A stretch of DNA of 28,981 nucleotides from Burkholderiales bacterium. Lineage in GTDB: Bacteria; Pseudomonadota; Gammaproteobacteria; Burkholderiales; SG8-39. Positions 1 to 28,981 of the stretch are shown in pieces. The DNA lies in assembly GCA_036376975.1 (NCBI GenBank), contig DASUZH010000389.1, positions 1 to 28,981 of the forward strand. Reading direction: 5' to 3'. The notes below the pieces were generated by a model. It saw only the letters and a list, made by a program, of their open reading frames with translations, made no database searches and had not been told where the DNA came from. The position numbers and the translations under genes were made by a program. Numbering within the stretch: position 1 is the first letter of the stretch; each line of letters opens with the position of its first letter.

Positions 1-1
1 C

Positions 2-1009
2 TGGATGATGTGGAACTGGCTGATGAGCGCGCTGGCCAGCGAGGCGGCGCTGCTGCTCTACGACGGCTCGCCGTTCGTCGGCCGCGGCAAGGTGCTGTTC
101 GACTTCGCCCAGGCCGAGGGCATGACGCATTTCGGCACCTCGGCCAAGTTCATCGACGCCATCGCCAAGACCGGCGTCAAGCCGCGCGAGACGCACGACC
201 TCGGCGCGCTGCGCGCGGTGCTGTCGACCGGCTCGCCCCTCGCGCCGGAGGGGTTCGACTACGTCTACGAGAACGTCAAGGCGGACGTCTGCCTGTCCTC
301 GATCTCGGGCGGCACCGACATCGTTTCCTGCTTCGTGCTCGGCAACCCTGTCGGGCCGGTCTGGCGCGGCGAGATCCAGGCGAAAGGCCTCGGTCTGGCG
401 GTCGATGTTTTTGACGAGACAGGCTCTGCAACAAAGGGCAAAGGCGAACTGGTCTGCACCAAACCCTTCCCGGCCATGCCGCTCGGCTTCTGGAACGACG
501 CCGACGGCGCGAGGTACCACGCCGCCTATTTCGAGAAGTATCCGGGGGTGTGGCGCCATGGCGACTGGTGCGAGATCACCGAGCATGGCGGCATGGTCAT
601 CTACGGCCGCTCCGACGCGGTGCTCAACCCCGGCGGGGTGCGCATCGGCACCGCCGAGATCTACCGCCAGGTCGAGCAGCTCGACGAGGTGGTCGAGTCG
701 CTGGTGATCGGGCAGGATTGGGATTCTGACGTGAGGGTGGTGCTGTTCGTGAAGCTGCGCGAAGGCCAGTCGCTCGACGATGCGTTGGTGAACAAGATCA
801 AGAAAAAGGTGCGCGACAACACCACGCCGCGGCACGTGCCGGCCAAGATCCTGCAGGTCGCCGACATCCCGCGCACGAAGAGTGGCAAGATCGTCGAGCT
901 GGCGGTGCGCGACGTGGTGCACGGCCGCCAGCCGAAGAACCTCGAGGCGCTCGCCAACCCGGAAGCGCTGGAGCATTTCAGGAACCGCATGGAGCTGGCC
1001 GCCGCATGA
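2..1009 (+). CDS. Acetoacetate--CoA ligase (ANL adenylate-forming family), 5'-truncated by the window edge
   Basis: Frame open from base 2 (WMMWNWL..., an internal motif of this family, so the track's ATG at 5 is not the true start). Motifs [57 protein letters not shown]. Confidence 0.92.
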
Positions 1010-1650
1010 CTGGCATCCCCGCCGGGCCGTTCGCCGGGCTCGACGAGCACGCGCTGCGCGCGCTGTGCCCGGGCGGGACGGTGCGGGCGGTGGCGAAGAA
1101 CGTCATCGTGGTCAGCGCGGGCGACGCCACCGATTCGCTCTACGTCATCCTGTCGGGCCGGGTGAAGGCGTTCGTCAGCGACGAGCAGGGCAAGGAGGTG
1201 GTGGTCAACACCATCGGCGCGGGCGACTTCTTCGGCGAGCTGGTGCTCGACGGCGGCCCGCGCGCGGCCTCGATCATGACCCTCGAGGCCTGCCGCTTCT
1301 ACGTCATCTCGCAGGAGGAGGCCGAGCGCCTGCTCGCCGCCAACCCGGCCTTCGGCCGCGAGCTGATCCGCAAGCTGATCGGCAAGGTGCGCTCGCTCAC
1401 CGGCCAGGTGCGCGACCTCGCGCTGAAGGACGTCTACGGCCGGCTGGCCAAGTTCGTCGAGGAGAACGCGGTTGAGCAGGACGGGCGACGGGTGATCCCC
1501 GAGCGCCTGACCCAGGCCGAGATCGCCGCCCGCATCGGCGGCTCGCGCGAGATGGTGAGCCGCATCCTCGGCGACCTGGCCGACGGCGGCTACATCGCGG
1601 TGGAAGGCAAGCGCATTGCCCTGCTGAAGAAGCTGCCGGCGCACTGGTAG
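1006..1650 (+). CDS. Crp/Fnr-family transcriptional regulator (cNMP-binding domain + winged HTH)
   Basis: ATGA overlap with upstream stop. cNMP pocket GDFFGE...PRAAS, hinge [35 protein letters not shown] (compare CRP SRETVGRIL). Confidence 0.93.
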
Positions 1651-1659
1651 GAGCAGGAA

Positions 1660-1687
1660 TGTGCATATGGCACAGATCCTCTGTGCC
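1660..1687. promoter_or_regulatory. Two overlapping inverted repeats, candidate transcription-factor operator
   Basis: TGTGC-ATATG-GCACA (1660-1674) and GGCACAGA-TCC-TCTGTGCC (1669-1687), just downstream of the Crp gene stop. The half-site resembles CRP TGTGA but the spacer is 5 rather than 6 nt. Confidence 0.4.
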
Positions 1688-1722
1688 GCGGGGCGTCGAG
1701 AGGCGACCGGCAGCCTCCTAGA

Positions 1723-1744
1723 GTCCCTCCATACGAGGAGGGAC
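1723..1744 (+). promoter_or_regulatory. Hairpin occluding the Shine-Dalgarno of the 51-aa ORF
   Basis: GTCCCTCC (1723-1730) is the exact reverse complement of GGAGGGAC (1737-1744), with a 6-nt loop. The 3' arm contains GGAGG; the ATG is at 1749. Confidence 0.55.
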
Positions 1745-1748
1745 ACCC

Positions 1749-1904
1749 ATGAACAGACTCTGGCGGATCCTGGCGGGCGCGCTCGGTGCGGTCTACGCCC
1801 AGCCGCTCATCGACGTGATCACCGAGCGCGAGCGCATCGCGCTGGAGATCGCGCGCGTCGAGGACGAGATCGCGAAATTCAAGAACCTCCAGCCCGCCGC
1901 CTAG
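1749..1904 (+). CDS. Small hypothetical protein, 51 aa (MNRLWRILAGALGAVYAQPLIDVITERERIALEIARVEDEIAKFKNLQPAA), absent from the ORF track
   Basis: ATG preceded by GAGGAGG, G/C-ending codons like the neighbouring genes, TAG at 1902-1904. It fills the gap between the Crp gene and the DyP-P450 gene on the same strand. Confidence 0.7.
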   Translation: MNRLWRILAGALGAVYAQPLIDVITERERIALEIARVEDEIAKFKNLQPAA

Positions 1905-1973
1905 CGGTACCATTTTCCGCGCCGGCGGGATTCCGCGCCGGGTTTATCCGCATGTCCTGAACGGCAGCGCTTG

Positions 1974-1989
1974 TCACTCGGGGGAGTGA
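1974..1989 (+). promoter_or_regulatory. Inverted repeat over the RBS region of the DyP-P450 gene
   Basis: TCACTC-GGGG-GAGTGA, ending 4 nt before the ATG at 1994 and covering the GGGGAG purine run. Confidence 0.35.
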
Positions 1990-1993
1990 GGGG

Positions 1994-4900
1994 ATGGGGT
2001 CGGAGGTCACCAGCAAGCACCTGCAGGGCGTCACCGACCTGACGCTGGTCGCGGACATCAAGCCCGGCCTGGCGCCCTCGCTCGACGCCTGCACCTACGA
2101 AACCCGCCTCGCGCTGGTGATGCGCACGTTCACCGGGCTGCGCTCGTCTTCCCGCGAGTACGCGGTGATCCGCCCGTTCTCCGACACGGTGGAGCGGATC
2201 CAGGAAATCCACTCCTTCCGCCTCGCCGTCATCCCGCCGAAGGAGGGCGAGGGCGTGACGCGCAGGCTGCTCCTGTCGGTGGGCTTCGACGGCGGCTGGG
2301 AGCAGTACATCCGCCGCGTCTGGCGCGACCTCGGCCCGCTGCTCGACGTGATGTTCTGCAACACCACCGACTACAAGAGCGCCTGGGACCACAGCTTCCA
2401 GGACTACGTGGCGTGGATCCGCTCCAAGCAGCTCGACACCGGCTTTTTCTACAGCGCGACCGGGCTCTCGGTGACCGACCTGCAGTACCTCCGGCAGGTG
2501 GAAAAGCTCCATCGGGAGGGCCATGCCAACCTCGAGCTGGCGGCGGCCCAGCTCACCGCGGCCGATCCGGAGGCCGTAGCGAAGGACGCAGCCGCGCTGA
2601 ACCCGGCCGAGGCCATGCGACTCGGCCTCACCGCGCTGGGCACGCTCTACCGGCTCACCGACTTCTACCCGCCCGACCATGCGGACGGCGGCTATCTCTG
2701 GCGCGCGACGCGCCAGCTGATGAAGGAGCTCGATACGCCCGGCCTGCCCGCCCCGGTGCGTGCGGCCTATGCAACGCAGATCGACTGGTTCGAGAAGCCG
2801 CCGCCCGCGCCGGCGCCCGCCCCGCAGCCCTGGCCGAAGTTCGACCCCGCCAACGTGCAGGCCGGCATCCTCAAGGGCTACGACCAGGGCAGCGGCACCG
2901 ACCCGCGCAAGAAGGTCAACCACGGCTGCCTGCTCCTGCTGCAGATCGCCGACCCGGACGTGGCGAACGCGCACGCCTTCCTGCGCGCGCTGCAGCCGAT
3001 GATCAGCCGCCACGACGCGCCGCCGCAGGGCGAGGTCTACACCAACGTCGCGTTCACTTGCCAGGGGCTCGCCAGGCTCGGCGTGCCGGCCGCCTCGCTC
3101 GCCGCCTTTCCGAAGGAGTTCCAGGAGGGCATGGCGGATCGCGCCGACCTGCTGGGCGACTTCCGCTGCAACCATCCGCGCAACTGGGCGCTGCCGAAGC
3201 GCAACTGGCCGGCGCCGGGCGGGCGCGTCCAGCTGTCGACCGTCGACATCGTCGTGCAGCTTCGCCTGCGCGGGCGCGACCTGCAGCCCGGCGACCACGA
3301 GGTCGCCGGCAACCCGGGACACCCCCTGTACGCCGCGGTCGAGGGGCTGGACAAGCTGGCCGGCCGGCACGGCGTGCGGCTGCTGTCGGTGGAGACCATG
3401 GTGAGCTACCGCGACGCCAACCTCGATCCGGTCGGGCACCTCGATTTCGTCGACGGCATCAGCCAGCCGATGGTGCCGGGCATCGACCCGGCGCTGGACG
3501 CGGACGACGCGAAGCGCGTCAACTGGCGCGACCGCGTCGGGCTGGGCGAGATGCTGTGCGGCCACCCGAACGACGGCGGGGACGCGCCGTTGAGCGGGCC
3601 CGCCGCCGAGTACCTGAGCGACGGCACTTTCCTCGTGGTGCGCAAGCTGCGCATCGATACCGACGCGCTGGACGAGTTCTACGAAGAGCAGGAGACGAAG
3701 CACGGCATCCCGCGCCGCGTGCTGGAAGGCAAGATGATGGGCCGTGCCGGCGACGGCACGGCGCTCGCCGCGCCCACCAAGGGCAACGACTTCAACTACA
3801 GCAGCGCGGCCAACCAGAGCGGCGCGCTGTGCCCGTTCCAGGCCCACGCGCGGCGCGCCAACCCGCGCACCGACCCGGCCGGGGATCCTTCCAAGCGGGT
3901 GCCGCGGATCATGCGCCGCGGCATGTCCTACGGGCCCAAAGGGGCCGGCGCCGCCGACTGCGGCCTGATGTTCCTGGCGTACAACGCGAGCATCGCCGAG
4001 CAGTTCGAGGTGATCCAGCGCTGGATCGCCGGCGGCAACAGCACCAACGTATTCGCCGGCGACGCCGACCCGTTCCTCGGCGTGCCGCAGCTCGGCGATC
4101 CGCGCACCTTCCGCTTCCACGACGGCGCCGCGGTGACGCGGGTCGACCTCGACGCCGGCAGCCCGCATCCCGGCGCGCGGCCGTTCTCGCAGGTCGAGTG
4201 GGGCGCCTACCTGTTCGTGCCTTCGCTCGCTGCGCTCGGCAAGCTGGCCGCGGCGGCGCCGCAGACCCCGTCGGACGCGGTGGCGAGGGGCGAGCAGATC
4301 ATCAAGACGCTGCTCTACCTCGAGTCGCTGCCGGGCGCCGACATCCCGCGCATCCGCGACGCGTGGAAGGCCTACCTGGAGGACCTCGGCTCGAAGGAAA
4401 AGGGCTACAACAGCGCGATCTGGGCCGCCCTGCGCGAGAAGTTCGGCGGCGCGCTGTGGACGCCGTACGGCGTGCTGGTGGCGAACCCCAAGATGGTCGA
4501 CTTCGTGTTCACCAACAAGGACCTCTATTCGGTCGAGGGGCACGCCGGCGGCGCCGAGCCGGTCGAGGGCTACCTGCACCGCTCGCGCGACACCATCGGC
4601 GAGATCTACCTCGGGCTGGACGACACGGGGCCGGGCTCCGAATACCAGCGCAGGTCGAAGGAGACCAACGAGGAGCTGATGCGGCTCACCGGGGAGGAAG
4701 CGTTCGTCCTCGCCCGCGACGCCACCGTGAAGCACCTCAAAGGACTGCTCGCGCTGAACGGCGGCAAGGAAGTCACGCTCGACCTGCGCACGATGCTGTC
4801 GGATCCGGTGCTGGCCGCGGTGTGCCGCGCCTGGTTCGACCTGCCGGACGGCAAGTACGTGGTGGACGGCGGCTGGAACTGGCAGTCGGGTCACACGCCG

Positions 4901-5596
4901 TGCTGCCCCGGCGACTTCACTTCGCCTTCGCGCTACATCTTCCAGCCCAACCCGGCGAAGCAGGTGGGCGACTACGCGAAGGCCCAGGGACGGGCGCTGC
5001 ACGAGGCGGTCCGGCAGTTCGCCGGCGCGATGAAGGGCAAGGTGAGCGGCAAGCTCTCCAAGGCGCTGTTCCGCATCATCCCGGACGACGACGACCGGCT
5101 GGCGAGCACCTTGATCGGCGTGATGATGGGCTTCCTGCCGACCGTAGACGGAAACTTCCGCAGCACGCTGCTGCAATGGCTGGCGGACGGCACCCTCTGG
5201 CGCCTGCAGGCGGACCTGCGCGCGGCGCCCGGCCCGATCGACTTCGCCCGCGCGCAGTCGGTGCTGCTCGGCGCGCTCAAGGCGGGCATGCAGAAGCGCC
5301 CGGTGCCCGACATCGTCTGGCGCACGGCGAAGGTGAAGCACGACCTCGGGCCGGTCGCGGTGCATCCGGGCGACAAGCTGGCGATCGGCATCGTCTCGTC
5401 GACGCAGGACAAGCTTGCCGCCGGCAAGCTCGACGTCTACCCCGTGTTCGGCGGCAAGCGTGGGCCTGACGGCCCGACGCACGCCTGCCCGGCGTACGAG
5501 GCGGGCATGGGCGTGCTGCTCGGGATGGTCAGCGGCCTGCTGGAGGCGGGAACGCTCCGCCCGACGCCGGTAACGCTGACGGTCCTATTGTCTTAA
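1994..5596 (+). CDS. 1200-aa fusion: N-terminal domain of unknown function + Pro-rich linker + DyP-type heme peroxidase + C-terminal cytochrome P450-like domain
   Basis: DyP motifs NVQAGIL (aa 287), FVDGISQP (Asp487), CPFQAHARRANPR (His618), RIMRRGMSYG (Arg641), GLMFLAY, QFEVIQRW, GAYLFVPS (aa 737). P450-like RPVPDIVWRTA and FGGKRGPDGPTHACPAY (Cys1165). No signal peptide seen. Confidence 0.85.
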   Translation: MGSEVTSKHLQGVTDLTLVADIKPGLAPSLDACTYETRLALVMRTFTGLRSSSREYAVIRPFSDTVERIQEIHSFRLAVIPPKEGEGVTRRLLLSVGFDGGWEQYIRRVWRDLGPLLDVMFCNTTDYKSAWDHSFQDYVAWIRSKQLDTGFFYSATGLSVTDLQYLRQVEKLHREGHANLELAAAQLTAADPEAVAKDAAALNPAEAMRLGLTALGTLYRLTDFYPPDHADGGYLWRATRQLMKELDTPGLPAPVRAAYATQIDWFEKPPPAPAPAPQPWPKFDPANVQAGILKGYDQGSGTDPRKKVNHGCLLLLQIADPDVANAHAFLRALQPMISRHDAPPQGEVYTNVAFTCQGLARLGVPAASLAAFPKEFQEGMADRADLLGDFRCNHPRNWALPKRNWPAPGGRVQLSTVDIVVQLRLRGRDLQPGDHEVAGNPGHPLYAAVEGLDKLAGRHGVRLLSVETMVSYRDANLDPVGHLDFVDGISQPMVPGIDPALDADDAKRVNWRDRVGLGEMLCGHPNDGGDAPLSGPAAEYLSDGTFLVVRKLRIDTDALDEFYEEQETKHGIPRRVLEGKMMGRAGDGTALAAPTKGNDFNYSSAANQSGALCPFQAHARRANPRTDPAGDPSKRVPRIMRRGMSYGPKGAGAADCGLMFLAYNASIAEQFEVIQRWIAGGNSTNVFAGDADPFLGVPQLGDPRTFRFHDGAAVTRVDLDAGSPHPGARPFSQVEWGAYLFVPSLAALGKLAAAAPQTPSDAVARGEQIIKTLLYLESLPGADIPRIRDAWKAYLEDLGSKEKGYNSAIWAALREKFGGALWTPYGVLVANPKMVDFVFTNKDLYSVEGHAGGAEPVEGYLHRSRDTIGEIYLGLDDTGPGSEYQRRSKETNEELMRLTGEEAFVLARDATVKHLKGLLALNGGKEVTLDLRTMLSDPVLAAVCRAWFDLPDGKYVVDGGWNWQSGHTPCCPGDFTSPSRYIFQPNPAKQVGDYAKAQGRALHEAVRQFAGAMKGKVSGKLSKALFRIIPDDDDRLASTLIGVMMGFLPTVDGNFRSTLLQWLADGTLWRLQADLRAAPGPIDFARAQSVLLGALKAGMQKRPVPDIVWRTAKVKHDLGPVAVHPGDKLAIGIVSSTQDKLAAGKLDVYPVFGGKRGPDGPTHACPAYEAGMGVLLGMVSGLLEAGTLRPTPVTLTVLLS

Positions 5597-8500
5597 GCGC
5601 TCCGCCTGCGCCAAGTGCCACGCCATGTCCATCGCTTCAAACCCGGCCATCGCCCGCTCGAGTAGGGGAAGCGCCGCCGCACGGTTGCCGCGCGCGAGCT
5701 CGATCTCGGCGGCGCACAGCTCGGTCGCCGCGGTTTCGTGGCGCGCGCCCCTGTCGCGCGCCGCCTGCATCGCCAGCGCCAGGTAGCGTTCGGGCGGCCG
5801 GCGGGCGTGCCCGCCCGCGGCGGCGCGGGCGAGCGCGCGGCAGGCCATGGCCTCGCCCAGGCGGTCGTCCCGCCTCGCGCGCTTCAGGGCGCGCGAGGCA
5901 TGGGCGCGCGCCTCGCCGAAGCGGCCGGCGGCGACCATGCCCTCCGCCAGCCAGCCGTAATTCAACGAGATGAACAGGCGCTTGTCACGCGCCTCCAGCC
6001 ATTGGGTCGCGGCGTCGATCGTGCCCAGCGCCTGCGGGTCGCCGCGCAGGATCCAGTTGGCGTAGGCGCCGAGCGCGCGGCTCATGCCATATACATAGAG
6101 GCTCTTGACCCGCTCGGCGATGTGCTCGGCCTCGGCGGCGGACTGGCGCGCGTCCTCCCAGCGGCCCTGCCAGAGGCAGACCGCGCTGCGCCAGCACAGC
6201 ACCGAGCCCTCGACCACCTTGTTGCCGCCGCGCAGCGCGTCGAGCGCCTCGTCGAAGCAGGCGTGCGCCTCGGCGAAGCTGCCGCGGTCGCCGAGCACCG
6301 ATGCCTTGCAGGCGAGCGAGTAGGCCGAGCCGATCGCCGGCCCGGTGCGGTGCGCGCGCCGCACGGCGATCGCGGCGTCGAGCTGCGCCAGCGCCGGCGC
6401 GTAGTCGCCGGCCGCGGCGCGCGCCTGGCCGAGCGTGGCGGTGATCTGCACGCCGAGCGCCTCGTCGCCGGCGCGCCGCGCGGCGGCGAGCGCGCGCTCG
6501 CAGTGACCGATCGCGAGGCGGGACTCGCCCAGCCCGTAGTTGAGGTAGCCGAGCCAGTACTCGGCCCCGGCCACGCCGGCCGCATCGTCATGCCCGGCGG
6601 CGAACTCGGCGGCGCGCTGCAGCACGTCGAGCTGGTCCTTGGCCGGGTCGAACACGCAGGCCATGCCGAAGCGCTGCACGATCTGGCTGCGCCGGCGCCG
6701 GTTCGCTTCGGTCGGCTCGAGCAGGTCGAGCGCGGCGAGCGCCGCGCGGTATTGCGCCTGCGCGCGGTCGAGCGCGGCGGCGGCCATCGCCTTGTCGCCC
6801 GCCAGCTCGGCGTAGCGCGCCGCCTCGGCGTGCCGCCCGCCGGCGCCGTAGTGGTAGGCGAGCGCCTCGAACGGCTCGGCTTCGCTGCCGGAGCCGTGGC
6901 GCAGCAGCGATTCGGCGATGCGCAGGTGCATCGCGCGCCGCTGGTGCAGGCCGACCGAGTCGTAGATCACGTCGCGCGTGATGCCGTGCTTGAAGCGCAG
7001 CCAGCCGGGCGCCTCGCCGGGGAACAGGAAATCCTGCTCGGCGAGGCCCTGCACCAGCGGGTCGTGCTCGCCGCGCCCGGTCATGCCTTCGAGCAGCCAG
7101 GCCGGCACCACGTTGCCGATCACCGCGGCGGCGCGCAGCAGCTCGGCCTGCGCGGCGGGCAGCCGCGCGACGCGCGACTCGATCAGGCCGTTCAGCCACG
7201 CCGCGCCGCCGCGCGCGCGGCCGAAGCGGTGCTCGGCGCTGTCGTGCGCCGCCGAATGGCACAGCTCCTCGATGAACAGCGGGTTGCCGCCCGAGTAGCG
7301 GTGGATCTCGGCGACGACGAACGGGTCCCTGCTCGGCAGCAGCGCGCTCACCGTCTCCGCCGCCTCGCTTTCGCTGAACGGCGCGAGGTCGAGCACGCGC
7401 GCGTCGCTCATCTCGGCGTCGCCGGCGGCGATGCCGCGGGTGGCGAGCAGCACCATCAGGCGGCAGCGCTCCAGCCGGCGGATCGCGCCCAGCACCTGGC
7501 GCGTGGCGTCGTCCGCCCATTGCCAGTCGTCGATGAACAGCACGATGGCGCGGCTGGCGGCGAGGGCGGCGAACAGGTCGCGCAGCGCGGCGGCGGTGTT
7601 GTCGGGCGTGGCGCGCGCGCCGTCCGGCTCGCCGGAGAGCAGCGACAGGGCGCGCAGCAGCTCGCCGCGGTGGCGCTCGAGCGCCGGGTCGATGCCGCGC
7701 AGCGTGCGGCCGAGCGCCTCGGCGGCGAGAACCGCCGACATGCCGCGCTCCAGGCGGCAGAGCGAGCGCAGCATCTGCAGGAAGGGCTGCAGCGGCTCGG
7801 CGTTGAGGTAGCTCTCGCAATGGCCGCGGTGCACCTGGAACTTGCCCGCGGCGCGGCCGAGGAACTCGTCGGCGAGCCGCGTCTTGCCGAGGCCGGGGCC
7901 GGCGGAAAGCGCGACGTAGGCCGGTTCGCCGGCGGCCGCGGCCTGCAGCGTCTCCTCGAGCGCGCGCATCTCGGCCTTGCGGTCGACCAGCGGCACCAGG
8001 CCGCGCCGCGCGCGCGCCTCGAAGCGGGTGGTGGCCGGCGCACGGCCGAGGATGCGGTACACCCCGATCGGCTCGGCGGCGCCCTTCACCTCCAGGTGCT
8101 GCCGTCCACCGGTCTGGAAGAAGTGGCTTTCGGCGCCGAGCGTCGCCTCGCTCACCAGGATCTCGTCCTTCTCGGCGGCGTCGGACAGCCGCGCGGCGAT
8201 GTTCGGCGCGTTGCCGAGCAGCTCGAAGCGGCCGCGCACCAGGTCGCCTTCGTCGAGCAGCACCAGGCCGGCGTGGATCCCGCTGTGCAGGCCGAGCCGC
8301 GCCCCCGGCAGCGGGCGCTCGAAGCGGAACTCGCGCACCACGGCGTGCAGCTGGAGCGCGGTCTCGGTCGCCCGGCGGCCGTCATTCTCGCCCGCGTCGG
8401 GGTAGCCGAAGATGGCGAGCAGGCCGTCGCCCTGGATCCGCACGATGGTCCCGCCGTGCTTCGGGATCACTTCCTGATAGGCGCGCCGCAGCCGGCCGAG

Positions 8501-8605
8501 CAGGTCGGCGTAGTCTTCGGCCTCCATGGCGTCGGCCAGACGCGTCGAATCCGACAGATCGGAGAAGAGGATCGTGAGGTGGCGCCGGCGCATCCTGCGG
8601 CACAT
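5585..8605 (-). CDS. Class III adenylate/guanylate cyclase - STAND/AAA ATPase - TPR-like repeat protein
   Basis: Cyclase motifs TILFSDLSDST (D16), RIQGDG (D60), GIHAG, LGNAPNIAARL (N135/R139). Walker A AGPGLGKT, Walker B LFIDDWQWAD, GGNPLFIEEL, FKHGITRDVIY, then Ala-rich TPR-like helices. Start is 8605 or 8593. Confidence 0.9.
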   Translation of the reverse strand: MCRRMRRRHLTILFSDLSDSTRLADAMEAEDYADLLGRLRRAYQEVIPKHGGTIVRIQGDGLLAIFGYPDAGENDGRRATETALQLHAVVREFRFERPLPGARLGLHSGIHAGLVLLDEGDLVRGRFELLGNAPNIAARLSDAAEKDEILVSEATLGAESHFFQTGGRQHLEVKGAAEPIGVYRILGRAPATTRFEARARRGLVPLVDRKAEMRALEETLQAAAAGEPAYVALSAGPGLGKTRLADEFLGRAAGKFQVHRGHCESYLNAEPLQPFLQMLRSLCRLERGMSAVLAAEALGRTLRGIDPALERHRGELLRALSLLSGEPDGARATPDNTAAALRDLFAALAASRAIVLFIDDWQWADDATRQVLGAIRRLERCRLMVLLATRGIAAGDAEMSDARVLDLAPFSESEAAETVSALLPSRDPFVVAEIHRYSGGNPLFIEELCHSAAHDSAEHRFGRARGGAAWLNGLIESRVARLPAAQAELLRAAAVIGNVVPAWLLEGMTGRGEHDPLVQGLAEQDFLFPGEAPGWLRFKHGITRDVIYDSVGLHQRRAMHLRIAESLLRHGSGSEAEPFEALAYHYGAGGRHAEAARYAELAGDKAMAAAALDRAQAQYRAALAALDLLEPTEANRRRRSQIVQRFGMACVFDPAKDQLDVLQRAAEFAAGHDDAAGVAGAEYWLGYLNYGLGESRLAIGHCERALAAARRAGDEALGVQITATLGQARAAAGDYAPALAQLDAAIAVRRAHRTGPAIGSAYSLACKASVLGDRGSFAEAHACFDEALDALRGGNKVVEGSVLCWRSAVCLWQGRWEDARQSAAEAEHIAERVKSLYVYGMSRALGAYANWILRGDPQALGTIDAATQWLEARDKRLFISLNYGWLAEGMVAAGRFGEARAHASRALKRARRDDRLGEAMACRALARAAAGGHARRPPERYLALAMQAARDRGARHETAATELCAAEIELARGNRAAALPLLERAMAGFEAMDMAWHLAQAERLRQ

Positions 8606-8613
8606 TTTCCCAT

Positions 8614-8642
8614 TTGTGGTGGCGGAATAATGCGGGTAGACT
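8614..8642 (+). promoter_or_regulatory. Putative sigma70 promoter for the pyrG operon
   Basis: TTGTGG (8614-8619) - 17 nt - TAGACT (8637-8642), 26 nt upstream of the pyrG ATG. Confidence 0.5.
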
Positions 8643-8668
8643 TCGCTATTCCTACACGCGCTAGGTAA

Positions 8669-12704
<4,036 letters not shown>

Positions 12705-12721
<17 letters not shown>

Positions 12722-13235
12722 CCGGGGCCTGGCCCCGATCCTCTGCCTGCTGGCCGGCTGCGCGTCGACCACGACGCTCGACGTCACCGGCTCGCGGCAG
12801 GGCATTCCGCCGCTGTGCCCGCTCGACGAGCGACCCACGCTGCTGGTGCTGTGGAGCACGCAGTGGCGGCCCGACCAGAAGGATCCTGCCGGGCGCGACG
12901 CCGCGGCATGGCAGGGTATCCAGCGCTACTTCTTCCGCTCCCTCTGCAAGGTCGAGATCCGCAACAGCGGTACGGTCCCGGCCGACGCCAAGGCGTTCGG
13001 CCGGGTCGTCCTGCTCACCGTGCGCGAGCTCGGGCCGGTGGTGCGCATCGGCTCGCCGAGCCTGCTCGAAGGAGGCACCGAAGTGGTGATGGACGTGAAG
13101 GCAACCAGCAACGCTACCGGCGCGCAGCTGGCCGACCTGCGCATGCACTGGAAGGACGGCGGGCCGTTCGTCATCAAGGGCACCGCCGGGCTGGCGGAGG
13201 ACATGCAGGAGGCGCTGCGGGCCACGTTCGAGTAA
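12705..13235 (+). CDS. Putative lipoprotein of unknown function; start codon uncertain (no ATG/GTG/TTG before the lipobox)
   Basis: Frame of track ORF 12846-13235 is open back to 12672 and encodes RRSLSRGLAPILCLLAG-C (Cys at 12759-12761), a lipoprotein signal peptide. Coding-like codon use continues to TAA at 13235. Confidence 0.6.
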
Positions 13236-13265
13236 GCTTTGATCCTAGGGAAAGGGAGCCCCTGG

Positions 13266-14453
13266 ATGAACCTGGATCCGCTTAGCTCGTTGTTCGCGGC
13301 CGTGATCGTGCTGCTGATGGGCGCGCTGGTCAACCGCCGGGTGGCGCTTCTCGCCAAGTACAACATCCCCGACCCGATCACCGGCGGCCTGCTGTTCGCC
13401 GCCGTCGCCTCCGTCGTGCTGGCCTTCAGCAGCTTCAAGCTCGGCATCGACCAGACCATCAAGCCGACGCTGCTGCTGATGTTCTTCGCCGGCGTCGGCA
13501 TGTGCGCCGACCTGCGCTCGCTCGGCAAGGGCGGCAAGGCGCTGCTGATCTTCCTGGTGGTGCTGTTCCCCTACATCCTGGTGCAGAACGCGGTCGGCGT
13601 CGCGGTCGCCAAGGGGCTCGACCTGCACCCGATCTTCGGCCTGGTGGCCGGCTCGATCACGCTGGTGGGCGGCCACGGCACCGGCGCCGCCTACGCCGAG
13701 CGCTTCGCCGAGGTGAACAACCTGCAATCGGTGATGGACCTGTCGATGACCATGGCGACCATCGGCCTGATCATCGGCGGCATCATCGCCGGCCCGGTGG
13801 CGCAGTACGTGATCTCGCGCCACAAGCTGCGCTCCGCCGTGACCGAGAAGAACAAGGCGGAGTCCGAGGCGGCGGCGCCGATCACCACGGTGGGCGCCAT
13901 CGGCTCGCTGGCGGGCATCTTCGCCGCCGTGATCGTCGGGCGCTGGCTGGCGGCGAAGTTCGCCGGCGCGCCGGTCACGCTGCCGGCCTTCCTGTGGTGC
14001 ATGATGGTCGGCGTCCTGATCCGCAACCTGATCCCGTTCACCAAAGTCAGGACCGACGACCGCGCCTCCGACCTGATCTCCGGCGTCTGCCTGTCGCTGT
14101 TCCTGGTGATGACGATGATGGCCCTCGACCTGGTCGAGGTGGCGCTCGCCGCCGGGCCGCTGCTGCTGATCATCGCGGTGCAGACCGTGGTCATCGCGCT
14201 GTTCGCCATCTACGTCTGCTTCCGCTTCCTCGGCAAGGACTACGAGGCGGCGGTGACCTCGGCGGCGTTCATCGGCTTCAGCATGGGCTCGACCGCCACC
14301 GCGATGGCCAACATGCAGGCGATCACGTCGAAGTACGGGCCGGCGCCGACCAGCTACCTGATCGTGCCGCTGGCCGGCGCGTTCTTCATCGACCTGATGA
14401 ACGCGTTCCTGCTGACGGCGATCCTCGCGTTGCCGTTCATGGGAGGAGGCTAG
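13266..14453 (+). CDS. gltS: Sodium/glutamate symporter (GltS/ESS family)
   Basis: [11 protein letters not shown] before ATG 13266. KYNIPDPITGGL, GGHGTGAA, GSTATAMANM, SKYGPAP, VPLAGAFFIDLMN; many hydrophobic segments. Confidence 0.9.
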   Translation: MNLDPLSSLFAAVIVLLMGALVNRRVALLAKYNIPDPITGGLLFAAVASVVLAFSSFKLGIDQTIKPTLLLMFFAGVGMCADLRSLGKGGKALLIFLVVLFPYILVQNAVGVAVAKGLDLHPIFGLVAGSITLVGGHGTGAAYAERFAEVNNLQSVMDLSMTMATIGLIIGGIIAGPVAQYVISRHKLRSAVTEKNKAESEAAAPITTVGAIGSLAGIFAAVIVGRWLAAKFAGAPVTLPAFLWCMMVGVLIRNLIPFTKVRTDDRASDLISGVCLSLFLVMTMMALDLVEVALAAGPLLLIIAVQTVVIALFAIYVCFRFLGKDYEAAVTSAAFIGFSMGSTATAMANMQAITSKYGPAPTSYLIVPLAGAFFIDLMNAFLLTAILALPFMGGG

Positions 14454-14455
14454 CC

Positions 14456-15925
14456 ATGCGCTGCCTGATCGCGTTGCTGGCGTGCCTTGCCGTCGCCGGC
14501 TGCGGCGGCGGCCCGGACACCGAGGCGCTGAGGAAGGGCGTCGAGGAGCGCATCGCCCAGGCGCTGCCGGGCGATACCGTCACGCTCGCCGGCCTCGAGC
14601 GGCGCGGCTCGCAGTCGGACACCAAGGCGCCCGCGGGCGAGACGCGGCGCATCATCTACTTCGACGCCGACCTCAAGCTGGCGAAGGACTTCGACTTCGG
14701 CTCCTGGGACTCGCCCGGGGTGGCCGGCCTGCTGTCGGCGCTCGGCGCCGGGCCGAAGGGCGTCACCGGCGTCACCACCGGCGGCAACAAGGCGGGGGAC
14801 GTGGTGCGCGCGCACGGCACCGCCCTTTACAAGCGCGAAGGCAGCGGCTGGGTCGCAGTCGCCACCGGCGGCTTCCGGCCTGCTTCCGCACCCGCATACG
14901 CGACCAACTCGCCGCAGGGCGTGGCCGCTTCGCTCGAGTCGATGCGCAAGATCGTCGACTCGGTGATGCGCGACGGCGCCCCGGCGCAGCAGGCGATCAT
15001 CCAGGAGGAGCTGGTCGCGGCCGGCGCGGTGATCCGCGCCCGCCTCGCGCGGACGCAGGAAGGCTACGCCTTCGCCGCCGGTCCGGAGAACGGCCAGTAC
15101 CTGCGCTTCGCCCAGGCGGTTTCCGACACCACCAGGACGCGCACGGTAGCCCTGGTCACGCGCGGCGGCGAGGAGAACATCCGCATGCTGCGCGAGGGCA
15201 AGGTGCCGCTCGCCCTGGCGCAGGCGGACGTCGCGCTGCACGCCTATGAGGGCAGGGGCAACTTCACCGGGGAAGGCCCGTATTCCTCGCTGCGCACGTT
15301 CGGCAGCCTGTACCCCGAGCCGGTGCACGTGCTCGCCCGCGCTGATGCGGGCATCCAGACGGCGTCGGATCTCGCCGGCAAGCGCGTCGCCATCGGCGTC
15401 AAGGGCTCGGCGTCGAGGACCACCGCGCTGCGCGTGCTGCAGGCGCACGGCATCAAGGCCGAGGAGCACCTGATGGTCGAGGTGCCGCTCGGCGAAGCGC
15501 TGGTCGGCCTGCGCCAGAAGAGAGTCGATGCGGTGATCCAGATCATCGGCATGCCGGCGGACAGCGTGCGCGACGCGCTCGACGAGATCCCGCTGCGCCT
15601 GGTGCCGCTCGAGCCCAAGGCGATCGCCGCGCTCGCCGCCGCCAAGGCGGGCTACTTCGCCTTCACCATTCCCGCGGGCGCCTACGCCACGCAGAAGGAG
15701 CCGGTGCGCACCATCGCCACCGCGGCGCTGCTGCTCGGCGGCAGCGGCCTGTCCGAGACCGAGATCGCCGCCATCGTGCGCTTCGTCTACCAGGGCGGCC
15801 GCGATTTCGTCGCGCGCGGCAGCGCGCAGGGCGTGCAGGTCGCGCCGAAGAACGCGCGCCTGGGGCTATCGGTGCCGCTGCACACCGTCGCCGGCAGGAC
15901 GCTCGACGAGCTGGCGAAAAAGTAG
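14456..15925 (+). CDS. TAXI-family solute-binding lipoprotein with an about 185-aa N-terminal extra domain (489 aa)
   Basis: RBS GGAGGAGG. Lipobox LAVAG-C16. TAXI motifs from aa 203: AAGPENGQY, GGEENIRML, ALAQADV, LYPEPVHVLAR, DLAGKRVAIG. The track's 13502 start is a spurious extension. Confidence 0.82.
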   Translation: MRCLIALLACLAVAGCGGGPDTEALRKGVEERIAQALPGDTVTLAGLERRGSQSDTKAPAGETRRIIYFDADLKLAKDFDFGSWDSPGVAGLLSALGAGPKGVTGVTTGGNKAGDVVRAHGTALYKREGSGWVAVATGGFRPASAPAYATNSPQGVAASLESMRKIVDSVMRDGAPAQQAIIQEELVAAGAVIRARLARTQEGYAFAAGPENGQYLRFAQAVSDTTRTRTVALVTRGGEENIRMLREGKVPLALAQADVALHAYEGRGNFTGEGPYSSLRTFGSLYPEPVHVLARADAGIQTASDLAGKRVAIGVKGSASRTTALRVLQAHGIKAEEHLMVEVPLGEALVGLRQKRVDAVIQIIGMPADSVRDALDEIPLRLVPLEPKAIAALAAAKAGYFAFTIPAGAYATQKEPVRTIATAALLLGGSGLSETEIAAIVRFVYQGGRDFVARGSAQGVQVAPKNARLGLSVPLHTVAGRTLDELAKK

Positions 15926-15929
15926 GTCG

Positions 15930-16352
15930 ATGACCGCGGCGCGCGCCCTGCTCGTGGTGCTGATCGCCGCGGGCTGCGCGCAGGCGCCGAGTCGGCCCGC
16001 CGGCGAAGGCCTGGTCGGCCCAGTTTGGCAGCTGGTGCGATTCACGGGCGGCGACGACCGGGTCCTCACGCCGGTGGATCGCAGGAGCTACACCCTGCAG
16101 TTCGGCGCCGACGGCCGCGTCAGCGCGCGCATCGACTGCAACCGCGGCAGCGGCACCTACAAGACCACCGGCACGAGCGGGCTCGAGTTCGGGCAGATGG
16201 CCATCACGCGCGCGATGTGCCCGCCGGGGTCGATGCACGATCACGTCGTCAGGCAGCTGCCCCACATCAAGTCGTTTGTCATCAAGGACGGACGCCTTTA
16301 TCTTTCCCTCATGGCGGATGGCGGGACCTACGAGTTTGAGCCGGCGCGCTAA
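15930..16352 (+). CDS. META (HslJ-like) domain lipoprotein
   Basis: Lipobox IAAG-C. WQLVRF, YTLQF, DCNRGSGTY, ITRAMCP (META Cys pair). Confidence 0.85.
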   Translation: MTAARALLVVLIAAGCAQAPSRPAGEGLVGPVWQLVRFTGGDDRVLTPVDRRSYTLQFGADGRVSARIDCNRGSGTYKTTGTSGLEFGQMAITRAMCPPGSMHDHVVRQLPHIKSFVIKDGRLYLSLMADGGTYEFEPAR

Positions 16353-19188
16353 GGCCGCGATCGTCCTCGCCGTCCTGCTCGTCGCGTACGGGGCGGCCGG
16401 CAGTTACTTCGTGCCGCGCATCGCCCGCACGCAGGCCGAGGCTTTCGTCGCCGAGACCTTGCAGCGCCGGATCAGCATAGGCGAGATCCGCTTCAACCCG
16501 TTCACCCTGGCGATCGAGATCTCCGACCTCAAGCTGACGGAGGCCGACGGCGCGCCGCTGGCGGCGTTCCGCAGCCTGTACGTCAACGCCGAGCTCGCGT
16601 CGCTGTGGCGGCGCGGCGTGGTGCTGAAGGAGGTCGCGCTCGCCGCGCCCGACGTCGAGCTGATCATCGCCCCCGACGGCAGCCTCAACCTGGCGCACCT
16701 CGCGCCGCCTGCGCCGCCGCAACCGGCCGAGAAGAAGGACGACGCGCCGCTGCGCGTGCACATCGGCAGCTTGTCGGTCACCGAGGGGCGCATCGGCTTC
16801 CAGGACCGCTCGCTCGCGCAGCCGTTCAGCGCCGCCTTCACGCCGATCCGCTTCTCGCTCGCCGACTTCCGCACCGACCTCGGCCATCGCACCACCCACA
16901 GCTTCAGCGCCACCAGCCGGATCGGCGCCCGCTTCGACTGGTCGGGCGGATTCACCGTGCGGCCGTTCGGCGCCGGCGGCACCTTCAGCGTCACCGACCT
17001 GCGCCTTGCGGCTCTCAACGAGTACGTTGAGGGAAAGCTGCCGGTCGAGCTCGTTTCGGGCAACGCGCAGCTGCGCGGCGAGTACCGCTTCGACCTGCAG
17101 CCGCTCGCGCTCGAAGTGGCGCTGCCGCTGATCGGCGTGCGCGACCTGGTGCTCGCCGAGCGCGGCGTGTCCGGGGCGCCGCCGATCACCGTGCCGGAGA
17201 TCGACGCCGAGCAACTCAGGTTTTCGCTCACGCAGCGCGACGTCGGGCTGAGGCGGTTGACCCTGCGCGGCGCGCGCGTCGAGGTTGCCCGCGACGCCGA
17301 CGGCAGCCTGAACCTCGCGCGCCTGTTTACACCGACGGCGCAGCAGACGCCGCCGGCGGCTCCCGCCGCACCGGTCGGCGCCCCCGCCGGCGGGGCGGCC
17401 AAGCCCTGGACCGTGCATGTCGACGCGGCAACCCTCGAAGGCGCGACCGTGCTGACAGAGGACCGCACGCTGTCGCCCGCCGCCCGGGTCAGCCATTCAC
17501 CGGTGGACGTCGCCATCAGCGGCTGGAGCACCGCGCCGGGCTCGCGCATGAAGTTCGAGGCGAAGCACGGGATCGAAAAGCACGGACAGCTCACCGCCGC
17601 CGGCGACCTGCGCCTGGAGCCTTTCGACCTCAACGTCGCCGTCGACCTGCAGCGGTTTCCGCTTCCCGTGCTGCAGCCATACCTCTCGCAGGCGACCGCG
17701 CTCACGCTGCGCTCCGGCGACCTGAGCGTGAAGGGCAGCTATGCGCTCGCCGCGCCGCGGCCGGGGGCATCGCTCGCGTCGAAGGCGTCGGGGGAAATGA
17801 GGGTCGACAACCTGCTCGCCACCGACGACGTCGTGAAGGAGGACCTCCTCAAGTGGCGCTCGCTGGTTTTCGGCGGCATCCGGTTCGAGCAGGGCCCGGA
17901 CCGGCTGCGCATCGACCGCATCGTGGCGCAGGAGCCCTACGCGCGGATCGTGATCGCGCAGAACGGCACCACCAACATCGGCCGCGTCCTGGAGCGGCGC
18001 GCCGGCGCCGGCGCGCCGGCGAAAGCGGGGACCGGGAAGCCCGCCGGCGAGCGCATGCCGATCACGATCCGCACGGTGCAGATGGCCGGCGGCTCGGCGC
18101 ACTTCGCCGACTATTCGATCCAGCCCTCGTTCGCCACCGGCATCGTCGACCTGAACGGCCAGGTGAGCGGGCTGTCGTCGGCGCCGCAATCGCGCGCCAA
18201 GGTCGCGCTGAGCGGGAAAGTGGACGAATTCTCCCCGGTAAGCGTGTCGGGCGAAGTCAACCTGCTCTCGACGGCCACCTACTCCGACCTCGCACTGAGC
18301 TTCCGCAACATCGAGCTCACCAGCTTCAACCCGTATTCGGGCAAGTTCGCCGGCTACAACATCGCCAAGGGCAAGCTTTCGACGGAGATGAAGTACCGCG
18401 TCGACAACCGCAAGCTCGACGCCAAGCACCACATCGTGATCGACAACCTCGAGTTCGGCGAGGCGACCGATTCCAAGGACGCGGCGCCGATCCCGATCAA
18501 GTTCGGCGTGGCGCTGCTGAAGGACAAGAACGGCATCATCGACCTCGACCTGCCGATCGGCGGCACGCTCGACGACCCCGAGTTCCGCCTGGCGCCGATC
18601 ATCTGGAAGGCCCTCGTCAACCTGCTGAGCAAGCTGGTCACCGCGCCGTTCAGGGCCCTGGCCGGCGGCAGCGACGACCTCGCGTTCGTCGACTTCGAGC
18701 CGGCTTCGCCCGCGCTGCGCGAGCCCGACCGCGGCAAGCTCGGCACCCTGTCGAAGGCGCTGGTGGAGCGCCCGCAGCTGCGGCTCAACGTGCCGTTCAC
18801 GCTCGCGCCGGCCGCCGACTCCAGCGCAGCCGCCGCGCAGGCGCTCAACGCGCTGGTGCCGCGCGCTCCCGGACCGCTCGACGAGGCCGCCAAGCGCAAG
18901 CGCATCCAGGCGCTGGAGGCGGCCTATCGTGCCCAGCTGAAGGCCGAGCCGAAGATCGTGGAGGAGAACCTGGACGTCCGCATCGAGCGGCTGCAGGCCG
19001 CGCTGCTCGAGCACCTCAAGCCGCCGCCCGCGGCGCTCGAGGAGCTCGCGCGCCAGCGCGCCCAGGCGGTGCGCGCCGCGCTCCTGGCGAACAAGGAACT
19101 GAACCCCGAGAGGGTATTCATGGTGTCGCAGCCGGGCGAGCCCGCGCTGGCGGACGGCCGGGTGCGCATGGAGATGAAGCTCGAGTGA
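16318..19188 (+). CDS. DUF748-repeat (AsmA-like) inner-membrane-anchored protein with OmpA-like C-terminal segment
   Basis: N-terminal TM, GEIRFNPFTL, repeated GSLNLAxL, NPYSGKFAGYNIAKGKL, ALLKDKNGIIDLDLPIGGTLDDPEF, LARQRAQAVRAAL. Start is 16318 (ATG) or 16336 (TTG). Confidence 0.85.
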   Translation: MAGPTSLSRRAKAAIVLAVLLVAYGAAGSYFVPRIARTQAEAFVAETLQRRISIGEIRFNPFTLAIEISDLKLTEADGAPLAAFRSLYVNAELASLWRRGVVLKEVALAAPDVELIIAPDGSLNLAHLAPPAPPQPAEKKDDAPLRVHIGSLSVTEGRIGFQDRSLAQPFSAAFTPIRFSLADFRTDLGHRTTHSFSATSRIGARFDWSGGFTVRPFGAGGTFSVTDLRLAALNEYVEGKLPVELVSGNAQLRGEYRFDLQPLALEVALPLIGVRDLVLAERGVSGAPPITVPEIDAEQLRFSLTQRDVGLRRLTLRGARVEVARDADGSLNLARLFTPTAQQTPPAAPAAPVGAPAGGAAKPWTVHVDAATLEGATVLTEDRTLSPAARVSHSPVDVAISGWSTAPGSRMKFEAKHGIEKHGQLTAAGDLRLEPFDLNVAVDLQRFPLPVLQPYLSQATALTLRSGDLSVKGSYALAAPRPGASLASKASGEMRVDNLLATDDVVKEDLLKWRSLVFGGIRFEQGPDRLRIDRIVAQEPYARIVIAQNGTTNIGRVLERRAGAGAPAKAGTGKPAGERMPITIRTVQMAGGSAHFADYSIQPSFATGIVDLNGQVSGLSSAPQSRAKVALSGKVDEFSPVSVSGEVNLLSTATYSDLALSFRNIELTSFNPYSGKFAGYNIAKGKLSTEMKYRVDNRKLDAKHHIVIDNLEFGEATDSKDAAPIPIKFGVALLKDKNGIIDLDLPIGGTLDDPEFRLAPIIWKALVNLLSKLVTAPFRALAGGSDDLAFVDFEPASPALREPDRGKLGTLSKALVERPQLRLNVPFTLAPAADSSAAAAQALNALVPRAPGPLDEAAKRKRIQALEAAYRAQLKAEPKIVEENLDVRIERLQAALLEHLKPPPAALEELARQRAQAVRAALLANKELNPERVFMVSQPGEPALADGRVRMEMKLE

Positions 19189-19586
19189 GGTTGCCGCCCG
19201 CTCTTCTCCTGCTCGCGGCCTGCGCGACGATCGGAGGCGCGGGGCTCGAGAACACCTACTGGAAGCTGGTCGGCCTTGAAGGCACGCCGCTGGCGCCGAC
19301 GCAGCGCGAGGCGCACATCATCCTGCGCCCGGCGGAGCGGCGTGTCAGCGGCTCGGGCGGCTGCAACGGCATCGGCGGCGGCTACAAGCTGGACGGCGAT
19401 CGGCTGTCGTTCGGGCAGATGATCCGCACCATGATGGCCTGCCCGACGGGCATGGACATCGAGAGTGCCTTCCTGGCCGCGCTCGGCAAGACGCGCATCG
19501 CCAAAGTGTCCGGGCAGGAGCTGACCCTTCTCGATGCCGAGGGGAGGCCGCTCGCCCGCTTCGAGGCTCAGCCCGGCAGCAGGTAG
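19185..19586 (+). CDS. Second META (HslJ-like) domain lipoprotein (133 aa)
   Basis: GTGA overlap with the DUF748 stop. Lipobox LLAA-C. LENTYWKLV, SGSGGCNGIGGGY, TMMACP. Confidence 0.87.
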   Translation: MRLPPALLLLAACATIGGAGLENTYWKLVGLEGTPLAPTQREAHIILRPAERRVSGSGGCNGIGGGYKLDGDRLSFGQMIRTMMACPTGMDIESAFLAALGKTRIAKVSGQELTLLDAEGRPLARFEAQPGSR

Positions 19587-20653
19587 AGGGTGATGGCGAA
19601 CACCAGGTAGACGGCGAGCAGCTGCACGCCGGTGAACCAGCCGGACTTGCCGGAATTCGCCACCATCGCTACGGTAAACATGGCTATGAACACAGCGACC
19701 ACCTGGCGGGGGCTGAACGTCAGGTCCATCGGCGCCGGCCCGACGAAATGGCTGGCGAGCGCGACCACCGGCGCGACGAACAGCGCCATCTGTGCCGCGC
19801 TGCCGATCGCGATGCCGACGCTCATGTCAAGGCGGTTGCTGCGTGCCGCCTTGCACGCGATGATCGATTCCGCCGCGCCGCCGACCAGCGCCACGACGAC
19901 GAAACCGACGAAGGCCCGCGACATACCGAGCTGCTCGGCCGCGTGCTGCACCGATTCGACGAACACATGGCTCACCATGGCGACCAGGACAGTGGCGATC
20001 GCGATCGCCCCGATGGCGACCGGCATCGGCCAGGGCTTCCCGCCTTCCGCGTGGTGCGCTTTGCTGCCGAAGGCGTCGCGGTGCGTGCCGAGGGAGAAAA
20101 CCAGCCCCAACGCATAGCTCACGATGAGCAGGATCGACAGGCCGACGCTGAGGTTCAGCAGATACGGCGTCGCCTTGAGCTGCTCGACATCGGCGAGAGC
20201 CGACGGCACCAGCAGCGTGACGGTGGCGAGCAACAGCATCGCGACCTGCAGGCGCGCCGTCGAGGCGTTGTATTCCTGTAGGTGGTGGCGCAGGCCGCCG
20301 AGCAGGAACGACATCCCAAGCACGAACAGCAGCTTGGCGACGATCACCCCGGCGATCGACGCCTTCACCAGGTCGATCATTCCCATGCGCAGTGCGGTGA
20401 CGGAGATCACCAGCTCGGTCAGGTTGCCAAGGCTGGCGTTGAGCAGACCGCCGACGGTGTCCCCGGTCTTGGCGGCGACCGCTTCGGTGCCGCGGCTGAG
20501 GAGGACGGCGAGCGGCACGATCGCCACCATGGAGAGCAGGAAGAGCAGGGTGTGCGCCTGCGGGACGGCGTGCCCGGCGATGATCACCACCGGCGCCATC
20601 ACGAGCAGCCACAAGATGGGCTCGCGCTTGAGTTCCCGCAGTATCCACTTCAT
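19568..20653 (-). CDS. cax: Ca2+/H+ exchanger (CaCA/CAX family)
   Basis: GGLLNASLGNLTELVI (alpha-1), LVGGAAES (alpha-2), NRLDMSVGIAIGSAAQMALFVAP, SGWFTGVQLLAVY. ATG at 20653 preferred (GGGGG upstream) over the track's TTG at 20677. Confidence 0.9.
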   Translation of the reverse strand: MKWILRELKREPILWLLVMAPVVIIAGHAVPQAHTLLFLLSMVAIVPLAVLLSRGTEAVAAKTGDTVGGLLNASLGNLTELVISVTALRMGMIDLVKASIAGVIVAKLLFVLGMSFLLGGLRHHLQEYNASTARLQVAMLLLATVTLLVPSALADVEQLKATPYLLNLSVGLSILLIVSYALGLVFSLGTHRDAFGSKAHHAEGGKPWPMPVAIGAIAIATVLVAMVSHVFVESVQHAAEQLGMSRAFVGFVVVALVGGAAESIIACKAARSNRLDMSVGIAIGSAAQMALFVAPVVALASHFVGPAPMDLTFSPRQVVAVFIAMFTVAMVANSGKSGWFTGVQLLAVYLVFAITLYLLPG

Positions 20654-20676
20654 TCTTGGCCCCCGGTTTGCGAGCA

Positions 20677-20699
20677 ATGCTACACCTTGCAGCTATACT
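20677..20699. promoter_or_regulatory. Candidate divergent -10 elements between cax and the VIT-like gene
   Basis: TATACT on + (20694-20699) and TAGCAT on - (20682-20677); each leaves a short leader containing a G-rich SD-like run. No convincing -35. Confidence 0.35.
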
Positions 20700-20718
20700 G
20701 AGCCGGGGAACTCAAGGG

Positions 20719-21381
20719 ATGTCCATGGACCAGCACAGCACCAGCGCGCTCGACGCGGCGCTTTCGCCGTTCGAGCGCGCCAGCGAGAGCGTGTTCGGCA
20801 TCCTGATGGCGATCTCGGTCACCGCCGCGTTCGAGATCACCGTCGGCAAGGACGTCGACACCCGCGAGCTGATGATCGCGGCGCTCGGCTGCAACCTCGC
20901 CTGGGGCCTGATCGACGCGGTGATGTACCTGCTGCAACAGCAGTTCGACCGCTATCGCCAGCACCGCATCGTCGTGCAGCTGCACGCTGCCGGTTCGGAG
21001 GACGAGTTCCGCCGCGTGGTGAGGGACGCGTCGCCGCCGCTCCTCGCCGAGGCGCTGACGCCGGATGCCTTCGCGCGCATCCGCGAGCTGACGAGCCGCG
21101 CCTCGGAGAAGCCGTCTTTCTGGCCGGCGCGCGAGCTCGCGGTCGCGGGCCTCATCTGCCTGATCGTGTTTGCCTCGACCTTCCCGCTGGTGGTGCCGTT
21201 CATGTTGATGCAGGACCCGTGGCTCGCGATGCGCGCGTCGCACGCGGTCGCAGCCGTCATGCTGTTCTGGCTCGGCTGGGGCCTCGGCCGCTGGTCGGGC
21301 GCATCCCCGCTCGCTTCGGGCGTGGTCTTCGCCACGGTCGGCGTCGTTCTCGCCGTGTCCTGCATCGCGCTCGGCGGATGA
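20719..21381 (+). CDS. VIT1/CCC1-like integral membrane protein
   Basis: ERASESVFGILMA, GCNLAWGLIDAVMY, a soluble middle segment, FASTFPLVVPF and three C-terminal TMs match the VIT1/CCC1-like topology. Start is 20719 or 20725. Confidence 0.65.
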   Translation: MSMDQHSTSALDAALSPFERASESVFGILMAISVTAAFEITVGKDVDTRELMIAALGCNLAWGLIDAVMYLLQQQFDRYRQHRIVVQLHAAGSEDEFRRVVRDASPPLLAEALTPDAFARIRELTSRASEKPSFWPARELAVAGLICLIVFASTFPLVVPFMLMQDPWLAMRASHAVAAVMLFWLGWGLGRWSGASPLASGVVFATVGVVLAVSCIALGG

Positions 21382-22568
21382 GGCTCGCCGCCTCCCTTCT
21401 GGCGCTGCTCGCTGCGGGCGCTGCGCATGCCGACGACGCCATGGAGCGGGGCGCACCCGCGGACCGCAGCCTGGAGGAACGCCTGAAGGAGAAAGCGCGC
21501 ACCGTCCCGGGCAGCGACGTGCAGTACCTGTTTGCCGGCTACGTGCAGCTGGACGCGCTGTTCACGAAGAAGAAGCTGACCGGAGACGAGGAGGACACCT
21601 TCCTCGCCTCCGCCATCCCGTTCGGCGACGCCGGCAGCGACGCGCGCCTCGGCGTGCGCGCCTCTCAGTTCAACGCCCTCCTGTACAAGCCGACCGCGTG
21701 GGGCGGCGTGCGGGCGCTGGTGCAGGCCGACCTGTTCGCCTACGAGGAAGGCGCCAAGCTGAATTTCACGCAGGCCGCGGTGCGCTTCGGCGAATTCCTG
21801 ACGGTGGGCAAGACCTACTCGACCTTCATGGACGACGAAGGCTGGCCGGGGACCATCGACTACAACGGCCCGAGCGGCGCGGTGTTCGCGCGCCAGGTCG
21901 TGGTGCGCGGCAGCGTGCCGTTCGGCGACAAGCTGCGCGCCGAGGTGGCGTTCGAAGACCCGGCGGCGGAGGCCTCGGCAGGCGGGCCGAACTTCAGCGT
22001 GTCGTCGGCCGCCGAGCGGCCGGATTTCGTGGCGCGCCTGCGTTTCGCGGGCGAGCGCCTGCACGCGCAGGTCGCCGGCCTGTCGCGCTCGGTCACCTAC
22101 ACCGCGCAGGCTGGCACGAGTGCAAGCCGCAAGGTCTCGGGCGAAGGGGTCAGCCTTTCGGGCGCATTGCAGATCGGCGAGGAGGACCGCCTTCTCGCTC
22201 AGTGGAACCAGGGCAAAGGCATCAGCCGCTACTTCAATGACGGCGTGAGCAGCATCGGGGCGGTATTCGACGACGGCGTCAGGCTCGAGCCGCTCGAGCT
22301 CACCGGCTGGTACCTCTATTACGAGCGGCAGTGGGCTGCGCGCTGGAAGACGGTGGCCGGGTTCAGCGAGCTGCGCACCGACAGCGAGGGACTACGTCCC
22401 GCGGAGGACCTGACGCGGCTCCGCTACGCCTCCGCCAGCCTGCTGCACAAGCTCAAGCCCGACTTCTTCGTCGGCGCCGAGCTGCTGTACGGCAAGGCGA
22501 AGCGCCAGGACGGGGTCGAGGCGAGCGACAGCCGCCTGCAGATCACGGCGCGCTACCTGATCTACTAG
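21378..22568 (+). CDS. DcaP-like outer-membrane porin (396 aa)
   Basis: ATGA overlap. Signal peptide (..AGAAHA), short coiled segment, [24 protein letters not shown], alternating beta-strand pattern, C-terminal aromatic RYLIY. Confidence 0.78.
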
Positions 22569-23794
22569 GGCAGGTCCGGCAGCTCGCCGGCGATCGATTC
22601 CAGCAGGTCTGTGCGCGTCAGCACGCCGCGGAAGCCGCCTTGCGCGTCGACTACCAGCGCAAGCTCGATGGGGTGCTTCTTGAACAGCGCGAGCGCATCG
22701 AGCACCGTGCAGTCCTCGCGGATCTGCGTGCCCGGCTGGAGCGCCTTCTCCAGCGGGTCGCCGTCGAGCAGGTCCTCCTTGCGCACCACGCCCGCGATGC
22801 GCTCGAGCGTGCCGTGCGCGACGGGGAACTCGCGGTGCGGCAGGCCGCGCACGTCCTCCACGATGCGCTCCGGCGCCGCCGCCGCGTCGACCCAGGCGAC
22901 GTCTTCCCGCGGAGTCATGATGGCGTCGACGCGCAGGTCGGCGAGGCGCAGCACCTCGCCGACCATGCTGCGCTGCGCGGGCTTGAACATGTCGCCGCCG
23001 ACCTCGGGCACCGTCACCGGCACGCCGCCGAGCAGCTTGAGCACCGCGTCGGCGACGCGCTGGCGCGGCGGCAGCATCGACAGCGCCCTGCGCCGGCCGC
23101 GCGCGGCGAGCTGGTTGAGGATCTCGATCAGCAGGGAGAAGCCGATCGCGGCGTAGACGTATCCCTTCGGCACGTGCACGCCCAGGCCGTCGACCACCAG
23201 GACCAGGCCGACCATCAGCAGGAAGCCGAGGCAGAGGATGATCAGCGACGGCCGGGCGAGGATGAAGCGCGTCAGCGGCTTGCTCGCCACCAGCATGGCG
23301 AGGACCGCGATGACGACGGCGGTCATCATCACGGCGAGATGGTCGACCATGCCGACCGCGGTGATCACCGAGTCGAGCGAGAACACCGCGTCGAGCACCA
23401 CGATCTGCGCCACGATCGGCCAGAACGCGGTGGCGCGCGCGCCGCCCTGGCCGGCTTGCCGCGGCTCGATGCGGTCGTGGATCTCGGTGGTGGCCTTCAC
23501 CAGCAGGAACAGGCCGCCGGCGATGAGGATCAGGTCGCGCCACGACACCTCGAAGCGCCAGAACGAGACCAGCGGCGCGGTGAGCGACATCACCCACGAG
23601 ATGCCGGCGAGCAGCGCGAGCCGCATGACCAGCGCGAGCGACAGGCCGATCACGCGCGCGCGGTCGCGCTGCGCGGCCGGCAGCCGGTCCGACAGGATGG
23701 CGATGAAGATCAGGTTGTCGACGCCGAGGACGATCTCCAGCGCGACCAGGGTGACCAGGCCGATCCAGACCGTCGGGTCGCTCAGCCAGTCCAC
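22565..23794 (-). CDS. TerC-family membrane protein with CBS pair (YegH-like, lacking the C-terminal CorC/HlyC domain)
   Basis: GTG start. [52 protein letters not shown]...[13 protein letters not shown]. Confidence 0.88.
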
Positions 23795-23801
23795 CGCGCG
23801 C

Positions 23802-24701
23802 TCAGTCGGCCACGTCGGGCTCGAAGAACAGCCACTGGATCTCGGGGAACTCGGCGCGCGTCGCCGCCTCGGTGCGGTTGATCGCGGCGACCAGCTCGTC
23901 GACGCTGCGCGCCTTCATCCTCGCCTTCACCGCCACCATGAACGTGGTGCCGAGCTGATAGGTGATCAGCCGGTAGACCTGCTCGACCCCGTCCTGGGCG
24001 AGGAGGAACGCCCGCAGCCGCGCCTCCGCCTCGGGCGCCGCGCTCTGGCCGATGAGCAGCGCCTTGATCTCGTTGCCGATGCCGATGGCGACCACGATGA
24101 GCAGCGCGCCGATGGACATCGAGCCGAGCGCATCCCACATGGTGTCGCCGGTGAACACCGCCAGCAGGATGGCGAGCAGGGCGAACACCAGGCCGAACAG
24201 CGCCGCGATGTCCTCGCCGAGGATCACCACCAGCTCGCTCTGGCGGCTTTCGCGGAACCAGCGCCACAGCGACTTGCCGCCGCGCACCTTGTTCACTTCC
24301 TGCAGGCATGCGCGCAGGGAGACGATCTCGGCGACGATGCCGAACGCCAGCACGCCGACCGCCACCCAGGGGTGACTGAGGCCTTCGTCGCTGTGCAGCT
24401 TGTGCCAGCCCTCGTAGAGGGAGAACAGGCCGCCGAGCGAGAACAGCACCAGGGCGACGATGAACGACCAGAAGAACACCGCCTTGCCCCAGCCGAGCGG
24501 GTAGTCGGGCGAAGGCGGGCGCTTCGCCTGCTTCATCCCCCAGAGCAGCAGCCCCTGGTTGCCGGCGTCGGCGTAGGAGTGGATCGCCTCGGCCAGCATG
24601 GCGCTCGAGCCGGTGTAAGCGGCGGCGCCGGTCTTGGCCGCGGCGATGGCCAGGTTCGCACCCAGGGCATAGAAGATGGTTCGGACCGAATCGGCTTTCA
24701 T
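23802..24701 (-). CDS. Cation diffusion facilitator (CDF) family transporter
   Basis: [52 protein letters not shown]-terminal WLFFEPD. Confidence 0.9.
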
Positions 24702-24719
24702 GGGCCTATACTATTTGAA
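24701..24719. promoter_or_regulatory. Putative bidirectional promoter with overlapping -10 hexamers, giving two leaderless mRNAs
   Basis: + strand TATACT (24707-24712) puts +1 on the A of ATG 24719; - strand TAGTAT (24713-24708) puts +1 on the A of ATG 24701. Only 17 nt separate the start codons and neither gene has an SD. Confidence 0.6.
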
Positions 24720-25312
24720 TGCGAAATTTCCTGATTGCTGGTGTCGTAGTCGCGGTCGCCGGTTGCAGCACGGCGTCGCAGGAGGGCGCGGCCAAGGGCG
24801 CGACCATGGGGGCGGTGGGCGGCGCCGTGGCTGGAGCGGTCAGCAGCCTGATTTTCGGCGGCAACGTGGTGCAGGGGGCGGCGCAGGGCGCCGCCATCGG
24901 CGTTGCCTCCGGCGCCGCCACCGGCGCCGTCGCCGGCTCCATGGCGGACAGCGCGGCGAAGGAGAGGGCGGCAAAGCCGCCCGCCGGCGATGCCGAGCTC
25001 AGGAAGCGCATCGGCGACCGGAACTACGCCAGTTCGCTGCTTCTCGCGCAGTGCAGGCACAAGGACGCCATTGCCTCCGCCGAGGAGACGCTGGCCGTCA
25101 GCAAGGACTCCAACGAGCGCGCCTTCGCCCAGCTCCTGCAGGGGGTGGCCTCGGAAGAGTCCGGCGACAAGACGCTGGCGGCTTCGATGTACCCGAAGAT
25201 CGCGCAGCAGAGCGGCGGCAGCGTCGACAAGGCGCGCGCCGACACGCTGGAAGGGGTAATCAAGGTGCAGGCCGAGCGCAGGAAGCACGGCATACCGCCT
25301 TGCAAGACATGA
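24719..25312 (+). CDS. Glycine-zipper lipoprotein with helical C-terminal domain
   Basis: Lipobox AVAG-C. GAAKGATMGAVGGAVAG...GAAQGAAIGVASGAATGAVAG (GxxxG zipper). Confidence 0.75.
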   Translation: MRNFLIAGVVVAVAGCSTASQEGAAKGATMGAVGGAVAGAVSSLIFGGNVVQGAAQGAAIGVASGAATGAVAGSMADSAAKERAAKPPAGDAELRKRIGDRNYASSLLLAQCRHKDAIASAEETLAVSKDSNERAFAQLLQGVASEESGDKTLAASMYPKIAQQSGGSVDKARADTLEGVIKVQAERRKHGIPPCKT

Positions 25313-25322
25313 GGACGAACGC

Positions 25323-26168
25323 ATGAAGCTTTCCAAGGAGCAGCTCGAACGCTTCGATCGCGATGGGTATCTCTTTTTTCCTTCTTTGTTCACCAAGGAG
25401 GAAATCCGGGTTCTGACCGACGAAGTCCCCGGCCTGTATTCCCAGCGCCGCGCGGAGAACGTGCGCGAGAAGACCGGCGACGTGGTGCGCACCAACTTCG
25501 CCGCGCACATGTACAGCTACCCCTTCGCCAAGCTGGCGCGTCACCCGCGCATGGTCGAGCCGATCAAGTCGCTGTTCGGCGAAGACGTCTACATGCACCA
25601 GTTCAAGATCAACGGCAAGCAGGCCTTCGACGGCGACGTCTGGCAGTGGCACCAGGACTACGGCACCTGGATGAACGACGACCAGATGCCGGCGGCGCGC
25701 GCCATGAACGTGGCGATCTTCCTCGACGAGGTGAACGAGTTCAACGGCCCGCTGATGTTCATCCCCGGCAGCCACAAGCAGGGCGTGCTCGACGCGTCCC
25801 ACGACCAGAGCACGACCAGTTATCCGCTCTGGGTTATTTCGAATGAAAACATAAAGAAAATGGTGGAGAAGGGCGGCATCGTCGCGCCCAAGGGGCCGCC
25901 CGGCTCGATGATCCTGTTCCACGGCTGCCTGGTGCACGCCTCGACCTCGAACCTGTCGCCTTGGAACCGCGTCAGCGTCTACCTCTCGCTTTGCGCCGTC
26001 TCCAACCACATCCGCCGCTTCAAGCGCCCGGGCTACATCGCGCACCGCGACTTCACCCCGATCCAGTGCCTGCCGGACGACTGCCTGCTGAAGCACTACG
26101 ACGTGCCGCTGCCGTGGAAAGACGGCACACCGGCCGAAGAGCTGCAGGGCGCGCTCCGGGCGGCGTAG
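25323..26168 (+). CDS. PhyH/EctD-like Fe(II)/2-oxoglutarate dioxygenase (ectoine/proline hydroxylase-like)
   Basis: RBS GAGGA. FDRDGY, YMHQFKIN, WQWHQDYGTW (HxD), NGPLMFIPGSH, LVHAS (distal His), NLSPWNR. Confidence 0.88.
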   Translation: MKLSKEQLERFDRDGYLFFPSLFTKEEIRVLTDEVPGLYSQRRAENVREKTGDVVRTNFAAHMYSYPFAKLARHPRMVEPIKSLFGEDVYMHQFKINGKQAFDGDVWQWHQDYGTWMNDDQMPAARAMNVAIFLDEVNEFNGPLMFIPGSHKQGVLDASHDQSTTSYPLWVISNENIKKMVEKGGIVAPKGPPGSMILFHGCLVHASTSNLSPWNRVSVYLSLCAVSNHIRRFKRPGYIAHRDFTPIQCLPDDCLLKHYDVPLPWKDGTPAEELQGALRAA

Positions 26169-26169
26169 C

Positions 26170-26295
26170 GTGACCGGCGACCCAGAGGACGATGTCGAGC
26201 AAGACGATCCGCCGGAAGATGACGAGGACGAGAAGATTGACGACGACGAAGGCGAAGAAGTCTTCCCGATAGACGACCCCGAGCGCGACGCATGA
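26170..26295 (+). CDS. Hyper-acidic 41-aa microprotein (MTGDPEDDVEQDDPPEDDEDEKIDDDEGEEVFPIDDPERDA), absent from the ORF track
   Basis: GTG 1 nt after the upstream TAG; its TGA overlaps the downstream ATG (ATGA 26292-26295). 23 of 41 residues are D/E. Confidence 0.6.
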   Translation: MTGDPEDDVEQDDPPEDDEDEKIDDDEGEEVFPIDDPERDA

Positions 26296-27671
26296 ACCTT
26301 TACTCCAAGCTCCAGCAGCGCAAAGACAATCCGCTGCGCATCGGCGTGATCGGTGCCGGCAAGTTCGGCGCGATGTACATCGCGCAGGTGCCGAAGACTC
26401 CCGGCGTGCACTTGGTCGGCATTGCTGATCTTTCGCCCGCTAACGCGAAGGAGAACCTGAGCCGTACCGGGTGGCCTCCGGACGCTTATGGAGCTGCCTC
26501 GCTGGATGAGGCGCTGAAGCAGAAGAGAACCCATGTGTCGGATGACTGGGAGAAGCTGGTAGCGCATCCGGCGATCGACATCATCATCGAGTCGACCGGC
26601 AATCCGCCGGCGGCGGTGGAGCACGCGCTGGCGGCGTTCAAGAACCGAAAGCACGTGGTGATGGTGACGGTGGAGGCCGACGCGTTTTGCGGGCCGGTGC
26701 TGGCGCAGAAGGCGAAAGAGGCGGGTGTCATCTACAGCCTGGCGTACGGCGACCAGCCGGCGCTGATCTGCGACCTGGTCGACTGGGCGAGGGCCGCGGG
26801 CTTTCCGGTGGTCGCGGCGGGCCGCGGGCACAAGTGGCAGGCGCACTACGCGCAGTCGACGCCGGAGACGGTCTGGGGCTACTACGGCCTCACGCCGGAG
26901 CAGGCGAAGGTCGGCGGCCTCAACCCGAAGATGTTCAATTCGTTCCTCGACGGCTCGAAGCCGGCGATCGAGACCAGCGCGGTGTGCAACGCCACCGGCC
27001 TCACGCCGGCGCCGGAAGGGTTGCTCTATCCGGCCGGCGCGATCGACGAGATTCCCGCGCTGATGCGGCCGCGGAGCGAAGGCGGCGTGTTGCATCACAA
27101 GGGCCAGGTCGAAGTTGTTTCTTCTTTGACAGAAGAAGGAAAACCGATCTCCTATGACATCCGCTTCGGCGTGTTCGTCTCGTTCGAGGCGGAGACCGAC
27201 TACATCCAGCGCTGCTTCCAGGAATACGGCGTGAAGACGGATCCGTCGGGCCGCTACGCCTGCCTCTACAAGCGCTGGCACATGATCGGTCTAGAGGTCG
27301 GAATTTCCGTGGCTTCGGTGGGCCTGCGCAACGAGGCGACAGGAGTGGCGACGGGGTGGCGCGCCGACGCGGTCGCGACTGCGAAAAAGAACTTGAAGGC
27401 GGGAGAAATCCTCGATGGCGAGGGTGGCTACACAGTCGTCGGGCGGCTGATGCCGGCAGAGGATTCCTTGAAGCAGAACTGCCTGCCGCTGGGCCTCGCC
27501 CACGGCTGGAAGCTGCTCAAGCCCGTTTCCGCCGGGCAGCCTTTGCGCTGGAGCGACGTGGCTTTCGACGCGAACCAGACGGCCGTGCGGCTGCGGCGCG
27601 AGATGGAGTCCGCAGCTTCTCGAGGAAGCGGTACATCTCGGTATGATCCGCGCCCTGCGGCAGCTGCTTGA
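26292..27671 (+). CDS. NAD(P)-dependent oxidoreductase (homoserine-dehydrogenase-like N-terminus) with C-terminal SAF domain
   Basis: Rossmann IGVIGAGKFG, DIIIESTG, KHVVMVTVEAD, YGDQP, FLDGSKPAIE. SAF segment AKKNLKAGEILDGEGGY...LPLGLA. Confidence 0.82.
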   Translation: MNLYSKLQQRKDNPLRIGVIGAGKFGAMYIAQVPKTPGVHLVGIADLSPANAKENLSRTGWPPDAYGAASLDEALKQKRTHVSDDWEKLVAHPAIDIIIESTGNPPAAVEHALAAFKNRKHVVMVTVEADAFCGPVLAQKAKEAGVIYSLAYGDQPALICDLVDWARAAGFPVVAAGRGHKWQAHYAQSTPETVWGYYGLTPEQAKVGGLNPKMFNSFLDGSKPAIETSAVCNATGLTPAPEGLLYPAGAIDEIPALMRPRSEGGVLHHKGQVEVVSSLTEEGKPISYDIRFGVFVSFEAETDYIQRCFQEYGVKTDPSGRYACLYKRWHMIGLEVGISVASVGLRNEATGVATGWRADAVATAKKNLKAGEILDGEGGYTVVGRLMPAEDSLKQNCLPLGLAHGWKLLKPVSAGQPLRWSDVAFDANQTAVRLRREMESAASRGSGTSRYDPRPAAAA

Positions 27672-28440
27672 GCGCATCGCGCCATAGCTTGAGGGTCGCC
27701 TTCAGGTAGGGCGCCCGGACGCGCATCGCTTCCGAGATGCTTTCGGCGATGCCGACGTCCTTGGTCATCAGCGCTGCGGAGAACCCCGATGCGAATGCGT
27801 TGGTCAGCACCTGCTGCGGCAGCTTGCGCTGCGTGGTGCTGTTGTAGCCGGTGGAATTGTTGATCACGTCCACCATCAGCGCCGGATCGAGGCCGAACGC
27901 CTTGCCCACCAGCACCGCCTCGAAGGCGGCGATGGTGCCCGCGGCGCCGATGTAGTTGTTGAGCGCCTTCAGGGCGTGTCCCGCGCCGAGCGGGCCGCAG
28001 TGGTAGATGCGGTTGCCCATCTTCTCGAGCACCGGCCGCACGTGCTTGAGGAGCGATTCGTCGCCGCCCACCATGATGGCGAGGGTGGCGTCCTTCGCCC
28101 CGCCCTTGGCTCCCGACACCGGGGCGTCGAGCAGCAGCACCTGCCGCTTGCTCAGCTCCTTCTGCAGCTCGCGCGTCGCAACCGGATCGGACGAGCTCAT
28201 GTCGATGACTACCGCGCCGGCCTGCAGGCCGGGCAGGGCGGCCAGCACCGCTTTGCGCACCGCGACCGCGTCCGGCAGCATGGTGATCAGGATGTGCGCG
28301 CCGTCGGCCGCCTCCCTTGCGGAGTTGCGGTTGCCGCTGCCGTTCAGGTCGTAGGTCTGCACGGTGTAGCCGCCGGCGGACAGATTGGCCGACATCAGGC
28401 GGCCCATGACGCCCAGGCCGATGAAAGCGATGGTGTTCAC
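27517..28440 (-). CDS. beta-hydroxyacid dehydrogenase (3-hydroxyisobutyrate dehydrogenase / tartronate semialdehyde reductase family), 307 aa
   Basis: GTG at 28440 overlapping the upstream TGA. IAFIGLGVMG, ITMLPD, IDMSS, LDAPVSGA, GTLAIMVGG-like ATLAIMVGG, GAGHALKALNN (catalytic Lys), KDVGIA. Confidence 0.9.
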   Translation of the reverse strand: MNTIAFIGLGVMGRLMSANLSAGGYTVQTYDLNGSGNRNSAREAADGAHILITMLPDAVAVRKAVLAALPGLQAGAVVIDMSSSDPVATRELQKELSKRQVLLLDAPVSGAKGGAKDATLAIMVGGDESLLKHVRPVLEKMGNRIYHCGPLGAGHALKALNNYIGAAGTIAAFEAVLVGKAFGLDPALMVDVINNSTGYNSTTQRKLPQQVLTNAFASGFSAALMTKDVGIAESISEAMRVRAPYLKATLKLWRDALKQLPQGADHTEMYRFLEKLRTPSRAAAARPSGSRRKPRRSSAKAARRKRA

Positions 28441-28823
28441 TTGGCCTCGGCGAAAACCTCTTTGGCGCAGCGGAAAGCGACTACCGCCGCGGGTACGCCG
28501 CAGTAGATGGCTACCTGCAGGAACACTTCCTTGATCTCGTCCTTGGTGAGGCCGTTGTTCAGCGAGCCGCGGATGTGCAGCTTCAGCTCGTGCTCCTTGC
28601 CGAGCGCGCACAGCATGCCGAGGTTCAGCACCGAGCGCGTCTTGCGCGGCAGCCCGGGGCGGTTCCAGATGTCGTTCCAGCAGTAGGTGTTCAGCAGCTC
28701 GACGAATTCCTGGCTGAACTCGTCCACGCCGGCCATCGCCTTGTCGACGTAGGGTGCGCCGAGCACCTCGCGGCGCGTCTTCAAGCCGTTGTCGAACCGT
28801 TCCTTGTGCGCTCGCTTGTCCAT
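28437..28823 (-). CDS. Carboxymuconolactone decarboxylase (CMD/AhpD-like) family protein
   Basis: RBS GGAGG. RREVLG, DIWNRPGLPRKTRS, ELKLHIRG, GLTKDEIKEVFLQVAIYCGVPAA. Confidence 0.9.
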   Translation of the reverse strand: MDKRAHKERFDNGLKTRREVLGAPYVDKAMAGVDEFSQEFVELLNTYCWNDIWNRPGLPRKTRSVLNLGMLCALGKEHELKLHIRGSLNNGLTKDEIKEVFLQVAIYCGVPAAVVAFRCAKEVFAEAK

Positions 28824-28858
28824 GCTGCCTCCAGAAGAGGAAAACTCGGGGGGCGGAA

Positions 28859-28867
28859 ACTATAGCA
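28859..28867 (-). promoter_or_regulatory. Putative extended -10 promoter for the CMD/dehydrogenase pair
   Basis: Minus-strand TG-C-TATAGT, about 35 nt upstream of the ATG at 28823. It overlaps the stop codon of the LuxR-type gene. Confidence 0.45.
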
Positions 28868-28981
28868 GGCGCTGAAACAGCTCCGGCAGGCTGCCTACGC
28901 CCAGTTTCGCGTAGGCGCGCTTGCGGTAGGTCTGGATGCTGGAGACGCGAACGCCGAGCGCCGCCGCCACCTCGGGCGCGG
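28860..28981 (-). CDS. C-terminal fragment of a LuxR/GerE-type HTH regulator (runs off the window)
   Basis: My translation of the minus strand: APEVAAALGVRVSSIQTYRKRAYAKLGVGSLPELFQRLL*, a LuxR HTH tail pattern. Confidence 0.85.
   Translation of the reverse strand, partial: APEVAAALGVRVSSIQTYRKRAYAKLGVGSLPELFQRLL

Follow-up and report, generated by a model that had tools for sequence, protein, structure and literature searches.

A four-gene cassette in a Burkholderiales genome, horizontally acquired as one block, links a predicted two-haem DyP-P450 enzyme to a class III cyclase fused to a STAND-type sensor. On the reading that we favor, at roughly 55%, this enzyme-sensor pair is the invariant core of the cassette, and the nucleotide made by the sensor is read by a Crp-family regulator at the cassette head that controls the enzyme operon.

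A single inserted block between housekeeping genes

Within the window, by which we mean the whole analyzed stretch of 28,981 nucleotides, positions 1006-8605 hold three genes on the forward strand and a fourth that converges on them:

1010-8628, no strand: inserted block of 7.6 kb, delimited by blastn against same-genus loci L112, L115, L116 and L119
1006-1650, + strand: Crp-family regulator, 214 aa (Pfam cNMP_binding 1e-21, HTH_Crp_2 1e-10)
1749-1904, + strand: 51-aa ORF, hydrophobic at its N-terminus, with a conserved helix motif near the C-terminal end
1994-5596, + strand: gene for the 1200-aa enzyme, with DyP matches in Pfam and NCBIfam
5585-8605, - strand: cyclase-AAA_16-TPR gene (Pfam)

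The enzyme and cyclase genes share 12 bp at their 3′ ends (5585-5596). The first-pass annotation had placed all four reading frames and this overlap correctly, and had rightly set them between two housekeeping loci, acetoacetate-CoA ligase (acsA) on the left and pyrG/kdsA on the right. In the blastn comparisons, homology on the left ends at ~990-1009 (1090 for L116) and resumes at ~8622-8636, and the acsA-pyrG gap in cassette-free same-genus loci measures only ~40 bp (four genomes; ~250 bp in L116). Because acsA abuts pyrG in these four genomes, the four genes constitute a single insertion. The block is richer in G+C than its flanks (0.69-0.76 versus 0.65-0.68), was found in 0 of 24 same-genus genomes searched, and has flanks that differ among loci; neither phage nor integrase genes turned up within the window.

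A predicted two-haem enzyme

Profile matches and structure models identify the 1200-aa product as a three-domain, two-haem protein, comprising an ABM-like N domain, a DyP peroxidase predicted to be catalytically intact and a very divergent P450:

1994-2848, + strand: N domain, residues 1-285 (AF2 pLDDT 87)
2849-4288, + strand: DyP-type peroxidase domain, residues 286-765 (Pfam Dyp_perox_C 1e-9, TIGR01413 3.9e-22)
4289-5596, + strand: divergent cytochrome P450 domain, residues 766-1200 (profile, AF2 model and fold comparison)

Residues 13-121 form an alpha+beta module, ferredoxin-like and of ABM/Dabb type, and a helical part comes after it; fold matches are weak (Foldseek E ~0.1; VIA Z 5-6.3 against proteins of the ABM and mutarotase types), and structure comparison of the N domain recognized no cNMP-binding fold. 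The DyP domain lies nearest the C/D-type DyPs (PDB matches 8re3 at 2e-23 and DyP2 at 1e-15, motifs aligned) and keeps the distal Asp487, the proximal His618 and Arg641/Arg642, conserved in 30-31 of 31. A DyP-P450 fusion had been proposed from the letters alone, and both halves bear it out: the DyP through Pfam and NCBIfam, the P450, for which Pfam gave no match at E<=0.01, through a C-domain profile that matches PDB P450s (E 3e-4) with the Cys loop aligned and an AF2 model (pLDDT 95.7) that matches >1600 P450 chains, with Z 31 and rmsd 2.7-3.0 across ~350 residues. Residue conservation shows the Cys-ligand loop, FGG-x-R...PTHAC1165P, to be invariant.

The P450 I-helix reads G-F-L-P-T-V-D-G-N. 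With no O2-activating acid-alcohol pair in this helix and no redox partner encoded in the cassette, the enzyme most likely acts on peroxides or hydroperoxides. An acyl-lipid origin of its substrate is probable, as suggested, by domain-fusion logic only, by lipase fusions that recur among relatives: 31 of 80 loci have a GDSL lipase, either fused to the enzyme or encoded next to it, and metagenomic homologs carry patatin or GDSL fusions. These fusions lend indirect support to the oxylipin-like product once imagined for the enzyme, although the window's own cassette has no lipase.

Contigs from sediment metatranscriptomes match the enzyme region with 0-3 mismatches, falling inside 1772-5398 with gaps between them, and one bridges the small ORF and the enzyme gene; no near-exact contig for the cyclase gene was among the matches listed. 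Such RNA-library contigs are also compatible with DNA carry-over.

A co-inherited cyclase-STAND partner

The convergent gene joins three recognizable regions:

8072-8584, - strand: class III nucleotidyl cyclase domain (Pfam Guanylate_cyc 2.8e-18)
7469-7990, - strand: STAND-type P-loop NTPase, AAA_16 (Pfam 1.1e-19; Walker A GPGLGKT, Walker B LFIDD)
5585-6808, - strand: C-terminal TPR/MalT-like sensor region (Pfam TPR_12 4e-9, TPR_MalT 1e-4)

Across 80 homologous loci from several phyla, a cyclase ortholog stands beside the DyP-P450 gene in 76, convergent and downstream in 73 of these, and three of the four loci without one are cut by a contig end. The adjacent orthologs are full length and 42-64% identical, compared with just 28-33% identity between the cassette cyclase and its same-genus paralogs. 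Among 250 high-quality genomes of the order, the enzyme and an ortholog-level cyclase occurred in the same single genome, where they were adjacent. The two genes are thus a near-obligate, co-inherited pair, linked far beyond chance.

Mapped onto P. aeruginosa CyaB (3r5g), the cyclase keeps the metal-binding Asp16 and Asp60 together with Asn135 and Arg139. Its base-specifying positions are Arg56 and Glu128 in place of Lys and Asp/Thr (Arg/Gln plus Glu/Asp across 60 orthologs), and these non-canonical residues count against assigning the cyclase a particular cyclic nucleotide as product. Among orthologs, the TPR sensor is about as conserved as the cyclase domain (mean pairwise identity 41-46% versus 47%).

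Crp recruitment and operator enrichment

The head regulator scores 102 bits against the NCBIfam CRP model, under the equivalog cut-off. It carries a phosphate-binding cassette for cNMP (G77-E78 ... R86-A-A-S89), in line with the intact pocket noted for it at first pass, and its recognition helix is CRP-like (R181-E182 ... R186). A Crp adjoins the pair in 28 of the 80 loci (35%), and in all 5 genomes tested this adjacent copy was the top match genome-wide; the remaining 65% have no adjacent Crp.

We searched the 250 nt upstream of enzyme genes for TGTGA-N6-TCACA. Sites with <=2 mismatches occurred at 31 of 79 loci (39%) and with <=1 at 11 of 79, against 3.4% and 1.0%, respectively, of 204 control intergenic regions, and just 3 of 70 cyclase upstream regions carried one. 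CRP-type operators are therefore enriched ~11-fold upstream of the enzyme gene in other cassettes. In the window itself, 1651-1993 contains no canonical CRP box with <=3 mismatches. It does contain these elements:

1660-1674, no strand: 15-bp palindrome TGTGC-N5-GCACA, a candidate operator or hairpin
1669-1687, no strand: inverted repeat GGCACAG-N5-CTGTGCC with 7-bp arms, overlapping the palindrome
1725-1742, + strand: hairpin CCCTCC-N6-GGAGGG, containing the ribosome-binding site of the small ORF

The palindrome arms are the same in the related locus L122, with different spacer letters, and as RNA the fold of 1660-1687 is unexceptional (z -1.5). The hairpin folds at -11.6 kcal/mol (z -2.8) and is immediately preceded by a TAGAGT hexamer (1719-1724), conserved in an alignment of three relatives, that is a possible -10 element; because a simple promoter scan of the region found nothing, this promoter is one that we infer only.

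The 51-aa ORF is specific to the window's own clade. It recurs in L122 and L123 at 61-74% amino-acid identity with in-frame indels and in six further protein clusters at 67-80%; the 80 distant loci yielded no match, nor did Pfam, NCBIfam or PADLOC. Wherever a contig was looked up, the ORF immediately preceded the DyP-P450 gene. The neighborhood conservation anticipated by the first-pass annotation accordingly holds for the cyclase, partly for Crp, and for the small ORF in this clade alone.

Direction of signaling and alternative readings

On the favored reading, a cytoplasmic enzyme would act on peroxides or hydroperoxides, with an acyl-lipid-derived substrate; the cyclase-STAND-TPR protein would serve as a dedicated sensor in which a ligand triggers oligomerization and hence cyclic nucleotide synthesis; and Crp would read this nucleotide and control transcription of the small-ORF/enzyme operon. 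The pairing of enzyme and cyclase, the recruitment of Crp at 35% of loci, the operator enrichment and the single-block insertion all fit the writer-reader-enzyme circuit envisaged earlier, but the cassette's own promoter region, without a canonical CRP box, does not. That the system is self-contained does not stand: the host genome encodes 12 cyclase domains of class III and 18 domains that bind cNMP, making cross-talk likely, two-thirds of cassettes lack an adjacent Crp, and Crp paralogs exist in same-genus genomes where the cassette is missing. A tentative variant, overlapping the favored reading and differing only in the direction of primary flow, puts the enzyme upstream: an oxidized small molecule formed from lipid or peroxide would be the TPR-STAND ligand, the cassette would serve as a chemical sensor, with oxidative or lipid chemistry as its input and cNMP as its output, and Crp acting on the enzyme gene would amount to secondary feedback. 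MalT-type STAND proteins are ligand-gated, and the conservation of the TPR region resembles that of a binding site for a single unchanging ligand; moreover, co-inheritance at ~1:1 even without an adjacent Crp is easier to explain by a shared ligand than by a diffusible nucleotide alone among a dozen cyclases. Yet the two genes are convergent, with no co-transcription, the ligand is itself inferred, and the CRP-box enrichment shows that information passes, at least in part, from the nucleotide to the enzyme.

It is unlikely that only the enzyme-cyclase pair is functional, with Crp and the small ORF as local passengers and Crp, a member of an expanded accessory family of the host and itself co-expressed with acsA, regulating other genes. 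The crp ATG does overlap the acsA stop codon (ATGA), an overlap of 4 bp that gene calls reproduce on a related contig from ENA; genomes of the genus in which no cassette was found commonly carry paralogs with 47-74% identity (73-74% in G007, with no cassette found, and G045, with no cyclase ortholog); and the missing canonical box points the same way. Against this, crp lies inside the inserted block, the order crp-small ORF-enzyme is kept in L122 and in ENA contigs whose left flank differs, and Crp adjoins the pair in several classes and three arrangements, for which our own estimate of chance is far below 1%. Least probable is a role in defense or abortive infection, in which the STAND-TPR cyclase would sense an invader, as in Avs and Pycsar, and its nucleotide would activate an effector that oxidizes membrane lipids or is lipolytic. 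The patchy, mobile distribution, the STAND architecture, a PADLOC match of the cyclase domain to PycC models (7.5e-16) and lipase/patatin fusions resembling CBASS effectors are compatible with such a role, but PADLOC returned no match for the enzyme, the PycC matches reflect generic class III similarity, the sensor shows conservation and not hypervariability, a transcription factor acts as the reader and the enzyme has no recognizable cNMP-binding domain, and the window shows no phage or integrase genes.

Relation to known systems

We found no literature on this cassette. Its closest enzymatic parallel lies in fungal dioxygenase-P450 fusions (Ppo, linoleate diol synthases, DOX-AOS, DOX-EAS), which convert free fatty acids into oxylipins (PMC13049297, PMC4420034), LDS reportedly being regulated via a protein kinase A-mediated pathway (PMC4420034). 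They place two haems on one polypeptide, as predicted for the cassette enzyme, with an N-terminal peroxidase-superfamily domain and a C-terminal, reductase-less, self-sufficient P450; here, however, the N-terminal haem domain is a DyP (dimeric alpha+beta barrel superfamily) rather than cyclooxygenase-like or animal-peroxidase-like, and the protein is bacterial, with an extra ABM-like domain and a dedicated cyclase partner.

The cyclase resembles the mycobacterial Rv0386/Rv1358/Rv2488c type in placing an N-terminal class III cyclase before a STAND-like P-loop NTPase and helical repeats, but lacks the LuxR HTH that follows the TPRs there, or any other DNA-binding output domain, has Arg/Glu as its specifying pair and occurs in strict linkage with the DyP-P450 gene. 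Non-canonical substrate-specifying residues (Gln/Asn) are likewise a feature of Rv0386. The best NCBIfam match of cyclase-AAA-TPR, TIGR03903 (TOMM system kinase/cyclase fusion protein), scores 215 bits over profile positions 283-1078, far under its 705.75 cut-off, and neither a kinase domain nor nearby TOMM genes accompany it. In Sinorhizobium CyaD1/CyaD2/CyaK-Clr, a cNMP-binding regulator, either nearby or dedicated, reads the product of a class III cyclase. The same holds for Xanthomonas XC_0250-XC_0249 (PMC3770947). Both use other sensor domains and have no linked haem enzyme, whereas the invariant partner of the cassette cyclase is an enzyme, not a receptor. Pycsar likewise has, within one block, a cyclase of class III type alongside a cNMP-binding domain, and the PADLOC matches to both reflect generic domain similarity; its readers, however, are TM or TIR effectors rather than a Crp transcription factor, and the cassette cyclase differs in carrying a STAND-TPR sensor.

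Collectively, the cassette suggests an undescribed bacterial pathway in which oxidative, probably lipid, chemistry is coupled to second-messenger signaling.

A four-gene insertion between housekeeping genes

The four genes that the first-pass annotation had seen at 1006-8605 were recovered by an ORF map combined with domain scans, in the following order.

Genes in and around the cassette, with the evidence for each
5-1009, + strand: acetoacetate-CoA ligase, 3′ part (ORF map and domain scans)
1006-1650, + strand: Crp-family gene (ORF map and domain scans)
1749-1904, + strand: 51-aa ORF (ORF map)
1994-5596, + strand: 1200-aa enzyme gene (ORF map and domain scans)
5585-8605, − strand: predicted class III cyclase/AAA_16/TPR gene, 1006 aa (ORF map and domain scans)
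After the cyclase gene in the window: pyrG, kdsA and eno

The cyclase gene overlaps the enzyme gene at its 3′ end by 12 bp, and the crp start codon shares bases with the ligase stop codon (ATGA, 1006-1009), so that translation of Crp may be coupled to that of a fatty-acid/ketone-body activation gene. Further downstream (16276-19188 and 25323-27671) lie ordinary-looking genes encoding DUF748/AsmA-like, META-domain, PhyH dioxygenase and DRL-type oxidoreductase proteins.

The four genes are a single insertion. A search of 24 same-genus genomes found no copy of the enzyme (P0001), and in four of these the end of the ligase gene lies ~40 bp from pyrG (~250 bp in one). Nucleotide homology to the window ends near 1009 (1090 in L116, one of the four) and restarts near 8630, and G+C is higher inside the block than outside. 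Three long contigs of ENA sample ERZ25039541 carry the same four-gene arrangement beside pyrG, one of them with an acetyltransferase gene in place of the ligase as its left flank; their enzyme and cyclase genes are broken into fragments, probably by sequencing frameshifts. The gene calls of a related ENA contig contain the identical 4-bp ligase/crp overlap (9258 versus 9261).

A mobile enzyme-cyclase pair

Enzyme homologs group into 93 clusters in the protein collection, and a genome set with one representative per species encodes relatives at 341 places, with carriers such as Bradyrhizobium, Variovorax, Sphingomonas, Roseateles and Xenophilus. Across the best 80 of these 341 loci, to which our neighbourhood counts refer, a full-length cyclase ortholog (42-64% identity) adjoins the enzyme gene in 76, convergent and downstream in 73 of the 76; three of the four remaining loci end less than 300 bp from the enzyme gene. 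The only evaluable one (L049:410-6513) has no detected cyclase after its enzyme and GDSL lipase genes, and its contig ends 1.4 kb past the latter. At L048, L050 and L080 the enzyme and cyclase genes stand 2.3-3.1 kb apart, and one or more extra genes may have been inserted there.

In an unbiased sample of 250 high-quality genomes from the order, a single one has the enzyme, and it is also the only one with an ortholog-level cyclase; the two genes are adjacent there, and convergent. Another of these genomes encodes a 32% identical cyclase paralog and lacks the enzyme. Cyclase-STAND paralogs in the window's genus are just 28-33% identical. Clustering of flanking ORFs revealed no conserved neighbour besides the pair, Crp and a lipase. 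Linkage to the cyclase, co-occurrence and variable flanks therefore define the core as a mobile two-gene unit.

The other two genes are less constant. A Crp homolog directly adjoins the pair in 28 of the 80 loci: in 12 it precedes the enzyme gene, in 11 it precedes the cyclase gene in the same orientation, and in 5 it is divergent from the cyclase. The small ORF is conserved in the window's clade (61-80% identity, with in-frame indels), always immediately upstream of the enzyme gene and downstream of crp wherever the contig extends far enough; a profile search of 80 more distant loci detected none, which rules it out as a universal component of the cassette. The proposed conserved linkage of all four genes thus holds for the cyclase (76/80), holds in part for Crp (28/80) and fails for the small ORF beyond the window's clade.

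A predicted two-haem DyP-P450 enzyme

Domains assigned to the 1200-aa enzyme
Residues 1-285: N domain, predicted ferredoxin-like ABM/Dabb-type module plus helices (model pLDDT 87)
Residues 286-765: predicted DyP domain (Pfam, NCBIfam and PDB matches)
Residues 766-1200: predicted P450 domain (family profile, AF2 model, Cys loop)

Family matches and catalytic residues mark the central domain as a putative DyP-type peroxidase. It matches Pfam Dyp_perox_C above its cut-off (1e-9) and TIGR01413 at 3.9e-22, yet under the superfamily cut-off, and is nearest to C/D-type DyPs (PDB 8re3, 2e-23; DyP2, 1e-15). When aligned to the 8re3 motif, the distal Asp of GXXDG (D487-G488) is kept in 30 of 31 family members, and both the proximal H618 and the distal Arg (R641/R642) in all 31. 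The N domain was considered as a cNMP receptor and rejected, being an ABM/Dabb-like alpha+beta module plus helices whose fold matches are weak, with none resembling a nucleotide-binding domain.

Residues 766-1200 gave no match to Pfam p450 (PF00067) at E≤0.01; despite this miss, model and profile together identify them as a P450. The family profile matches PDB P450s, with the Cys loop aligned to the HQCIG loop of 7qan. The AF2 model (pLDDT 95.7) returned 1632 Foldseek hits in the PDB at E≤1e-3, all 50 of those listed being P450s, and superposes on P450 structures with a VIA Z score of 31 and an rmsd of 2.7-3.0 Å over ~350 residues. Its Cys-ligand loop (F1152-G-G ... H1163-A-C1165-P) is invariant in 31/31 sequences and, at greater length than the canonical FxxGxxxCxG, still reads as a P450 heme-ligand loop. 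Two other hallmarks deviate. At the K-helix ExxR, in an alignment-dependent sequence pattern, M or L replaces E three residues before R1102 (25/31); the I-helix acid-alcohol pair is absent by sequence pattern (G-F-L-P-T-V-D-G-N from G1046), with L1048 (27/31) and P1049 (28/31) at the positions where D/E-T is expected. The acid-alcohol pair is likewise missing from peroxygenase (CYP152) and hydroperoxide-rearranging P450s, and its absence therefore bears on mode of action rather than on membership of the fold. Because the block also contains no ferredoxin or reductase gene, the P450 would fit a peroxide- or hydroperoxide-user, and the predicted two-haem, reductase-free enzyme is a candidate peroxide-driven biocatalyst.

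The enzyme's closest analogues are the fungal DOX-CYP (Ppo/LDS) dihaem oxylipin synthases (PMC13049297, PMC4420034). The apparent likeness is one of architecture only, since the N-terminal haem domain of the fungal proteins is a cyclooxygenase-like (animal haem peroxidase) dioxygenase, whereas that of our enzyme is a DyP. The literature searched described no DyP-P450 fusion, no STAND cyclase linked to one and no such cassette.

A cyclase with a conserved STAND-TPR sensor

With residues mapped on CyaB (3r5g), the metal-binding D16 and D60 are invariant among cyclase orthologs, the transition-state N135 is kept in 52 of 58, and position 139 is R (33) or H (20); two metal-binding Asp with a transition-state Asn and Arg point to a class III cyclase. 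The base-specifying Lys position is R56 in the window cyclase (R in 43 and Q in 12 of 58 orthologs) and the second specifying position is E128 (E in 27, D in 27), matching neither the canonical adenine pair (Lys + Asp/Thr) nor the guanine pair (Glu + Cys/Ser). The product is therefore uncertain. The remainder has the STAND layout, a P-loop NTPase (AAA_16, 1.1e-19) with visible Walker A and B motifs followed by C-terminal repeats (TPR_12, 4e-9; TPR_MalT, 1e-4).

This composition also raises the minor possibility of a defence cassette, in which the cyclase would act as in Pycsar. Antiviral STAND proteins are expected to have variable sensors; unlike those, the TPR sensor (41-46%) is about as conserved as the cyclase domain (47%). 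PADLOC returned generic PycC-domain matches for the cyclase, cNMP-domain matches for Crp and zero matches for the enzyme. Generic domain matches being all that was found, membership in Pycsar or another known defence system was rejected; a defence role is the less probable reading.

Crp and proposed control of the enzyme gene

Crp is a predicted CRP/FNR-family regulator, with cNMP-binding (PF00027, 1e-21) and C-terminal HTH (PF13545, 1e-10) domains, an intact phosphate-binding cassette (G77-E78, R86-A-A-S89) and a CRP-like recognition helix (R181-E182...R186). Its 102 bits fall short of the cut-off of 266 for an equivalog of E. coli CRP. In all five genomes tested, the best genome-wide match to Crp is the adjacent copy. 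Four Burkholderiales carriers that lack an adjacent Crp encode an equally similar one elsewhere, and in an unrooted tree these distant Crps form one well-supported group with the adjacent ones, outside which falls the housekeeping Crp of the window's genome. Genomes of the same genus where no cassette was found contain Crp paralogs up to 74% identical, in unrelated contexts, which rules out Crp as a cassette-exclusive orthogroup. In one such genome (L124, G007:C110:13000-32900), two Crp paralogs in tandem, with 56% and 73% identity to that of the window, adjoin genes for a FadB-like hydroxyacyl-CoA dehydrogenase/enoyl-CoA hydratase and a Ser/Thr kinase; a Burkholderiales cassette (L021:17796-19519) likewise has a tandem pair of Crp paralogs, upstream of its cyclase. 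The window's genome encodes 12 cyclase and 18 cNMP-binding domains. Together with the Crp paralogs outside the known cassette carriers, these argue against the self-contained signalling system that had been proposed: the system is not closed.

CRP-type boxes (TGTGA-N6-TCACA, ≤2 mismatches) are found in the 250 nt before the enzyme gene at 31 of 79 loci (11 at ≤1 mismatch), against 3.4% (1.0%) of 204 other intergenic regions drawn from these loci and 3 of 70 regions upstream of the cyclase. Many sit at -104 to -126 from the enzyme start codon, and they are spread over at least eight lineages. This enrichment supports the view that nucleotide-Crp control of this gene is common among cassettes. 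The window's own crp-to-enzyme interval has zero canonical boxes at ≤3 mismatches, and matches across the window are below chance expectation. A 15-bp palindrome, TGTGC-N5-GCACA, lies at 1660-1674, its arms kept in the closest relative with DNA; no palindrome was common to those Burkholderiales loci where crp precedes the enzyme gene. The crp-to-enzyme interval of a Rhodoferax MAG (L074:9738-10001) contains a perfect 21-bp palindrome, TGACCTTTTGCCAAAAGGTCA, a candidate operator distinct from the CRP-type boxes, and L076 carries a degenerate version of it.

Scans of 1500-2100 for sigma-70 promoters and intrinsic terminators returned nothing. Among leader RNA folds, the sole standout was a conserved hairpin that takes in the small-ORF ribosome-binding site (z -2.8); the rest were unremarkable. 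A sediment metatranscriptome yielded contigs with 0-3 mismatches, with gaps between them, inside 1772-5398; one of 692 nt (1772-2463) bridges the small ORF and the enzyme gene, and the near-exact matches listed included none for the cyclase gene. Coverage this uneven speaks against pure DNA carry-over, though a single transcript is not proven.

Discussion

The cassette is real, conserved and uncharacterised, and of the interpretation in the first-pass annotation the conserved enzyme-cyclase pair stands while the closed system does not. The nearest analogues of the signalling part are cyclases linked to their receptors, such as Xanthomonas XC_0250/XC_0249 (PMC3770947).

A GDSL/SGNH hydrolase is fused to the enzyme or encoded just after it in 30 of 80 loci and immediately upstream of the enzyme gene at L051, and metagenomic homologs of the enzyme bear patatin or GDSL domains; the window's cassette has no lipase. 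Because two unrelated lipolytic folds are fused to the same enzyme, we infer that its substrate may be derived from acyl lipids. The enzyme would then convert lipase-freed fatty acids into an oxidised lipid, a bacterial oxylipin, that serves as the ligand activating the TPR-STAND cyclase, a tentative proposal to which we give a probability of about 0.2.

The near-obligate pairing of enzyme and cyclase-STAND offers a testable entry to which ligands bacterial STAND-type cyclases sense, and to whether enzymatically oxidised lipids serve bacteria as signals. If the proposal is true, the cassette would be a complete lipid-mediator-to-cyclic-nucleotide relay, possibly with a non-canonical nucleotide, and a horizontally spreading bacterial counterpart of eicosanoid signalling.

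Follow-up and report, generated by a model that had tools for sequence, protein, structure and literature searches.

In the fungal Ppo (psi-factor) oxygenases, linoleate diol synthases, DOX-AOS and DOX-EAS, a haem enzyme of peroxide or oxygen chemistry is followed in one chain by a Cys-ligated P450, and this is also the order that we propose for a bacterial protein encoded in a 28,981 nt stretch of DNA from a member of the Burkholderiales (hereafter, the window). The P450 of the fungal dioxygenase fusions needs no reductase and their substrates are lipids, traits that would be shared by the window enzyme. Conversely, their first haem domain is of the animal haem peroxidase/cyclooxygenase type, whereas that of the window enzyme is a DyP domain (dimeric alpha+beta barrel); the window family further differs in its extra N-terminal domain, bacterial host, lipase fusions and cyclase-STAND partner gene. 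A fatty-acid oxygenase is also naturally coupled to a haem enzyme that converts the hydroperoxide in the catalase-related allene oxide synthase-lipoxygenase fusions from corals and cyanobacteria, and in the oleate 10S-dioxygenase/7,10-diol synthase pair from Pseudomonas aeruginosa, whose oxylipins act as bacterial signals; however, these systems are built on lipoxygenase, mini-catalase and di-haem cytochrome c peroxidase folds and contain no P450, DyP or cyclase partner.

The P450 domain from the window can likewise be compared to P450s that neither activate O2 nor use a redox partner and whose I-helix chemistry is altered, such as CYP74, CYP8A1 and CYP5A1. CYP74 enzymes (allene oxide synthase/hydroperoxide lyase) carry an insertion in the haem loop and need no reductase; they retain the ExxR motif, whereas the window domain appears to have lost it. 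The CYP152 peroxygenases (P450 BSbeta, SPalpha and OleT) are bacterial, H2O2-driven, partner-free fatty-acid P450s, in which other residues replace the acid-alcohol pair and the I helix contains a Pro. An Arg-Pro pair occupies their acid and alcohol positions, with the Arg binding the substrate carboxylate, whereas the window protein has Pro1049-Thr1050, preceded by Leu1048, and a conserved Arg is absent from its family; additionally, and unlike the window protein, CYP152 enzymes have no peroxidase fusion. The class C/D (class V) DyPs (8RE2/8RE3, Amycolatopsis DyP2 4G2C, and Anabaena AnaPX 5C2I) contain the same catalytic Asp, His and Arg motifs, but they are stand-alone proteins of about 450–490 residues, whereas the window DyP is flanked by two other domains in a 1,200-residue chain. 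A search of the literature found no paper on a DyP-P450 two-haem family.

Protein architecture and the DyP domain

The gene is a single ORF preceded by a GGAG Shine-Dalgarno sequence, and its product is a cytoplasmic three-domain protein with an ABM-like alpha+beta/helical domain, a DyP peroxidase and a very divergent P450 fold:

1994–5596 (+): whole gene, three-domain protein P0001, 1,200 aa plus stop codon (ORF list and translation; full-length relatives are 30–66% identical)
1994–2848 (+): N-terminal domain, residues 1–285, ferredoxin-like (ABM-type) alpha+beta unit plus helical bundle (AF2, fold matches)
2849–4258 (+): DyP-type haem peroxidase domain, residues 286–755 (PF20628, TIGR01413, PDB DyPs)
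3452–3454 (+): codon of distal Asp487, in motif FVDGISQP (D in 52/53 relatives)
3845–3847 (+): codon of proximal His618, in motif CPFQAHARRANPR (H in 53/53 relatives)
3914–3916 (+): codon of distal Arg641, in motif RIMRRGMSYG (R641 and R642, each in 53/53 relatives)
4259–5593 (+): cryptic, very divergent cytochrome P450-fold domain, residues 756–1200 (AF2, Foldseek, VIA, hhalign)

The N-terminal domain had no match by sequence in Pfam or the PDB. Its AF2 model (pLDDT 93.4) retrieved weak fold matches (Z 5–7) to ABM/SchA-like and mutarotase-type alpha+beta barrels, with the ABM-type unit spanning about residues 1–155, and its relatives in AFDB either stand alone or occur in fusions with entries that bear the names 'Catalase' and 'Peroxidase'. 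No cNMP-binding domain was recognisable in the enzyme in Pfam and profile searches.

The second domain matched PF20628 with 38.8 bits (cut-off 20; E 1e-9) and TIGR01413 with E 3.9e-22, but in the latter case with 79 bits, below the cut-off of 100.5 bits. The best matches in the PDB were 8re3/8re2, the DyP from Deinococcus radiodurans (E 1e-21), and DyP2 (4g2c) was also retrieved; overall, residues 348–751 matched class C/D (class V) DyPs with E values from 1e-21 to 5e-13. Asp487, His618 and Arg641 occupy the canonical motifs FxDGxSQP, AHxRRxNPR and RRGxxYG, respectively, although the distal Asp motif reads DFVDG in the window protein versus GFVDG in most relatives; C613-P614 is also invariant among relatives of this domain. 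Residues 286–755 are thus a DyP-type peroxidase domain whose Asp/His/Arg haem site is intact, and which would bind haem b and have H2O2-dependent peroxidase activity. An earlier note, made from the DNA sequence of the window, had described a single ORF of three domains, with a complete DyP catalytic set and a thiolate-type P450; the profile and fold searches support this architecture, and the near-invariance of the three catalytic residues agrees with it.

Fold and signature motifs of the C-terminal domain

PF00067 did not match residues 755–1200 even at an E value of 10, and in the precomputed Pfam annotation 92 relatives carried either PF20628 alone or PF20628 plus lipase families. A P450 fold was found by both structure and profile comparisons. 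The AF2 model (pLDDT 95.7, pTM 0.94) gave 1,603 matches in the PDB with Foldseek at E ≤ 0.001, and all 50 of those listed were P450s, as were the 50 listed in a VIA fold search (Z 29.5, rmsd 3.1 over 356 residues). Additionally, the profile of the domain family matched P450s in the PDB, and hhalign aligned the family to 20 canonical P450s with a probability of 98.7% (E 3.2e-15). Residues 756–1200 therefore have a P450 fold.

The top-ranked structures belong to ordinary class I P450s from bacteria, in a flat ranking that includes CYP152-type chains (8d8p, Z 26.9; 5yhj, Z 25.3). Two DOX-EAS entries occupied ranks 13 and 23 of the 30 best Swiss-Prot fold matches, a position that, in so flat a ranking, does not point to specific ancestry. 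CYP74 was absent from the best 50 PDB representatives and from the best 30 Swiss-Prot models, and a special structural kinship to this family was not seen. The fold ranking likewise carries no sign of a specific kinship to hydroperoxide-metabolising P450s in general.

The signature motifs were compared in an alignment of 224 relatives, with 221–223 sequences scored per position:

5129–5143 (+): I-helix GFLPT (1046–1050), counterpart of (A/G)Gx(D/E)T, with Pro1049 at the acid position (alignments)
5279–5293 (+): K-helix KAGMQ (1096–1100), the expected ExxR site (profile alignments)
5321–5323 (+): codon of invariant Arg1110, in the WRTA strand after the K helix (R in 223/223; aligned with the conserved Arg of canonical P450s)
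5447–5491 (+): haem-thiolate loop FGGKRGPDGPTHACP (1152–1166), with Cys1165 as predicted axial ligand (HxC aligned on the HxC of solved P450s)

Conservation was very high around the putative haem ligand: His1163, Cys1165 and Pro1166 were each present in 221/221 sequences, and F1152 was replaced only by Tyr (F220/Y2). Cys1165 aligns to the P450 Cys and lies three residues ahead of the L helix predicted by AF2, His1163 corresponds to the histidine from HxC, and the arrangement H-x-C-x-(G/A) is kept. By its position, Arg1110 would be the equivalent of the haem-propionate Arg from canonical P450s. The domain therefore retains the residues expected for a thiolate-ligated haem, namely Cys1165, His1163 and Arg1110.

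Other signatures are degenerate. In the I helix, Gly1046 is universal (223/223), whereas the acid position is occupied by Pro or Ala (P217/A6) and never by Asp or Glu; the alcohol position contains Thr, Pro or Ser (T183/P34/S5). Thr1050 is thus kept by about 80% of the relatives, which would also fit a P450 that uses O2. No Glu/Arg pair of an ExxR motif was found in either of the two plausible registers (columns 1096/1099 and 1097/1100), and the domain appears to be devoid of the ExxR/PERF triad. By comparison, the same genome contains three canonical P450 genes, whose products retain AGHETT, ExxR and FGxGxHxCxG.

The haem loop lacks the canonical FxxGx(R/H)xCxG spacing, as its sole invariant Phe, F1152, precedes the Cys by 13 residues (11–29 in relatives) and position −7 from the Cys is variable. 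Two alignments compete here: equating FGG with FxxG leads to an insertion of 6 residues (4–22 in relatives), while equating FGGxR with the FDxxR/PERF region leads to none. In both the HMMER and the hhalign alignments, FGG does not fall on the canonical FxxG but upstream of it, close to the PERF/FDxxR position. The distance from the ExxR equivalent to the Cys is 65 residues, versus 68 in a canonical P450 from the same genome, and the FGG-HxC spacer ranges from 6 to 24 residues across the family. The earlier note's reading of this domain was therefore upheld in three respects, i.e., the retained Cys ligand, for which thiolate ligation is predicted, the loss of the I-helix acid in GFLPT, and AGMQ (1097–1100) in place of ExxR. 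Conversely, the CYP74-like insertion of 6 residues that it postulated in the haem loop is not established, being specific to one of two alignments in a spacer of variable length, with a normal spacing between the K helix and the Cys.

Relatives and genomic neighbourhood

The family comprises at least 591 clusters at 50% identity and is rare in sampled genomes (2/400 in a phylum sample and 2/100 in a family sample). Domain fusions to lipases are recurrent among the 188 full-length members, with a C-terminal GDSL lipase in 53 and an N-terminal patatin in five (E 2e-21 for the patatin match). Separate GDSL or patatin genes adjoin the homologue in five other loci (L001, L002, L041, L044 and L046). 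In the window genome, a MAG that is about 80% complete and whose contig ends 2 kb upstream, we found neither a lipase beside the gene nor a close homologue of the linked lipases.

Two neighbours are related to cyclic nucleotides:

5585–8605 (−): convergent partner gene, class III nucleotidyl cyclase-AAA_16 (STAND)-TPR, 1,006 aa (Pfam)
1006–1650 (+): upstream Crp-family cNMP-binding transcription regulator (Pfam)

The cyclase gene and the enzyme gene share 12 nt at the 3′ end of the latter, and a counterpart of the cyclase gene adjoins the homologue in 10 of the 11 assessable loci (the window and 9/10 others), from alpha- and beta-proteobacteria. A crp gene is next to the module in four loci (the window, L003, L045 and L046), and an AhpC-type peroxiredoxin is present in one neighbourhood (L045). 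The other neighbours in the window are the housekeeping genes pyrG, kdsA and eno.

No Fer2 or Fer4_15 ferredoxin was detected on the window contig and no reductase among the window ORFs scanned, in agreement with the earlier note. Absence from one contig is weak evidence, because there are eight Fer2 matches elsewhere in the genome, and bacterial P450s are often encoded apart from their redox partners. Across 12 loci, neither a ferredoxin nor a reductase was a conserved neighbour.

Possible functions of the two-haem protein

Our best reading, to which we assign a probability of about 0.5, is that the protein would be a two-haem enzyme independent of redox partners, acting on lipid-derived substrates and coupled to cNMP signalling. 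The acid of the I helix is never present, the ExxR/PERF signatures are lost and a redox partner is not conserved, so that the protein is most likely not a monooxygenase driven by NAD(P)H and ferredoxin. Its P450 domain would more likely use a peroxide (H2O2, or an organic or fatty-acid hydroperoxide), in the manner of isomerase/synthase- or peroxygenase-type P450s; the earlier note had likewise proposed a peroxide-driven, reductase-free P450, with two-step peroxide chemistry in one chain. Likewise, the lipases fused to, or neighbouring, the relatives suggest that the substrate is most likely an acyl chain freed from lipid, and they give independent support to the analogy with fungal haem-dioxygenase-P450 fusions that had been drawn earlier. 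The two haem domains would act on this chain in sequence, in that the DyP domain may make or reduce a peroxide or a radical species, which the P450 domain may then rearrange or oxygenate; against this first step, DyP enzymes are not known to dioxygenate fatty acids. The near-constant pairing with the cyclase-STAND-TPR gene, often with Crp, suggests a pathway wired to cyclic-nucleotide signalling, with the enzyme pathway either being a regulated output of the cNMP circuit or providing the ligand to which the sensor responds. A more far-reaching and unlikely reading is a full bacterial oxylipin signalling circuit, assembled from parts not known to serve this purpose elsewhere: a fused or adjacent lipase would free the acyl chain, the DyP domain would oxygenate it to a hydroperoxide through a haem-derived protein radical, and the reductase-free P450 domain would convert the hydroperoxide into a defined oxylipin, possibly processed further by the ABM-like N-terminal domain; the TPR arm of the STAND-cyclase would sense the oxylipin, leading to cAMP or another cNMP for Crp.

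The same lipase, DyP and P450 evidence would also fit repair or detoxification of lipid peroxides instead of signal production. Acyl chains that have been oxidised would be freed by lipases, and their hydroperoxides reduced or rearranged to harmless products by the two haem domains, both of peroxide-handling kinds, while the cyclase and Crp would only induce the system in response to oxidative or membrane stress. Although a Crp regulator adjoins the gene and a peroxiredoxin occurs in L045, we deem this unlikely: other oxidative-stress genes are not conserved nearby, the rarity of the family is odd for a general stress function, and a tight pairing of a STAND sensor-cyclase with a detoxification enzyme across distant taxa would be unusual. 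It is distinctly unlikely that the P450 domain works as a conventional monooxygenase, dependent on O2 and NAD(P)H and supplied with electrons by an unlinked ferredoxin and reductase, next to a DyP domain whose role is independent or protective, e.g., clearing peroxide from uncoupling. Retention of Thr1050 by most members, the resemblance to class I structures, and the Fer2 proteins and canonical P450 genes from the genome are compatible with it, but the acid of the acid-alcohol pair occurs in 0/223 sequences, the Thr is changed to Pro in 34 members, ExxR is absent, and no redox partner is conserved across the 12 loci.

The patchy distribution of the family, the STAND AAA_16-TPR partner and the match of its cyclase domain, at domain level, to Pycsar PycC models (E 7.5e-16), together with the known role of patatin lipases as effectors in defence systems based on cyclic nucleotides, evoke a conflict module of the anti-phage or abortive-infection type. 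In such a module the STAND-cyclase would sense the invader and make a cyclic nucleotide, and the lipase and two-haem enzyme would be a membrane-damaging or lipid-oxidising effector. We consider this very unlikely, however, as PADLOC models matched neither the enzyme nor the linked lipases, the cyclase and Crp matches were generic and at domain level, the enzyme has no recognisable cNMP-binding domain, the nearby cNMP receptor is a Crp transcription factor, and the gene lies among housekeeping genes and not in a defence island. Finally, the lack of a Pfam P450 match and the degenerate FxxGxR/HxCxG, ExxR and PERF signatures could be taken to mean that this domain is a remnant that binds no haem and has a structural or regulatory role, leaving the DyP domain as the only catalyst. 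This is highly improbable, because more than 220 sequences, with an identity of only 30–50% elsewhere, all retain Cys1165, His1163, Pro1166, Arg1110 and Gly1046, as would be expected of a functional haem-thiolate site.

If our best reading is correct, this family would represent a large, unannotated branch of the P450 superfamily, missed by standard profiles, which breaks three classical P450 signatures yet keeps the thiolate site. It would also contain the first natural DyP-P450 two-haem enzyme, with which bacteria would have their own counterpart of the oxylipin synthases that fungi build from a dioxygenase and a P450, but starting from another haem fold. Enzymologists would gain a P450 scaffold that is self-sufficient and probably uses peroxide. 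Given the recurrent fusions to lipases and a sensor-cyclase partner that is almost always present, a link between lipid oxidation and cyclic-nucleotide signalling in bacteria becomes a testable hypothesis.

Domain organization of the enzyme

The enzyme gene is preceded by a GGAG Shine-Dalgarno sequence around 10 nt 5' of its ATG. The window corresponds to all of contig C389 from a MAG of 3.07 Mb that is approximately 80% complete; its neighboring genes include kdsA and the gene for an AsmA/DUF748 protein, by which the organism is judged to be Gram-negative and high-GC, and those closest to the enzyme gene are:

1006-1650 (+), crp, gene for a Crp-type cNMP-binding regulator
1994-5596 (+), enzyme gene, 1200 codons in one unbroken ORF
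5585-8605 (-), gene for a 1006 aa protein with class III nucleotidyl cyclase, AAA_16 (STAND) and TPR domains (Pfam), immediately downstream and convergent

Inspection by eye revealed no signal or twin-arginine sequence at the N-terminus of the product, P0001, which is therefore probably cytoplasmic. Three folds make up this protein: an N-terminal domain (residues 1-285), a DyP peroxidase domain (residues ~286-755) and a C-terminal domain with a P450 fold (residues 756-1200).

The DyP domain matched the Pfam model Dyp_perox_C with 38.8 bits, against a cut-off of 20, and DyP_N weakly, as well as TIGR01413 from NCBIfam (E 3.9e-22), with 79 bits, below the trusted cut-off. The closest solved structures are those of DyP from Deinococcus radiodurans (8RE2/8RE3, E 1e-21; PMC10820274), Amycolatopsis DyP2 and Anabaena AnaPX, and the best solved relatives are of the long class C/D type. 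The catalytic set is complete, exactly as listed in an earlier note made from the sequence alone, with D487 in FVDGISQP, H618 in CPFQAHARRANPR and R641 in RIMRRGMSYG; all 53 aligned relatives have H618 and R641, and 52 have D487. Also invariant in the 53 relatives is the pair Cys613-Pro614 (window 3830-3835), 4-5 residues before the proximal His618; we know of no equivalent of Cys613 in characterized DyPs.

As a single sequence, residues 756-1200 gave no match in Pfam (even at E 10), in NCBIfam or in the PDB. The domain is nevertheless a P450 by three independent lines of sequence comparison and modeling: a family profile, an AlphaFold2 model with fold searches, and a profile-profile alignment. 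The profile, from 52 members, matched almost exclusively cytochromes P450 among all PDB sequences (best 7QAN, E 3e-4), in alignments that span the K helix, the beta region and the Cys loop and place the family H-A-C on the P450 H-x-C. The AlphaFold2 model, built from the same 52-member alignment (pLDDT 95.7, pTM 0.94), retrieved 1603 PDB matches with Foldseek at E ≤ 0.001, of which the best 50 are all P450s; in an exhaustive VIA search it aligned with CYP134A1 (Z 29.5, 356 residues, 3.1 Å), and 96 representatives scored Z ≥ 8, with a single further one between Z 5 and 8. Likewise, the profile-profile alignment against 20 canonical P450s, drawn from the window's genome and its relatives, reached a probability of 98.7% (E 3.2e-15) over 431 columns. 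Identity to known P450s is 10-16%, and hhalign found the domain unrelated to the N-terminal one.

The N-terminal domain had no match in Pfam, NCBIfam or single-sequence PDB searches, and its profile retrieved chance-level matches only among PDB sequences. In its model (pLDDT 93.4), a helical bundle comes after an alpha+beta unit that is ferredoxin-like and has four strands. Weak fold matches (Z 5-7) were to ABM/SchA-like polyketide enzymes, rhamnose/fucose mutarotases and tetracenomycin F2 cyclase, all from the dimeric alpha+beta-barrel superfamily, and residues R38, R50, F98, D99 and Y105 are invariant. A search of AFDB clusters with residues 1-175 indicated that the alpha+beta unit also exists as a stand-alone protein of ~150-230 aa, at the C-terminus of a 761-aa 'Catalase' entry and at the N-terminus of a 626-aa 'Peroxidase' entry; these attachments hint at an accessory domain that may recur in haem enzymes that handle peroxide.

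The predicted P450 haem site and its loop

Motifs were counted in 224 family sequences, mostly representatives of 50%-identity clusters, aligned to the domain HMM. Cys1165 and His1163 (221/221 each), Arg1110 and Gly1046 (223/223 each) and Pro1166 are invariant. By position, His1163 is the H of HxC and Arg1110 the beta-strand Arg of canonical P450s, where both residues bind the haem propionates. This invariant pattern of Cys1165, His1163 and Arg1110 is as predicted for a working haem-thiolate site, here a putative one, and the haem-site residues are intact in both haem domains. The oxygen-activation acid and ExxR are lost: in the I helix, where GFLPT matches AGxET of canonical P450s in the profile-profile alignment, the acid position holds Pro in 217 sequences, Ala in six and Asp or Glu in none, the alcohol position holds Thr (183), Pro (34) or Ser (5), and ExxR was not found in the family alignment in either plausible register (1096/1099 or 1097/1100). 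Together with the fold recovered by the AlphaFold2 model, Foldseek, VIA and the profile-profile alignment, these counts bear out the earlier description of a P450-like domain that keeps its Cys ligand, has lost the acid of the acid-alcohol pair and is missing ExxR. Two canonical P450 genes from the same genome (loci L004, contig C497, and L006, contig C239) retain intact AGHETT, ExxR and FGxGxHxCxG motifs, indicating that the divergence belongs to the DyP-linked family and not to the organism.

The same note had proposed a 6-residue, CYP74-like insertion in the haem loop, for which the evidence points both ways. The invariant F1152-G-G begins 13 residues before Cys1165, versus 7 in canonical P450s, and the loop is non-canonical whether FGG corresponds to FxxG, with an insertion after it, or to the PERF motif. 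An insertion is favored by the resemblance of F[GS], with the later HxCxG, to the canonical signature, and by the length of the FGG-HxC segment, which varies from 6 to 24 residues across the family, as in a surface insertion. However, HMMER and hhalign placed FGG, with low posterior confidence, upstream of the canonical FxxG and near the PERF/FDxxR position; F1152 and R1156 are spaced as F-x-x-x-R, just as in bacterial FDxxR motifs, and in the AlphaFold2 model F1152 is the end of a one-turn helix, which the PERF Phe usually is as well. Additionally, the ExxR-equivalent lies 65 residues from the Cys, versus 68 for the canonical P450 encoded on contig C497, and there is therefore no net insertion between the K helix and the Cys. 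We consider a true insertion tentative, at somewhat under even odds.

Searching the PDB with a profile of the Cys-loop region returned a ribosomal protein as top match, by chance, and no CYP74. The nearest folds to the C-terminal domain are ordinary bacterial class I P450s, with flat scores; CYP152-type peroxygenases rank 28 and 48 in the PDB fold list, two fungal DOX-EAS fusions rank 13 and 23 in the Swiss-Prot list, and CYP74 is absent among the matches listed in both searches. Judging from its model, the domain shows no specific kinship to CYP74, and on the features tested the enzyme did not fall within the CYP74, CYP152 or Ppo families.

Distribution and genetic partners

A word-indexed search retrieved 92 relatives, most of them full-length (1170-1290 aa) and with 30-66% identity, from Bradyrhizobium, Sphingomonas, Mitsuaria, Rubrivivax and many betaproteobacterial MAGs; an exhaustive profile search raised this to 591 clusters at E ≤ 1e-30 and 862 at E ≤ 1e-10. 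Carriage per genome is low (2/400 in a phylum sample, 2/100 in the window's own family and 0/4 in the genus), so the gene is accessory and patchily distributed. Two relatives considered as natural DyP-only or P450-only forms, P0088 and P0089, were in fact truncated gene calls. The public names of the relatives are solely 'Dyp-type peroxidase' or 'hypothetical protein', and we found no publication on DyP-P450 fusions.

Some relatives, of ~1550-1630 aa, contain an additional domain, which is either a patatin phospholipase at the N-terminus (best E 2e-21) or a GDSL/SGNH lipase at the C-terminus (best E 2.8e-8, with matches that barely reach or fall just short of the Pfam cut-offs); among 188 sequences with both DyP and P450 haem motifs, 53 are fused to GDSL and five to patatin. 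Loci in which no lipase is fused often have a separate lipase gene nearby: a GDSL gene adjoins the homologue in locus L001 and lies 4 kb upstream in L046, and a separate 650-aa patatin-like protein is encoded next to it in L002, L041 and L044. Overall, a lipase is fused or adjacent in 8 of the 12 loci examined. None was seen in the window, whose contig stops 2 kb 5' of the enzyme gene, and close homologues of these lipases are absent from the window's genome (~80% complete). Because two unrelated lipase folds occur at opposite ends of the protein and separate lipases occur as neighbors, these sequences argue strongly, in 'Rosetta-stone' fashion, for a substrate that would derive from an acyl lipid. 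In L043 (6975-7973) and L046 (6923-7906), from Mitsuaria and a metagenome contig, a 330-aa protein is encoded directly upstream of the enzyme gene; it matched nothing in Pfam and, by tblastn, neither the GDSL nor the patatin partners, and may represent another class of partner.

The enzyme and cyclase-STAND genes share 12 stop-proximal nt (window 5585-5596), and most homologous loci (L001, L002, L003, L041, L043, L045 and L046) have the same convergent, abutting layout; in Bradyrhizobium both genes are co-directional. A cyclase-STAND orthologue (35-60% identity) adjoins the enzyme gene in 10 of 11 assessable loci, including those from Sphingomonas, an alphaproteobacterium, and several betaproteobacteria; there is no cyclase gene within 8-10 kb in the locus from genome G336. 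A Crp-type regulator gene adjoins in the window and three other loci. From this synteny, the conserved core consists of two genes, for the enzyme and the sensor-cyclase, to which lipase and Crp genes are frequently added. An ORF of 51 aa that follows crp and precedes the enzyme gene (window 1749-1904) was discarded as part of the module, with no counterpart detectable by tblastn in 11 other module loci. At the contig start, a truncated AMP-binding (acyl-CoA-ligase-like) gene (window 5-1009) has a 65%-identical paralogue in the same genome (contig C586, 8663-9676) and is not conserved beside the module in other loci. Farther away, a PhyH-type dioxygenase gene followed by a DRL/SAF oxidoreductase gene (window 25323-27671), adjoined on the opposite strand by a 3-hydroxyisobutyrate-dehydrogenase-like gene, is unconnected with the DyP-P450 finding.

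Proposed function and alternatives

We propose that the P450 domain would use peroxide, either H2O2 or a lipid hydroperoxide, and not the classical NAD(P)H/O2 cycle, and that the DyP and P450 haem domains would act in sequence on an acyl chain released by the lipase. The first step, the action of the DyP domain, is the weakest of this mechanism: as we know of no DyP that dioxygenates a fatty acid, the domain may work as a peroxidase on a hydroperoxide that has another origin or, by analogy with cyclooxygenase-type enzymes, could make a protein radical. In its design the enzyme follows the same principle as fungal DOX-P450 oxygenases, an analogy already drawn in the earlier note. However, the first haem domain of the fungal enzymes is of a fold other than DyP, they have no counterpart to the lipase fusions or the sensor-cyclase partner, and the P450 domain described here matches neither the Pfam model nor three of the canonical signatures.

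Other roles would accommodate parts of these data. That the enzyme, with its two haem domains and lipase partners, detoxifies lipid peroxides is unlikely, and a conventional monooxygenase served by unlinked redox partners, in a family devoid of the I-helix acid, is slightly less likely still. A conflict system built around the STAND protein seems improbable, and PADLOC returned no system-level defence match; we give very little credence to the P450 domain being a dead remnant, with its Cys, His and Arg unchanged throughout the family.

We further propose that the pathway would be linked to cNMP signalling: the product of the enzyme may be sensed by the TPR-STAND protein or, with the coupling in the alternative direction, expression of the enzyme may be under cNMP-Crp control.

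Follow-up and report, generated by a model that had tools for sequence, protein, structure and literature searches.

A gltS gene and an adjacent gene for an elongated TAXI lipoprotein in a Burkholderiales genome: a likely TAXI-GltS transporter

The window, by which is meant the whole 28,981-nucleotide stretch of DNA analysed, contains a gltS gene followed directly by the gene of an elongated binding lipoprotein. The features of the pair are:

13266-14453, + strand: gltS, ESS-family Na+/glutamate symporter, 395 aa, matching profiles TIGR00210 and PF03616
14442-14449, + strand: Shine-Dalgarno sequence GGAGGAGG of the binding-protein gene, read directly and formed by Gly codons at the C-terminal end of gltS
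14456-15925, + strand: elongated lipoprotein of the TAXI family, 489 aa, predicted to bind glutamate, a BP0403 homologue by architecture
14456-14503, + strand: lipoprotein signal peptide with lipobox VAGC and Cys16, from the translation
14504-14860, + strand: N-terminal alpha/beta domain, residues ~17-135 (20-135 in the models), predicted GltS docking surface
14921-15076, + strand: helical hairpin, residues ~156-207, two long helices in both models
15050-15910, + strand: TAXI solute-binding domain, residues 199-485, carrying Y215 and Q256 (TIGR02122, PF16868)

In profile searches GltS scored 375.5 bits against TIGR00210 (cut-off 310.75) and matched PF03616 with an E-value of 1e-106. The latter profile found no second match in the same genome, making this the only GltS-family gene detected there. 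The TAG stop codon of gltS (14451-14453) is separated by two nucleotides from the ATG of the lipoprotein gene (14456) and GGAGGAGG lies at 14442-14449, which bears out an earlier note on this DNA that had pointed to a 2-nt gap and a strong Shine-Dalgarno sequence in the tail of gltS. Across related loci the distance from the gltS stop to the next start is mostly between a 4-nt overlap and a 2-nt gap, and a GGAGG-like run falls within the last gltS codons in most of them. With a TAXI gene on the same strand directly 3' of gltS, the junction is of the type described as translationally coupled for BP0402/BP0403 of B. pertussis, the pair from which the "TAXI-GltS" class was defined (Jaques et al., Commun Biol 2025; PMC12344293). 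A scan for promoters and terminators around the pair gave nothing useful: one hit fell inside gltS, and the others, a promoter-like and a terminator-like site, are 3' of the pair at about 16270-16300.

The lipoprotein begins with MRCLIALLACLAVAGC, a lipobox with Cys16; this cysteine is invariant in 43 homologues and kept in 95% of 85 distant ones. Its lipidated position is followed by glycine and not aspartate (CGGGPD), so that retention in the inner membrane is not predicted by the E. coli +2 rule, which is based on E. coli and may not hold in Burkholderiales. TIGR02122 (195 bits, cut-off 84) spans residues 199-485 only, and PF16868 matched with an E-value of 7e-50. About 180 residues thus lie beyond the TAXI domain, following the lipidated cysteine, in good agreement with the extra N-terminal domain of about 185 aa previously noted. 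In the AlphaFold2 model the N-domain has a pLDDT of ~85-90 and the element order helix-strand-strand-helix-strand-strand; the full-length model, with a middling pLDDT of 64, was used for the order of secondary structure only. In BP0403 the helical hairpin is the dimerisation domain, and the substitution L201R turns that protein monomeric (PMC12344293). The likely equivalent of L201 by offset is L197, a residue conserved to 90% or more in the close homologues.

Full-length homologues of the lipoprotein numbered 399 at E <= 0.001. The N-domain and helices were present in 241 cluster representatives, the near-full-length ones being ~440-530 aa long, and a TAXI domain was found in 9/9 of the full-length or TAXI-truncated N-domain hits checked. 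Among the hits checked, then, the N-domain occurred only in the TAXI-lipoprotein architecture. A Foldseek search of the PDB with the model of N-domain plus hairpin returned no match at E <= 0.001, and a wide VIA-align search produced only weak, non-specific rows (Z at most 6.2), those for the N-domain being NTF2-like or VirB8-like (4EC6, 6ZGN) and the remainder helical hairpins. The PilO-like resemblance named in PMC12344293 was not recovered by either program, and is not excluded by this result.

The best solved relatives of the TAXI domain are the glutamate-binding TAXI proteins GluBP of Thermus thermophilus (1US4) and VcGluP of Vibrio cholerae (8S4J), with E-values of 1e-32 to 3e-34. Y215 aligned to the ligand-contacting Tyr of 1US4, and Q256 to the Gln of both 1US4 and 8S4J; the VcGluP counterparts are Y45 and Q93. 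Among the 43 homologues Y215 is invariant and Q256 nearly so, and at 23-52% identity they are kept in 95% and 93%, respectively, of 85 homologues. By offset, the pair maps to Y219 and Q263 of BP0403, which binds L-glutamate with a Kd of 180 nM and loses affinity 167-fold in Y219A and 250-fold in Q263A (PMC12344293). For all the homology of their binding domains and the shared Tyr/Gln pair, VcGluP and GluBP differ from the present protein in being 300-330 aa long and in lacking both N-domain and hairpin. VcGluP, moreover, belongs to a TAXI-TRAP system that includes a membrane protein of the DctQM type; the present lipoprotein has GltS as its neighbour and no linked DctQM gene.

Prediction of a 1:1 complex of GltS and the lipoprotein scored 0.63, the best control giving 0.00. 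That mark was reached by 58/80 solved complexes and by 2/110 mismatched pairs, a rough calibration since own alignments were used. The runs shared at least 61% of their contacts, and partner pLDDT was at least 77. On the lipoprotein the predicted interface comprises residues 48-56, 66-70, 97-102 and 120-122, all in the N-domain, and on GltS residues 119-124 and 138-157. Nearly all confident contacts were with the N-domain, the TAXI domain touching GltS at residue 455 only. The predicted complex supports binding of GltS by the lipoprotein through its N-domain. Interface residues of the N-domain were not significantly more conserved than others of that domain (6/30 versus 12/100; Fisher p = 0.2), and interface conservation was therefore dropped as evidence for docking.

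Stand-alone GltS proteins were represented by E. coli GltS and 18 homologues, the latter being the GltS genes found when 150 further genomes of this phylum were sampled. They resemble the present protein in family, length and GGHGT motif, but share only 32-42% identity with it and lack a TAXI neighbour. Their predicted docking loop has G for D119, G for N152 and no Q154. D119 and N152 were each found in 29/29 TAXI-linked GltS proteins against 2/18 of the stand-alone ones, and Q154 in 28/29 against 0/18. It is possible, if somewhat doubtful, that the N-domain is a dedicated docking adaptor for a loop signature (D119, N152, L153, Q154) restricted to binding-protein-coupled GltS; the differences could also stem from shared ancestry of the linked copies and not from selection for docking. 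A signature of this type is not reported in PMC12344293. If the adaptor idea is true, sequence alone could suffice to tell binding-protein-dependent GltS from stand-alone GltS, and a loop swap could serve to probe how specific the pairing is.

The majority of GltS proteins function unaided by a binding protein, and none of the 18 sampled genes had a TAXI gene within 1.5 kb. The lipoprotein might accordingly be a glutamate sensor or regulator that gates or stabilises GltS, or signals elsewhere, while GltS takes its substrate directly from the periplasm. The near-confinement of the confident 1:1 contacts to the N-domain is in keeping with such a role, but in the published 2:2 model (PMC12344293) the binding domain contacts the second protomer of GltS, which a 1:1 model is unable to show. 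TAXI proteins, furthermore, act in delivery in TRAP systems, the window lacks a signalling partner retained alongside the pair, and the flanks vary from locus to locus. Lachnospiraceae carry single-chain TAXI-GltS fusions (PMC12344293, Fig. 6E), which combine the same two modules and so argue for physical cooperation between them; they differ from the present pair of genes in being one polypeptide with TAXI at the N-terminus, for which neither N-domain nor hairpin is mentioned in PMC12344293. A sensory or regulatory role is, on balance, improbable.

Could the lipoprotein instead serve a DctQM permease encoded at a distance, its adjacency to gltS merely co-regulating two routes of glutamate uptake? 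Orphan TRAP binding proteins are known, and the genome contains three fused DctQM genes. A cognate DctQM elsewhere in the genome had been named beforehand as an observation that would speak against a link with GltS. Each of the three adjoins its own TAXI gene (3/3) and none is unpartnered, in a draft that is 80% complete and consists of 629 contigs, so that a spare DctQM could be missing from it. The window holds no DctM or DctQM gene, as had been stated from the sequence, and its contig gave no match to PF06808 or TIGR02123, the DctM hits all being on other contigs. A TAXI-TRAP system has a fused DctQM encoded with its TAXI gene; the neighbour here is gltS. That pairing persists where the flanks change, and in 3/3 very distant homologues whose N-domain identity is only 24-29%, and both the exclusive association, among the hits checked, of the N-domain with this architecture and the predicted GltS contact, which passes its controls, also tell against service to a distant permease. 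With all three DctQM genes of the draft already partnered and the gltS pairing conserved, we rejected this explanation as very improbable.

The neighbourhood survey proposed in the earlier note found gltS directly upstream of the TAXI lipoprotein gene in 54/55 informative Burkholderiales loci, the sole exception being a copy that is truncated at its 5' end and adjoins a Fic gene. The pair is also kept in 6/6 metagenome contigs, among them three whose flanking genes are unrelated. According to the survey, this module occurs commonly throughout the Burkholderiales and is strictly conserved there. With gltS directly upstream in 54 of 55 loci, the adjacency is far from chance; an accidental juxtaposition of functionally unrelated genes, in favour of which nothing speaks except that GltS usually stands alone, is refuted by this conservation and by the tight spacing, and has virtually no probability left.

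In its organisation the locus closely resembles BP0402/BP0403. BP0403 is likewise a lipoprotein with an alpha/beta N-domain, a helical hairpin and a TAXI domain, encoded by a gene in translational coupling with gltS (PMC12344293). In both cases gltS precedes the gene of an elongated TAXI lipoprotein (489 aa here, 503 aa in BP0403) with the domain order lipobox, N-domain, hairpin, TAXI, the Tyr/Gln pair is present, the operon has no TRAP membrane gene, the genome has GltS as its sole ESS member, and a contact of the N-domain with GltS is predicted. The differences are the spacing, with a gap of 2 nt here and an overlap of 3 bp in B. pertussis, and the host, another Burkholderiales lineage represented by an environmental draft genome of ~70% G+C; the present pair is known from sequence and models. 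The scan of genome contigs for relatives of the lipoprotein gave no Bordetella locus, and BP0403 (UniProt Q7VSK8) was compared by architecture, not by alignment. Loci at 51-57% identity to the lipoprotein belong to what we take to be the same family as Bordetella.

We consider it likely that gltS and the lipoprotein together form a TAXI-GltS transporter of the BP0402/BP0403 class, working as a coupled, glutamate-capturing and N-domain-docked system. The two genes would be translated as a coupled pair, and Cys16 would anchor the lipoprotein in the periplasm. Its C-terminal TAXI domain would capture L-glutamate with high affinity through the Tyr/Gln pair, to judge from the binding reported in PMC12344293, and the N-terminal alpha/beta domain would dock onto the periplasmic loops of GltS. 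The hairpin would probably give a lipoprotein dimer matching the GltS dimer, again by analogy with PMC12344293. GltS would then import glutamate together with Na+, its movement probably being of the elevator type. The cell would likely benefit by scavenging glutamate at levels lower than the Km that GltS has by itself. The suggestion made earlier that the lipoprotein feeds GltS and docks by its extra domain matches the BP0402/BP0403 model, the conserved pairing, the Tyr/Gln residues and the N-domain interface, and stands at the level of prediction; in BP0402/BP0403, too, the coupling of the binding protein to GltS is a proposed model, to be verified (PMC12344293).

The further suggestion that this might be a new kind of transporter found no support, since the system had already appeared as a preprint in November 2024 and as a published paper in August 2025 (PMC12344293). 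The idea of TAXI-GltS delivery is already known, and the locus is a further, ordinary example which adds no new principle. For annotation, the lipoprotein should not be named a TRAP subunit. After TRAP and TTT, TAXI-GltS is only the third known kind of secondary transporter that is associated with a soluble binding protein; every additional example broadens the picture, and the many candidate pairs are available for transport experiments.

The gene pair at 13266–15925 on the + strand, within a G+C-rich window (about 63–76%), comprises the following features:

13266–14453, + strand: gltS, 395 aa, a full-length GltS (TIGR00210, 375.5 bits against a cut-off of 310.75 bits; PF03616, E-value=1e-106)
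13620–13736: the part of gltS specifying GltS residues 119–157
14442–14449, + strand: GGAGGAGG, made by the final Gly codons of gltS
14456–15925, + strand: TAXI lipoprotein gene, 489 aa, with the N-terminus MRCLIALLACLAVAGC, a lipobox with Cys16

The TAG stop codon of gltS occupies 14451–14453 and the lipoprotein gene begins with an ATG at 14456. The TAXI profile is limited to lipoprotein residues 199–485 (TIGR02122, 195 bits; PF16868, E-value=7e-50), and the stretch of approximately 180 residues separating the binding domain from the lipid anchor matched no Pfam or NCBIfam family. All that the earlier note had observed is correct: the 2-nt spacing, the SD in the gltS tail, the extra N-terminal region and a window in which no DctM or DctQM gene is found. 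The remaining genes are housekeeping or unrelated ones (pyrG, kdsA, eno, an AsmA/DUF748 protein, cation transporters and others). At 15930–19188, on the same strand, a small lipoprotein gene 5 nt past the TAXI stop is followed by a 970-aa DUF748/AsmA-like gene; since neither is retained next to the pair in the three metagenome contigs examined, both probably lie outside the transporter.

The pair adds another member to the TAXI-GltS class described in Bordetella pertussis by Jaques et al. (PMC12344293). There, the TAXI lipoprotein BP0403 has no TRAP membrane partner and its gene overlaps the 3' end of gltS (BP0402); the pairing is retained by homologues in other bacteria, and TAXI-GltS fusions occur in a few Lachnospiraceae. 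An AlphaFold 3 model of a 2:2 complex places the N-domain on the GltS transport domain, functional coupling awaiting experimental verification according to the authors (PMC12344293); a literature search revealed no follow-up paper demonstrating transport. The mechanism proposed in the earlier note, a lipoprotein feeding GltS with its extra domain as docking adaptor, is the published model and passed the tests that could be run here, physical contact being assessed by prediction only; the suggestion of a new transporter is not supported. As in B. pertussis, GltS is the product of the sole ESS-family gene found in the genome.

A cognate DctQM elsewhere in the genome would provide the lipoprotein with a conventional partner. 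Three fused DctQM permeases exceed the TIGR02123 cut-off in the draft assembly (3.07 Mb, 629 contigs), each adjoining its own conventional TAXI gene (contigs C476, C621 and C526), and none is without such a partner; because this genome is 80% complete, the result is supportive but not final. A second permease-less TAXI gene, of conventional size, is present on contig C45 (1376–2254, minus strand), with a mandelate racemase/muconate-lactonising-type gene on one side and a metallo-beta-lactamase-fold gene on the other; as the contig is only 3.2 kb long, its partner may lie beyond the contig end.

The neighbourhoods of extended TAXI proteins were surveyed, as the earlier note had proposed. Homologues of the lipoprotein number 399 at E ≤ 0.001, the best 120 being almost all of similar length (480–524 aa). 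On three long metagenome contigs the gltS stop again lies 2 nt upstream of the lipoprotein gene, amid dissimilar flanks: a lactonase and a deaminase in one, nap genes in two, followed in one case by an AI-2E transporter and in the other by unnamed ORFs together with Lnb_N. When species-representative genomes were scanned, 56 loci were located (Cupriavidus, Ralstonia, Caballeronia, Pararobbsia, Roseateles, Ramlibacter, Pusillimonas, Candidimonas, Eoetvoesiella, Orrella and others). One of these begins within the lipoprotein gene, which leaves 55 that are informative; in 54, the gltS gene immediately precedes the lipoprotein gene on the same strand. At related loci the two genes mostly overlap by up to 4 nt or are separated by up to 2 nt, and in most of these loci the gltS tail carries a GGAGG-like run. 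The sole real exception is Variovorax saccharolyticus (L050:4194–6389), where some 35 codons are missing from the start of the elongated TAXI gene, and with them the signal peptide; the gene lies behind a Fic gene split into two ORFs; this copy is probably a remnant from rearrangement.

A profile-free search with the N-domain and helices yielded 241 cluster representatives, the near-full-length ones being ~440–530 aa with the N-domain in N-terminal position. A TAXI domain is present in nine of the ten matches checked, and in three of the most distant homologues (N-domain 24–29% identical) gltS is again directly upstream. The tenth, a 494-aa metagenome protein (P0129), joins the C-terminal part of GltS (P0129 residues 1–85, PF03616) and the lipoprotein N-domain (P0129 residues 180–363) in a single frame. 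This may represent a GltS-then-TAXI fusion, in a module order opposite to that of the Lachnospiraceae fusions (PMC12344293), or a sequencing or gene-calling artefact. At L085:4504–5727, in a long-read metagenome bin, only fragments match (gltS 242–356, lipoprotein 26–156), the pair being either decayed or interrupted by frameshift errors.

The nearest solved relatives of the lipoprotein are the glutamate-binding TAXI proteins 1US4 (E-value=2.7e-34) and VcGluP (8S4J, E-value=1.1e-32). Of the two ligand residues, Y215 aligns with the Tyr in 1US4 and Q256 with the Gln in both chains, a position consistent with VcGluP Q93 after correction for a signal peptide. Across 43 homologues Y215 shows no variation and Q256 almost none; in 85 cluster representatives of only 23–52% identity, Y215 (95%), Q256 (93%) and Cys16 (95%) are kept. 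BP0403, to whose numbering these residues were mapped by offset only and not by alignment, has a Kd of 180 nM for L-glutamate, and binding is weakened 167-fold by Y219A and 250-fold by Q263A; it dimerizes through its helical domain and L201R renders it monomeric (PMC12344293).

The full-length AlphaFold2 model (43-sequence alignment) is middling (pLDDT 64), with a confident N-domain (helix 22–36, strands 42–54 and 64–75, helix 87–96, strands 116–128 and 131–134) followed by two long helices (156–169, 176–207). Folded alone, the first 189 mature residues reached a pLDDT of 78.6 with unchanged element order; fold searches with the N-domain found no convincing solved relative. Complex prediction with GltS (27-row alignment) and mature lipoprotein residues 17–489 (43 rows) scored 0.63 (three runs: 0.63, 0.67, 0.61) against 0.00 in all three controls. 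In the tool's calibration, 58 of 80 solved complexes but only two of 110 mismatched pairs attained this level; these counts are only approximate here because our own alignments were supplied. At least 61% of contacts were common to the runs, with partner pLDDT of at least 77. The confident interface involves lipoprotein residues 17–18, 48–56, 66–70, 97–102, 120–122 and 138–146, almost entirely in the N-domain, and GltS residues 119–124, 138–157, 298 and 393–394. The prediction supports, but does not show, binding of the two proteins, and it agrees with the published AlphaFold 3 model as well as with the docking adaptor idea. Neither a Protein Data Bank sequence search nor PMC12344293, according to which no GltS structure is available, provides a solved GltS-binding-protein complex, so a pass that merely reproduces a known structure is unlikely. 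The lipoprotein interface residues show no significant excess of conservation over the remaining N-domain residues (p = 0.2).

In E. coli, Asp after the lipidated Cys is the classical inner-membrane retention signal (the +2 rule). Here Gly follows the Cys (CGGGPD, 14501–14518); related loci have CS.GPD, CGAGPD or CARGPD, and post-Cys Asp occurs in none of the start peptides displayed for them. Inner-membrane retention would consequently not be predicted by the rule, which may not hold in Burkholderiales. The TAXI-GltS model requires an inner-membrane anchor, as assumed for the lipoprotein in PMC12344293, though the classical signal is absent.

Searched with the gltS model, a sample of 150 additional genomes from the same phylum gave 18 further gltS genes, none with a TAXI gene within 1.5 kb. 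Aligned with 27 close and two distant TAXI-linked copies, these stand-alone GltS differ in the predicted docking loop:

D119: TAXI-linked 29/29; stand-alone 2/18, Gly in 16
N152: TAXI-linked 29/29; stand-alone 2/18, Gly in 13
Q154: TAXI-linked 28/29; stand-alone 0/18

The linked copies have D119, N152, L153 and Q154 in common; these residues belong to the loop that follows the GGHGT motif. As these copies may form a single clade, the difference is a lead rather than proof; it represents a small addition to the published TAXI-GltS system (PMC12344293).
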